NCBI GenBank assembly: GCA_977030845.1
Contig: OZ365114.1
Location: forward strand, 25,420,001 to 25,484,000
Origin: Fimbriosthenelais zetlandica
Taxonomy: Eukaryota
DNA length: 64,000 nucleotides
Reading direction: 5' to 3'
How positions within the stretch are numbered: the first letter of the stretch is position 1; every line of letters begins with the position of its first letter. The translations under genes and the position numbers were made by a program. Positions 1 to 64,000 of the stretch are shown here, one piece after another. The notes beneath the pieces were generated by a model. The model saw only the letters and a program-made list of their open reading frames with translations, was not told the origin of the DNA and made no database searches.

Positions 1-3000
1 TTCTCTCTGAGTCTAACACATTCCTATCCACAAACCAGTATTCCATGTCTCATACATATTCTTGCTTCATATTGAATAGCCTTGAATTTGACGCTACACA
101 GATCTGTCCGAGTGACATGCTATTCAGACCCTACACACCGAATACCCCCGAAGCTACATCCACCATCACCCATCATATTCTCACTGTGCATTGTCCCAGT
201 GCACATACATTTGTGACTTGATATTGAACATTCATGAATGTTTTATATATCATTTTTGCTTGGAGAATCTGATATCTGAGATAGAATCTCCTCTTTTGGT
301 AGTCAGTTAATTGTTGATTGACTTGTAGGTTAACCAGTCTCTGGGCCTGTAGTACCATCACTATCTAGCCACTCTGTATACATATTTTATCACCACCGAC
401 GTATACATGCACGTATGTAGCCTCATAATCATAAAGATGTCAATGCTGGGTCACAGCTTCCTTGGTATTCTGGACATGGGGCGGCAGGAGGTGAGGCTAT
501 CCTCTATTTCTCGCCGTCTCACCAAGAAATTCCCCTTATGAATGCCAAAGGCAATGGAACTGTCATTCCCAGCCACCTCTCTCGACACTGTCTCAGCCCT
601 ACAGCACCGCCATCCATCCTTCCTCAAAACAGCCCACCACTATCGAATTTACTGTCAAAGTGATTTGCTAAATCTGATATGTCCGAGACAACAATAAGTC
701 CACTGATTACATTTGTCAATAAAGTTATAAGGACACATTGGCATACAACTTGGCAGCTTTTTTTCTCAGTATGGCACTGTCTGGTCCATTGGGAATGAAT
801 TGACTTGGACAACTTAGACTGAGACCTCGGGCAGATTGTCAATATACAGGGTAATTTTGTTTTATAGTTCAGTTGTAATGGCTTTCCATTGATTGCGAGG
901 TATGGACAGAGTGCTGGGGTTTATTGTAGGGGCAGTTCTCTCCCCTCTTTATGTACCTTGCACATTGTGGTTATGGCTCTTTGCACTGCTGAGAATCGAT
1001 GGCAATTTGCATGGCAATGGTATCCATGGAAATGGTCAATGTCAGTGAGAGTCCATGAGTGTGGCAGTGGCAGTGGATGTGCACTTGGCGAGGAGAATCG
1101 ATATAATAAAGTTTGGATATCACTTGCTGGCTGGACTATATATGTGGTATCTCTCCACCTCGGGAAGAATCGCTCATTCTCTCACACCGTGCCTCTCCAG
1201 AGCCTCTCCCGCCCACAGTTCTCCAGGCGATGCCTGCCATCAGTGATTGATGGTCCCTCCTATTCATCTGAAACCTCTGCCGGATCTTTTTCTTTATAAG
1301 GCCTATCTACCAGGCTTGATTGGCAGATCAAATAAATTGTCTTTCGCCAGAAGTACCTGTGGAGTAGTACTCTAGCCATGGGAAAAGGCCAAGCCACAAC
1401 AAGTCTTATAAGGGTCCCTCTCCTTCATGTGATTCCTGACTAAAATTGGTCTCCATACATCACCAAGGCATTCACAGGAATGCTTCTATTCAGGAAGTAC
1501 AGTTATGACAGGAAAGGCATGGAGTCATGCAGAGGCTATTGATTTAGTAGCTGCCCCCAGCACTGCTCATATTAATCATGATGGCTACATAGGAATCATA
1601 TTGACCTGGTAGCATCAAGGGATGAAACCCTTTACTCTAAGACAAATAAGGATCAATAAAATGAACATCATTTCAATATGTGCTATGAATGGGAGTGAGT
1701 TATTCCATTCCCAATACATTTGGTGGATACCACTTTAGATTTCATTGCAAATGCCCTGGTCCCCCCCCCACCCCGCTTGATTATTCCCGTTGGTCCATAT
1801 TATTACGCCGTGAGTACATACTCTGGCCATATAGAAATATGGGTGTGACAGAGAGAGCTGAGCTTGCGTCCCTTCACACCTCACATCAACCTTTAACCTG
1901 ACCTCCTCAGGGAGAACCATTGTTACTGGCCTGACAGCCTGACACGACTCTTCCATTTGGCTGAACTCGCATATACACCAGGGCTCGGGCGGGCTGACCC
2001 TATTGTCCCACCACAAAACCGGGCCTTCCCCTTTATTTGTTTTCATATGGCTGGCCACTTTGTCACTAGAATGGCTTGGACTTGGAATTCACTCATGGGG
2101 CATCGTAATCAATATCGGGTCTCCATAGGTCAGTTATGTATACCACTGACAACCACACTGGTCAGCGCTCTATATTACATTACATCAGTGATTGCTGCCT
2201 TCTTTTATTTTCTCTCGAGGAAGTGTCTTGACATTCAGAATGATTTATTCCTTTTGATTTCCATTTAGATTGATTTCCCCCTCTATTTTTACTCTATTTT
2301 CCACAGCCATTGCTGTGTTTAAGATCAGAAAACCAATTATCAAAATGATTATCTATGCAGCTGCTCATAACTTTAGGCAATGGCTGCATGGTGTGGGGTG
2401 TGCATTCTCCTTAAATAGCTCAGATGAAGCAGTTAGGTTTGACTGGGGGAATTCTGTATATCCTCTTTGAACACTCTACTCTCTGTCTCTCCATGAAGTT
2501 TTATATCTTACATCCTCCGTCCTAGATGACCCTTGATGTGTATTGCTAAGAAGAATAACGATAAAGCCATCGGGTCTAAGTATGTCCCCTCCCTATCAGA
2601 TGAAATCATACAAATCGATGCCAGTGAAGGACATGTACATGTAATCGCATATATATGGATGTTTGGATCCATTCATATATTGTAAGTAACTTACAAATTG
2701 CTATTCCCACTGGTTGAGTATGAGGAGAGAGGAGATGACTGTGTTTTTGTTGTGAACTGTGCTGCAACTTGAGAACATGATGAAATTGGAAGTTTAAAGA
2801 AAATATTGACTGGTGTGACTGTGGTGGTGGATGGGCAGGTGTAAGTCAGAATAATGTCAGACTGACACTGTCTATATAGATGAAGCAAGGCCTAATCCCA
2901 CCCCCAGTCATGTTGACCTACCTCACACACCAACTATAGGTCAATACACAATATCCCCCTTTTCTCCTCCCTCACTGTTGCCTATATATGTGAACCCAGT

Positions 3001-3149
3001 TCGAGTGGACCGACCTACAAAAATACTCAGCTTTTTGTCCCAAAACCTTCACCATCCTTCTAGTCCTGGAGTGCATTTAAATGAGTCTCAAGTGTATTAC
3101 CTGAGGTCAGAGTTCTCATAATAGTTGAGCATTTTAGCTTCTGAGTAAA

Positions 3150-6100
3150 ATGTGCTCAATACAGGGTACAGAACGTAACAATTTAAAGGGAACACTCAGT
3201 ATCTGAAGAGGCAATACTCTGGTGGTTATTTGGGTCTGCTCTGTTGATGACAGGATCTTTTTGGAGGAAGACATATCCCCATTAAGCAATTAGAGAGAAA
3301 TGCCGTGCCTTTAGGCCCCTGTGAGAATATGAATCAAACGCCCATGATTACTCCCCCTGAGGCTAATCATTAACTTTCCAATGATGCTCCCCAATTTATA
3401 AGGGGACGGGATTTATTATTGATTAAACCTAGCATTTAATTCCTTGAGTGACGAAAGAGCTCGGTTTATGCCATTATTATGGTCCTTGAGTAACCATAAA
3501 AAGCCTCTCCTGGATGTGAAGTGCCTTGGGCGAAAATACATGATTGATGATCTTCTCACACTAGAGGAGAAGCATGATGAACTGTGCCTTACCATGGAAC
3601 TTCTGTGTAGGTGATTAACTCTATGCTTTATCTTCCACATTCACCCTTATCACACGGTTAGAATTTCCTTCTCCTTCCATGTAGCAGTCATAAGGAGTTT
3701 ATACACCCGTGATTCTAAATCATGTTTCATTGTATGACATCAAAATGCTTCCTATATTTATGTCTGCTATCTACTGGCATTTGGCGCTGGAAGACTGTTG
3801 AAGCTATAAGCTAAACGGCCAAGTTGACACATCATCTTAAGTCGACAAGAGACGTTCAGGTGTCTCCGAAGGGCAAGATTCTGCCTGAAAGGGTTTTGTG
3901 GCGAGGGGGAAATGACTCCTCCATTCAAAGATGTGGAGGAGCAGCTTTGGCCTGTCACTGCTCCCTCTGCTTTACAACTAACCTTTACAGCTGGCCAGAG
4001 AAAAGGTCCCCTTTTTTGAGCTTGTTCCATTTTTGTGCCTTGCATGTTGCACCTTCCTTCAAAGGAAGCCCTTGAGCAGTGGCCAGCGGTTTCATTACTT
4101 TAGCCTGCGGTGGCCCTTTTTGTGAGGAATCGGTCCATGAAACTTCTTTTTTGTGAATGAACGCTTATCTGACTGCCAATGGTCTCGTGTCATAACCCTT
4201 GGATGTCTCATTTAAATCTCGTGTACATCTCTCTATTCACCCCTTTGCTTTTAGTCTAAGATTGATCTGAGTTCAGTAAATCCACGCCTCCAAGCTTAGA
4301 TGAAATCAATCACTACATTGCTGGATTCCATGGGTTACAGATATGATAGATAACATGAGTATAAGGCATCTACATGAGAGAATACTCGTCTATGTATGTT
4401 TAATCCATCATATTCACCAGGTACGCACTGCCCCATGACGGGAGATGGCACATCAGATGGAGCTCCCCCACCATTACTGATGGGTACAAACTGTACATGT
4501 CCATCAACACTCAGGGAACCATCATCAAATCCATACCTTCATTACCCTTCGCTCCGCTCTACAGAACACCCTGTTAGTTGAGGCTGCTGGAGCAGACATA
4601 TTCACTAACCCGCCTACACTATCATTACACATGAGCAATACTAAGTTATTGGGTTATCTATGTCAGCATTTCTATGTTGCTTGAACCATCAGGATGCGAA
4701 AACATGGGAGTTTGAAGCCCTGAGTTCATATGGGATCGCTCTACCTCTCATCGATATCTGCTGTTCCTATAGGCGGGAGGACTGGGAATTGAGGCGCTGT
4801 TTTTGCTTGTATCGTAGAGATATGATGAATATTCATGGTGGAGGAACAATCCACACTGTCTAAAGCAATTACATCTTCTGCGAGCTTTGCTGCTTGCTTG
4901 TCCTTAATATTAATCGCCCACCCCCAGAGGAATGGGACTAGTGTTGAAAAATTGAACTGTATCAGTGCGCTTAGTTGATGCAAGGAGTGTATTACACTCA
5001 TGAGCTGCTTTATCTTTTCTGACAGTTTGCTGTATCAACTTGGACTGTTACAAATAATCTACTACTTTGTATACAGCTTTTTAGGTCTTAAAATACTGAT
5101 GAGAACACTGTTTATTTATCGTCCCTCCCTCCAAGATAAAACTGTTCATGGACAAATGAATTTACTTCTTAGCTTGTCAGAGGGATTGGGGTCTTTTATT
5201 CTCCTCATCCTATGATGGATCTCTCTCTACTCGCTACATACCATTAGTAGGTAAGTTATTGTTAATTACTCTGTTTAGTGAGGCCGAGGAAGAGGGACAA
5301 TATACTTGGCCTCAGATCTGACCTGGCACTCATCATGATAGATTATCCTGGTAGATGGCTTCCACAATGTGCCGTGTAGCAGTATACCAAGACAAAAACC
5401 AGGTTTGGCAGCCCCCCTTGCCTGACAATACACCCGCCTATGTTATGACATTATTGTAAGAGTCCTGAGAGGCTGCATGTAGGGCTTGTATATCAAGGCA
5501 TTTACATGGAGGACTATAGGAGGCAGTCCCCTGCTGAGATGCCATTGTCATTTAACAGCCATGGCATAATGGCCACTACTAACATGGATATCAATCCTTC
5601 TTTCTATGACGAATTTCCTTCTGAAAGAGATCATCATGTCTTCCCAGTGCCTCTATTAGGCCATATTTCCATTTGAATCAAATGGGAACATTTTGAGCTC
5701 TTTCAACTACACAGAAGATCCAGTTACTTTTCAACTTCAAAACCTTCCTAATGGTATTTGCGACATAGTGCTTTTCAGTGGGTATACACTCTAAGTGCAT
5801 CAGCTATGTGGCCAGGAGTATTAATGTCCTCCTTTACTGGATGGAAATAATTTCCATTTGCTTCTGACAACATCTTGTGCCATATATCCCTTGACCAAGA
5901 GAGCCCCTTAAAGCCTACATTCAGGCCTGGTCTGCAGGCCAAGTCCTTCATCTCAATGGGCTTTTTGCCTGCTCAGAGGGACGCCGTGTATGCTGCCCTC
6001 ACTACTTTACTTCAGCTACAAGTGCTATCAGCAGTTGTCCTTGGCATCTTGGGAGCCCACTTGGGTTCAGAGCTCCAAATCCCAGCATGCACATTTGACA

Positions 6101-6200
6101 TAAGTAACAGATCTCTACACATATTAACTGGCAGGGAAGCCCAGTGTTCTGCTACGTTTAGGGTTCAGTCCCTATCATGTGATGTTCCCAGTCACGATCT
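3150..6200 (-). mobile_element. Highly decayed BEL/Pao LTR retrotransposon gag-pol relic
   Basis: Minus-strand fragments in BEL order: Cys cluster (ICYLCQMC, ~6110), protease-like ALLVKG (~5890), ADIDER resembling ADIEKAF (~4745), SPVMG and ETSKGY resembling LSPVII and DASKKAY (4150-4450), and integrase-like HNNGINRALSSL (~3440-3480). Many stops and frameshifts; boundaries approximate. Confidence 0.45.
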
Positions 6201-6749
6201 CATGGGTTATGTACAGCAACAAGTCACAGAGCACTGATTGAGCCAAAGCAAACATACTCCCTCCAATATAAACAAACTGAGGTCAGACCAGATCCTTTAC
6301 TGGCTTTACTTACTGAGCCTGTCACCATTGGAGATATCAATGCTACCCGAGTAATGCTTGCTTCTGTGCCACCAGTGCACATTTATGTGCATACTGTTGG
6401 TATGTGCAGGCACAGACCTGACCAAGCTTCCTCTGGTATAGGTCAACATGTGTGATGGTCTTTGGATGATGTAAACTAAGATGGTTTTTATCTGGTCACT
6501 TAGTGACCTTTCAATTATTGATGAGTGGAGATTGAGTATATGAACCGGCCCCGAAGTAACCAGATTTTAAGAATGGTCTTATGGACTTGACATTTCAGAT
6601 TTGCTGTAAGATGCTCAGTCACCTTCTCCGCGATCCCATTCATGAATTATGCATGCACGAGAAGAAAGATTCAATTTCCGTTATTGTGACATCTGGCTGG
6701 TCTACGTCTGAATAGAACAGCCTTGTCAAGTTTTTGTCACAACTTCATA

Positions 6750-8620
6750 GTCTGACCCAACACACCCTTATTTCCTTTATCAAGCAGTATGCCCCCCTGC
6801 CTCCCACAACAGTACACCCACGCGCATTCCCCAGCTCCCATGTTCTTCTCCCTGTCCCAGCAACCCAGATCCAGCTCCCATTTCCCTGCTCCCTAAACAC
6901 CAGTACCCGCATCAACTGCTCGCTCACGGGGTCAGTCCTGTGTCTGTGACCTCTCCTCTGCTTCAGTACCCCCCCCCCCCATTAAGAGCTGCTCCATTAT
7001 GTATTTATAGACTCGATATAAAGCCACATTATAAGCTGGTGGGGACACAGATTCCCCCCTCTAAGTTCTTGCAGCTGAAGGGCCTTTTCCCCGCTGCCTG
7101 TATTGTCCCACCTGCCCTAACACCGATAGCTCACACATGCTTCCTGTAAAAAAACTGTTACATTGATGAGAAAATGGCATTCTTTTATCCCTACAACAGT
7201 CATGAATGCACTATCAGATGCACAGATGTTTTGGCCCATTCTAAAAGGGGAAATAAATTGATAGTTGCCTGAATTGCACTTTGAGACCTCCTTAAACCTG
7301 CCTCAAGATGTACATCAAGATCGTTTGTGGCCCTCTGTGTTCTTTTGTTTTGAGCGGTGAGGATATGTCTGTGGTGTAATTCGCAGAGCAGGCAGGGTGG
7401 CCTAGATGGACTATTATCATGTATGCATGGTCACACTTCTTGTGGCCTGGAAGATGTTGCTTTCATCACGTGACCATCCATGTGTAATAAACCATGAGGG
7501 TGAATAGACTAGGAATTAAGGTGGACCAGCGGTTCTTTCTCTAGATGATTCTCTCTTTGACTAGGGTACTGCCATGGTTGGACAGACCCTGGTCACCGAC
7601 CCTGTGCACATTCTCATGCCCACTCCTCAATGCAAATCCAGCCTCTCGCTGAATCTGGCCTTATTTGATATTGGTCCGAGGAGCAGTTTATAATGCAATG
7701 AGCAAATGGCCCTCCCTTATTGATTGCATCCTGAGAGCACTCTGAGAAGACGAGCTTTTACATGCTCGTGCTTGTGCAGTGATTGACCTCAGGAGAGCTT
7801 TTAAATTGCATTTGCAGAGTTAAAACATGTCTGACATCTTTTATGGACCACTTCTGAAAGGCCTTCATTTGTGGAGAACTGAAATACCCCAACAGACCAT
7901 GACATTGTTGATGCTGAAATAGTTTGTTGGTTTACTTAATCTTTTGCAAGAGTATAGGACAATTGTCACAATGGGAAGAAGTGAATGTGTGGTATACAAC
8001 AATATGCTATCAACATTCTCATCCTATTGAATACTTAGTATGTTTTATACTTTCTGCCCGTCAGTGATCACTAGCACAGAAAGATTGTTCCCGATAGACC
8101 AGGGATACAAAGAATCCCTGCTTCTGAAATATCGTCTGACTGTACCATTGCTATAGTGTAGCAGATGGTAGTGATGGGGATCCAGTCATATGGTCTTCTC
8201 TAAGGATGCAATGACCATGTATCATGGCGATAGAGGAGTATAGATAGCTTCACTAATGACTTGGATAAATCACGTTTACTTGGCATTGAAAGCCAATAGT
8301 GGAGCTATTTGATAGGCACGTTCTCCTATACTAGTAGAAGTTTGACAGCACTGAACTTTATGGACCATACAAAGGCATTATTAAGACTGCGTCTGTAAAA
8401 GGTCATGGGAAGCAGAATGCCCTCCGGATCCTGCCTCCCTTATTGATCTGTCTTGTCTTTGTCAGGGGAAGAGGTTTTATGGGGGAAAAGATTCAGGAGG
8501 AATATTTTCCCCACACATTCTCCTCCTGTGTGATTTACGGTATCACCTTGGAGGCCTTTAGATAGGAAAGGGCTTTTACTGGTTCCTCAAAGAATAAGGT
8601 CCAAAAGCTTTCTTCTACAA
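6750..8620 (-). mobile_element. Decayed non-LTR retrotransposon (LINE) reverse transcriptase relic, possibly I-clade with RNase H
   Basis: Minus-strand motifs in RT order: KASKVIP (~8545), KPLPLTK resembling RPISLTS (8457-8480), DLSKSL resembling DLSKAF (8254-8274), GLSGTIFL (~8080-8105), GMRMCTG resembling ALRICTG (7600-7620). A weak RNase H-like IRVCWV lies at ~6760-6790. Confidence 0.55.
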
Positions 8621-9869
8621 ACTTAACAATTATATCAGTTATATTCATTGTTTTGAGTTATGTCATTCTGGAATAGAAGTTTTCAACCCCCATAACACAG
8701 GATGGTGAAATATTACGTCTCAGAAGAGAAACAAGTTTCACTCTCCATCTCAGGCCTGAGATGTCAAACCTCAACATAAACAGGTCCTCCCAAACCACCA
8801 GTGTCATTAGAAATCGAATGCATTCAACTGAGGGAATTCCCCTCTTGCATTAACTGGTGGTGAAATCATTTTTCCAAGTCATTTCTCCTTGTGAAATATC
8901 AATCAGCGCTGGGATAGAAAAAATTGCTGGCAGCAAGCTAATTTCTCCCGTTGCTTATTTCAGCGTTAATTTCCGCTTTGGCTGTGTTTTAGCTGTGGAT
9001 CTCCCCGTCTCAGCCCACGTAGCCTGGCAGCAGCGATAGGCTGCGACCATCACTGACGTTTATTATCCCTTAAGCATCTTTATGATCCTCCCAATGGTCA
9101 GTCGGGAGATGTTCTCCGTTATCTATTGCTTATCTAAATGGTCATTTTCCTCATGTATCCTCAGCTCCCGATATGAGGACCTTTTCTCCGCTTCCACACC
9201 CTCCTCTCATAAACTCCCCTCATGATCAATACATCTGTCTTGAATAGTTTCAGGAAATATTCCAGAAGCATTTTAAACAATCAGAATTGACGTGTATGAT
9301 TATAACCATAAACAGCCCCTTTTAATGCATGCCTGCCAATATTGCTCTCACTTCTTCGTGAGTTATATGAACTATCAGTTGTGTACCTCAACTATCTGTT
9401 TTTAATTCTGGAAGTCTGACCTTGCATGGCCTGCTGGATCCTTGGTGCACCTGATCCACCAAGGATCTCATTGTACAAAGGCCTGAAGGTGGCAGCAGCA
9501 ATAGATATGAGAGCTAGGAGGCCTCTCCCAGCCACAAACTAACCACTGCTGACAGGTCACTCCTCAAGGCGTGCCCATGGCTCATCCAATCAGAGGCTGG
9601 CCTGGCTATCACGTGACATGCATCATTTGGGCCCTAGTCTTGGAAGTGGCCATCGATGTGTTGTTTGTTGGTATGACATTTTGACGATGACATTGTGACG
9701 TTGGCATGCGACAGGACGCCCAGTGGTTTCATGTTCAAGCCATTGACAGACAGATTGATCTGGGCTGCAAGTTAGAGAGACATGTAAATATTAGTGGCTG
9801 GACTCTTAGACTGTTAAGTAGGTTGAACAGGTCATGCTCTTCCTGCCAGTCGTAGGATAATGTCACCAA

Positions 9870-10200
9870 AGTCATTACTTATGGAAACAGTCCTGCCCAT
9901 ATTCATCACTTTGGAACTTCTTCAGCAGGTCGCTGATCTCTGAAGTTTTCATTATTGAATTGTCCTTGTATTGGCAGAACTGTCTACACATTTCACGAAT
10001 GCCATTATTTGATCGCATCTTACAGTCTCTTCCTGCATATTGTTTTCGAAGTAAAAGAGTAACTGTTCCAAGCCTTGATTTTCCCCCCAAAAAAAGCTCA
10101 TTGCTTGAAATGAGCTCATCTCCCGACTTTCGACTCGCACCTGATTTTGGGAATCTTGGTTTAATGGGATGATGTAAAAAAAATTGGCCTATAATTAAGC
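9870..10200 (-). mobile_element. Possible Gypsy integrase zinc-binding region relic
   Basis: REMCRQFCQYK resembling the integrase CxxC motif, followed by YGQDCFH resembling VGxDLF. Degenerate. Confidence 0.25.
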
Positions 10201-12299
10201 ACACCTCTGCTTGAGGCCTTATTGCCCATCACAAAGCCTCATCTGTCTTGCTCTCTGAGGATGAAGTAATGAAGAAAGGTCGTACTTCCCAGGTGGATGA
10301 TGAATACCTCAGTTATTACCCATTTGGCCCCATCTCTCAGCCCTCTGTGAGTAGTTAACAGGCCTCCTGAAAGCCCTATTACTGGACCCTGTCAAAGGTG
10401 CAAACGTCTGGCCAAGTGAGAGCCTGAAAATCATGTCATGGAAGAACCAACAGGTAAATATTTGGAACAAGACAGTTTAATACCCATCAAGTTTTACTGC
10501 AGCTTAAAAGAGGTTAAAATAAATGACATATTGGTTAGGATGAATGGTAAATGAGGTGACATCCTATAACCGTCATGATGAATTCATTTAATCAAGGAAT
10601 AGACCGAAAATCTGTAAGTCTGAAGAACTACAGTCTGTACCTTGAACAGAACTATAGAATTTTTTGGGGCTGATCGCTTTGAATTCCACTTAATAGATAT
10701 TCTACACTACGTTTGTACATGAGTAGAACCTTCTATTCATCATTATTGTATCTTCATCCTCTATAGATTGAAGCCCGTGGTCAGGGTTTTGGACGTCAGC
10801 TCATGAGCGCCTGTGCACACACCGATACACCACCAGGTGGGCTGTGTGTGCCCTTGGTTTAGAAGCTCAGGACCCTGGGAGGAGATTCATCTCTATACCC
10901 GTTTTCCCCGCTAGCTATGCACCTTCCAATTCCAATATATCCCCGCCTGAACGGCTTAGATAGAATGCTGGATGTCATTTCTATTGGTTGCCTTGACGTG
11001 ACTGATTGATTTGCTCCTCAGAGGCAGCCCTCATGGAGATGGATTACTTTTTGCTCAATTTTCTGTCCTCCAGGTATGAGGTGGAGTCCTGGCTGAGGCA
11101 GAGAAGTGCGTCACCTTCCTGCAAATAAATACAATAATAAATACAATAGTAGGTTAATAGAAAAGAATACCACTCGCCCAATTGTCTGGATAAGACATAA
11201 CTGATCAGTATATATTTAGATCAGAAAACGGGTTAGAAAATGTACTGCTGGTGGGAATAACGGCAGGGAATGTATACGTTTGATAGCAGTCTATTGCGTT
11301 CCAGTTAAGGAGCTAGTGGTACGTATGAACGTTGAATGAACTACAGCTCTCTTTAACACCGTCCCTGTCTACATCACATGCTTTCACTCATGAAGCTAAA
11401 TCCCTTTACATAGAGTTACAATCGATCCAGTTCCTAGATCAAAGCCAGGTTGCTAGCGAGTAGATGGATAGATCTATGATACAGCGTTAATAGAGGCGCT
11501 ATACTGGTGTTTGTGGCTGAGAAAGCTGTGGATAATGGTGTATGAATTATACATGTGAGCCTGCCTTCAAATGCTTGCTCCACCCACACTCTGACAGAGT
11601 GTGATGTAGGAGCTCTCTTTTGTACTATTTTTCCGAGCTCGGGTAAAAAAACTCCCCAGGTTCACACCAAAGAACCACCTTTGAAAGACCCAGCAATTGG
11701 AGAAAAATGGGGTTAATTCATACCATTGATAAAACGGTTAAACTGGTTAAAGCTCCGGTGTGGCCTGTGGAAGCGCAAAGCCCATGTGTTCTATGCTTAG
11801 ATTGCAATTACCCATCATTTATCTTGTAGCAGTACCTATTTCTGCGCTTCTCCGGAAATTGGAAGTAGTACCCAACATGGTCTTTTGGCTCCGGTTCATA
11901 TTCATTTCCTAGCGCCGAAAGAGCAACATGGCGCTTGCGCCTCAGGCACCCTCATTAAATCAGAAAACTGCCAACCTCATGTTAGCATTTACTCCGTGAA
12001 AGTCAGCACTCTCTGATACCAATCATTTTTAAAACATCAGACCACGTTCTGATTGCGAGTTAAGTTAATAACAAAGGAAGTTTTCTGATTCAAGAGAACT
12101 ATCAGAAGGATTAGGTTTGTCGAACGGATAGATTCCCCAAGTGCAATATAAGGATCTAGCTTCCTCCAGTGCAATTCCATTTCGGGTATAAGGGTGACAT
12201 GTTTGTAGAGCATGTGAATTGCAGATAGTGAAGAGTTCCCCTCAGCCTTGCTGAGTGACTGACTCGTGTTGCAGGAAATGTGAGTCTGCTGGCTTGAAG

Positions 12300-12680
12300 T
12301 GGTACTCGGAGGGCTCATCTGTGATGGTTTGTGCCAAGCAGGAGGGCCGTAAAGTGACTGTCGAGTCTGGGATCTTGCCCTCTATACAGCTGCTCTTCCC
12401 AGGGGGGCCAGTATATCGCTGGATGAAGGGTGGGGGCTCTAACAAAGTAGGGTGGGGGTATGAGAGAGAGGTGAATGACATACTGGTGGTAATCGATATG
12501 AACCCCACCTGGTTGACCTGCCCTTTGACATCAGGGTGTTTCCTGGACAGTGTTATAGTACCCTCTGGTCTGTTCACTATTACCATGTACAAATGCTCGT
12601 CTCTACATCTGATGAGGGAAAACAGTCTAGTTCTTCCAGTGTTCAAACTGATATTTTAGCCCATTTTAAGTAGCCAAAGT
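12300..12680 (-). mobile_element. LINE (CR1/L2-like) AP-endonuclease relic
   Basis: Minus-strand motifs in the expected order across frameshifts: LYMVIVNRPEG (~IxxIYRPP), GVHIDY (~GDFNID), SDILAPL (~GNILDLVL), SHF (~SDH). Confidence 0.4.
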
Positions 12681-15199
12681 ACTTATATTCTTTCTTTTGT
12701 TCTTGCATGATTATAGAGTCTGGCAAGTGAATGTACCTTTCCATCTGAGAAAGTTGAATAAAAGAATAAAAAGATAAAAGGATTTTTAAGGTTTGATTAA
12801 CTCAGTACAAGTACATGAGGTATCATTGGAAGATTGACTATATTTGATTGTCTCATTAAACCATTCTCCAATCAGTTTTTTTACAATAAAGCCTCTGAAA
12901 TTATTTGAGGGAGTTAATAATATTTGTAATGAAGATATGAGGATATCTCCCTCTCAGGATGATAATGCACTGAACGCACATTTTCGGATGATTACCCCCA
13001 TCCAGAGAAAGCAGACGTGAAGCTAACTTGTCAGCTTCTTTCTCATGGACACTTTTAGCTGCACAGAACTCATCTTGTAGGAGTAGTTTTGTTTACTGCG
13101 TCCCATACGCACTGACAAATCGCTGCGATATTGCTAAATCGTTCCTTAAGTAGCACCACTTGTAGCCACTCTCCCCTCCTCGCTGTCACTCTTCGGGCAC
13201 TTTTATTGAAGACTGTGCCTGCAAGCACAAGCAGAAAGATATCCCGACACACTTGCCGGGAAGCAATTGCCTTCCAAGTATTTGATGCATTGGCTTTCTT
13301 GAGAAATTGCCTTGCTGCACGAACGTGATTTATATAGGAAACTACGTTTCTGCGACTCTTTACATTAGGACTGTTCTTTGTATATATCCTTAAAAAATCT
13401 TGTGGAGAATACTGACCAACCCTTGTAATATGTGTAATCAGTTCATTGTAGAGAACGTCTCATCATGTAGCCATGTAATCATGACTAGACCAATCAGCCA
13501 TGCCCACCCACTGGCCTCCAGATATGTATGCCTGGCTTGTAACCGTTAAGGCAGCGGGGATGAAATACACAGTCTGCAGTACAGTGATACCAGCCTTACT
13601 TTGCCAGGCATATTTATCTCCTTGACAAGGCTCCTCCACTTCTGAGCCCTCTTGTACTGCAGCCCCCCACCCCCTCCTCCTCCTCTCCCCTTCTCTGCTC
13701 GTTCCACCCCTTCCCTCACTAAGCACCCCTTCACCCCAGCCTACACCAGCTAAAATTCAGCCAGCCCAGGAGAGAGGAGTAACAAGATGCTATCAGAATG
13801 CATGCAGTGTTTGGAGGAGGGGCTGAGGATGGCCTCCCCGGCTGATGGGAGCTGGAGGAAAGCTGGTGAATGAGCGAGTCATGCTGGTGAGCCACTCATC
13901 ACCACAGTGCCGCCATCACCTCATACAAGATTTATATCCCGAGTACATTGTCCCAGTATACTCACAAGGCCAAGCTTCTCATAATATATATTCTCCATGT
14001 TTTTATGTCCTCCTGTAGATTTTTCAGAAAAATTCCCAATAATCAAGATATCAACATCACATATTTACAATAATATGCTTACCTTAGTATTAAGTAAGTA
14101 CTGCTAAAATTCATAATTGACATATTACAAATTAAAGATGTATGCGCTTTGATTGTATACTTATGTTTATCGTCGTAAGTAGTACATCATAACATGGATT
14201 GAACCCAGGCACCATTTTCCTAGCATACTGCTATGCACATCCTTCATTTTACCAACTTAGGGACGGCCCAGTGAACAGGAACACCGTGTGCCGGTTCCTG
14301 TGGGGGTATATGCCCCTGACACGCCTTGGTGAATGGAGAATGCCAGTATTTTAGAGCACATGTTGGACTTAGACCTTGTAAATAATGTGACGTGACAGGG
14401 TAATTTCTTACAGAGATTGGGCTCTTACCACTGAAGGAAACCCATCTTGTGGTGTCTTGATTGAATGCATAATGTATCTCAACCTTTTGCTCTACATAGA
14501 GCATATAACTATTATGGATTGTGAAATGAATGCAAGATCTGTCATAATTATTTTGCATTGGGGTTTTAATCTGTGCTTCGCAGTACGTGATTTTATTGAA
14601 CTTAATTGTATATCATGCGTAGTGCAATCTGTTATGAACTGTACAGTTGTAGAACCCAACACGTCTACACAAAAAAAGTGGAGTCTTATGTGTAGAGAGA
14701 ACAGAGTATTGCTGAATACGAGTACATTCGTAGATGATTTGAGTTGAGTAACTAGGAGTGTTGTTCCGTTTGTCTCGTTTCTGTGTATATTGTAATAAGT
14801 AGTAATAGGAGATGGATATCATCAGTAGTCACACTCTCAGTCTGCTATTGACTCACAGCCTTTCCTTCATTCTGTCTGTCATCATCCTTCCCATAGCGTG
14901 TTCCTCAATACCAGATAATCTCTAGGAACTACAGTTGGACTGATAACTAAACTTCAATGGGAAATTTTAACTTTTTTCTCAATGATAATTACAGTGCCAG
15001 CCTCTTACGAAAAAACATGACATCTTCAAATTACAGGCAAAAATTGAAATGTGTTCACTCGCGAAATTCTATAAGGTAATGGCTTATAATTATCCTCTAG
15101 CTTAAAGCCCACAGGGCCTTAATTGATAATTGACTATGTGGACTATGTCTCTGGGATTAATTCAAATGGCTGAATCTGGATCTTTTGTATTTTGTTACC

Positions 15200-15560
15200 A
15201 TCATGTCCTCTACAGAAGTTTTCCTAGTAGCCTTAGCGAATACCAGACTTGATTAAGACTGGGGAGTGTCACTCTGGATGGCTGGAAGAAACGAAATAGA
15301 ATTTGTATTGACAACTTGTCACACTAGATTGTATTTAAGCCAGCAGAAACAATTTCTTGAAAGACACTTCAAAGCAGCAAGCAAAGCAATTTCAGTTGTG
15401 CAATTCTAGACTTGTTTTCGTGTCAAGGTGTTGTAAAAGAAGAGTTTGGGTATTGCAGACGACTGCTGATTGCGAACGACATAAATCGAAAATCAAGTTA
15501 GGGAATTCGCCAGCGCCTTGAGTTTGAGAAAGTAAAAATCTCATTAGAAATTATTAGGTG
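15200..15560 (-). mobile_element. BEL/Pao RNase H region relic
   Basis: DLCRSQSAVVC (~DASxxAYAAVVY) followed by SRIAQLKLLCLLL (~TIPRLELLAALL). Confidence 0.4.
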
Positions 15561-16089
15561 TCTAATATGCCATGAGGCCTGGGTTTTTCTTATTCTTCTA
15601 CTGTCATGTATTGCAGTTTAATGCATTTGATGTTGTGCCATATAACCATATACACATTATTAAGGAGTCCAAGCTGTAATAGACAGTAGAGTTGCTACAT
15701 AATGCTTGAAAGTAAGGAGATAAGTTTCTCCATTCCAGGCAGTCAGAAAGGAGTGGGTTGGAGAAGCTCTTCAGAATATGGTGTTTTCATTGGACCTCTC
15801 CATCCCTCCACACCCACACCCCGCTCACTGGGCATTGTGTGCCAGCTCTCAGCATCCTGATAAGAGAAGCTCAATGTGTCAGACCTGCTCCTCAGTCTTA
15901 TCTCTCCTCCTTGTACAAACACACTTGTTATCCCAAATGCACTGGCCCTGAAAAGATGAGAAGATCAGACTGAGCCTGAAAATGAATATTAGATAGTAAG
16001 CCCCAGGCAAGTTATAATTTGCTGAAGGATTTGTCAGGGCATGCCTGAACTGCTATACAGAATGCCAGAGAAAATGACATTGCTACGAA

Positions 16090-16600
16090 TAATAATTGAA
16101 ATTAAGAAAATCTGGCAGAAGATGGGATGAGGCAGCTCCTTTCTGTATCCTGCTTATTATGTTGAGGGGAAATGTTCCCTTACTTTTACATCACCTGATG
16201 ACTAATTGCACATTAACATTGCATTCTGTTGGCTTCTTTATTGATGAAACAACTTTTTATTCTAACAAAGGAGTACAATCTTTTGCACCTAGCTTTAATA
16301 CAACTTATTTTCTCTTTTCAGGTAAGTAAAAAATACAACAATTATCTCCTGAAAGAACATTATGTGAGTATGGCATATTTCATTTTTGCTAAGGAACAGC
16401 TGAGCACATGTATAAGACACTGACTTCACAAAGGCTGGTAAAGTCATTTGCAGAATTTCCTTTCTGGACTTTGATGTAAATGAAAGGATTATCATTGCCA
16501 TTTAATAGCAAGGAGAAAAAGACAGATTAAGTCATTAAACAAGACAATTACAGTTGCTGCTTCATACAGCGGAACAATGCGTAAACTTAAAATAGAACCA
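16090..16600 (+). mobile_element. Possible BEL/Pao RNase H relic
   Basis: LRKSGRRWDEAAP (~LWKxGLDWDEPLP), FIFAK (~FVMAK), FLWTL (~FWTDS). Motif spacing is longer than typical and the interval contains the candidate recursive splice site. Confidence 0.3.
16300..16369 (+). other. Candidate recursive splice site (3'ss/5'ss juxtaposed) with putative 42-nt RS-exon
   Basis: acttattttctcttttCAG|GTAAGT with AG at 16320-16321 and GT at 16322. Upstream CTAAC at ~16262. A downstream donor TAT|GTGAGT at 16364 defines 16322-16363 (42 nt). Same strand as EXT1, inside its long intron. Confidence 0.55.
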
Positions 16601-17199
16601 TTTGTTTCAAAACCCAAAGGTTGCTTCTGTTCCGAGTCTTATTTGTCCTGGCTGAGAAAATGACAGATGTTGATTGTCCTGCATAGTCGCCAGCACCTTG
16701 CTTCTATTATCCGTTAAATAAAGCATCTTTGTTGTAATTATTCATCAGCTTTATAGGAGTAATATATATATCTTCAACGCCCACCTCAATGGATTTGTTT
16801 AGCTTAGCCTGATTCCTATACCTGATCCATCACCTCTCGTCTTTGTTGGCTTTTCTGATTTATTCGTCAGGATTATATATCCCATGATGAATATCTGTGA
16901 CGCGATGAAATGAGCGAAAAGCATTAAAACATCTATATTTTTTCTTGGCTGTTCTTCTCCTTCGATCTGTTTTGTCAGAGAAGAAATGGGATGGTGGAGA
17001 GATGAGATGGACTTACTATAAGTCTTCCTTCTCCTGGCTATTCCCTGCTGGTATACGTTCTCTAGAGAGACCAAGAGAGACCTCACAAACATCTAGTCAG
17101 TCAAAATGAGGGACTCCCCCGCTCCGTCATGATTGATTGCCTTGTCTGATTGGCAGATAATCTTTGTGGACCTTTGCATATGTGAAATAGAGAGAGCCA

Positions 17200-17500
17200 C
17201 TTCGTGCTTCTGAGTTTCTTTCACTCCCCTGTTTTGCCAATTTCTTGTAGCTTTTTTGGGTGGAAGTCAGCCCTCTGCACTTTAAACGTCCCTTCCTCCT
17301 GCATACAGACGAGCAGTTTAGCGTCTGTTGAGGAAAATCTCTAACCCTCATGTATTGACTTCTCAGAGGTTGCTCTTTGTGGATGTGCTGATTCCTACCA
17401 GGCAGGCCTCTCTTCCTGCCCTGTTGGCTAGCACCGGGAGGAAACACCGTAAAGCATTGGAGTGGTGGTGATAATTTCACTCGCGTGCTTCATCCCATTC
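17200..17500 (+). mobile_element. Gypsy RT/RNase H relic
   Basis: RPFLLHTD at 17287-17310 (~RPFILHTDAS), followed by TSQRLL (~YASRKL). Confidence 0.4.
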
Positions 17501-18699
17501 ATCAGCGCCTGCCAGAGAGAAGGGACTTAGACTGGTGTGATGGCTGACAGCCTGCTAATCCTCTGTCCCGTCTTAGGGTCACCCACCCCTACACATCACC
17601 CGTCACCAGGACCCGGACATACCTCCAGGCCCTCCACCAGTGCGGCGTGTAGACTCTTCCCACTACCAGAGTGTGCCACCCTGTCTTCACTGAGGTCAGA
17701 ATAGCTTGATAGGCATATACTGCACAATAGTAACTGAAAATCATGTTCTCCACCAATGACCAATATTTTATTACAATCACTGGTCCTATCGGGTACTAAT
17801 TTATACCAAATCTTCAGCTCACAATACTTTTTGTCTGTGAAAACTGCAGAGATGGTCACTTGCCTGAGGAATTTGGGAACATGAACCCTTAGGGCTTCAA
17901 TTCTCCGGTTCAAAAATCAATAGGATTCCTTTAGATCTCATTTGCTCAGCCATTGACCTACATCCACCTGTCTGCTTCTAAGATGTCTCCCTCCGGACAA
18001 CATTAAAGATGCGATAATTATTTGTTCCGGGACCTAAGCCGCAACCTGTCCCCATCAGGCTGAGTTGCCTGTCAGAAATCCTTCGATCCACTTTGATGTT
18101 CTCGTGAAGATCCATCACTATGGCCGGCCAGGAGGGGTGTGGACGGGACTGGTGGCCGATAACAGGCCGATGATGGCGGGATGGAACCAGGGTGTGTAAA
18201 CAAGGATATGTTTGATCAGAATATAAGAAGGGCCGAGCCGTCTCTTGTTAATTAATCAACCCTATAACTACTGACCTGTGTTGCCTATTAACTTCTGCTC
18301 TAAACCTTTGGCACTTCCTATTATTGGGTAGCTCCACTGGGTTCTATTGCCTTGCAAGTGTTACGTTTTAATTGCGGCTAGCCCAATTGACTAACTTGCC
18401 TTAGGCCTCAACTGCCATATCAGTCGCAAATCGAGTACAATTTAGGCACCCTTGCAGATGGAAAGCCCCTGCTAATGCAGTTACATTTGCAGCAGAAAGT
18501 ATAGTTGAGTTACCCTATTGACCTTGGCCCCATAAGTTGCTGCATGTTTGAGGCTGTGGTAACCAAGCCTTTTATTCGAGGATATACTGCCTATATCTGT
18601 ACAGGATCAGTGATGTCATCTGTCAGGGTCAGTAAAGAGAGTATAAATAGCTGTGTACCATCTTACAAACTATTCCGTTAGGCCTATTCTTAGCACATC

Positions 18700-19450
18700 A
18701 AACTTTCTTTCATGATTAAATATAATCACCGAATTCACAGAAACCTTAATGGGTCTCTATAGAATACCCACTCAGTACACCAGTGATCATCTAAAGACAG
18801 TCAATACACGAGTCTCTCATGTATTTTGCTATAAAAGAATTTGCTTTACAAAGCACATTGTGTGGATCTATATTCCATTAGCCATTCCCTCTTCAGTGTT
18901 TGCATCAATGCTATTTTCCTGTGTACCACCCTGGTCTAAATGGCTGAAGAAAAAGGCAATATTTAAAGCCTTGAATGAATGGTGAATCCTCAGATCAGCG
19001 AGTCTATTTCAAGTGACTGATGATGAGGAGTTGACCTTGGAAGGGATGCCCTGGGGCTCATGAACTTGACTGAAAGAGAATGAGGATTTTCAACATTGTT
19101 ATTTGACACAAAGCAGCAGGGGGCTAGGTCATTTTTTCCCCTCCACCACATGATTCCCTCACCAAAGAGTGCGGGACCCCACAAGCCAAAAGCAATATGA
19201 TGTGATGGAAAATGTACAAGATTTAAGAGACCCAATTGGTGAGGCTGATGGAAATGTAATGTGTATTTGTGTCCAGGGGATTGGGGCCATAACTTGAGTA
19301 GAACAAATACGACGGTAGAGAATATTACAGTGAGACACACTCCAGAAATGGATATTATGGGATGGAGAAGAAATAGCTGACACATTGATGCAAGTATTTT
19401 CCAGTAGGCTGCGCTTCAATGGCCCGGGCCAGTGGTAGGCTGTCATTGGC
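18700..19450 (-). mobile_element. Gypsy integrase relic
   Basis: GIPSKVNSSSS (~GIPxxIxSDxG) at 19018-19052, LNIAFFFSHLDQGG (~LGIxxxxTxPYHPQTNG) and a later FYRDPL (~GRxVRGPL). Confidence 0.4.
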
Positions 19451-21149
19451 CTCTCCAAGGAAACCTTTCAAGTCACAGAAAGTAGCTTTACCTGTCAGGC
19501 CCATCGACAAGCACTCGTTGCAAATGGTTTCCATGGCATATTGTGCTTGCTTGTTTCAGCAAAAACGTGCATACACCAACCCACGTGAAAGGGGTGCTCG
19601 TGGTAACAATGGCTTATGATTTTGCCCGATGAATATTATTTCAGAAATAAACGACGTCTGATACTTTCTTTATTGGACAATAGTCAATCAATAGCATGCG
19701 AGTCTGTTAGCATTATGATATTTAGTGCTCGCACTGACTGCAATATTAGACCCATTCATGAACGTTTCAAGCTAACCCCCTTACCCTGCTGGTCACATTC
19801 CTGGCTGTGATATCTTACTTCAGCCAGTCATCAACACAGACAGGGCCATATCAGTGCACACAAGCACCCGTCTCTGTGCCCTGACTTGTTGGCAAACTTT
19901 CCTCCCAAGAAATAAGCCCTCGATAGGTCTTTCATAACGGCGGTATTGATATCACTGGCAGCACGAAGATTTCCCGCCTCCCCCAGACTCCGGCCGAGCA
20001 TTGATTATCATAAATGAAAGGCCGGCAGGAGGTATTTGGTGCTGGACTGATGTTGGTCTTCTTCATCACAAGACTCTATCCCTCCCCCATGATTTAGGAC
20101 CGTGGAGAAGTGATATGGGCAGTTATTCCAATGTTCCCTTTTTACTGCCAACTGCTTGATGAAGTGATGCATTATGCTGGCTTGAAATCATATCTCTTCT
20201 CCGGGATAACGAAAGCGATACCTCCCTGTTTGCATGGGATACACGAAACTGATGAATTGATAAAACATTTCTCTGAATGGCTTACTAGGAAAAAGAGCTG
20301 GGCTTAATGTTAGGCTGCGGATATCTGCACTACCTGTTGGTGCGGCGAGTCAAGATAAGTCCGGGATTGCTGGCCATTATGACGTCACGTGGCTATGATA
20401 ACCGTGTACGGCAATAACACCATTGGCCATAATCCATGCTGTCTATCAATACTGATAATTCCTGATTCCCTCTCAGTCCACAAGTTTGCTGGCTCCAAAC
20501 GGAATTAAGGGGACTTGGGGTGGAGACACAGCTGGGCTCAGGGTAGGAGGAAGCCTTATTGAGTGCTTCTGACAATTGCCATCATGTGGAATCAGACCTG
20601 ACATTGGCCAGGCTCAGTAAACATCAATGGCAATGAAGGGGAAAAACCTAACGGCTCAGATACAGGCCATAATGCCTGCAGAGGTAGGCCCAGGCAAGGC
20701 TCAAGTACTCACCGGGGATCTGTGATTTTTGTGTTATGCAGTATGGGATATCCCCAGAACAGGTCCCTCTATAAGTTACACTGAGTACCCAACTGTCAGA
20801 GTGCTTCTTCCTCATGTAAACAGATATTTACTTAAGAAATGACAAATTCTGCAAACTGAATGGTTGACTCATTCAGTATAGAATAATGAGGTTCCTCACT
20901 TTTACTCTTATTTACAAAGTAAACTGTGATTGACAAGGAAAGTACCTTGAAAACATTTTCTTCAGATAGTGGTCAACTCAGTATGCAGGCCACTGCTCAT
21001 GCATTTTCATTTTATTCAAATATAGTGCACAGGGTGGACATATATAATATATATGGGATATTCCTGACAGTAATATCCACAAGTAACAGATTCATATATA
21101 AAGCATAGGCAATTATACATTCTTCTACTGGTCATATGGTTATCTTCAC

Positions 21150-21650
21150 ATATCGCATGAATCTATCCAAATACTGATGAGCATTTTCTCATAAAATCTC
21201 TAGTACTCTGCCTATCAAGATAAGTTTTTTACATAGGATTGTGATAATCCTCATGTCCAACCTAATCGCCAAGCTTGCCTGACAATATGACTCCTTCCCG
21301 GCATCCTTGCCATCTTCCATATAGCCCAGCCTCTTATAGTTTGTCTCCAAGGTAACCTGAGCTCATTGCAAGCTAGGCGAGCCAGGGACGAATGATAATG
21401 TAATTGACAGGCGCTATAGATCATTTGCAGGAGAGAGTAATAAATTGGATCTCATATGAAGAAGCTTAAATCGCAAAATGTTTTGCAGTCCTGGAAGCCA
21501 AGAAGTGTAGGGAAACGTGACTTGATAGGAGCGACCAGTTATATCTTATCATGAGTGGCATTCCCATTTATTGATTATGAATATTGTCTCCTCACAGTCT
21601 CCAGACTCCTAGCAACCATTCCGTAAGAAGCGATATTGCTGCTCTAGAAG
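21150..21650 (-). mobile_element. Gypsy RT/RNase H relic
   Basis: PTLLGFQDCKTF (~SFLGLxxYYRRF) followed by ETNYKRLGYMEDGK...CQASL (~ETDASxxGLGAVL...YASR). Confidence 0.4.
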
Positions 21651-22259
21651 CAGCCTTGAGCAGATCTCATAAAAAATAGTTGATGGGAAATACACAATAT
21701 ATACAGCTGGTTTAATTCTTTTTAAATGTCAGAAAGTTGGATGATCCTAATAGGACGGTTTGGATAACAATGTGTTCTACAAAGCGTTCAGCATTGTCTC
21801 ACGCCCTAAAGAGTTTATCAACCTACCCCAGAGACCTGTTTACTGTCAGGAGGTGGAGATGGGGTAAAGGGCAAAGTGTTAAGCTACCAAGATGGTAATC
21901 ACCTGCCTTTATATTACCCATCAAGTCATGCCCACCACTGATTAACCTCTGTGGCCGGCTCCAACCACCTTATAAGGCAACCAACTCCTTACTGTGGGCG
22001 CTGAACATTATATCCTGCTGATGGTGTAGTTTCCATATTTGTTGATATTTTATATTAGTTTGATTCTATATGAGATAGGATTTCGAGTTGCTCATTTCTG
22101 TGTTAAGACAATCTTTATACATAACATGGTCTTCAAAGCCCAAACCGAGGCGTAAATAATGAATTTTAGCATCAAATGCAGGTAGGTGGTAAGTGGATTT
22201 AGTGAGGTTGAATATCTGGTTAGTCCATACTCAGATCTTGTCAATGTGCCGTTAGCCAG

Positions 22260-22950
22260 CCCTTTGTGAGAGAAACGGGCCGTGGGTGGGCTTGCTGGCT
22301 GATCCCCCACATCAAAGGTGTGGCCAATAAAGAAGGTAAGTGGTTTCACAAATCGCCTTGCAAGTCGCTTGCCTGTTACTTGCCATGGTGGAGCATGAGA
22401 CCAGTGGCCATGCTGCCACGCCAAGGTGTCTCTATACACCCACGTCCTGTCTAGGAGATTTACTCCCACCTCTTTTACTCCCCCATCACTTCTTGAGGAA
22501 TCTAAATCACCAGCCACTACTCACTTTGTTTCTTGGAGGTTGAAAAACATAGTTGAAGGGGCCTGGTGATGTGTCAGGCTCAACACTACCAGACCCTCCT
22601 TTCAGGCAACGGACGCTCTCGGCTAACTTATGCAATAAGTCCGATATTGGCGTTTTCACCAGCAATTGTAACGTGGTGGCAGTTCAGGGGACATAGCGTA
22701 CATATTGCCACCTTTGTGGCAGGTCGCTCGCAAATTGCCTCACATATGCTTGACAGGTAAGACTTTTGCTGTGGCATTCTGACGTTGACAGATGAAAGTC
22801 CAACTCTCACCCATTTAGGAGGCAATCTCCTTCTGGCCTCTGGGCTTACAGTAGAGGAACCATTGGCGCTGAGACCAATACTAATGTGAGAACTTCTACC
22901 AGGCTCCCGGTCTGCATGCCACTATATGCTTAAACCTGCTACAGAACTGG
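22260..22950 (+). mobile_element. Gypsy reverse transcriptase relic
   Basis: WACWLIPHIKGVANKEGKW (~PWASPIVLVxKKDGKW), MLPR (~PLPR), GLVMCQAQHYQ (~GLxNAPATFQ) and KSDIGVF (~YLDDIIVF), in order. Confidence 0.5.
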
Positions 22951-23049
22951 CATTTAGAGCAATGAGCGCCAGAACCCCTTGTCACATTGCTGGCCTTCCA
23001 TATAATTGATGAATTGAAACAGTATTGTTAGATGGGAAAATGTTTCAGG

Positions 23050-23480
23050 GACCAACTGCTGCTACTTCCTGCAACTGGTGCTATACAGAAATCAGGAACA
23101 TTCATGCAAAACACGTATTTATTCTGTTTCGTCAAGTCTTTACAGAAAAAACAAGAACATGACATCCAGGAAATGGGGCTCACCAGTCAATGGCCTCTAA
23201 CCACTGATCAGTATTATTTCGCCACTTCCCCGCTGGCCTCCCATTTTCTCTATGGTCAATCTATATGCAACGTGTGAGGCTTGAACATGTCAGTGGTCAA
23301 TTCTCTTGTCCACTTCTCCTGGCGCCCCTCACAACACACCTGTGCTCGCCGTTACGTGGTGGGAATGCCAACTGTTATTGTCCTTTTAGTACAGCTTTTC
23401 TTTCTGGACATTTTTATATCTCATCCAGGCACTTCCTCATGCCTCACACCGTATGCGAGTAGTGTACCGCACAAGGCCAT
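23050..23480 (-). mobile_element. Relic of a non-retroviral rve-type integrase/transposase
   Basis: Minus-strand NNSWHSHH (~PNSLWHxDGHH), GAPGEVDKR (~GxIDGxSR), IDHREN (~RxDxGxEN) and RGSGEIILISG (~RGxxRxSxIxG), in order. Confidence 0.4.
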
Positions 23481-26299
23481 TTCATCAGGATTTACATCAC
23501 TCCTGCTGAGTAGTATATAGAAAGATGACTCCTTGTAACGTTTCATAATCTGAAGCTATTAGACTAATGCCAGAATTTTCATCAGCTAATAGAATCTTTC
23601 CAACTGCAAACCTAAATAAAGTTTTGACAGGTGGAGCTATGGAGGCAATAAATAGTTTCACATGAATGGGGTGAGCTCGCAATGAGCATGGAAGATGTTC
23701 CTATTCAGAGCTATAAAGGTAAAAAGAATTTTCCCCAAGTTCGTATGCCTGAAGGTGTTAAACACTAGCGTATTATCCAAAGCCTATATGAATTGCATTC
23801 TGAAATAAAGCTGGGCACACGGCACATAAAAAGGACAATGTATTAGGTCCCGGAGGAGTCGTGCTCCGCCAACAGACAGCCTCATCCATGACGCTGGTCT
23901 ATTCTCAGACCTGTTTTACGACCCTCTCAAACCTCCAGTCTCGCCATTCAGGTGACAATCAAAGTGGAAGTGGCTTGTTTGGAAGAGCTACTAAAGTGAA
24001 AAGCGTGAGATTGCACACTTTTGTACCAGAATATCACTTGTTTCAGCGACGTGTTGAAAGGGTCAATGTTTTCCTTCGACAGTCCTTGAGATTGTCAAAC
24101 CGAGGCAAAATAACATGGTGGGGAATTCTATAATACTCCATATTGAGTGCAAGATTGTTATTTCTGCGCTTCAGATTCCATCGTGCATGGTTCTTCAGAC
24201 ATCATTTGTGAGGCCTTGTTATTTTTCATATAGATCGATCTGTTTAATGAGAATCTATCTCTACAGTAAGAATGTTTAGAGTGCCATGCACCTATACTAC
24301 TGTAGCAGTCTAATATCATGGATGTCCGTTGAGAGGTCTTCTATCTCTTGCAAATGAGAACTGGCCATCCCACCCTCCGTCCAGATAGCTACATTATTCC
24401 GCCTGCCACGCTTCCATCTTGCTTCATCTGATGAGGGACGAATGTAATTTCTCTGTAGGGAAAATGATAGGTCGAGCCCAGGCATGTTCCTGGTTATACA
24501 GTGATTGGTTCTCCAGGTGTAGCAAGCCTAGAGGAGGACCCTGACCGCCTGGAGATTAGAGATAGGATGCTATCAGTCCCCTCCAGGGCGTCAACCGGAA
24601 TCTGGTGACACACAGGTTGTTGGGAATCTGAAGCTGGCCGGAAGGAAGATGGTAGTCGCCCTACTCAAGGCCAGTAAGCCTTACTCTATGACCACCACCA
24701 CCTTACAAATGAAAACCTGTACATGTCTGAGAAATAGTTGGTGAAGTGGGTTGGAATGTTTCTGGTGAATGTTTCTCTGGGAAATATGCAGGTGGGTGGT
24801 TCTGCAGAATGTAATTAATAAAGTCTGCGCGTCTGGTTCCTAAAGAAATGACAGCCATCAAATTCCTGCTACAGATCTGACAGGATGTCATCCATCCAAT
24901 TTATTAGAATGAGATTGAAACTATGAGAATGAAGATAGAAACGAAGAGAATTAGATTGAATTAGATTTACATTAATTCAATATTTCGAAGTGGATTAATG
25001 TTGTAAAGGACTAACATCTCGCAACATACATTTGTGTTTATGGTCAACCTTTGTTTATGGTCAACCTTTCCACTAACACATTAGAGAAGAAGATGGTTCG
25101 AAAGTGGCTAGCGTGATGCGCTAAACAAGCGCCTGTGTATAAAGCCTTTTGGGCTATTATAGATAAGAGACGGTCCAGTGCTCCCCCTGACGTGTTGTTA
25201 AAGATTATCAGCCTTGTCTGTATTACCTCGCTGTCTGTGTTCTTTAATCCTTGAATTGGGTAAAAGCAGACGCAAGCATTGACCTTGTATTTATAATGGC
25301 TTTGGTAGTCCTCCATTATGGGAGACTTGTTTCCTGATAAGTGTGGGTGAATTGAGAACAAAGGCGTTGGATATTTAAACAATAATGATGGAGCTGTATT
25401 GCTCACTGGTGTGTTAGGTCAATAGTCTGAGGTTAGCCTTACTCTAGCTGATATGGCGTTAAATCTGTCCATTTAATTATTCATTCTGTGCACAGAATAT
25501 ACCATGATTTATAACATTTTGAATCTGGACAAGTTTAGTAAGGGAATGAGGAACACTCAGACAGTGTCAGAGATCTCTCTCCTCACTGCCCTGCTCATTT
25601 TCCTTACAGAAAGATAAGCAGTGTTGCTCTTGCCCCTATACCAATCAACGCAGTCAGTTGGGAAATCGGTCCATAGCTGACTAGCGTGCTGAGAGTCCCT
25701 CTACAGAATGAGAAGAGTCTGTGGCCACATTACCTTTTGCCTTCAAATCACTCCTCGTTGAAATGGCAGCATCTACTTTGCCTTCTCCCTCGTTCCATTA
25801 TCCGTGGAAGGCCTGACGAGTGGCACCTGTACATGGCCTACTCAATCTTCCTCCCTCTCTGCTCTTTTATGTTTTATGGACGGTTGAAACTGGTTCTGAT
25901 TAGTGCGTTGAAAAATAATTTCTTTTTAAATGTGTTTTAAGAGTTTTAAGAGTTGCTGGCTGGTTGCAGATGTTTTCCTTGCTAATTGAAGGGATAAAAC
26001 TTGCAGTATATTTACCCGGTTGTCGTACTGTTATCTCATAATTTAACTCCTTTTACCCACAGAAACCTGTTTTAGGTTTAGTCAGAAGGCTTCGTGACTA
26101 CGCAAGCCAACTGTGCGGAGGGGCAACTGGTCTTTTTTTGGAAAGGTTTAATTGGAGCCAGACCTTTAGTTTTATCCAAACCATTCCCCAGCTCTGTTCA
26201 AAGTCACAGGTCATTTCTGACAGACATACATTCTAGCTGCGGCACACAAAAAGTGCCTTTTGTTCTATCGATTTGTGTCTGCTTGGCAAGTGGTCTTTG

Positions 26300-26700
26300 A
26301 TAGAGGCAACAGTGTGGAACATGGCAGGAACTTCAAAGGCTTGCATGTAAGAAGCACCACCTTGGGGAGCTGGGTTCCGTATTTAGTCACATGAGACGTA
26401 AACCAAGACATATAGTGAATTCTCATCTGCCTCTGTTGGATTGTTGCTTGGATGACTAGACTTCAAAGTGGCATGCTTTAATCTTTAAGGAAAGGAACTC
26501 AGGGGATGGAGTTGAAGCAAGCTCAAAGGATTTAGAAAAGGCAAGATAAAAACGTGGCCTCGACTGTGCACAAGGTTGAGTCTTAATACACAGGATCAAT
26601 AATTGAAAAGAAAACACCGCACCCAAGTTGTATCTGGCTAGGAGATTTTACAAGAACCTCTCCCAAACAGAGCTAGATGTAGCGAGGTAAAGGGCATGGA
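26300..26700 (+). mobile_element. BEL/Pao integrase C-terminal relic
   Basis: EAPPWGAGF at ~26350-26378 (~APWWGGF), VNSHLPL (~LNSRPL) and CIWLGDF (~WKLGRI). Confidence 0.45.
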
Positions 26701-28299
26701 ATGATCAGGTTGCTCAATTGCCTTACATATGATGAATGCGATGGTAAGTTACCCTATTGAGTACGGAAAAAACCTTTGCAGTGCATCTCTTCTCCGTACT
26801 CTTGATTGTCACTGAGGGAATAACCTTTATCGACCAAGCAGTACTTTACCATGGAGAAATGTCACAGTGCCACGCTGGCGGAGTGCTGAATGATAACGAT
26901 TCACCCCAAATGCCGAAGTTATTATCTAAACTAGGCCTTCACAGTTTAACTAGAGAGAGAGAGGAGAAATACTTTTAGTTAGTTCACCAGGTTAATTTAC
27001 CATCACCAGTGTTGTGTGGAAGAAAGTCTGCCAAGATTTGAAACCTGTAACTTTTGAATGTAAGATGTCTTGGCTGAGATATGACCTTGCTTTAGCTATG
27101 ATGATGTATTGAATACTTGGCAAGCAACATCAGGAATCTGTCACCATGAACCAAATCACTGCTCGTCTCTAGCCATGTTGGAGACAGGCGCCTATATCTA
27201 TACTGTATGAACTGTGTGCACAAGACTCCCTCCTGAATACCCATAATAAAAATTGATTTCCCTAAATGGCCATTCAATACCCTTAGCGAGGCCCAAAATA
27301 TTTTTATCACCGGCAGGACACCGAAAACCCCATCGGTTTGAATCTCTGGTTGGCTTGGCTTCGTTTAATATTTATTGAGCGTCATTTTTTATTTAGGTTA
27401 TCCTCTAGATCTGTAGGGCATTACGTGTAGGTCTGTTTATAAGGACGAGCGTTTTTTTCTATATTAGCTATCACTCTTTCATCTTGGTGCATTGAGGTAT
27501 CAGTGCAATACAGATATAGTTATTTTTCCCGTTTCTTTCTTGCAGTCATAACTTTGGAGATGAAGGCATTCATTTGCCGGTGATATTGCAATCTGATTGC
27601 TTTGGAGCAGTGGTTACCAGTAGTGAAACGGCATCCGAGACCTTCATTAAATGGGTCGGCAGAGGTCCTATAGGTCTTGGTGTAATGATTGCTTCCTATG
27701 TGGCTTTCCTTCTTTCTTTGCCTGGCTTCTACTAGAGTGCTATACAAACCGGGGGCCATTGCAAAGCTACATTAGAAGTGCCTCTATATAGAAAGATGTT
27801 GAGGGTCCATCAGGGAAGCCCCTCACACTCGCAGAGACAGTCTTCGTCAAATATAAGCCCAATATGTGAGAGACTAGAAACAAGGTGCCTGGAAGGGTCC
27901 TGATATTTGATTAGATATCCGAGCTCTCTCTCCTCCTCTTATACTCTTTATTCCTCCGCGGTTGCATATATATGGAGACAGTGCGTGTAGATGAGTGACA
28001 TATAGTGTTAGCATTATTAGGTGGTACTGTGTAAGGTAGTAGTATATGAATCACTAGAACAGTCCATGAATGACAGGAGGAGTAATAATAGATGACACAC
28101 TACCTATATATTGCCTGGATGACAACCCCCTGTATTGAGGGATGCTAAATGCTACCGACTTTCCCCATGCCCGTGTCGCCCGGGTTATAAAAGAGCATTA
28201 TCATACTAGCGATTGCAATTTCGGCAAGAGTGAATGGCCCTGGCTTCTCTTTTTCTCCCCATTAAGAAATGAGGAACAGAGATTGTAATTACCTTGCGG

Positions 28300-28900
28300 G
28301 GTCTGACATCTGCAATGAATAACATAAGATCCGTCTCAGGCCTAATCTCCCTCGCTTTGTCCCTCAAACCTTGGTCTCATGAAGCTGTCTTTGTGAAGGT
28401 TGTTGCCGACGCTTTCCATCCATCTATTCCTGTCCAATTTTCCTCTAAATGGCATACATTGTTATTCAGAATAAGAGCCACACACAAAGCACTACTCTTA
28501 ATGTAGAAGAATGGCTAACAGCTTTTCCCTCAACTTAATGCATCAAAACTTGTACATTTGTTCCACATTTTGCCCCATAAGTATAGATGATAGATGGAGA
28601 CAACTGAAATTAATTGTCTATTAATTTTTCAAAGATATCAGAGGCTGACGTTAGAGATGTCATGGAAATAATCTTGCTTGGCTTCAAAAAGCAGACAGAA
28701 GTGTTGTTCCATGACATGAAGTTTTTATTGGATACTCCGATAAAATTTCACCGTATTTACCAATTCCATCCAGCGAGTGAAATCCAAGGATAATTGAACA
28801 ACAAAGCTTGAGGTGTAAGATTTCTTTGATGAAAGGGAGGAAGCGTCAGAAAGTTTTGATATCTGCAATAGGTTGATATTTGCAATGATGGCTTTTTCCA
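28300..28900 (-). mobile_element. Possible RTE-like LINE 3' relic
   Basis: IYTYGAKCG (~ILTYGAETW) and a later GxR-rich segment. Very degenerate. Confidence 0.25.
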
Positions 28901-30283
28901 TCTCTCTTGCTTTTCCTATAATCTTTATGTATATATATATGAGGGAACATCTAAATGAAAGGGATAGCTGTCAGCTCCCGCTAAAATCAAAGCACCTATG
29001 GCTTGTATGATTGGCAGGGGGTGGGAGGTGCAGTGGCTTTGGACTCAGACCTTTCTGATTCCATCCATGGCGTTTTATCCCTCGTAAATCAGAGTTACCA
29101 GGAATCATTTAGATTTCTTGTGTTGTTCCGTTTTTCCCTATGATCCTCCCTGCCGCGTTTCTTGATGTATTGGTATTTGTAATGCCTTACTGATGCATGG
29201 CTTCAAACTGAACCTCTTACTCTAGGTTAAAAGACTCCTGAATCCAGTTTATTAATCCCCGGTAAAAGAGTGGCAAAATTCATCAGAAGAAAGCTTGTAA
29301 TCAGTGGATGTAATGAAGGCCTTAAAGTAATTTACGACCTTGTGTTCAGAGCAAATAACTAGTCTGTGGTGATTGAGTCACAGTGACGAACAATTGGACG
29401 CACCCTTCATGAATCAGGAACCCAAGACCATCAGTGGTGATCAGATTCCTCAATATTTCACCCATTGTTCATATCCCATGGATTAAAACTTGTGAGCTTT
29501 AAATCACCTTTTTTAATGGAAAGAAAAGATAATGGGAGGAGGAGGGGAGATAAGAGAACGCCTGGCCTCCAACTGTAATCATCTTAATCACCAGGACCAC
29601 CATGGCAGGGCTTTAACTTGTACACCTCCACACCACTGTAGCCCTGGGGTTGAGGCAGGATGAGAGCAGGTTGTTTTTACCTCAGATCCATCAGTAAGGC
29701 AGGAGGCCCTTGATCCACCGAGGGGAGTCAGCAGTCATATGTTTGCCATCAGCTGCTCAGATATTTCAGTATCTGAAATCCTGACCCCGGGAATTATATT
29801 AGATTATACATGGGACCATATTAAAGACACGGAATTTGAGAAAAAATATTTTTAGAACAGATTATTCAGATTAAGATTTTTTTATATTGGTCAGAAACCC
29901 CCAACGTGTCAGCCTGGGGGTGGGGGTTTGGGGTGGTGGGGCGGCACAGTGACTGGTGCATACGATGTAGGTTTGAAGATTTCAGGCTTCAGAAAACAGA
30001 GGAAATTGTTAAACGTATTAGTTTTCGAGTTCCAATCTTCAATCAATGTGGAACACTGGCCTTAGAGCATGTACAGGGCATCCCTGACCTGTGGGCGGGT
30101 TGAAGCTGTATGTTTATAGATCAGGCAGATGGAGCGCCTCTAGGCTCCCTGATTCTGTCAGGATTTATCCACCGAGCAGCTCAGTGATGGAGGAATGGGA
30201 CTGGAGGCTTGGTGGCAGGCAGGTCTCTTGTGGAATACTCAGCCCTCAAAAGATGCACCTGTGCTTCAGGTCCTCTGAGGAAT

Positions 30284-30351
30284 AGGTGCACCAGAGGGGT
30301 AGGTGTACCAGAGAGGTAGGTGCACCAGAGGGGTAGGTGCACCAGAGGGTT
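30284..30351. repeat. 17-bp tandem repeat x4
   Basis: aggtgcaccagaggggt repeated four times with 1-2 mismatches. Confidence 0.9.
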
Positions 30352-31860
30352 AGCCTGGGTATAAAGGTATAGGGAGCGAACCAGGAGGAACTCATGGGTC
30401 TTACAAGTACTGCTAATCCCTAGGCATTTACCATTTTATCTAGTATTCCATAGTAGAGTATGATTGTTTTCTTCTCCTTCTTCCAGTAAAGCCTAAAGGC
30501 ACAAGCTAGCATATAGAGGATCCTAGCATTCCTCACTCCCCATAGATCACCCACTTAACAGCTGGTCCTGTTTCTATTTTTCTTTACCATGTAAAAATGA
30601 ATGGCACACAGGGTTTAAGCCATTGGTCAGGCTGTCAATTGTAAGTGTGGTTAAGCCATCACTTCAAACACCCATAAATGTCATATTCAAGGCACTTACT
30701 GTCTAACCCAGTAACACAGGTGTGCGCGGACATCCATTTATGTTGAGTACCCTTTGGAACTATTGCCTGTCCTTTTGCCGTAGGCAAAGATTTATGGATG
30801 TTACAGGGATAGGATGAACCGTTCATTCGTCAGTCTGTTGGGTTTACAAACTGTCTTAGCGAGTGTGTACACTATAATCTATGCCAGCTTATGTTCAGAA
30901 CAGTTTGCTAGAGGCATTCCATACAGTCTGGGGGATTTCTGCCCTGCGGATTAGTTGCACAGAGTATAATAACTTAATTATCTCTGTTGAAAGCTTTTTT
31001 CGTCCCCTGTGGTAAAATAAACATTTTTATAGCTGCTAGGTGTTTTGCTTCCTCTTGTCATAAATATACACCTAAGGCTGGCAGCTGCAGCATGTTGACA
31101 TTTAAGATCTTAATTTGTAAGAGTTTCTAAGTTGGTTTCTGCGAGTCTCGGCCCAGTTTGAAGTCTTAAAGTACTTCACATAGTTCAACATCTGATTCCG
31201 TTTATCCACATACAATGCCTGTTTCCAGCCTTGTAGAGCTTCAAGAATGTGCATAGTTCCATAAAATCAACGCCAAATATATTGTTATATTCTGATGATA
31301 TATCAAAGACCTTTTATACAGCATGTAGACCACCTTTACATGATCCAGATCCAATATAGAATGGATTATCTCCTGCTAATCTGATGAGTGGTGCTTTTGA
31401 TCTCGGATTTGCCACCTACACATTATGATCATATCCTTCATGTCAGATTCTCCTGTGTTAGCTGTAAGCTCCAGCGTTTTGCTATAAATTATCCCACTCC
31501 CAATGTGACCTTACATATATAGAAGCCCTTACTGCATTCTTGATTTTATATCTGGAATTTTCCAACTGGTTCGGATCGAACAGTCTGTACTAAAGTCACT
31601 TTGAAGAGTTGGCGAGCTGCTGACAAGAAATCGAAATGAAGGATTCAGATGTTTTAAGCAAAAACCAAGTTGACGTGTTAGCCGTGACAGTCATGCGACT
31701 GACGTCATGTATTAGTAAGAAGCTCATGTATGGTGAACGTGAACAACCTACTAGCTTTCTTATTGACCTACTTTGTTTTCTTGAAAAGAGGGTCGTCATT
31801 AACTATTCGTGTAACAGTGATTATGAATGTTGTACTGACGACTGTTTTTCTTTTTTCCAG

Positions 31861-34800
31861 ATTTGATTACAAAACTCTGCTGCACAACTCCACCTTCTGT
31901 CTCGTACCTCGTGGCCGCAGGCTCGGCTCCTTTAGGTAAGCATCTCTCACGCCATCCTCCGCTTTTTACTCCTCACTTTTATTTATCCTCCATCGAGTAC
32001 TTCCTTCAGCATGATGTGACAGCCATTCAGAATCAATTCAGTTTGAACTAAGAGATCTATAGATCTGCTCTATTCAAAATCAGCAAGAATTTCCGAAGGA
32101 AGAAAGGATAATTCTTTATATAACAACGATGTATTTAGAATCTATAAAGCAATTAAGATAAAGTAAACTTTATTCTATACTTGTTGGGTATACATTTTTT
32201 TAGTTAGAATTTTTATAGAGCCTGTTATGGGTGAATACCAGCTCACTCTTGATTACACAAGTTTCTCGTATGATTTTCAGCTGTCTTTTGTTGATGAATT
32301 AGGCCTCTATATATGGGTTTATTTTAAGACATCTGGGGACATGTTTCAGGTTTTTGGAGGCCCTCCAGGCAGCCTGTATACCCGTTCTGCTCAGTAACGG
32401 ATGGGTGCTGCCTTTCCAGGAGGTGGTGGACTGGAACAAGGCTGCCATCTGGGGAGATGAACGCTTACTTCTACAGGTAGGTTACTCCAGCCTCTACTGA
32501 TGCTGGAAATAGTGAACATATTATCACTTACATAAAAACTGTCTTTGATAGATTATGCATCACAGATCTGTACTGTAGATTGTCTGGTCATTTTTCAGAT
32601 TCCCTCCATCGTCCGGTCAACCAGCCATGCTGATATTCTGCTGTTGAGGCAGCAGACACAGTTCCTGTGGCAAACCTATTTTTCTTCTATAGATAAAATT
32701 GTACAAACAACATTAGAGGTGAGTTAATTGAGTGACGTATGCCTACCCACCCTAAAAAAATACAGTATAATATTATTCAATTTACTACTACAAACACATG
32801 AGAATAGTACTTCTCGTAACAAAACAGATAAGTATATATTACTACAAACATTTGAATAGTATTTTATTTATTTTCTTAAAATCGAAATTCCCTGTTTGAC
32901 AGATTGTTAAGGAGCGTGTGGAGTCGCACCTCTCCCGCTCATCATTCGTGTGGAACTCCATCCCTGGAGCTGTAGCCGTGCTTCCTGAATACTCACAAGA
33001 TGTGACCAGGTTCCCCTTCTACATGCGCCAGCTGGGCCTGGAGCCTGCTTCCCATTTCACTGCCATTATTTATACTACTACTCCCACAGTCACACCCTCA
33101 GCTCCCATAGTCCGCCTCATTAGAAATCTTTCCAAATCCAAGCATTTAGATAGGGTAAGTGGATCTTTATCTCTCATGCCACATTGTCTTATAATATATT
33201 AATCTGTAGTAAAAGTGATGCTGTTACAATTATAAGTAAAAGAGATACTGTATATAAAGCTATTAAGCTGGAATTAAAGCGGAACGTGTGAGAGGATAAG
33301 CCTGTAAATATATTCAGCTGAATCCGTTGAGAGAAGGATCAACTTGATGAATCTCATTTTGAGTATAAAATCTCATTTTGAGTATAAAGTTTGTGAGTTA
33401 TTAGATTGTGTCTATCTTTTCAGATATTGATATTATGGCACTGTGACACGCCTCCCCCTATAGATCGACGATGGCCTGTGCCAAGACATGTAACTATGAT
33501 AGTAAAACAAATTAGTGTAAGTATTAAATACATTCACCTCCAAAGAAAATGTTTACATACCTTCTGTTGAATCCTGAATTTCTTCATGTTGACGTGTTTT
33601 ATGGGATTTCTTTCCATCCCATTGAACGTGGTGATGCATTTATTATCTGTAATTACAATATAGGATGTATTTTTTTGTGTTTTGAATGTCTTTCCTTCAG
33701 CTTTTGGTCTGTATAATTTACCTGTTTTTCACCTTGTTTTTACAGACTGTCAGCTAGGTTGTATAATGACGTGTTTTTCACCTTGTTTTTACAGACTTTG
33801 TCAGCTAGGTTGTATCCATATGATGAGATTCATACTGACGCAGTGTTAGGTCTGGATGAGGACGCCATGCTCACCACAGATGAGGTTTGAACATCATATG
33901 CACTTCCTCTTCCTTCCCACGTTTCCGTAGATAAATAAATGAGTAAATCGATTATATTACACAAATATTCCATAGCGATTTTACAAACGGCACTGCTATT
34001 AACAGGTAGATTTCTGTCGTGAGCAATGGCTTGGAGATAATGATTCAAGTAAACTGTTTTTTCTTTATATAATAATAACTATTTCACTGTTGTTTTTCAG
34101 GTTGATTTTGCTTTCTCTGTGTGGCGTAACTTCCCTGACCGGATCGTAGGCTACCCTGCCAGAAGCCACTACTGGGACGAGAGTCGGGCTTGCTGGGGCT
34201 ACACGTCCAAATGGACGAATGATTATTCCATGGTGCTCACCAGTGCAGCGTTCTACCATAGGTTTGTGTTCAGGCCTTCTTTTGAATATCAAATAGTGAA
34301 ATTCTAATAATTTATCAAAGCAACTATGATATAGTAGGCTTACTAATGGTGGAGAACCCCCTTTTAATTTTATCGCGGCCCGACCCAAAATAATTTGTCT
34401 CTTATTGAAGATCAGAAGACAAGGTATAGGTGATTTTTTCTGCCGATTCTTCTGGCTTGATATGGTATATAATATAATGTTTTTAATCTTGCTTTCAGGT
34501 ATTATTTAGACTTATATAGTTCATATTTGGGTCGAGAAACGAGACTGCTGGTCGACTCGACCCAGAACTGTGAAGACATCCTCATGAACTTCCTTATATC
34601 CCACATCACAAAACACCCCCCTATCAAAGTTACCCAGAGGAAAATCTACAAGGATTCCATGTTGCCCGGCAATGACCATTCAGGCGTGTGGACGCAGCCT
34701 GAGCATTTCCGCCAGCGACAAGTGTGTATTAACAAGTTTGTGGATGTCTTCGGCTACATGCCTCTCATCCGCTCTAACCTCCGGCTTGATCCGGTCCTCT

Positions 34801-34862
34801 TCAAAGACCCTGTTTCCATATCTCGGAAAAAGTACCGACAAATAGAGAACGTCTCGAGTTGA
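31861..34862 (+). CDS. EXT1: Exostosin-1 (heparan sulfate polymerase; GT47 C-terminal part + GT64 domain), 5'-partial
   Basis: Exons 31861-31935, 32350-32476, 32599-32718, 32903-33154, 33424-33516, 33795-33884, 34101-34261, 34499-34862; all GT-AG and phase-consistent. Translation includes [31 protein letters not shown] (DxD-like), [44 protein letters not shown] and LDPVLFKD, which are EXT1-diagnostic rather than EXT2. Confidence 0.95.
33723..33815 (+). repeat. Tandem duplication of an EXT1 splice acceptor plus exon start
   Basis: tgtttttcaccttgtttttacag-act(tt)gtcagctaggttgtat occurs at 33723-33764 and 33772-33815. The upstream copy lacks 2 nt. Confidence 0.9.
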
Positions 34863-35599
34863 GGGTAGGGGAAATGCCTGGCAAATGTGAAAGCCTTGGG
34901 GGCAGATTTTGGTCCTGAAGTGTGATGAAGTTTATTTGCCTTTATATTATAGAATCTGTTGCATGTGAGGGTGATTCAGTGAACAATTGTTTTGCCATAG
35001 GTTTCAAATGTTATGTGAGTGGTTGTTTTATAATGCAGCATCAAGGGGTAACGTGCCATAGTATATTAATACAGGGTTATATGTTTCTTGATATTAACTA
35101 CTCGAGTTACCTTTATGTGGCTTTTTTCTACCAATCCTGCTTCTTTGTTCAGTGGATGAACACCTTGGTCGTGTACTTTTAAAAACAAATTGCTGAAGCT
35201 ATAATTATTGGATGGATTAGTCTATTTTATACTAAATTGTTAGAGTACATCAAAGATATGCTTACGACTTGGTTTTCTTTCTTGGAGTATTGACTAAAGG
35301 TGATTGTATGAAGAATTCAGTGTATGAGTTGAATGGGGCATGCTTGGACAAAGTATGATGTTCATACTGCCTGAGGACTGCAAGGACAAGAGATTACACT
35401 ACCGCGATGCCAAAACCTATAGTCAGACTACGAGACACCAGACATCATATAGAGGACTTAATACTGCAAGAGACTACAGAGACCTCCATTGCTCAAAGTG
35501 AGAGTCAGTATCCAGAGTGTAACGAGTGTGGCTAAAGTGACACTCTCAACAAGACATATATTATACCGAGACCCAACATGACATCAGTATATAGCAATA

Positions 35600-35833
35600 T
35601 GTAATGCTTGTCACATTATAGAGTGTGTCAGCCCATGGCCAGACTCTACCCACGTCTCTATGTGTATATATAATCAAAGAAAGCATTGTGATAACCATGT
35701 ATAATTATTATAATATCGGTGATTCCTAGGTTTTAGTTATAATGCCATGGATTTTAGAGAATCTAACGATGACTCTTAATCCACGAATTGCTTGAATAAA
35801 GAGTGACATAACCCAAAGATCGCCGAGACAACA
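35600..35833 (+). mobile_element. Possible solo-LTR-like segment
   Basis: Begins TGTAAT and ends GAGACAACA, with a TATA-like run at ~35665 and AATAAA at 35795-35800. No matching TSD seen. Confidence 0.25.
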
Positions 35834-38800
35834 AAAATATAATAATAGTAAAACGCCATGCCAAAAGTACGTATTAATGTAGACCAAGTTTATGGGATTT
35901 CCTCTACGAGATTACTGGATGCTTTTGCTTATGTGCCTGTAACAAATGCTCCAAAATTATGACTGAGAACTGCCCAAAAGAGATGTTAATCGTAAAAGAT
36001 AAAATTTACACTTTTAGGTTCTCATTTCTTGTTTAATATATTTAAGAGTTTTGAAACTAATTTGAAATGCATTTTATGAAAACTTTCGAGTGAAATATTG
36101 AATCAATTATACAAAGAAATGTATGAACAAAAAATTATGTATGGATATGATACAAAAATTATATTCTGGATGAAGTGCATCATATACTTGAGGCTATATG
36201 TATCAAAATCAGACTTATTTACCCTAGTTTATAAATAATATGGCCGTCTGTCTAGAGTTATATCATATCAGGATGCTCCCATTTTGGAGGTGTACAAACA
36301 GAAATTATTTACCTTTTATTTCTATATGAAGAAAAACCCCTCTGTGAAAATCTGTAGGTGCGAATGATCTCTAGTAAGTGACATTCTAGATGAGATTATG
36401 TTATTTGTGTGCAAAGAAAGGGGAAAAACAACAATTTTATTGGTTTCAGGAGGTTTGAGACCACCATTTGATATTGCGTACTTTGGGACATAATCTGGCA
36501 GATACGTTATTGTATTGCCTGGAGTTGACGCTAATATTGATCCAGGCTTTAGTTTACTATCTATTAATTTCTTCACTGAATCAATGCATATTACCTTATG
36601 TTCCAATGTCGAGAATATGTCGAAAATAGCATGTATCCCAATATCTGGTATATAATGGTTTTGAAATTTTGAAAAAGCGCTACAAGTTCTTTATCAGGTT
36701 TGTGAAGATATTTTGAGAGAAATTATAGGCAATCATCATTCTATCTTAGATGCCTTTGTATTTAGGATAATATAATAGTACCAGTGGTGATTGTGAAGTA
36801 GACTTCTGTGAAGTAGACTTCTGCGATCATGTCATCAAATCGTTACTACACAGTTGGCTCTTGTACATCATGTATCTTTCGTATCGGTGCTGCATCCGAG
36901 TATCTGGTCATATTTTTATAACAAGTGCACAAAACATTTAAGAGTATCTTTCCTCTTGGTTTGGGGTCAGGGTTATCGGAATAAAGTGTTGAGGAGCGAG
37001 GTATAATAGATTAGTTTCATCTTTATTGTTTACCATGTCAGTATGCCAATGGAGGAAAAATTCTTAAAATTGTTAGGATTATTTCGTCCGATTTACCCTT
37101 GTCTTCTGTTCGTTTATTTCAAAAGAATTAGTTGTCATTCCGAGGTCTTATTGAGAAAACAAACGATAGATCTTGTCTTCATGCCTACCTATTTCTTTGA
37201 ATATCTTGTAAATAGTTTCCCAGATTGATAGCTGGAACTGCTGGTTTGGAAGAAAGCCCTGGCTAAACGTATTAGAAGACTGTCTTAGTTAACAGGGTAA
37301 TGAGTGATAATTTCACCGCTATTTTCTATGAGCTTCCTTTCATGTCAGTAAATGTAGTGTTAAAAGTTATTTTTAATAATGACGAAGAAAAAGTGTATGT
37401 AGTCGTGATTGGAATGAGAACTGAGTTGATTAGGAAATTATTTCTGTCTATGGGCTTGATAGTATTGATCCCTGCTCTTTTGAGCTAAGAAAGTTTTACT
37501 GAAATGAAGCGTGTTCGGGCTTGCTTGAGTGATCCTATGTTGAGAGGACTGAATGTACTTGTAGGGGAAAGTTTGAAAAAATAAGGCACCAAACCTAACC
37601 ATATCTCAGGTTTTGCATAATATATTTTCTGCTTCAATACTGAATTTGGCCATGCATGGTCACTCATATTATTTCCTTTAGTTTTTGCTCAGCTCGCTTG
37701 CAAGCATAGCTCTATTAGATGATAAATTATTCCTTAAATTAATTATTTTAACACACAAAACCCTTTATTGCACCATGACTACCATATGTACGTTTGTATA
37801 GGAATCATTGTAAATAGATCTAAATGAACAATAGAATGCATTATCCATGGCAGAGGTAGATAAGAAACAGGCCTATTTACAACAAGACTTGTCAACTGTG
37901 GGCTTCATGAAATAATAACTGTCTCCATGCGTATGTTTGATGGGAATAGTCACCGACAAAGAGTGATATTATGTTCCTATACTGCTATGCTCCATAATAG
38001 CATCCCTTTCGTATCGGGAGTTAATAATTGTAATAAGTGCAATTGATATGTGTTCACAAACACTATTTACATAATATTATACCCAAATATGCTAATAATA
38101 TAAATGTAGCCAAAAAATAGGAAGGTGTTAGTTAATAGGCGGTAGGGATTACATGACCCTCATGTAAATGGAGTTCTACATGGGCCGTGTATTAATGAGA
38201 CGGAAATCTCAAATGGTAGAAGTTTGCTAAATCCTCACATTTTCCTGAAGTGTATACTCTATGCCTTGCAAGCGTGCAATATCTTTGTACCTTTGCTAGT
38301 TGATGCTAGTGTGTGTATGTGTGGGCCGGGAGCCAGTGCTTGGTGAGGCCAGGTATATAGGTTTTATATTATAACTGGATAATAAGTGAAATGATCGTGG
38401 ATCCACTGTCATTTCATTTTATGTGATCAGCACAAATTTTATTATGGACATTCATGACAATAGTGACATAATAAATAAGACTTTATTGAGTTCAGAATGT
38501 AATATTTAAATCAAAGAGTCAACAGAGTGGAAGCATGTGCATAATCAGGCACTACTTATCAGTTGGTACGCTTTGATTGGATGAGTTTTATTGAAATCTG
38601 CTCGATTCAGAAAGGGAATGGTATATAATACAGTACTAGGTGTCTACCTCCTTCATTTCTTCTTACCATATTGCACCTTATTTTCTGAAGCTATATAGTA
38701 TAACTTGGACTTGCTACCAAATGGTATATGGCTCCTGCTCCAGATTGCTATTACCCTATTAGGTACAGAGACATTATAATGGTATCTACTGAAGCAACTG

Positions 38801-40044
38801 GCCGTGACTTGTGTGGCATGAATCCATGTGATGGAGAGAATGTTCATCAATCAGAGTATTTTTCTAATGAAGACTTGTCGTTGGTCCACGAGGTGGCGTC
38901 CTCGTTACAGAGGGTGCTGGGTGAATTACGTGTCCCCTGGGTCACCTATATTGACTCCTAGAAATATAATGCTTCCTTATCCTATTATAATTATTGCCCC
39001 ACTCCCCCACTCCCCACCCTCTCAAAAAATATGTTATCAGTTTGTCATAATTTCCATTCATATATATGTAGGGTCTTCTAATATCATTTGAGGATAGAAT
39101 GCACTATGATAATGTGTGAGCATGTGTGTGTTACTAGGTTATACTAATTTTAAAGATCATTATTAGTAATTTATGGCACTGGAAATTGTACATTCGGTAG
39201 TAATATTTATGCAAACGTGCAATTTGTACAGTAGGCTACTCAGAACAAGGCGTAAGGATCATTTGGTGTGGAGAAAGTATAAGTTTTTATGTGACAGAGT
39301 ATTCGTTGTCCTTGTTCTGCTGGGTGACCCATGGGAGACAACGTCAGATTATGTATATAGATATATATCAACATCAATTTTGTACAAATGAAAATAAAAT
39401 GTTATTAATTTGATAAAAAAAAAAATCTTGACATTTTATTTTTACATTCGAGCTTGGGATGGATCTCTGGCAGGTTTATGTATAGAAATGATTTGCCTCA
39501 GTCCAGGCAGGTGAAACCAGTGCTGTAATTTAAAAGTAATTTTATTTTGGGGGAATATCCATGCCTCACTCCCAACCCTATATTAAATATTGCACCTGTC
39601 AGACACCAATCACTTGATCCTGAATCCATAATTTAATATCTGAAGAGCTTCAATATATTCAAATTATATGGCAGGTGCTGTGACCATCTTCCACTTGTAA
39701 TATTGATTTGTGTGGACAATGTTATGAAGTTTTTAAGACCATAAGACAGAAATGACTGTTTTCCTTCATTATCATAAATTAATGTTAATTTCCAATTAGC
39801 CTCGATTGGAAGATTCAAAATGTCAGAACCAAATGTATCATTGTGTTCCATGAGAATATTAGCGTGATTATATTGAATACATGTGATGAACTAGGGTAGG
39901 CCACACAGTCAAAATGATCCATCACTGCAAAAAATGATCAATACTGTGCCCAGGGTATAATTGCTGGATGTGTCTTCATAATCACAGGTGGACATGTTTC
40001 CTCTTGAGATTTGGAGTGGACATCAATAATTTCTGGATCTCCAC

Positions 40045-40054
40045 TATATATAAG
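40045..40054 (+). promoter_or_regulatory. TATA box of the protease gene
   Basis: TATATATAAG about 40 nt upstream of the signal-peptide ATG at 40086. Confidence 0.55.
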
Positions 40055-40085
40055 CCTTATTCTGAACCTAACAATGTGAACAATA

Positions 40086-43000
40086 ATGCATTGTCTTATT
40101 GTGTTTCTCGTGCTGGGCTCAGCACTGATCGTGGGTGAGTGATTTTATTATAAAAACATTTTATTACATTTACTCCTACTTTACTTATCTAATATTATCT
40201 AAGTGTGTGAATATCCTCGGTCATGAGCCAAATATTATATATCTTAGTGTTTATCATATAGTTGGTTAATTGAATTAAACTGAAACATCTCTTCAAATAT
40301 GACTTTAATTTAAAGCTGGAGTTCCACCGGGATGGCTTCATCACAAGACAAAGCCTGGAAAACCATGGAAAAACTGGAAGCCACACCACAATGTCTCTCA
40401 GCCTGAGGATGACGCATACCCTGGCAAACCCAACATAACCACCTCATCAGAAAATGGCACTGAAGACACGGACCCTTACGGCGGAAACAAATGGAAACAT
40501 CCAAAATGGCCAAAGCCTGAGAAACCTAGCCAAGCTTCCAATGACACAGATGATTCTACTAGTGGGGAAAATGAAGCCAACAAATGGAAACCTCCCAAGA
40601 AAAATAAGAAACATCCAAAATGGCCAAAACCTGATAAACCTAGTCAAGCTGCCATTGACAATGACACAGATGATTCTACAAGTGGAGGAAATGAAGCCAA
40701 CAAATGGAAACCGCCCAAGAAAGATAAGAAACATCCCAAATGGCCAAAACCTGAGAAACCTAACGAAGCTGCCAAGAACAATGGCACAGATGATTCTACT
40801 AGTGGAGAAAATGAAGCCAACAAATGGAAACCACCCAAGAAAGATAAGAAGAAACATCCAAAATGGCCAAAACCTGAGAAGCCTAGCCAAGCTGCCAATG
40901 ATACAGATAATTCTGAAAGTGGGGAAGATGAAGCTAACGATTGGAAACCACCCAAGAAAAATAAGAACAAACATCCAAAATGGCCAAAACCTGAGAAACC
41001 TAGCCAAGCTTCCAATGAAAATGACACAGATGATTCTACAAGTGGGGAAAATGAAGCCAACAAATGGAAACCATCCAAGAAAAATAAGAACAAACATTCA
41101 AATTTGCAAAAACCTGACAAAGCTGCTATTGACAGAGTCAAAGAACATGATAAATTGGTTGCTGTTAAAAGTAAAGAAGTCAACCGAAGAGAAAATAAAA
41201 ATATGGGTTCAGAAGAAGACATGAATGAAGGCAACGTCACCAAACAGTCGGAGGATCATTCTCCAGAACAGGTGAATGGGAGTGAAGAAGGGGACGACTC
41301 TTTGTGGGATCATGCATTTGGTCCACCAAAATCCTTAGATGATGTGGAAGAGGAAGGCAATGAATTAGGAGACAATGGTGAGTACAATTCTGTAACTTGC
41401 ATACTTCTAAGCTAGGCCTTTTATAGGATGTTAGAACTCAGTCATCTTTTGTCCATTACTATATGTGTGGTCATGAAAATGCAAAAATATTTCACATATC
41501 TCGTTTTATCTCTCTCTAATAGGTGGTCAGCAACTAATGAAACGCCATCATTATTCTTCACCGTGTTATTACGTCTATAAATATCAAAAATGTAAGTCAT
41601 CACAGAATACATTTTGAACATTATTCCATTTAATTTTTTCACAAAAACTTATATGAAATTTCTAAATGAACTATCGCCTATTTTTGCAGGCAGATTCTCG
41701 TACTACAAAAAGTACTCGCGTTGTTGTAANNNNNNNNNNNNNNNNNNNNNNNNNNNNNNNNNNNNNNNNNNNNNNNNNNNNNNNNNNNNNNNNNNNNNNN
41801 NNNNNNNNNNNNNNNNNNNNNNNNNNNNNNNNNNNNNNNNNNNNNNNNNNNNNNNNNNNNNNNNNNNNNNNNNNNCCTCCAGTACCACAGCGGGTGCCGC
41901 AGGTACCGGTATGTTATCCACCTTCATACTCTGACTAAATAAATTCCCACATTACCCATATGTAGCTTCTGAAACAATCTAAACCACCTATAACATGTTC
42001 TTCTAGGGAGGTGTGGAGAGACCAGGTCCTATCGTTCAGTATACGAGACCCTCGTAGACCGTATCGTTGGTGGTCAAGAAACCAAACCAAATAAGTACCC
42101 TTTTATGGCATCACTGCGGAGAAGTGATAGTAATGACTTTCAGTTTTGTGGAGGTTCCATAATAAGTGAGAGATGCATCTTGACTGCAGCGCATTGCATG
42201 AAGGACCAGGATGGCAGGTAACAAAGAATATCATAGGCCCATATATCCTCAAATCAATTTAAAATATGCAACAATGTTACAGAGGGGTACAGGTTGCTGG
42301 TAACAAGTTCTTGGTCTGACCTTATCTTCGTTCCAGAGATCTGAGAGCATCTCAAGTAAAAGTTGGCGTCGGTGAACATGACAAATCCAGAGGTACCATG
42401 AAGATGGATGTGGAACAAATAATCTGTCATAACAATTATGGTAAATTAATTTATCACTTTTTTCGTCCACCTTACAATGCAATTTATTTTTCTTGTAGTA
42501 ACAATATTCCACTATTTCCTCTTGCAGACTCAACGAGTTTCAATAATGACATTTGTATTCTGAAGTTGGCAAATTCTCTTAACTTCAATGACCCTAAAAT
42601 AGGAACAGTATGCTTGCCCGAGCAGGACCGAAAGCTCCCATCTGGTGAACGCTGCACTACAATTGGTTGGGGTAGAACACGTAAGTCTTTTTGATAGAAT
42701 CTGAGGGTTATATTTCCCTTTATATTCCAAGACCAGATAACACGGATCAAAGTTTAGGTTTTGATACAACTTTAATTATATTAATATAAGGATAAGAAAT
42801 GTCAGGAGGAAGCACTTTCAACTTTGTACAGGGTATAAAGGACCGGCTAGTGATATTCTCATGGAGGTAGATGTTCCTGTGTTAGACCCTAACACATGCG
42901 CCGACAAGTATAGAAGGTATAAATCATACGAAAAGGTGAGAAACATTCACATTTAATCAGACATCCATTTATTGAGTACCCAATAACGTACAAACCAAAC

Positions 43001-43487
43001 TTGTAAACAAATAAACTGAAAACAAGTTTACCCTCGAAATACATAGGCTAACCGCAATTGTATCAAAAAATCATTATCTTCTCTTATCAAACACAAACAG
43101 GAAAACATGATTTGTGCAGGTTCCGGTTCCGAAAAGAAGGATGGTTGCAATGTAAGTATACGTGTATTACTATATGCTAAAGTATGCAAAAAGTAAGTTA
43201 TTATAAATTGTGATCAATACTTTAATGGATTACAGCACATAAAGTAATTCAAACAAAAAGAAAAGATCTGATAACCATTTGAAAATGTTTAATTGTATAT
43301 ATGTTTGCTCCCTGGTAACCAGGGTGATTCAGGGGGCCCCCTGCTGTGTGATCCTGATAAAACCGGTTACCTGACCGTCTATGGTATCGTTTCTCATGGA
43401 GTGGGATGTGATGGTGACCCTCCAGGGGTCTATACAAACGCCGCCTCCTATGAGACATGGATACAGGGCAATTGTGGCGAGGTTTAA
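40086..43487 (+). CDS. Secreted trypsin-like serine protease (peptidase S1A) with N-terminal Lys/Trp/Pro-rich and acidic tandem-repeat region
   Basis: Exons 40086-40134, 40316-41377, 41690-41908 (spans the N gap), 42007-42217, 42337-42440, 42528-42680, 42832-42935, 43101-43151, 43323-43487; all phase-consistent. Signal peptide [17 protein letters not shown]; activation site R-IVGG (42063); TAAHC, NDI and KDGCN-GDSGGP give an intact His/Asp/Ser triad with Asp189. Confidence 0.92.
40490..41100 (+). repeat. Coding minisatellite, ~111-123 bp unit, about 5 copies plus a partial
   Basis: The unit encodes [14 protein letters not shown](S/A)[21 protein letters not shown](N/D)K. Confidence 0.95.
41730..41875. 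other. Assembly gap (146 N) inside protease exon 3
   Basis: Run of N; the flanking frames join in-frame if the gap length is right. Confidence 0.98.
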
Positions 43488-43651
43488 CCATGTTATGTAC
43501 AGTATGTACCAGCATGGTTTTGGATTTGGATTTCGCCAAGACAGACATATATCGGTACATGTAAAACCATGTAAAACGTGAACGGTGATCATGGTCCGAT
43601 CCTGAGCTCTCGACTTGGCATGACAGAGTTTACAAAGAATACCAGAAGTGC

Positions 43652-43657
43652 AATAAA
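43652..43657 (+). terminator. Candidate polyadenylation signal of the protease gene
   Basis: First AATAAA after the stop at 43487. Confidence 0.45.
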
Positions 43658-43727
43658 TTCGTAGCAAGCCTTTAGATACTGACAAGTTTCTTGTGTAGTA
43701 AATTCTTGGATATACGAAGGCAAGAGG

Positions 43728-44807
43728 CTATTTCCTGCGTAGTTGCTTCATGAAGGATATTTCCTTTTTATTTCTTATACCATACCTGAAATAGAACATA
43801 ATTAAATAAATATTTCTATTTAGTTAACAATGACATTTCAAAGTGATTAGATATATGTAATGATGTGAAAAGTAATAGAAATACATGTAATCCAGTCAGT
43901 ACCGGTAAGCCACATGCTTCGAATTGATCCAATAAAATAATTATTCTCAGTTACAACAGCACTTACTCTTTCAAAGGTTTATTGTTCTCCAGTAATTTCT
44001 GTCCTTCAAATATAAGGCAATATCTCTTCCAAATGTACCTCCTGGTATAAAAATAAAATCGCTGTACTATTAAATCGTTAAAAAATAAGGGGAAAATCTT
44101 TCAAGTTTTATCCAAATACATGTATGGTAATTTCTATAGTACATGTACCTACCAGCTAACTATCCCATCGTGACCTTGCCTCTCTAATTTCAGTTTCATA
44201 TGTCGTTGAATCGCGTTTTTCAAATCGAGAACGGTAGCACTGGACACAACTACAATAGCTGATAAATAAAAAACGAATTAAACGAAATTATTTCTATACA
44301 ATAATTCTCATATGAAATATATTCAATTATACCGGGACAATCAAATTCCTAAGCTTGATAAAGACTTATTTGAGTTATAAAGGCCAACTTACGTAGCACT
44401 ATGTCATCCTCCCTGCGTACAAAGACTGTCATGGCTTGGCCATATTCCAGGGCAATTTGGGAATTGACTTCTTCTAGGGTAACTGCATCAGGTAAGTCTT
44501 GTAATAGGGGGTCATCCTACAGAAAAAAATAAGCGAATTAATTTTTACATTTTCTCTTAGGTGTGTAGGATTTGGCGGGAACTCCAGGAATGTTAAATTT
44601 GAAAATATTGATTATTTTTTATACCTTCAGCAATGAAGAAATACCGTTTTGAAAAATTGCCATAGCTTCAATATGGGAGAGACCCACGTCACTGTCTACA
44701 TTGTCATTAGCATCGTCCTGTTTTCCGTTGCACTCTTCCTCTCCTGGCTCTATTTTAACTACCACTGCCTTATCATACTCAACTGTACTAGGATCATCCA
44801 TGTTCAT
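43728..44807 (-). CDS. SNRNP25: U11/U12 small nuclear ribonucleoprotein 25 kDa protein (ubiquitin-like fold), 181 aa
   Basis: Minus-strand exons 44807-44625, 44516-44393, 44258-44153, 44041-43967, 43785-43728; GT-AG and phase-consistent. Translation: ...MAIFQNGISSLLKDDPLLQDLPDAVTLEEVNSQIALEYGQAMTVFV...PIVVVSSATVLDLKNAIQRH...SWRYIWKRYCLIFEGQKL...EYGIRNKKEISFMKQLRRK*, matching the SNRNP25 signature VTLEEVNSQIALEYGQAMTV. A non-coding exon 1 donor lies at 44985 and the exon 2 acceptor at 44826. Confidence 0.92.
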
Positions 44808-44989
44808 AAGTTGTTATATTGCATACTGAAATTGAAAACGTATAGAAACATTTATGATATTTAATATATACAGTCCACAGTGCCAGTGGACTATGTCTAT
44901 GTCTATGCCGGCCCATGGCCATGATGGCATGAATGATTGAATCTGATGGACCGCTGATATTCCCAGCTTGATCCTGTCTACTTACCTCA

Positions 44990-45311
44990 GTTTATAAGGT
45001 TATTTTTTGCTTGCCGTGTTCAAGGACAACTTCTAGTTGCCGGGTGATGCCTCCATTATACTGATCAAGCCATTAATATCACAAAATCTTGATATAAACA
45101 GGTGCAGAAGTTTAAATCATGCTGCTCCAAATCACGACAATAACAACGAACCCATTTGCGGCTTGTCGTAAAACTACACAAAGTGCGCATGCGCCACCGG
45201 CTAGAGGATTCATGAGTTTGCGGGAAATTTGGACAATTTTACACGATTTGCTGTGATTGAAGAACATTTTTGACACCTGTCTTCCCGGCTTGCCTAGTAA
45301 ATAGCGTCAGG
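44990..45311. promoter_or_regulatory. Bidirectional promoter region SNRNP25/CAND1
   Basis: The two start codons are ~500 bp apart, head-to-head. Palindromic NRF1-type TGCGCATGCGC at 45184-45194 and E2F-type TTTGCGGGAAA at 45217-45227; locally CpG-rich. Confidence 0.7.
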
Positions 45312-48300
45312 ATGGCGAGCGTTTCATATCACATCGCTAATCTTCTGGAAAAGGTAGGATATTCCCTTTTGTCGGCATGTTTTGACGTTGTTCCGCCATC
45401 TTGTTTTCAACAACAGACACCGGTTCCTCTGCAGTGTCATCTTCATGCCCCTTAAGTATTTTAATGGATGACACACTGTGTTTATAGATACTGATTGCTT
45501 ATAAAATTAAAGAAGAGAAACGATTTTTTGTTGTTTGATCATTGATGGCGTTGTACCTAGGCTGACATTGCAGTATGAAGCATGTAAACTTGAGTCTAGG
45601 ACTAGGTCTCGACCACGGGTGACAGTGTCTGCTTTTTCTTACCTGGGGATTTTCTTCCACAGTCACTGTCCAGGGGTCTGTCAAAAGAGATCTGAAGTCT
45701 CAAACCCTTTGTGTATTGACCCATGTCCATATAGAATTACCACGTCCCCAGCCCTACATTAGTATTTAACATGGTTCAAGAAAGGGTAACGCCCCTGGAT
45801 AGGATCTGGATATTTCGAGCTGGATATTTTAATTAGCCTCCCCTAATATTAATAAATATGATATTGAGTAAATTGTCATTTCGTTACTACGTTAGATTTA
45901 GATATTAGATGTTGAAATTTCTTCGGGCTAGATTCTGACGTTTTAAACTTGTCATTAACTATTGCATACAATGTCAGTGCCTTATTTTAGAGTTGTTTAA
46001 AATCCTTCTTAAAATTAAACAAATGAATTAAAGTCTTCTAATCTTTGGGTTCATTTTAATATGGAAATATTGGGTTGAAGTAGGCCTAATTGCAACATAC
46101 GTTATTTCTATTCAGATGACCTCCAGTGACAAGGATTTCCGATTTATGGCAACAAATGATTTGATGATGGAACTCCAGAAGGACTCGATCAAATTGGACG
46201 ACGACAGTGAAAGAAAAGTGAGATTCCTATAGAGTCTACCTGCTTTTGTCTACTTGTAATACTGCAACCATGGCTTCAAATAGATCTTTTATAATAATAA
46301 TATTCACAGCTGAATATTCATGACTTTCCTCGAAGATCTTTTAATACACTCTTCTCTTTCAGTTCAGTATTGTTATTGCCGGTGGATTATTGGCCACTTT
46401 TACTCTGTTAATGATCGTTCCTAGCTTTATACTCCTGTGTTCTAACCCTGCACTAGTGATTGTGTCTGACCAGTGGGCAGTGGAGAGGATGGGATGTTAG
46501 ATTAGGTTGTTTTGTAGCTTCCAACTAAATTACCCGCACCCCAGTTTCCCACTCCCTAGCTTATGACCCCTTGTGAAACTTTCTATGTGAAAGCTAAGGC
46601 ATTCCCCGCGCCTCGACCCACCACTAGCTACCCCGGCAGTCTTAGTTTTTCCTGTACTAGCCCCAGGATGGCACTAGTCCCCACAAGACATCACTAGCCC
46701 CCCTCTGCGAACCAAACAATACTGCAACTTATTTCTGGTAAATCCCCACATAGCTAAAACCTTAATAGCCATATTAAGGTAAATTCCATCTTCATTTGAG
46801 GAAGAAAATGGCATCCAAAACATTGCTTTAAATTTGATACTGGGTTAAAAGTGTCATGGGTCCATTTCGGCTGCTCAAATGAAGACGAAAGGGGGAAGAA
46901 ACACGATTTTTGGGAGTAGCTTTTGTTGTCAATAACCAAAACAAGTAGCCAATTCTGTAGTCACCAAACCAATTATTTGTTCTTAATTGCCCACAAATGC
47001 GAACGGTAGCTGGAGCCCTGGAAACTTATAAAAATATCTGGTTTCATTTTTTATTTTTTTAAGTGTTTCTTATCTTTCCTAAAGCGTCGATAATTTTTTT
47101 TAGGTTGTGAAGATGCTTCTTAAACTACTGGAAGACAAAAACGGAGAGGTGCAGAACTTGGCCGTGAAGTGGTCAGTAACATTACTAAGCTTCTCATCTT
47201 TAAATATGTCACATCCTGTGAACAAATCTTACCAAAATTGAGCACAGAAAAAAGTTTAATGTCACCTTTTTTTGCCATCAGCTTGGGCCCTCTCGTGAAC
47301 AAGGTGAAGGAATTTCAGGTAGAGACCATTGTGGATACGCTGTGCAGCAATATGCTCTCAGACAAGGAACAACTCCGTGATATTTCTAGCATCGGTAAAT
47401 AGATATTTTCTTGTTTCTTCAATTTTCCACACCCGTTAAATGCAGTTAGTCACTTCTTCCTTCTCGCTAAATGTGGTACAATTCTGATTTCCTTTTAAAA
47501 GTGATTTCCCCTCTGTGATTCAGGAACTGATTTATTTCATGAAATATCATATGGTTTACAGGTTTGAAAACTGTGATCAGTGAATTGCCACCTGCGTCTA
47601 CCGCTCTGGCTGCCAGCATTTGTAAAAAGATAACAGGACGACTCACCTCAGCTATTGCCAAGGTTGGTATCTCTTATATAACTGAGAAGAAGCTTTTAGT
47701 TCTTCCTGAATTTAAAATGCAGTCAGCTTATTTTTCCTGCAATCTAATCAATCTTCACTTTTTCATCAGCAAGAAGATGTATCTGTTCAGCTGGAAGCCC
47801 TCGATATCCTTGGGGATTTGCTTAGCAGATTTGGAGGTAGGTATTCCCAATTAAATGCTTGATTTTGATAAGTAAAAAATCTGTGAATAAAATGCTTAAT
47901 TCTGACATCTTTCTAAATCCTTTCACTTGGATTTATTTGATTTCTATATGATATTAATTTGTCTTCCAGGACTACTGATCAGTTTCCACCCGTCTATTCA
48001 GTCGGCGCTGCTTCCCCAGCTGTCCAGCCCTAGACTGGCCGTGAGGAAGCGGTCCATTATAGCCATTAGTAAGTCATTATTAATAACGATCCCATCTTTT
48101 ATCAATCTCTCATATTAAATATCACAGTATTTGTTACATGTGTGGATATCGTATTTACAGGCCACCTGGTGTTAAGCTGTAATAACAGTCTGTTCCTGGA
48201 GCTGTCTGACTTCCTCCTGGGTGAGCTGGCTAAGAATGCCTCCACCTCCACCACCCGCACCTACATCCAGTGTATCGGCGCTATCACGTAAGTCTTCAGC

Positions 48301-51300
48301 TTAAATACAACCTGGTATCATTAAATCTGAGGCCTATAATTTAAATAGGTTATTGGTATAATTTCTATGAAATTGACTTAATTTCTTTAGACATTTGAAA
48401 TAATTGAATGTCTGTTTTGTGATTAGGCGGGCGGCCGGGCACCGTGTAGGAGAGCATCTAGAGAGGATCATACCTCTAGTTGTGGGCTTCTGTAAGGTAG
48501 AAGATGATGAACTCCGCGAGTACTGTCTCCAGGCCTTTGAATCGTTTGTCAGGAGATGTCCCAAGGAGATCTCCCCACATATCAACACGGTACGTCTTCT
48601 CTACTTCACATAATTAACTCATAATTAACTTACAGTACATACTAGTTGTTAGGAGTCTGCCTTATCTTTTTGCAACCAACTGAAAATGTTTTGAAAGGCT
48701 TTAGGTCTTGAAAATAAACTTAAAAGATCATAATTATGTCAATGATTGGTTGTCAATAATGTTGTGAGGTTTAACCTTGTTCGCTCTAGATTACTGGTAT
48801 ATGTCTGGAGTATATATGCTACGATCCCAACTATAACTACGACGATGACGAGGACGACGAATGTATGGACACTGAAGATGACGAAGAGGAAGGGTAAGTA
48901 ACTCATGATCATCCCTTTTTTATTTAAAATTAAATTGTATTCTTTATATTTTAACTTCAAGATACATACATATTATTTGTTTCGTGTGGAAAGTTTTCTC
49001 ACTCTAACTTATAATTTGAGTAATAATTTGAGGGGAATGTACTTGACCTTGTTTTATTTGTGACAGGGAGAGTGATGATGAGTACAGTGATGATGATGAT
49101 ATGAGTTGGAAGGTGCGGCGTGCCTCAGCTAAATGTCTGGATGCCATCATGGCCACCAGGCATGAGCTGCTCCAGCAGTTCTACACCACCGTCTCTCCTG
49201 CTCTCATAGGCCGCTTTAAAGGTTTGTCTCCCCTCCAACTTCATCACAATTTTTCATTTCAATTTCTCTCGGGGGCATATGTTTTAGGCCGCTTTAAAGG
49301 TCTGCACCATTTGCCAATTAATTTGCAATAATTTTGTATTTAAATTTGTCTCAGAGGAATAATGTTTTTCTTTACTTTTCCTCAATATAGAGCGTGAAGA
49401 GAACGTGAAAGCAGATATCTTCCACGCCTATGTAACCCTTCTAAAACAGACTAAACCTACACTCTCCAATGATCCCGATGCCATGGAACAGGAAGAAGGG
49501 TGAGCTATATCTGTTATGTATTACATAAGAGTATCATGTAAGATAATACAAGAACATTATATTTAACATCATACAAGAAGTTTAACAAATTAAACCGGCG
49601 GCCGTCTATTAAAATTTCTATTTTGGCTGGTTGAAAAAATTGCCAATTTCTTGCACTACTATATGATAGTAATATATAAGATTATGCAAGAGTATTATAT
49701 AATAATTTAATTTTTTAATTTGATTAATTTTGAAGGCCGGTGTCGGAACTTCAAGCCCAGATCCCGCTCATAGTGCGAGCCGTACACAAGCAGTTAAAGG
49801 AGAAGAGCATTAAGACCCGGCAGGGGTGCTTCCTACTCCTCACTGAGCTGGTGCAGGTACTCCCTGGTGCTCTCACCGACCATATCCCAGCACTCGTCCC
49901 CGGCATTCAGTTCTCTCTGGGGTATGTTCTTTCATAATTTACTCATGTATAAGCCACTTAGGTAATTTTGAATTTTGTCGGATTGTCTCTCCAATACATG
50001 GTATTCATCTATATCGACATTTCGAGCAATATTAATAACATACTTGAATTTTCTTTTAATTTTTGAGATGCGTAACGCATTATTTTATTATTTTTTTGTA
50101 GTGATAAGAATTCCAGCAGCAACATGAAGATCGACACCCTGGCTTTTGTCAATTGTTTGCTTGTCCACCACAGTCCCTCAGTGTTCCACCCTCATATTGC
50201 CGTCCTTGTTCCGGTCAGTTCACATTACCTTCATCTTTTACTACATTTTACAAATTTGATCTCTAAAATTAGAATTATTTGCGGCAGCAGATTGTTTATT
50301 TATATTGTATTTTATTTGCTCAGCCTGTGGTGGCAGCAGTGGGCGATCCTTTCTACAAGATCACGTCTGAAGCTCTGCTCGTCACGCAGCAACTTGTGAA
50401 GGTCATCAGGCCACTTGGTAAGTAACACATAGACCCCAGTGCTCAATTAATTTATAAAAAAAATTAATGAATTTATTCACTATATTCAGTGTATTCTTAT
50501 CTATATTAACTACTTTCTTGCTATTGATTGCCTTGTGTATCAAATAACCATAATTGTTATGTTTAATAATAATGTATTGTGAATTTCAGACACTCATGGA
50601 AGCTTTGACCACAGGCCTTACGTGTCTGACATTTACCAGTGTACGCTGCGTCGCCTGAAAGCTGCAGACATCGATCAAGAAGTGAAGGAACGCGCCATCG
50701 CCTGCATGTAAGTCGGCTCACCATATTCCCACATTAATATACACAACTATCTTTGAGAATAAAAAATATTATTAATAAAGGAGTGACTATTTAATCGCAA
50801 ACATCTTTTTTTTAATTAAAAAAAATAAATTTTAATATCTTTACAGGGGACAGATCATATGTAACATGGGGGACAGTTTGAACTCCGAGCTCCAGCACTG
50901 TTTGCCCATCTTCCTGGACCGTCTGAAGAATGAGATCACACGCCTGACCACTGTCAAAGCTCTCACTATGGTGGCCGGCTCTCCGCTCAAGATTGACCTC
51001 AGACTCATCCTTGTAAGTACTCCTCACTCATTTTATTATAGCGATTAACTTCCTTTCATTGTTTTCCCCAAATTTATCATTGTCCTTCTCCACCCAGTAC
51101 TGCTAACTGCGATATCAAAGGTCAGCCATGTCTCCCACCGTCTATATCGTGAGAGGCATGTAAAAGATTAAAGAATCATTGCTGCACTGCAGTGCACTTC
51201 GAGAACAGTAATCCATTGTGTGCCGACAGCGTCCTTCCTCTCGTCCAAAGATTACTGGAAATTTACTGACTGAACATTAAACGATATACAACAAAGCTGT

Positions 51301-54300
51301 CATTGCTTTTCTGGATTCTAATTGTCTTGTTTGTCTTTCAGGGTGAAGCCATCCCGATCCTGGCTTCGTTCTTGAGGAAGAACCACAGAGCCCTCCGCCT
51401 CAGCACTCTGTCATGCCTGGACGTACTGATTATTAACTATGGAGCAGGTATGAACAGTCAGATGTTCAGTGAGGTGATGAAGGAACTGTCGGCTCTTATC
51501 AACGAGAGCGATCTACATGTTTCCCAGGTAAGAACTATCTACATTATATATGCTCTTTCCATGAATTTGTTCAGTAAATGCATATGTATATGATGAATTT
51601 ATGCATGTAGATAATATAGTTTTACATGTACATTTCTCCCATATATCCAGCACATTTTCATATGAAGATATCATGTATTTTACATGTTTTTTATAATAAT
51701 ATTATCTCTTGTAACAGTTGACTCTCAACTTGTTAACGTCCATCTGCCGCGTGAACCGAGGATCCATGTCAATGATACATGAAGGCATCCTCTCACAGAT
51801 CCTCCAGCTCATCAGGTCACCTCTACTTCAAGGTACACCACCTTATATCAGCTCTGTCACGAAAAGAACATGAAGCAAAATAGCACTGTATAGAGGGAGG
51901 GAGATAGCTGTAGAAAGAGGTGAATTGGAGAGGAGGGAGGGAGATAGCTGTAGAAAGGGGTGAATTAGAGAGGAGGGAGGGAGATAGCTGTAGAAAGGGG
52001 TGAATTAGAGAGGAGGGAGGGAGATAGCTGTAGAAAGGGGTGAATTAGAGAGGAGGGAGGGAGATAGCTGTAGAAAGGGGTGAATTAGAGAGGAGGGAGG
52101 GAGATAGCTGTAGAAAGAGGTGAATTGGAGAGGAGGGAGGGAGGTAGCTGTAGAAAGGGGTGAATTGGAGAGGAGGGAGGGAGATAGCTGTAGAAAGGGG
52201 TGAATTAGAGAGGAGGGAGGGAGATAGCTGTAGAAAGGGGTGAATTAGAGAGGAGGGAGGGAGTTAGCTGTAGAAAGGGGCGAATGAAAGAGGAGGGATG
52301 TGGGAGGGAAGGAATTGAAATTTATATCAAGGTTATCATTTATTTATTTACTTTCATAACTTGATTTCCAGGTGCCGCGCTTCAGGCAATGATGGACTTC
52401 TTCCAAGCTTTAGTCGTCACAAACACTCCACGTTTGGGATTCAAGGATTTGCTCCAAGTGAGTAAATAACCCGTACAAACATGTGATATTTTATCATACC
52501 ATAACCAAGCAAAAATGTCATATTTCATCATGCCAAGCAAAGATGTGATATTTCATCATGCCATAACCAAGCAAAAATGTGATATTTCATCATGCCATAA
52601 CCAAGCAAAAATGTGATATTTCATCATGGCATAACCAGGCAAAAATGTGATATTTCATCATGCCATAACTAAGCAAAAATGTGATATTTCATCATGCCAT
52701 AACCAAGCAACCTAACTATATTTTGAGTGTTATTTCACATTTTTCAGATGTTAACAGAGCCGATATATCACCCCACTAAACACGGATCAGTGGGCACCAT
52801 CTCTCTGGCCGTGCACAAGCAGGCCTTCCAGTCTATCGCTAAGTGTATCGCCGCGCTCACTGTACAATGCAAGCGTGAGGGCTGCTCAGTCGTCAACCAG
52901 TTTGTCAATGATATAAAGGTACATCCTCTACTCCCAAAAATTACTTATATCAGTACTTGAAAAATGCTTATTTCTAAATAGACTTCCTAGAATGTATTTG
53001 GATTAATGTTAAATTTTTGTGTCAATTGCAGAACCCCAAAGCTTATTTCTAAATAGACTTCCTATAATTTATTGGGATTAATGTTAAATTTTTGTGTCAA
53101 TTGCAGAACCCCAAGTCTACCGATTCAGTACGGTTATTATCACTTTTGGCCCTAGGTGAAATCGGTAGGCATGTGTGAGTATACCCTTCTTCATTGGTCT
53201 CTTGACTGCCTTCTGCATAATTGAGAAATGTAGAATTAAAGCCTTACAACTTAGTGATAAATTATTGTTTTAATCTTTTGCAGAGATCTTAGTACACAAG
53301 GTGAAATACAAAACGTCATTCTAGACTCATTTTCATCCCCTAATGAGGAGGTCAAATCAGCCGCCTCGTATGCTCTAGGTAAGACTTCATTTTATTTTAA
53401 CATTCTTGGACTGTCAACTGTCATATTTCCTAACCTCCTAGCACTCAACGTTAAATTTATGTGCCATTTTTTCTTCCAGGAAATGTAAGTGTAGGCAACT
53501 TGACCAAGTTTGTGCCATTTGTATTGGAGGAGATAGAGAACCAGCCCAAACGACAATATCTCCTTCTACACTCGCTCAAAGAAATTATCAGTTGTCAGTC
53601 TGCAAACGCTGCGGCTGTAGAGAACATACTCCCTTACGTCGACTGTATATGGTGAGTATTGTGAACAGATTCTTATAATTCTTTAAGGATCTTTTAGGTA
53701 TCTAAGCATAGGTCGCAAGCATGACGCGATCTTTTGTTACTAGCAAGAAAATCTAAATTTGTCAATATTGGTGCGAAAATTATTGTTACACGCTATTTGA
53801 AGGAATATCCATCTAGCTTGGTTGACATCTGCTAAAGCCAAGTGCAATTTGCTAAGACAAATTTGGTGTCTTAAACACTTTTTTCTGCACAAAATTTGTA
53901 GCTAGTGTGAGCCCAGCAAATGACTGACTATGTTTTTGCTTGTCACAGGTCAGTTCTAATGAAGCACTGTGAGTGCCCTGAGGAGGGTACTAGGAATGTA
54001 GTAGCTGAATGTTTGGGTAAGTTAACGCTCATCGACCCGCCGCATCTCTTACCCAAACTTAAAGGCTACCTCACCTCCAACTCAGCCTTCATCCGCAGCA
54101 CTGTCGTCACCGCCGTCAAATTCACCATCTCAGATCAAGTATGTATTTTCCCCACCAAGGGATCTTTTTCCCTATGGTTTGCACAGTTCTGAAAAATTTG
54201 TTTGCTGCATAGGAAAACTAGTCTAAGTCACCCTCCAAAAAAGTCCTGGGAAAATGAGGAAATAGGGTTTCCTATAGAACATTTCAGTACATTGTAAGGC

Positions 54301-57300
54301 TTAAAATGTAACATGGATTAGGAATTGAGTCCTGGAATACTGCAAATTTGTCCTGGATAATCCGGGTAAAATCTACGAAGCCTGTTTTTTGTGCATCAAT
54401 GAAATTATTACCTTATTAGCAATGATCATATAGTAGAATTGAGGTAATATTTTCTCATGTTCCAGCCACAAGCCATCGACTCCCTGCTCCGCTCCACCAT
54501 GGGAGACTTCCTGGAGGCTCTCCATGATACAGACCTCAACGTACGGCGGGTGGCTCTAGTGGCCTTCAACTCAGCCGCTCACAATAAACCAGCCCTGGTC
54601 CGTGACCTGCTGGTGGCGGTCCTACCACACCTCTACAGCGAGACCAAAGTTAGGGTAAGCTACCCCCAATTTGATGTCCCTTCAGTATTCTTTTTCTGTG
54701 AAATTGACGTATTCTTTTTCTGTAAAATTGACTATCTCCAGTATTATTTTTCTATAAAATTGGCTATTATTTTTCTGTGAAATTGACATCTTCAGTATTT
54801 ATTTTCTGTGAAATTGATTATCTGTACTTCTTATGATCAGGTATGAAGTTTTTAGTAACAAAATCCAGAAGAAATTTATTGAGTTTGTAATAAGTATTAG
54901 GCTATTGACAAATGCATTGTTCACTAAATATAATCCATTTCTGATGACAGAAAGAACTAATCAGAGAGGTTGAAATGGGCCCATTCAAACACACAGTCGA
55001 TGATGGCTTGGATATCAGAAAGGTGGGTGCTTTTATTCAATCTAAAAATTACATAGTTTGGTGTGATCTTCTATTTATCTGGTACCTATTTGAACAAAAA
55101 TATTTCAATTATAGAATAACCAATATCGAACAAAACTAAGACGTGTAATAATGATTGAGTAAATCTGTCCCTGGAGTTTATATTGTAACGTTTTTCATTG
55201 TTGTAATTTCAGGCGGCCTTTGAGTGCATGTACACGTTACTCGACTCATGTTTGGACCGGATTGACATCTTTGAGTTCCTCAAGCATGTAGAGGAGGGTC
55301 TTAACGATCATTACGACATTAAGATGCTTACATACCTGATGCTCGTACGACTGGCGCATCTCTGTCCTAACGCTGTCTTACAACGTGAGTATTATTATTG
55401 TATCATTTTATTCATACACTGTACATTTACATTGAGATAAGTATATCGCATCATTCTACCATTAAGGGGCTATCTCAAAAGTTAGCAAGTTTTTTTTCTC
55501 TAAATTTAAGTCTTTAATTTGGAGCCAGACCACCACCCCACCTCCAATTTTAAAGTGTGAAAAATAATGGCTTGAATCCTGGTAACTGATATCCATGCGG
55601 TTTTTCAAAAATTTAAGTGGGCCTCGGACCCCCACCTACTGTTGTAAATAAATTGAATTTAGAAAGGACTTTTGAGGAACAATTTACGCATTGAGATTTG
55701 CAGAAATGGGGTTTTTGTTAACGTCAATGCTGTTATTCGTTCCGTTCAGATTTGGATCATATCGTGGAGCCGCTGCGGGCCACGTGCACAACTAAAGTTA
55801 AAGCCAACTCTGTGAAACAAGAGTTTGAGAAACAAGATGAGCTGAAGAGGTCTGCCCTCCGCGCAGTGGCTGCCCTCCTACACATCCCAGAAGCAGGTGA
55901 GAAATATATTCTATTAAAAATATTATGTTACTTTCAAGTGTTTGGTTTTTTTTTATTACTTTTTGGAAGTACTGTCTTGGGGCCAGGCCAAGTGGTAACG
56001 GAGGGACACTTTTGCTGTATTTTGCCCTAGTACTCATGTGCTATTCAAGATTGAGTAAAATAACAACTGGTATTATATAAAGGCTACCTTAGACTATAAA
56101 CTCAGGGAAAAAAGTTTGGAGCCAAACAACTTCTTGTGGGTGAAATTTGTAAAAAACAGTGTGGTAACGGAGGGACGCAAAATTAACGTCTATTTTTTGC
56201 ACTTTTTTGAGACCTGCATATCATACGGTTCCTGAGGTTCAAATCATTATTTATCTCTTTCACAATGTGCTATTACTATTTAAATATGAACATACAAAAT
56301 TGCAAGCCAGTAGGGCTTCTCAATTTTTATGGAGCAGTATTTAAAGAGTGATGGTCATGGTAACGGAGGGACATTGGCAAATGGTAACGGAGGGACACAT
56401 TTTCACTATGTCTATTCAGGCAGCCCTTATACATCATATACCAATTGTTTGCTCAATTGATATGTTTTAGTGTATTTTGGCAACAGTGGAACACCTTTCA
56501 CATTATTCCAAGGGTTTTATGCAGCTTTAAATTAAGCCTGGGCCACTTCAAATATCTGAAGTTAACAATTGGTGAAAAATGATGCAATGTGAAAAAATGT
56601 TCCAGTGTAACCTTAAATTCTTTCACAAAATGAACTCTAAATTAATCATATAGTTTTATTTCAAATCCCAATTCAATTTAATTACATCATGGTATGAAAA
56701 GCACACACTTAAATAACCTTTTGATTCCTTAAACTGAACCTTCCATTTTTCAGTATATTTCCAAGTAAAAATTACAGAAAATTGCTTAATTCATAACAGA
56801 AAATGTCTTGAGGAGGTGTAATTTTGGTGGATTACATGCAAAAACCTATGTTGATTCAGCTTAGTACTCATCGATCAAACAGAGCAGCTCATCAAAATAC
56901 CAAATTTTGATGGAAATTGCAAAATCATCTACCTTTGTATTTGTTGAAAATTTTGTGAATTTGACTATCTGGTGTCAGTGACTGAAAGTCCATGAAATTA
57001 TTTTCAGTCTATTAGATCTCACTTTAGTACAGTTCAATGAATTTCTGCGTTATGGTGGCAAAATCCTCAGCACTTAGTTTCAGCAGGTTTGTCCTACTTG
57101 ACGATGATGGGCAGGAGCATCAACTTCGAGGAACAACTGATGTGTTAAGATTTATATTACTGACCCAAGGAAGCCCTTTCTTGTTTGGAAATTTTGGTTT
57201 TATTGAATCCAATGCAAGTGATTCATTTTAAACTAGAGGCCTTCTTTAGCTAGGCATAATGAAGCCATGCAAAGTTTTTCTTCTCATACTATAGAATCCA

Positions 57301-58312
57301 AATGGAAGGAAGCCATGATTGTCGTTACAAGCAGCCCTTTAAAATGTGAAACCATGCATGACAATGGTAAAATACCAAATTAAAGGAGATATCTAAAGCC
57401 TAAAACAATTTTGTAACCCATCTGAGTAAATAAAAATATTATTATGCATCTACCATGCTAGATTTACCCAGTTCAAATTTGTGTCCCTCCGTTACCGGTA
57501 ACGGAGGGACAGTTTTCACCCCCCTCAAAATCATAATTCTGACAATGTTTTTTCAAAACTGGTTATACTGCATCAAGACACATCCCAATTTGCTTTCTTT
57601 TGGGAAGTTTCACCTCTCTGAGTGGAAAATTTATTTTAAAAAAATTGAAAAAACTATGTTTTTTTGGTAACGGAGGGACAGACCAAAATGAGAATCCAGA
57701 CATTTTTGAATACACTGTAAAAAAAATTCTGTGACTTTTTATCCTAAAACATTCACTCTAGTGGGATGCCTGTTCATATCATTATTAGAAAAAAATGTTA
57801 TTTATTCATATTTTATTAAAAACAGATGCACAGTAAGGCTATTGTTGTAGGGTAGAATCAGGAGGAAAGTGCATGCGTTCATGTTCATCAATCCCAATGG
57901 ATTAAAAAACCCATAACTTTTTTTCTAGTAGAGATAAATCAATAATTTTTTCGGTTCTGTACACCTTGGCATGTTGGCTTCAAGATCAGGCTATAAGGAA
58001 TTCATTTCAAAGGGTTTTAAATTTTGCCTCTGATGTTAACCTCCCCTTGGCCTGGCCCTCTTGTAAGCCATCCGAAATCTGCATAAATATTTGTGTCAAG
58101 GTTGCCACGGTTTTGCCATGGTTTTGCCATGGATTTAATTTAGTCTATATATAATAGTTTATTCCAATTGTTTCCTTCCAGAAAAAAGCCCCCTGATGAA
58201 TGAGTTCCTCTCACAGATCAAACTAAACCTTGAACTCTCACAAATGTTTGAAAGTATCCAGAAAGATGCTTCCTCCTCGACGTCAGATGCGTCGCTGATG
58301 GACATCAGTTAG
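45312..58312 (+). CDS. CAND1: Cullin-associated NEDD8-dissociated protein 1, complete, 30 coding exons, 1239 aa
   Basis: Exons 45312-45353, 46116-46217, 47104-47171, 47282-47394, 47562-47662, 47770-47836, 47970-48068, 48161-48287, 48427-48589, 48790-48893, 49067-49221, 49391-49499, 49736-49921, 50102-50213, 50324-50417, 50590-50707, 50847-51012, 51342-51527, 51718-51832, 52372-52457, 52748-52918, 53107-53174, 53284-53378, 53480-53651, 53949-54138, 54466-54654, 54951-55022, 55213-55384, 55750-55896, 58182-58312. All GT-AG, summing to 3720 nt. Starts [30 protein letters not shown]; contains [28 protein letters not shown] and [20 protein letters not shown]. Confidence 0.98.
51085..51295 (+). mobile_element. 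Possible 5'-truncated SINE body/3' tail in a CAND1 intron
   Basis: GC-richer island in an AT-rich intron, ending actgaacattaaacgatatacaacaaa, which resembles LINE-derived SINE tails. Family not identifiable. Confidence 0.3.
51893..52300 (+). repeat. 40-bp purine-rich minisatellite, ~10 copies
   Basis: gagggagggagatagctgtagaaag(g/a)ggtgaatt(a/g)gagag repeated near-perfectly. Confidence 0.95.
52495..52712 (+). repeat. 34-bp minisatellite, ~6 copies
   Basis: aagcaaaaatgtgatatttcatcatgccataacc repeated. Confidence 0.93.
52966..53115 (+). repeat. 75-bp tandem duplication containing a CAND1 splice acceptor
   Basis: gcttatttctaaatagacttcc...aaatttttgtgtcaattgcagaaccccaa at 52966-53040 and 53041-53115. 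Confidence 0.92.
54685..54830 (+). repeat. Degenerate ~25-bp tandem repeat
   Basis: gtattctttttctgtgaaattgac-like units, 4-5 copies. Confidence 0.75.
55980..58058. mobile_element. Non-autonomous or decayed DNA transposon, 2079 bp, 13-bp TIR, 5-bp TSD
   Basis: TIR GGGCCAGGCCAAG (55980-55992) and CTTGGCCTGGCCC (58046-58058); TSD TCTTG at 55975-55979 and 58059-58063; seven internal GGTAACGGAGGGAC motifs. Confidence 0.85.
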
Positions 58313-59723
58313 ATGCCAGGTGATGTCAGACACGCCTGGTCAGAAGACGACAATCTCAATTTATCCCCCAATATATCCAAAGATATTAATTAGTCTTTGG
58401 CAATCACAAGTGATGAAATATTTCCTAAAGATAGTACATGAAACTATGACGTATGATGGCATGCTGTGAGGAGCATGGTATAAGACTAGCAACCGTCTTG
58501 ACAGGTCAGTCCACCAGCTGCATTTTTTTATTTTCTGGTGAAATTTATCAATTTATCAACATTTTTTTTTCTGTCCACGTGGAAATTAATACGGACATAA
58601 AAAGGAAACCATTGCGGCACTTTTTTTCATGTGGCGTGAATAATTTCAGGTCAATTATTTAACTGTGGCTGCGCACAGTTTAGTAAAGAATTATTTTGTT
58701 TAAAATGGTCTCGTTTAAAGATTTTCTGCCAGGGTGATGTACCACTGCGGAATGATGAGACCAAAATATGTATTATGTCATTTAAAAGCCCCAATGGTTG
58801 GTCTAACTATTCTAGAAATGCTGACCCTTCGTCAATGATGAAATTATTACTGTGTATTTGTTAATGGCAATTATACTGAAATGAACTCCTTGACATTGAA
58901 GTCATTGCCTTATTGAGAGAGATTCTAATGATTCTAAAATAGCAAGCCTCTGCTTCAATGTTAGATGTATGAATCAATGTAGGCTGATGTAGGAAGAACC
59001 AGGATCTCGATATACTTTGGAACCTCAGATCATGAATTCAGTAATCTTCTAGTACCAATCTCTCTCAAAGTTCCATTCAATTCCTACATATTATGTCCAC
59101 TAATGTGCGATTCTGAATCACAGATGGACTCCCCTTATAATTTTCTTCCACAGTCACATTTTTTCTTAAAATTTTTATTTCCATTGTTTTTGATCATGAT
59201 CAAGACGTATCCACTGGCATCCACCTAATTATAATGTATCTCAGTCTGCTCATAATGAGTATATCAATGAGATCATTTCAGTTGAGAGTACATGTATTTC
59301 AATGTCGATGGAAATAACGTTAAATATGGGTCATCAGGAAAACGATTACATTCATTTTGCTACAAGAGGAAACTGATGGAAATGAACATTAACATTTGTT
59401 AGAAACATGGATCTGTGGTCTATGGCACCTAAAACCTGTTTTCAAATTCTCCTCACGTCAATGGGAAAGTAATGTCAGGAAGTGGCCGATTCTTCCGGCA
59501 TGGTTGCTATGATTCTATACATAATGGCATATTTATAGGTTTGTCTCACTAGGGCTCACCTTTGGACCATATCTCTATGGTGAAGAGCTTCATAAAACAT
59601 ACGAGTGCTTATTTAAGAATTGACATTGGTGAGAGCATTTTAATGTATACGGCAGAACTCCTTGTCGAATTAGGTTAACTTCTCAGACACTGCAACATTG
59701 CCCTGCATGAATGGTGGTGTTTG

Positions 59724-59729
59724 AATAAA
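59724..59729 (+). terminator. Candidate polyadenylation signal of CAND1
   Basis: AATAAA followed by a U/GU-rich stretch ~1.4 kb after the stop. Confidence 0.45.
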
Positions 59730-59827
59730 AAAACGAAACATTCATTGATTTGTTATTTAATTCATCTCTCAACCGTGTATTCTGAACCACTTTAATCGCG
59801 GAAATAACTTTGGTCGTTCAGTCTGGT

Positions 59828-60130
59828 GGCATTACTTGGAACTAATCTTAAAAGTTTTGACGCCGTCTGGCGGGACTACTTGGAACTAACTTCAATCGAT
59901 TTGGCGCCATCTGGCAGGATATCTTGGAACTAACTTCAATTGGTTTGGCGCCATATGTGAGATTACTAACTTCAAGGATTTGACGCAGTTTGGCCGGATT
60001 ACATTTACATAGAACTAACTTCAATTGATTTGGCGCCATATGTGAGATTACTAACTTCAAGGATTTGACACTGTTTGTCCGGTTTACACGGAACTAACGT
60101 CCAATGACTTGTGTGCCATCTAGTGGGATT
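59828..60130. repeat. Degenerate ~43-bp minisatellite with a higher-order duplication
   Basis: Recurrent ggaactaacttcaa...tttggcgccat units; a ~57-bp block is nearly identical at ~59927 and ~60013. Confidence 0.8.
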
Positions 60131-60785
60131 AAATGGAACTTCAATAACAGAATCGGACAGTTAAATTAAAAGAATTATTCCTAGTGAACTAACAACTAAA
60201 ACGGAATAGTGTAATAAGTAAAGCCAGAAGTCTAAATTGGTATTCTATAGAAAGAATGAGTGAAAATTGATAGTTAGTTAAATACACACATGGTGGCGTT
60301 CTGTAAAACTTCGTGTAGGTTTCAGCAGCCGAGTCCAAAATGACTACCGTACACACACTTAACGGACAATAGTATCATTTCCCTTCACTTGGGGAATTAA
60401 AATAAAGAAAACAATAACGAAATAAACAAAAATGGATATCAAGCTGTGGTTTAGATTATAAGGGAATGTATATATTTTTCATTGTTAATAATCTTGCGGA
60501 TCTCATGGAAGAGGACCACAGAAATATTGATGAGAACTTTGATCTATGACTAAAGACCACTATGTATAGTACACGTCTAGATATCGGCTGATACTTACGT
60601 TTATATTAGTTTAATGAGTATTATGTAGGACATGTATCCAGTTTGAGACCTTGAAGGGGATGTCCCTATGAAGCATGGCGTGAACAACATCAGGTAACTC
60701 ATCAGGCGTGGGTGGCGCGTGATAACCAATTACTGTTTACTTGGTAATTCATGTAGAACATCAGGCAAAACGCCAAGAGCCGCTT

Positions 60786-63700
60786 CTACATCTCCACTGG
60801 GCATTTCAGGCTTTGATATTCTAGAAATCTCATTGTCAATACTTGTTTAAAATAAAGATATAAATAATAATAAATTGAGTATATTATGATTAAAATATTT
60901 TAAATGAGTAGTTAAGAAAATGCTACTCAACCCAGAGACGTAATACGGTAATTATAATTATGTCTACGTAGGCTACCTGCTATGGCCAATAATAGCCCTA
61001 AATTGTTCTAAAGCACTTTTCTCTAACAGAACAGTTTCAGAGCTAATTTTAGCTTAGGGATAACCACCCAATACACCTCAAAATACAACTTTGAACAACT
61101 CAAATCCACTTGCAGATCCAGTTTTAGTTGGCCTACCTTTCTTATGGAGTACACGGATACAAGTTAGGAAGCCATGCATCGACCTGCGAGAGGAAATCGA
61201 TTTTATTTCAACTGCAGGAATCATAAGGTATGTGGGCCTTTACATCATATTAATATAGAATAGTATTCTTATAAGGAAGTCAAATATAGGGCTATTCCAT
61301 TGGTTATTCGTGTGTTACAATAGCTGTTAACAATGTAAGCAGAGTGGCCCCTCTTGGCTATTGTCGCCTATACCTTATTGTCCATTATATATTATATATC
61401 CAGAAGTTATAAAATTGATGCCTGGTAGGTTACCCATCATCTTAGGATTATAAATGTATGCAACTATGAACCCTTCGAATTGAGAATGTATTTAATAGAA
61501 TTTAGGTCGAAACGCCATGAATATAAATTTATACATTGGGGATGGGCGCTAGAAATGATGGAAGAGTATCAAACATTGTGAAGTCCAAGTCGTTGACCAG
61601 GTCCATGACCCACTTGACCTTGACGGGCCTTGACCGGAAGCTCACACACCCCTGATACTTCCTGTTCCTGTTCACGAGGCTGTGGTAAAAACAGGAGTTT
61701 CCAATTAATCATTATTGTTCAAATAACGAAGGCAGTTATGAACGGTCGCTAAAAGCAAAGCAGACTGCATGACCAAAGTTGACACTGCATTTTTAAAATT
61801 TCATGGCAAAATAAAGTCTTTGGCATTCTCCCTATGTAAGCCTATAGCCTAATTAGGCTATACGAGAGAATGCCATAGAAATATGGGACTCATTGTGATA
61901 TAGCCCTTATGTGTCCCGAAATAGAATGTCAAATCTATTTGCTACAGCCAGAGGAGACTAAGGAAGGATGATTTTTTTATTTAAACACTTCCTCCATGTA
62001 TATATACGGCCAAAGATCCGTGTGTGGTCCCCGACTAACCCACATACCAATTATCATCCATCCCAGTACCTGGTAATCAAACTGAGAGTGGGTGAAGTAT
62101 TGTCATTCAGAGTCCCAACATTAGGGCTGAGACAAGTTTTATTACTGTTTTATCTTCAGGTTAAAACTGCAAGAGGATATGTGGATATATTGGGGGCGTG
62201 TGTGGTGGTCTATCTGTGGTCGGTAAAGGAGCGCCAACCCAGAGAACTTCCCAAAAATTGAAATCTGTAATATGTAAAGACTTCTACCATGAGGCGAGCC
62301 CACACGCCTTGTCTATTAATCCATTAAGACCAGATGCCGAGATTGATGGGTGTACCCAACGAGTAGAGAATTCATTTTATACTTGTTGGTGTAGCTAAAT
62401 AATCCCATAACTTAAGTTGGACCTCCCACTTAAAGTTTAATGCTCGGAACAGGAATCTGAGATTTCTGTATTACTGGTAGCCTATGTAGGCCTACATGGT
62501 ACACCCCTCCCCCGAATCACATTTCCCAAATTTGAAACCCCACAAATCCCAAAGAAATGTTGATACCAAATCCCAAATGCCTCTGAGTAAAATTCCAATC
62601 CCAATTCCCAAGGCCAAAATACATGCCAATCATATTTCTCAAAACGGTCGTCGCTGCCCTGTATTTTGGCCGATCTAATGAATTATTTCATCTAATATAA
62701 TAACAGGAACTGTTCTTTAGAATAGTTGATGAAAAACCCGAGGAAAAAGCCTCCCCTGCCCCCGCACTCCTCACTATAATGATAAAGCTATGAGGACGGT
62801 GCTCATGTCGCACTAACCATGGACATGGCTGTTACGAACCAAGCCTTGGGTCGTGGGCGACAAGGCAATCTTCAGGTACTTGACGGTAGAGGTGATACAG
62901 ACAGCAAATCACCTTGTCGGTAGAGATCTAAGAAGCAGGCATGTGCTCACTTCTGATCCGTCTCTTTGTTCTACCCCCGACAACTCGGTCTCTCCGGCGC
63001 CCTGAGTTGCACTGGTATCGGTTAAAAGAAGGGGGTGAAGGGGGTGGGAAAAAGACACACTGGAGAATAAGAGGGATTAACAAAAATGTTTGTCTGATTT
63101 AAACTCTTGCTTTACAATCAAAGACATAGTTAGTTAGCTACTCGAGAGCTTCTCAAACGTAAAATCCTTCCACATATTGGCTCCTTTCAAACTTTACCCA
63201 ATTAGATGGTAATTTTGAGCTCAGGAATTTCTTGAAGGGTATAAGATAAACGTATTCTTCAAGGCATGTAAACGATTTGTAGGAATTGTAAGACAACAGA
63301 TCCTAAAGATAATGCCTAGATAATTAGTCAGTGCTATCTGTAGGTGTAGTATCTAATTCCTCATCAGATATAGACATATCACATTCTAACGGACACCTAT
63401 CAACCCGTACGATAAACACATCAAAGCTTGTCTTAAGTGCCGACAGAAAGATTACAAGATCTTTATCAACATGACGATTAAACATCATATGTTTATCTAG
63501 AGACTGGGGTGATGCGGGGCCAAAAACGTGGTGTCTGAAAGTTACACGACCCAAGAGAGGCCCGGCAAAATCCTGTTATAGCTCAATACAAGCTTAATAG
63601 GATAAAAGAACTTTGTAAAGAACCGATGATCTTTAAACAAGGGATTAGATAACAAACCTGAATGAGGGTGGTAGTGAGAATTAAGAGATGTTAAATTTAC

Positions 63701-63928
63701 ACATTTTCTGTAACACTCGGCGTCTCCTTGAGATAATTTTGATGTTCATCCTTGAAAAGGTTGCACTGTGTTATGAAACTGTGTCTATAATAGGTGAGCC
63801 GAGCTTTTAGAACAAATGTAACGTTAATCTCCAGTGGGCTGTAAACGCACCTTACTCATGTTTGGGCATTGAGGGCTTTGTGTGAAAACTGACTGGGGAT
63901 AAATTTATGGACACAGGGCACAGGAGGC
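60786..63928 (-). CDS. Putative 3' exons of an unidentified minus-strand gene (5'-partial)
   Basis: Candidate exons 63928-63856, 63011-62913, 61679-61575, 61183-61137, 60820-60786 have AG/GT boundaries and chain in phase: ...LLCPVSINLSPVSFHTKPSMPKHD-ATQGAGETELSGVEQRDGSEVSTCLLLRSLPTS-LVNRNRKYQGCVSFRSRPVKVKWVMDLVNDLDFTM-SMHGFLTCIRVLHKK-EYQSLKCPVEM*. The 61575-61679 exon has strong G/C third-position bias like the CAND1 exons; the others are less certain. Confidence 0.45.
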
Positions 63929-64000
63929 CTGTAAAGCACACTCAGGAGGGGTCCCTGGAGAGGGTCACTTTTAGACCTGGCCTCCTAACTATCTCACTCT

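Follow-up and report, generated by a model that had tools for sequence, protein, structure and literature searches.

A putative Drosophila-type ratchet point with a cryptic RS-exon in the giant first intron of EXT1 in a non-arthropod, probably spiralian, invertebrate

We identified a site within the first intron of an EXT1 gene that in our judgement is probably a Drosophila-type ratchet point with a cryptic RS-exon behind it; the host animal is not an arthropod and probably is a spiralian. Of three ratchet points that would allow intron 1 to be removed in four steps, the site, at 16321|16322, would be the last. Unless given as genome coordinates, all positions refer to the window, which is the whole stretch of 64,000 nucleotides that was analysed (genome C21:25420001-25484000).

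In a whole-genome Pfam search, Exostosin_GT47 was matched at a position 61 kb ahead of the window, and the rest of EXT1 was located at 32.3-34.9 kb within it, both on the + strand. Exon 1, the protein of which starts with MQAKKRYF, ends with ..GAC AA|GTAAGT at genome C21:25359753 in phase 2, and a tblastn search using full-length relatives as queries found no exon before window position 31861. The named relatives of the gene are all EXT1/tout-velu, and the host gene is identified from its sequence as an EXT1 orthologue. In a tree of this single gene, the animal groups with an annelid, apart from ecdysozoans and deuterostomes, and on this basis it is probably a spiralian. The parts of the gene that fall within the window are the following.

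1-31860, + strand: 3′ part of EXT1 intron 1, which as a whole spans genome C21:25359754-25451860 (92,107 nt)
31861-31935, + strand: EXT1 exon 2, which begins A TTT GAT TAC.. and is preceded by ttttttccAG, the final acceptor of intron 1
32342-34862, + strand: remaining EXT1 exons (2.5 kb), with the end of Exostosin_GT47 and the Glyco_transf_64 domain; the stop codon ends at 34862

Site 16322 lies on the sense strand of this very long intron, 76.6 kb from the beginning of the intron and 15.5 kb before exon 2. The initial annotation had assigned the interval to EXT1 intron 1 and had described that intron as phase 2, which is borne out by the end of exon 1 and the start of exon 2 bracketing the site on the same strand; the site is, however, situated at 83% of the intron length and not in the middle of the intron, as had been stated. 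Around the junction, we recognised the following elements.

16262-16266, + strand: CTAAC, a candidate branch-like motif from sequence only, with its A 56 nt ahead of the acceptor G
16295-16299, + strand: TTAAT, a nearer branch-like candidate of the same kind
16304-16319, + strand: pyrimidine tract, the sole purine of which is the A at 16307
16304-16321, + strand: predicted recursive 3′ splice site, consisting of the tract plus CAG, with AG at 16320-16321
16322-16327, + strand: predicted ratchet-point donor GTAAGT
16322-16363, + strand: predicted cryptic 42-nt RS-exon, the retained form of which reads AA|G TAA, an immediate stop
16364-16369, + strand: predicted RS-exon donor TAT|GTGAGTATG (GTGAGT)

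The pyrimidine tract, GTAAGT, a CTAAC motif at ~55 nt and GTGAGT 42 nt downstream had all been reported before and are all present. The architecture of a ratchet point plus RS-exon that had been claimed from them also stood up to inspection, with pyrimidines at 15 of the 18 positions upstream of position -3 of the acceptor at 16321, the juxtaposed acceptor and donor CAG|GTAAGT at 16319-16327 and a second donor at +42. In addition, TT occupies positions -5/-6 of this acceptor (T at 16316 and 16317). Donor strength was ranked by consensus matches alone; on that measure, the ratchet donor CAG|GTAAGT agrees with the consensus at 9 of 9 positions and the RS-exon donor TAT|GTGAGT fits less well, so that the cryptic exon, which at 42 nt belongs to the ~50-nt class, ends at the weaker of the two donors. 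The 11-mer TAT|GTGAGTATG at the 16364 donor is identical to one at a site farther upstream, at genome 25412754. When the ..CAA end of exon 1 is joined in silico to the GTAAGT of 16322, the predicted product is CAA|GTAAGT, the hexamer of exon 1's genomic donor.

Scanning for AG|GTRAGT on both strands of 134 kb (the window plus 70 kb upstream) yielded only three sites that come with a strong pyrimidine tract; each of them lies within intron 1 on the sense strand, and the antisense strand gave none.

Genome 25394392, + strand: ratchet-like site 1, second donor GTAAGA at +54
Genome 25412754, + strand: ratchet-like site 2, second donor TAT|GTGAGTATG at +53
Genome 25436322 (window 16322), + strand: ratchet-like site 3, second donor TAT|GTGAGTATG at +42

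All three intron 1 sites have TT at -5/-6, and together they split the intron into segments of 34.6, 18.4, 23.6 and 15.5 kb. When intron 1 was shuffled 4000 times under a first-order Markov model, strict sites averaged 0.0073 per strand and none of the 4000 shuffles contained two or more, with a Poisson probability of at least three sites of ~6 × 10−8. Using instead the empirical genome density of the bare motif, which is ~0.03 per 92 kb, the probability of at least three sites is ~5 × 10−6. The element at 16322 exceeds chance.

Genome-wide, the bare 16-nt ratchet motif had 308 matches compared with 283 for a backwards control and was not enriched, and many of its matches are copies of one repeat. 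A dispersed repeat family with TTCCTCACAGGTAAGT, exemplified by C11:1242753-1760663, accounts for a large share of the ratchet-motif matches; among the matches listed, this 16-mer was found in none of those with two donors. Because the frequency of the bare motif in the genome is no higher than that of its backwards control, the motif is weak as proof by itself. The two-donor architecture, a ratchet motif followed by GTRAGT 25-55 nt downstream, had 50 matches genome-wide, compared with 14 when the pattern was read backwards and four, two of them in a tandem repeat, when the donor was moved upstream of the motif. The two-donor architecture is therefore 4- to 12-fold enriched and directional. 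Among the matches listed, two-donor neighbours within 100 kb of each other were always on the same strand; about 0.4 pairs at this distance would be expected by chance (a rough estimate), half of them on opposite strands. The same-strand clusters among the matches listed comprised four sites on C10 (−), a pair on C1 (+), a pair on C19 (−) and two pairs on C21 (+), one of which is the EXT1 pair.

Taken together, the enrichment, the directionality and the same-strand clustering of the two-donor architecture place site 16322, as judged from its build, in a class of elements that are under selection in this genome. The evidence for a selected element over a chance motif is stronger than was known to the initial annotation. 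The other same-strand clusters likely mark further giant introns that are recursively spliced.

The further clusters are situated at C10:24137652-24209074 (−), at C21:26094809 and 26124237 (+), at C19:20827212 and 20851525 (−) and at C1:25559075 and 25637455 (+), with spacings of 19-78 kb overall. The four C10 sites have the 16-mer CTTTTTCTAGGTAAGT in common.

The initial annotation had proposed that the motif be checked for conservation in orthologous introns and had counted a lack of it against the idea; conservation was found neither in organism A, where the comparison has low power, nor in species B, the intron of which is much shorter. A search for sequencing runs that match 5 kb of the intron listed none, and one with exon 1 listed only four, with a word share of 0.07 and no RNA run among them. 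On comparison over 13400-19300, these four were DNA contigs of organism A, a close relative (its exon 1 protein P0151 is 92% identical). Its 10.9-kb contig is collinear with window 13611-17607 and aligns at 13611-13659, 13779-13815, 15295-15339, 15907-15936 and 17456-17607; between 15936 and 17456, nothing aligned with a method that needs ~30 nt at ≥80% identity. Three low-depth X2-only pieces of organism A fall in bins 14385-14581 and 15961-16354. Because no island was aligned here, the 67-nt unit is not kept in organism A at ≥80% over at least 30 nt, a core of 8-20 nt being below detection, and under the same limit of 30 nt at ≥80% no conservation of the RS-exon body was detected.

These five islands and another one at 19187-19295 are non-coding and have 80-93% identity to the organism A contig; the part at 19199-19273 also matches intron 1 of species B, at 77%. 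Such conserved non-coding islands may serve as regulatory elements within the intron.

In species B (ENA ERZ25767047), which is 80% identical, intron 1 was followed from exon 1 to exon 2 and has a length of ~24.5 kb. No ratchet-like site was found in it on either strand, relaxed criteria included. Only two collinear intron 1 islands are common to species B and the host; they flank all three host sites and are 52.8 kb apart here versus 15.1 kb in species B. Because a single segment of the host intron can match or exceed the whole 24.5-kb intron in length, the absence of sites from species B is confounded. EXT1 exon 1 of species B is present on two contigs (L009 and L010 of the same assembly) with an identical exon 1 protein and similar neighbours, and these are probably two haplotigs; intron 1 of this species contains reverse-transcriptase ORFs. 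Identity was 72% for species C (ERZ26222911), and the closest homologue of the last exon, P0267, is 80% identical and lies on a 540-nt contig.

The alternative that survives best is that the site is a chance or neutral pseudo-site, a fortuitous juxtaposition of acceptor and donor in a long AT-rich intron that is never or only negligibly used. Such an origin would agree with the count of the bare motif (308 versus 283 for the control) and with the fact that conservation was detected in neither organism A nor species B. It is at odds with three strict sense-strand sites in one intron, where 0.007-0.03 are expected and the antisense strand has 0, and with a second donor 42-54 nt downstream of each of them in an architecture that is 4- to 12-fold enriched, directional and arranged in same-strand clusters. 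We consider a pseudo-site unlikely.

To our knowledge, experimental demonstrations of recursive splicing are almost confined to Drosophila and a few vertebrate genes. Drosophila examples are Ubx, kuz, Bx and luna (Hatton 1998, Burnette 2005, Duff 2015, Joseph 2018/2021). In Drosophila ratchet points, acceptor and donor are joined in tandem, the pyrimidine tract is prominent and a cryptic RS-exon of ~50 nt follows; its donor as a rule falls short of the ratchet donor in strength, so that the exon is recognised and then skipped (PMC8605326). Duff et al. described 197 Drosophila ratchet points, 99.5% of which have TT at -5/-6, and recursive segments with a mean of 17,953 ± 9,039 nt (10.1101/006163). 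The EXT1 site resembles them in its long pyrimidine tract, in TT at -5/-6, in (C/T)AG|GTAAGT and in a ~50-nt cryptic exon with a weaker donor. The likeness extends to the intron, which has several sites as giant introns of Drosophila do and segments of ~15-35 kb, and to the RS-exon, the content of which would break the frame; the four segments of EXT1 intron 1 (34.6, 18.4, 23.6 and 15.5 kb) are within the Drosophila range (10.1101/006163). At the junction, ratchet points of Drosophila have been described as ultraconserved (PMC8605326). In contrast to those, the present site is found in a non-arthropod host and is predicted from sequence, conservation was not found, and the 80%-identical species B lacks both the site and ~68 kb of the intron.

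The vertebrate RS-exons (Sibley 2015; Blazquez 2018) are also comparable to what we propose, in that definition of the RS-exon comes before the regenerated donor competes with the exon's own donor, and in that inclusion gives a premature stop (PMC8605326). In mammals, only nine fully suppressed intronic sites have been definitively noted and most RS-exons are expressed (PMC8605326), whereas the two-donor excess seen here amounts to some tens of sites genome-wide that are clustered several per locus, as in flies. For human EXT1 intron 1, an intra-intronic splicing intermediate was reported by Kelly et al. 2015 (PMC4482092). The human exon-intron splicing intermediates share with the site described here both the gene and its giant first intron, but the human product was obtained from RT-PCR tiling, its description does not mention a zero-nucleotide AG|GTAAGT ratchet point, and we claim no homology. 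A literature search, with most subscription journals outside it, returned no relevant paper tying recursive splicing to Lophotrochozoa, annelids or molluscs.

From the features of the junction and of the intron, we infer that the site is used in splicing and that the steps follow the order proposed here. During transcription, 16322-16363 would be recognised as a short exon via its strong acceptor and the downstream GTGAGT, and exon 1, or the donor regenerated at the preceding ratchet point, would be spliced to 16322. GTAAGT would then stand directly behind the ..CAA of exon 1, which would rebuild the hexamer of exon 1's genomic donor. This rebuilt and stronger donor would outcompete the RS-exon donor and be spliced to exon 2, 15.5 kb downstream, leaving a mature mRNA without any trace of the 16322 site. 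The sole role of the 42-nt exon would be exon definition, and the TAA at its start would turn mistaken inclusion into a nonsense transcript, which may be a side effect or a fail-safe and would not constitute a regulatory switch.

A regulated poison cassette exon would be a different use of the same elements. In that case, 16322-16363 would be included in a fraction of EXT1 mRNAs that are then removed by nonsense-mediated decay, tuning heparan sulfate synthesis, as the initial annotation had envisaged. Its reading of an included 42-nt exon as AA|G TAA, an immediate stop, was correct, and expressed RS-exons do occur in flies and are frequent in mammals (PMC8605326). Because GTAAGT in any phase-2 intron gives a stop automatically, however, the immediate TAA is what all three intron 1 sites have in common upon inclusion, and it does not single out a regulated exon. 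Because the ratchet donor fits the consensus better (9 of 9 positions) than the exon donor TAT|GTGAGT, the donor competition model (PMC8605326) predicts complete skipping. A poison cassette should have a competitive donor of its own and a conserved exon; the exon described here has the weaker donor and, in organism A, a body without detectable conservation. NMD-coupled control is therefore not upheld, and we regard a regulated poison exon as quite improbable.

Slightly less probable still is that the element belongs to another transcript, be it that of a shorter EXT1 isoform, where it would serve as an alternative exon (first or internal), or that of a + strand gene that is nested or non-coding: conserved non-coding islands nearby would suit it, but the vicinity of the site contains neither an ORF assigned to Pfam nor an Rfam family nor a repeat, an ordinary exon has no reason to start with a perfect GTAAGT, and the same build is found twice more upstream within intron 1.

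Recruitment of the site from TE-derived sequence, another earlier suggestion, was rejected: the 701 nt around the site are single-copy (16000-16700 matches only itself in the genome), nearby ORFs belong to no Pfam family and there are no meaningful repeats or repeat signals nearby. Structured RNA was likewise dismissed as a candidate after an Rfam search of window 1-36000 gave nothing.

If the ratchet point at 16321|16322 and its two sisters are real, the solution of combining a ratchet point with an RS-exon for very long introns extends to a non-arthropod, probably spiralian, invertebrate. More tentatively, and with somewhat less than even confidence, we suggest that recursive splicing of the fly type, with cryptic RS-exons, operates throughout the genome of this probable spiralian, and that its sites come and go as introns grow and shrink instead of being fixed since ancient times, which is what the fly data suggest. 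The EXT1 intron of species B, which is four times shorter and without such sites, provides a concrete comparison for the question of whether intron expansion gives rise to ratchet points. A mutation that weakens any of the three GTAAGT donors is expected to impose inclusion of a cryptic exon with a stop and to create a loss-of-function allele; kuz and Ubx in flies provide a precedent for the effect of weakening a ratchet donor (PMC8605326).

Several other loci were observed in the course of the analysis. A second, compact EXT-family gene is located at C21:25604724-25613205 (−), ~150 kb after EXT1, with its GT47 and GT64 matches within ~9 kb, and more EXT-like loci are present on C19, on C27 and at C21:30.70 Mb. 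Within the window, 40447-41243 contains long overlapping ORFs on both strands that consist of repeats of a unit in which K, W, P, F and G are abundant.

What the first reader, a model, noticed from the sequence alone, without database searches (positions are those of the whole stretch)
40316..41377. Trypsin-like protease with a large block-polyampholyte Lys/Trp/Pro repeat pro-region
Seen: after the signal peptide, a ~354-aa exon encodes about five repeats alternating a basic aromatic block ([20 protein letters not shown]) with an acidic block carrying N-glycosylation sequons and Ser-Gly ([18 protein letters not shown]), followed by an acidic tail. The ORF track shows the wrong frames for most of this exon. 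Known: S1A pro-regions are usually CLIP, CUB, LDLa, SRCR, kringle or mucin-like; I do not recognise this repeat. Inference: charge-patterned Lys/Trp blocks could drive coacervation, cation-pi adhesion, or binding to polyanions, minerals or membranes, tethering or storing the zymogen in a secreted matrix (mucus, tube, cocoon, egg coat, venom). It could also release cationic peptides on cleavage. Adjacency to the heparan sulfate polymerase gene is intriguing but may be chance.
Basis: partly seen in the sequence, partly recalled or inferred. Interest (0 to 1): 0.75.

Follow-up and report, generated by a model that had tools for sequence, protein, structure and literature searches.

The report
Trypsin-like protease with orphan charged repeat arm
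This animal gene very probably encodes a secreted trypsin-like enzyme with a long, floppy, sugar-decorated arm of alternating positive and negative 40-residue repeats; the arm matches nothing in the databases, but proteases with low-complexity arms are already known, and no RNA or related species could be examined.

Summary
Window 40316-41377 is a 1062-nt exon with one stop-free frame. It encodes four full 39-41-aa units, a truncated first unit and a degenerate last one. Each unit alternates a basic block ([20 protein letters not shown]) with an acidic block carrying N-x-T and Ser-Gly. With nine other GT-AG exons it gives a 726-aa model: signal peptide, repeat region, a partly masked Tyr/Lys/Cys-rich linker, and an intact S1A protease (R|IVGG, His/Asp/Ser, Asp189, Cys122).

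The repeat is single-copy in its genome. It has no Pfam, PDB or Atlas match and no hit among 1.84 billion representative proteins. AlphaFold predicts no fold apart from one helix. Charge segregation exceeds all 300 shuffles.

Because Cys122 and a pro-region Cys are both present, the repeat probably stays disulfide-linked after activation. It would then be a non-catalytic arm, not a discarded pro-peptide.

Function is inferred only. My best guess is a multivalent tether to an anionic matrix or surface. Coacervation, glycosaminoglycan attachment and peptide release remain untested.

No sequencing run was listed. The protein collection holds no close relative of this genome. So splicing, expression and conservation are unverified.

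Verdict: a new variant of a known kind (mosaic S1A protease with a low-complexity region), of moderate interest.

The parts
40047..40053 (+). TATA box (TATATAA), 39 nt before the start codon
   Evidence: Pattern scan and sequence. Its promoter role is inferred.
40086..40134 (+). Exon 1: start codon and hydrophobic signal peptide ([16 protein letters not shown]), ending in phase 1
   Evidence: The signal peptide was judged by eye, not with a predictor.
40316..41377 (+). Exon 2 (phase 1-1): 354-aa repeat region, made of a pre-repeat, the tandem units and an acidic tail
   Evidence: it is the only stop-free frame, with no internal GTRAG donor or pyrimidine-rich acceptor.
40486..41058 (+). Repeat core: units 1-5 (31, 40, 40, 39 and 41 aa). 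Full units are 88-93% identical in DNA.
   Evidence: All inter-unit indels are multiples of 3.
41059..41178 (+). Degenerate sixth unit, running into the only predicted helix
   Evidence: predicts a helix at residues 268-291 of the exon translation.
41179..41377 (+). Acidic Glu/Asp/Asn/Ser-rich tail of exon 2
41523..41591 (+). Exon 3 (phase 1-1): start of the Tyr/Lys/Cys-rich linker
   Evidence: No Pfam hit.
41690..41902 (+). Exon 4 (phase 1-1): the linker continues. It holds the 146-N block at 41730-41875, across which the frame is kept.
   Evidence: The masked letters were not sought.
42007..42217 (+). Exon 5: pro-region Cys (RCGE), activation site VDR|IVGG, and His57 (TAAHC)
   Evidence: PF00089, E 5.8e-14; 339 PDB S1 chains.
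42337..42440 (+). Exon 6 of the protease domain
42528..42680 (+). Exon 7: Asp102 (NNDICIL), Cys122 (TVCLP) and Cys136
   Evidence: (PF00089, E 1.4e-8).
42832..42935 (+). Exon 8 of the protease domain
43101..43151 (+). Exon 9: Asp189 (KKDGCN), the S1 pocket residue
43323..43487 (+). Exon 10: GDSGGP (Ser195), SHGVGC, Gly226 and the stop codon
   Evidence: (PF00089, E 9.6e-10).
43652..43657 (+). First AATAAA after the stop codon, a candidate poly(A) signal

Best explanation
A real, single-copy, lineage-restricted gene for a secreted mosaic trypsin-like (S1A) zymogen of about 726 aa.

Shown:
- Ten exons with canonical splice sites join a signal peptide, a 354-aa repeat region, a Tyr/Lys/Cys-rich linker and a catalytically complete protease.
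- The repeat region arose by local tandem duplication of a 120-nt unit.
- It is an N-glycosylation-rich block polyampholyte with no detectable relative.
- It is predicted to lack a fold apart from one helix.

Inferred from S1A knowledge:
- A trypsin-like protease, possibly the enzyme itself, cleaves at Arg|IVGG.
- The N-terminal chain stays attached through a Cys(pro-region)-Cys122 disulfide.
- The repeat is therefore a permanent non-catalytic arm.

Inferred from composition only:
- The invariant Lys/Trp/Pro blocks act as multivalent sticky segments for an anionic extracellular partner, such as a sulfated or acidic glycan matrix, mucus, an egg coat or a microbial surface.
- The glycosylated acidic blocks act as spacers and internal counter-ions that keep the protein soluble.
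- The arm thereby localises or concentrates the protease.
For: Gene model:
- All nine introns are GT-AG, 87-181 nt long and AT-rich; the assembled CDS is 2181 nt and in frame.
- There is a TATA box 39 nt before the ATG and an AATAAA 165 nt after the stop.
- Only one frame of exon 2 is open, and it is the frame that links exon 1 to exon 3.

Coding constraint on the repeat:
- Inter-unit indels are 24, 6, 3, 3 and 6 nt.
- pN/pS (nonsynonymous over synonymous difference per site) is 0.33 in frame, against 0.77 and 2.5 in the shifted frames.
- The basic block is nearly invariant, and changes cluster in the acidic block.

Protease domain:
- PF00089 matches three exon pieces, and 339 PDB S1 chains match the IVGG exon.
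- TAAHC, NNDICIL, GDSGGP, Asp189, Gly216, Gly226 and Cys122 are read directly from the translation.

Disorder and orphan status:
- AlphaFold gives mean pLDDT 50, pTM 0.19 and no secondary structure except one helix.
- There is no Pfam, PDB or Atlas hit.
- There are 0 hits among 1.84 billion representatives, and 0 of 1662 word-sharing candidates score at E<=10.
- The repeat is single-copy at both protein and DNA level in the 447-Mb genome.

Charge pattern: kappa is 0.29, against 0.15 +/- 0.03 in shuffles.

Precedent for binding arms: the Pro-rich light chain of spermosin is proposed to bind an egg-coat component (PMC11673157).
Against: - No transcript evidence: no sequencing run was listed.
- Exon 2 is a symmetric phase 1-1 exon. 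Skipping it would keep the frame, so the repeat-bearing form may be a minor isoform.
- Retention of intron 2 would instead give a 384-aa repeat protein with no protease.
- The selection signal is weak. The third-position excess is not significant on its own (P=0.12), and the pairwise comparisons are not independent.
- 46 Lys/Arg residues in the arm are not followed by Pro. An active trypsin-like domain could degrade its own arm, which argues against a stable tether unless glycans protect it or the specificity is narrow.
- No binding partner is identified.
- Conservation in other species could not be assessed, because the collection holds no close relative. The best EXT1-exon match on a usable contig is 72-73% identical.
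Confidence: 0.55

Rival explanations
1. Near-neutral coding minisatellite. The repeat is a young tandem expansion tolerated in a disordered spacer between the signal peptide and the functional part of the zymogen. It would have no specific binding role, might vary in copy number, and might often be skipped as a phase 1-1 cassette.
For: - The units are 88-93% identical in DNA, and the array has a truncated and a degenerate end unit, as expected of local duplication.
- No homologue was found anywhere.
- The exon is symmetric, phase 1-1.
- Other S1A genes in the same genome appear to carry unrelated low-complexity exons, such as an (SGS)n frame upstream of a paralogue.
- The third-position excess is not significant.
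Against: - The frame is kept over 354 codons, and every indel is a multiple of 3.
- pN/pS is 0.33 in frame, against 0.77 and 2.5 off frame.
- The 20-residue basic block is almost invariant while the acidic block varies, which suggests constraint on the Lys/Trp/Pro block.
- Synonymous divergence of about 0.2 between units shows the array is not very recent.
Confidence: 0.22
2. Self-coacervating storage or adhesive form. The alternating cationic-aromatic and anionic blocks would drive phase separation or cation-pi adhesion. The zymogen would then be packed into secretory granules or laid down in a secreted matrix such as mucus, a tube, a cocoon or an egg coat.
For: - It is a strong, near-neutral polyampholyte with segregated charge blocks (kappa 0.29, above all 300 shuffles).
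- The repeat core has 10 Trp, 42 Lys and 28 Pro.
- It is predicted to be disordered.
- The adjoining visible linker is Tyr/Lys/Cys-rich. From my own knowledge, that composition recalls interfacial adhesive proteins of mussels and tube worms.
Against: - There is no experimental or expression evidence.
- A kappa of 0.29 is moderate segregation.
- Heavy N-glycosylation of the acidic blocks would favour solubility.
- At high ionic strength such as sea water, purely electrostatic coacervation is weakened (own knowledge).
- The tissue of expression and the organism are unknown.
Confidence: 0.1
3. Part-time proteoglycan or phosphoprotein. The five Ser-Gly sites in acidic context ([10 protein letters not shown]) would be xylosylated and carry glycosaminoglycan chains, or be phosphorylated at S-x-E. 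The arm would then be an anionic polymer with built-in glycan-binding Lys blocks, a serglycin-plus-protease store in one chain.
For: - There are five Ser-Gly sites, each flanked by Asp/Glu clusters, and four are also S-G-E.
- From my own knowledge, acidic residues around Ser-Gly favour xylosyltransferase, and S-x-E is the Fam20C-type motif.
- The basic blocks resemble heparin-binding clusters.
- EXT1 lies 5.2 kb upstream.
Against: - Motif matches of this kind are weakly predictive.
- The preferred Gly before the Ser, and the SGxG form, are absent in four of the five units.
- Adjacency to EXT1 is not evidence, because EXT1 is a housekeeping Golgi enzyme.
- Nothing was tested.
Confidence: 0.07
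4. Precursor of cationic Lys/Trp/Pro peptides, antimicrobial or signalling, released when the arm is cut by the attached protease or another one.
For: - The repeat gives 4-5 near-identical cationic Trp/Pro-rich blocks separated by acidic spacers, as in some multi-copy peptide precursors.
- 46 Lys/Arg residues are not followed by Pro, and there are 10 dibasic pairs.
Against: - There are no clean dibasic or furin-type sites at the block boundaries. The cleavable Lys residues lie inside the basic blocks, so tryptic cutting would shred the cationic peptides themselves.
- No related peptide family was found.
Confidence: 0.04
5. Not a functional gene as modelled. It could be a pseudogene, an assembly artefact, or two separate genes: a repeat protein ending in intron 2, and a protease with another first exon.
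For: - There are no RNA data.
- A 146-N block interrupts exon 4.
- No self-hit or orthologue was found in the protein collections.
Against: - The 726-codon reading is uninterrupted, with consensus splice sites and intact catalytic and disulfide residues.
- The frame is kept across the N block.
- Exon 3 offers no signal peptide for a separate protease gene.
- There is no AATAAA in intron 2 (sequence).
Confidence: 0.04

Closest known systems
Mosaic chymotrypsin-fold (MEROPS S1A) zymogens with a disulfide-tethered non-catalytic chain, such as clip-domain proteases, factor XII, plasma kallikrein and TMPRSS enzymes
   Same: Secreted; activation by cleavage at Arg|IVGG; His57/Asp102/Ser195; Asp189 trypsin-like pocket; Cys122 together with a pro-region Cys; N-terminal modules encoded on phase 1-1 exons.
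   Different: The non-catalytic chain is dominated by a 354-aa disordered tandem repeat that matches no domain. No clip, CUB, LDLa, SRCR or kringle domain was detected in the visible sequence. Part of the linker is masked.
Insect serine proteases with low-complexity regions, such as Drosophila Tequila and Anopheles SP22D (PMC1761132)
   Same: S1A proteases whose N-terminal regions include His- and Pro-rich stretches and short tandem repeats (NGGYQPP). 'LC' and 'XY-rich' regions are routine categories in insect protease catalogues.
   Different: Those repeats are short, sit among folded chitin-binding, SRCR and LDLa domains, and are not charge-alternating. Here the repeat is 40 aa, Lys/Trp/Pro plus acidic, and forms the bulk of the arm. 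There is no sequence similarity.
Neurotrypsin (PRSS12) N-terminal proline-rich region (PMC9616769)
   Same: A Pro-rich N-terminal segment ahead of the other modules of a secreted trypsin-like protease.
   Different: In neurotrypsin it is short and followed by kringle and SRCR domains. It has no tandem 40-aa units, no acidic glyco-blocks and no sequence similarity.
[quoted passage not shown]
   Same: A trypsin-like protease whose non-catalytic light chain carries a Pro-rich region proposed to bind an egg-coat-associated protein, so it acts as a tether rather than a discarded pro-peptide.
   Different: Different lineage and sequence. It is not a polyampholyte repeat, and nothing here points to sperm expression.
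Oppositely charged secreted material proteins (sandcastle-worm cement, mussel foot proteins) and serglycin-protease granule storage; all from my own knowledge, not tested
   Same: Use of Lys-plus-aromatic blocks and polyanionic partners for condensation, adhesion or storage of secreted proteins.
   Different: Those systems use separate polycation and polyanion molecules, and Tyr/DOPA rather than Trp. None is fused to a protease. No homology was found.

Membership tests
Peptidase family S1A (Pfam PF00089, Trypsin) | Sequence match to the family profile | tested here: met
   Three exon pieces match PF00089 at E 5.8e-14, 1.4e-8 and 9.6e-10. Together they cover profile positions 1-46, 85-130 and 178-220. 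The IVGG exon matches 339 PDB S1 chains.
Peptidase family S1A (active enzyme, not a protease homologue) | Catalytic triad His57, Asp102, Ser195 in the TAAHC, DI(A/C)L and GDSGGP motifs | tested here: met
   TAAHC, NNDICIL and GDSGGP are all present in the spliced translation.
Peptidase family S1A, trypsin-like specificity | Asp189 at the base of S1, with Gly216 and Gly226 | tested here: met
   KKDGCNGDSGGP places Asp six residues before Ser195. SHGVGC and PGVYT supply Gly216 and Gly226. Residues were numbered by motif, not by structural alignment.
Two-chain S1A zymogens (tethered heavy chain) | Arg/Lys|I-V-G-G activation site, plus Cys122 paired with a pro-region Cys | tested here: inconclusive
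   VDR|IVGG, TVCLP (Cys122) and RCGE 17 residues before the cleavage site are all present. The disulfide itself cannot be shown from sequence, and the spliced domain could not be submitted for folding.
Clip-domain serine proteases | A 37-55-aa clip domain with six conserved Cys between the signal peptide and the protease | tested here: inconclusive
   No Pfam hit on the visible linker. The visible part has only four Cys (C-x8-C-x10-CC), and 49 codons are masked and were not sought.
Known repeat or domain families for the exon-2 region (any Pfam, PDB or Atlas cluster) | Detectable sequence or feature similarity | tested here: not met
   0 Pfam families at E<=1. 0 PDB sequences at E<=1. No usable Atlas hit. 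0 of 1.84 billion representatives at E<=0.001. 0 of 1662 candidates at E<=10.
Intrinsically disordered block polyampholyte | High fraction of charged residues, near-zero net charge, segregated charge blocks and no predicted fold | tested here: met
   Fraction of charged residues 0.37-0.40; net charge per residue -0.003 to +0.04; kappa 0.29 against 0.15 +/- 0.03 for shuffles, with 0 of 300 reaching it. Mean pLDDT 50 and one helix only, from a single-sequence AlphaFold run.
Proteoglycan core protein | Ser-Gly attachment sites flanked by acidic residues that actually carry glycosaminoglycan | not testable with these tools
   Five acidic Ser-Gly motifs are present. Whether they are occupied needs biochemistry.

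The most novel reading that the evidence does not exclude
The arm is a self-contained condensation or attachment device. Lys/Trp/Pro blocks and glycosylated acidic blocks, possibly phosphorylated or glycosaminoglycan-bearing, would let the zymogen phase-separate or coat an anionic matrix by itself. A protease would then be stored in or embedded into a secreted material and switched on there. Binding to polyanions might itself trigger auto-activation, in the manner of contact activation.
Probability: 0.12. Interest if true: 0.7.

Novelty: new variant of a known kind. Interest (0 to 1): 0.35.

Why it matters
If the arm is expressed and functional, it would be a natural case of an enzyme fused to a single-chain charge-patterned Lys/Trp polyampholyte. 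That would interest people who study secreted condensates, bio-adhesives, and the localisation of extracellular proteases.

It would also show how a phase 1-1 exon made by minisatellite expansion can give an old enzyme fold a new non-catalytic module.

As it stands, this is a well-supported gene model with an orphan disordered repeat and no functional data. Similar low-complexity additions to S1A proteases are common in invertebrates.

Tried and rejected
- RNA evidence: two run searches, one on the whole gene and one on exon 2 alone, listed no run.
- Homologues of the repeat: Pfam, PDB, Atlas, the exhaustive phmmer search and the word-index search at E<=10 were all blank.
- Orthologues through the protease domain: the 69-aa IVGG exon found no candidate within the length filter.
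- I tried to build a profile by aligning the six exon pieces to an intronless paralogue (L010). MAFFT misplaced the fragments, so I did not search with it.
- The spliced protease domain has no reference, and I did not type it. Full-length homology search and folding of the catalytic domain were therefore left out.
- Synteny through the EXT1 last exon:
  - The best relatives are 81% identical (on a 540-nt contig) and 72-73% identical.
  - The 148-kb contig gave no DNA. Its gene calls show only two short ORFs (58 and 73 aa) in the roughly 5 kb after that exon, not the full 10 kb requested.
  - The 6-kb contig ends 4.3 kb after the exon and has no protease-like sequence.
  - Both results are inconclusive.
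- Dispersed satellite or transposon origin: rejected, because the 240-nt repeat DNA matches only this locus.
- Recent gene family: rejected, because the nearest paralogues are 40-54% identical in the protease exons and share no N-terminal similarity.
- Off-frame ORFs (256 aa on the + strand; 216 and 199 aa on the - strand): rejected as by-products of the repeat, since they do not connect splice sites and show no coding-type substitution pattern.
- The organism was not identified.
Full report
**What is there**

The sequence around 40316-41377 reads as a eukaryotic gene with short introns. I assembled ten + strand exons: 40086-40134, 40316-41377, 41523-41591, 41690-41902, 42007-42217, 42337-42440, 42528-42680, 42832-42935, 43101-43151 and 43323-43487. 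All nine introns are GT-AG, 87-181 nt long and AT-rich. The joined CDS is 2181 nt, in frame, and encodes 726 aa. A TATATAA box lies 39 nt before the ATG, and the first AATAAA lies 165 nt after the stop.

Exon 1 encodes a hydrophobic signal-type leader, [17 protein letters not shown] judged this by eye and did not run a signal-peptide predictor.

**The reported exon**

The frame starting at 40318 has no stop across the exon. The other two + frames have 5 and 50 stops. The exon has no internal GT(A/G)AG donor and no pyrimidine-rich acceptor, and its longest pyrimidine run is 6 nt.

The bacterial-style ORF list misses this frame because it holds no ATG, GTG or TTG before 41104. Instead it lists off-frame ORFs of 256, 216 and 199 aa that the repeat keeps open.

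**The repeat**

- Tandem Repeats Finder gives a 120-nt unit in 5.2 copies, 85% matching.
- At protein level there is a truncated unit of 31 aa, four full units of 40, 40, 39 and 41 aa, and a degenerate sixth unit.
- The sixth unit runs into the only predicted helix and then an acidic tail.
- The full units are 88-93% identical in DNA and 84-89% in protein.
- The basic block [17 protein letters not shown] is almost invariant, and changes cluster in the acidic block.

**Is it coding?**

All inter-unit indels are multiples of three (24, 6, 3, 3 and 6 nt). Summed pairwise pN/pS is 0.33 in the proposed frame, against 0.77 and 2.5 in the shifted frames. The excess of third-position changes (10 of 21 variable sites) is not significant alone (P=0.12). 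The selection signal is therefore suggestive, not proof.

**Composition**

- The repeat core holds 42 Lys, 28 Pro, 10 Trp, 35 Asp+Glu and 21 Asn, with only one Ile, Leu, Val, Met, Phe or Cys residue in 191.
- The fraction of charged residues is 0.40 and the net charge is near zero.
- Charge segregation (kappa 0.29) exceeds all 300 shuffles, which average 0.15 +/- 0.03.
- The exon has ten N-x-S/T sequons, five Ser-Gly sites all in acidic context, and one W-x-x-W.

**Protease part**

Pfam Trypsin (PF00089) matches three exon pieces. The IVGG exon matches 339 PDB S1 chains, and the best is earthworm fibrinolytic enzyme component B, 1ym0.

The translation shows VDR|IVGG, TAAHC, NNDICIL and GDSGGP. 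It also shows Asp189 (KKDGCNGDSGGP), SHGVGC and PGVYT. This is a catalytically complete enzyme with trypsin-like specificity.

It also has TVCLP (Cys122) and a Cys in RCGE, 17 residues before the cleavage site. In S1A zymogens with that pair, the N-terminal chain normally stays disulfide-bound after activation (established family knowledge; not tested here). 'Pro-region' is therefore probably a misnomer, and the repeat would be a permanent non-catalytic arm.

**Linker and masked block**

Between the repeat and the protease lie two phase 1-1 exons that encode a Tyr/Lys/Cys-rich linker. A 146-N block sits at 41730-41875. The frame is kept across it, since 41728 to 41878 is 150 nt. I did not look for the masked letters. 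The visible part has no Pfam hit, so the domain type is unknown.

**Uniqueness**

- The repeat exon is single-copy in the 447-Mb genome at protein level and at DNA level. It is not a dispersed satellite or transposon.
- The protease has no close paralogue. The best matches are 40-54% identical in individual exons and share no N-terminal similarity.
- Outside the genome, exon 2 has no Pfam, PDB or Atlas match.
- It has no hit at E<=0.001 among 1.84 billion representative proteins read exhaustively.
- None of 1662 word-sharing candidates scores at E<=10.
- AlphaFold on the single sequence gives mean pLDDT 50, pTM 0.19 and one helix, consistent with disorder.

**Limits**

- No sequencing run was listed, so neither splicing nor expression is verified.
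- The protein collection seems to hold no close relative of this genome. The conserved last EXT1 exon (34527-34862) finds at best 81% identity on a 540-nt contig and 72-73% on longer ones.
- The two syntenic look-ups were uninformative. 'No homologue' therefore means no recognisable relative in what is available, not proof of recent origin.
- The spliced catalytic domain has no reference and I did not type it, so it was neither searched full-length nor folded.
- An attempt to align the exon pieces to an intronless paralogue for a profile search failed.

**Interpretation**

The gene model and the nature of the arm are well supported. The function is inference from composition. I favour a multivalent electrostatic and cation-pi tether to an anionic extracellular partner, with the glycosylated acidic blocks as spacers and counter-ions.

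One caveat is that 46 Lys/Arg residues in the arm are not followed by Pro, so the active enzyme might cut its own arm. Rival readings are scored in the report sections: a near-neutral coding minisatellite or skippable cassette, a self-coacervating storage or adhesive form, a part-time proteoglycan or phosphoprotein, a peptide precursor, and a mis-modelled gene.

EXT1 does lie 5.2 kb upstream on the same strand, but nothing links the two genes functionally.

**Comparison with known systems**

S1A proteases with low-complexity or Pro-rich non-catalytic regions are already described:
- Neurotrypsin starts with a Pro-rich region (PMC9616769).
- The Pro-rich light chain of ascidian spermosin is proposed to bind an egg-coat component (PMC11673157).
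- In this same genome, another S1A gene appears to have an (SGS)n frame just upstream of its IVGG exon.

What is new here is the particular 40-aa charge-alternating Lys/Trp/Pro repeat and its dominance of the arm. I class it as a new variant of a known kind, of moderate interest.

Noticed in passing
window 41730-41875: A 146-N block lies inside predicted exon 4, and the reading frame is kept across it (150 nt between codon starts). That fits a true-length mask rather than an arbitrary gap. The visible flank ([23 protein letters not shown]) is strikingly Tyr/Lys/Cys-rich. The letters were not sought.
   Followed up: partly
window 34527-34862 (+): Last coding exon of EXT1 (Glyco_transf_64). Database relatives reach only 81% identity on a 540-nt contig and 72-73% on longer contigs. 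The protein collection therefore seems to lack close relatives of this genome.
   Followed up: partly
window 54457-54780 (+): An open frame reading [34 protein letters not shown]... looks like a CAND1 exon. I recognised it by eye and did not test it.
   Followed up: no
L021 (G000:C38:3764000-3773999), minus strand, about 830 nt upstream of the IVGG exon at 3768412-3768591: A 115-aa open frame made almost entirely of (SGS)n lies just upstream of another trypsin-like gene's IVGG exon. This suggests a second S1A gene with a low-complexity N-terminal exon in this genome. Whether it is spliced into that gene was not checked.
   Followed up: partly
L020 (G000:C37:16486000-16495999), minus strand: The nearest paralogue of the protease (41-53% identical in its exons) is preceded by three CUB-like open frames, two of which end in Thr-rich, mucin-like stretches.
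   Followed up: no
L010 1480-2310 (-) = G000:C25:11156216-11156905; L009 = G000:C13:7761929-7762591: Intronless trypsin genes. L010 covers the full Pfam Trypsin domain (positions 1-220) in one open frame, and L009 covers positions 14-220.
   Followed up: no
window 40447-41243, both strands: Three long off-frame ORFs (256 aa on the + strand; 216 and 199 aa on the - strand) overlap the repeat exon. They are by-products of the repeat and not genes.
   Followed up: yes
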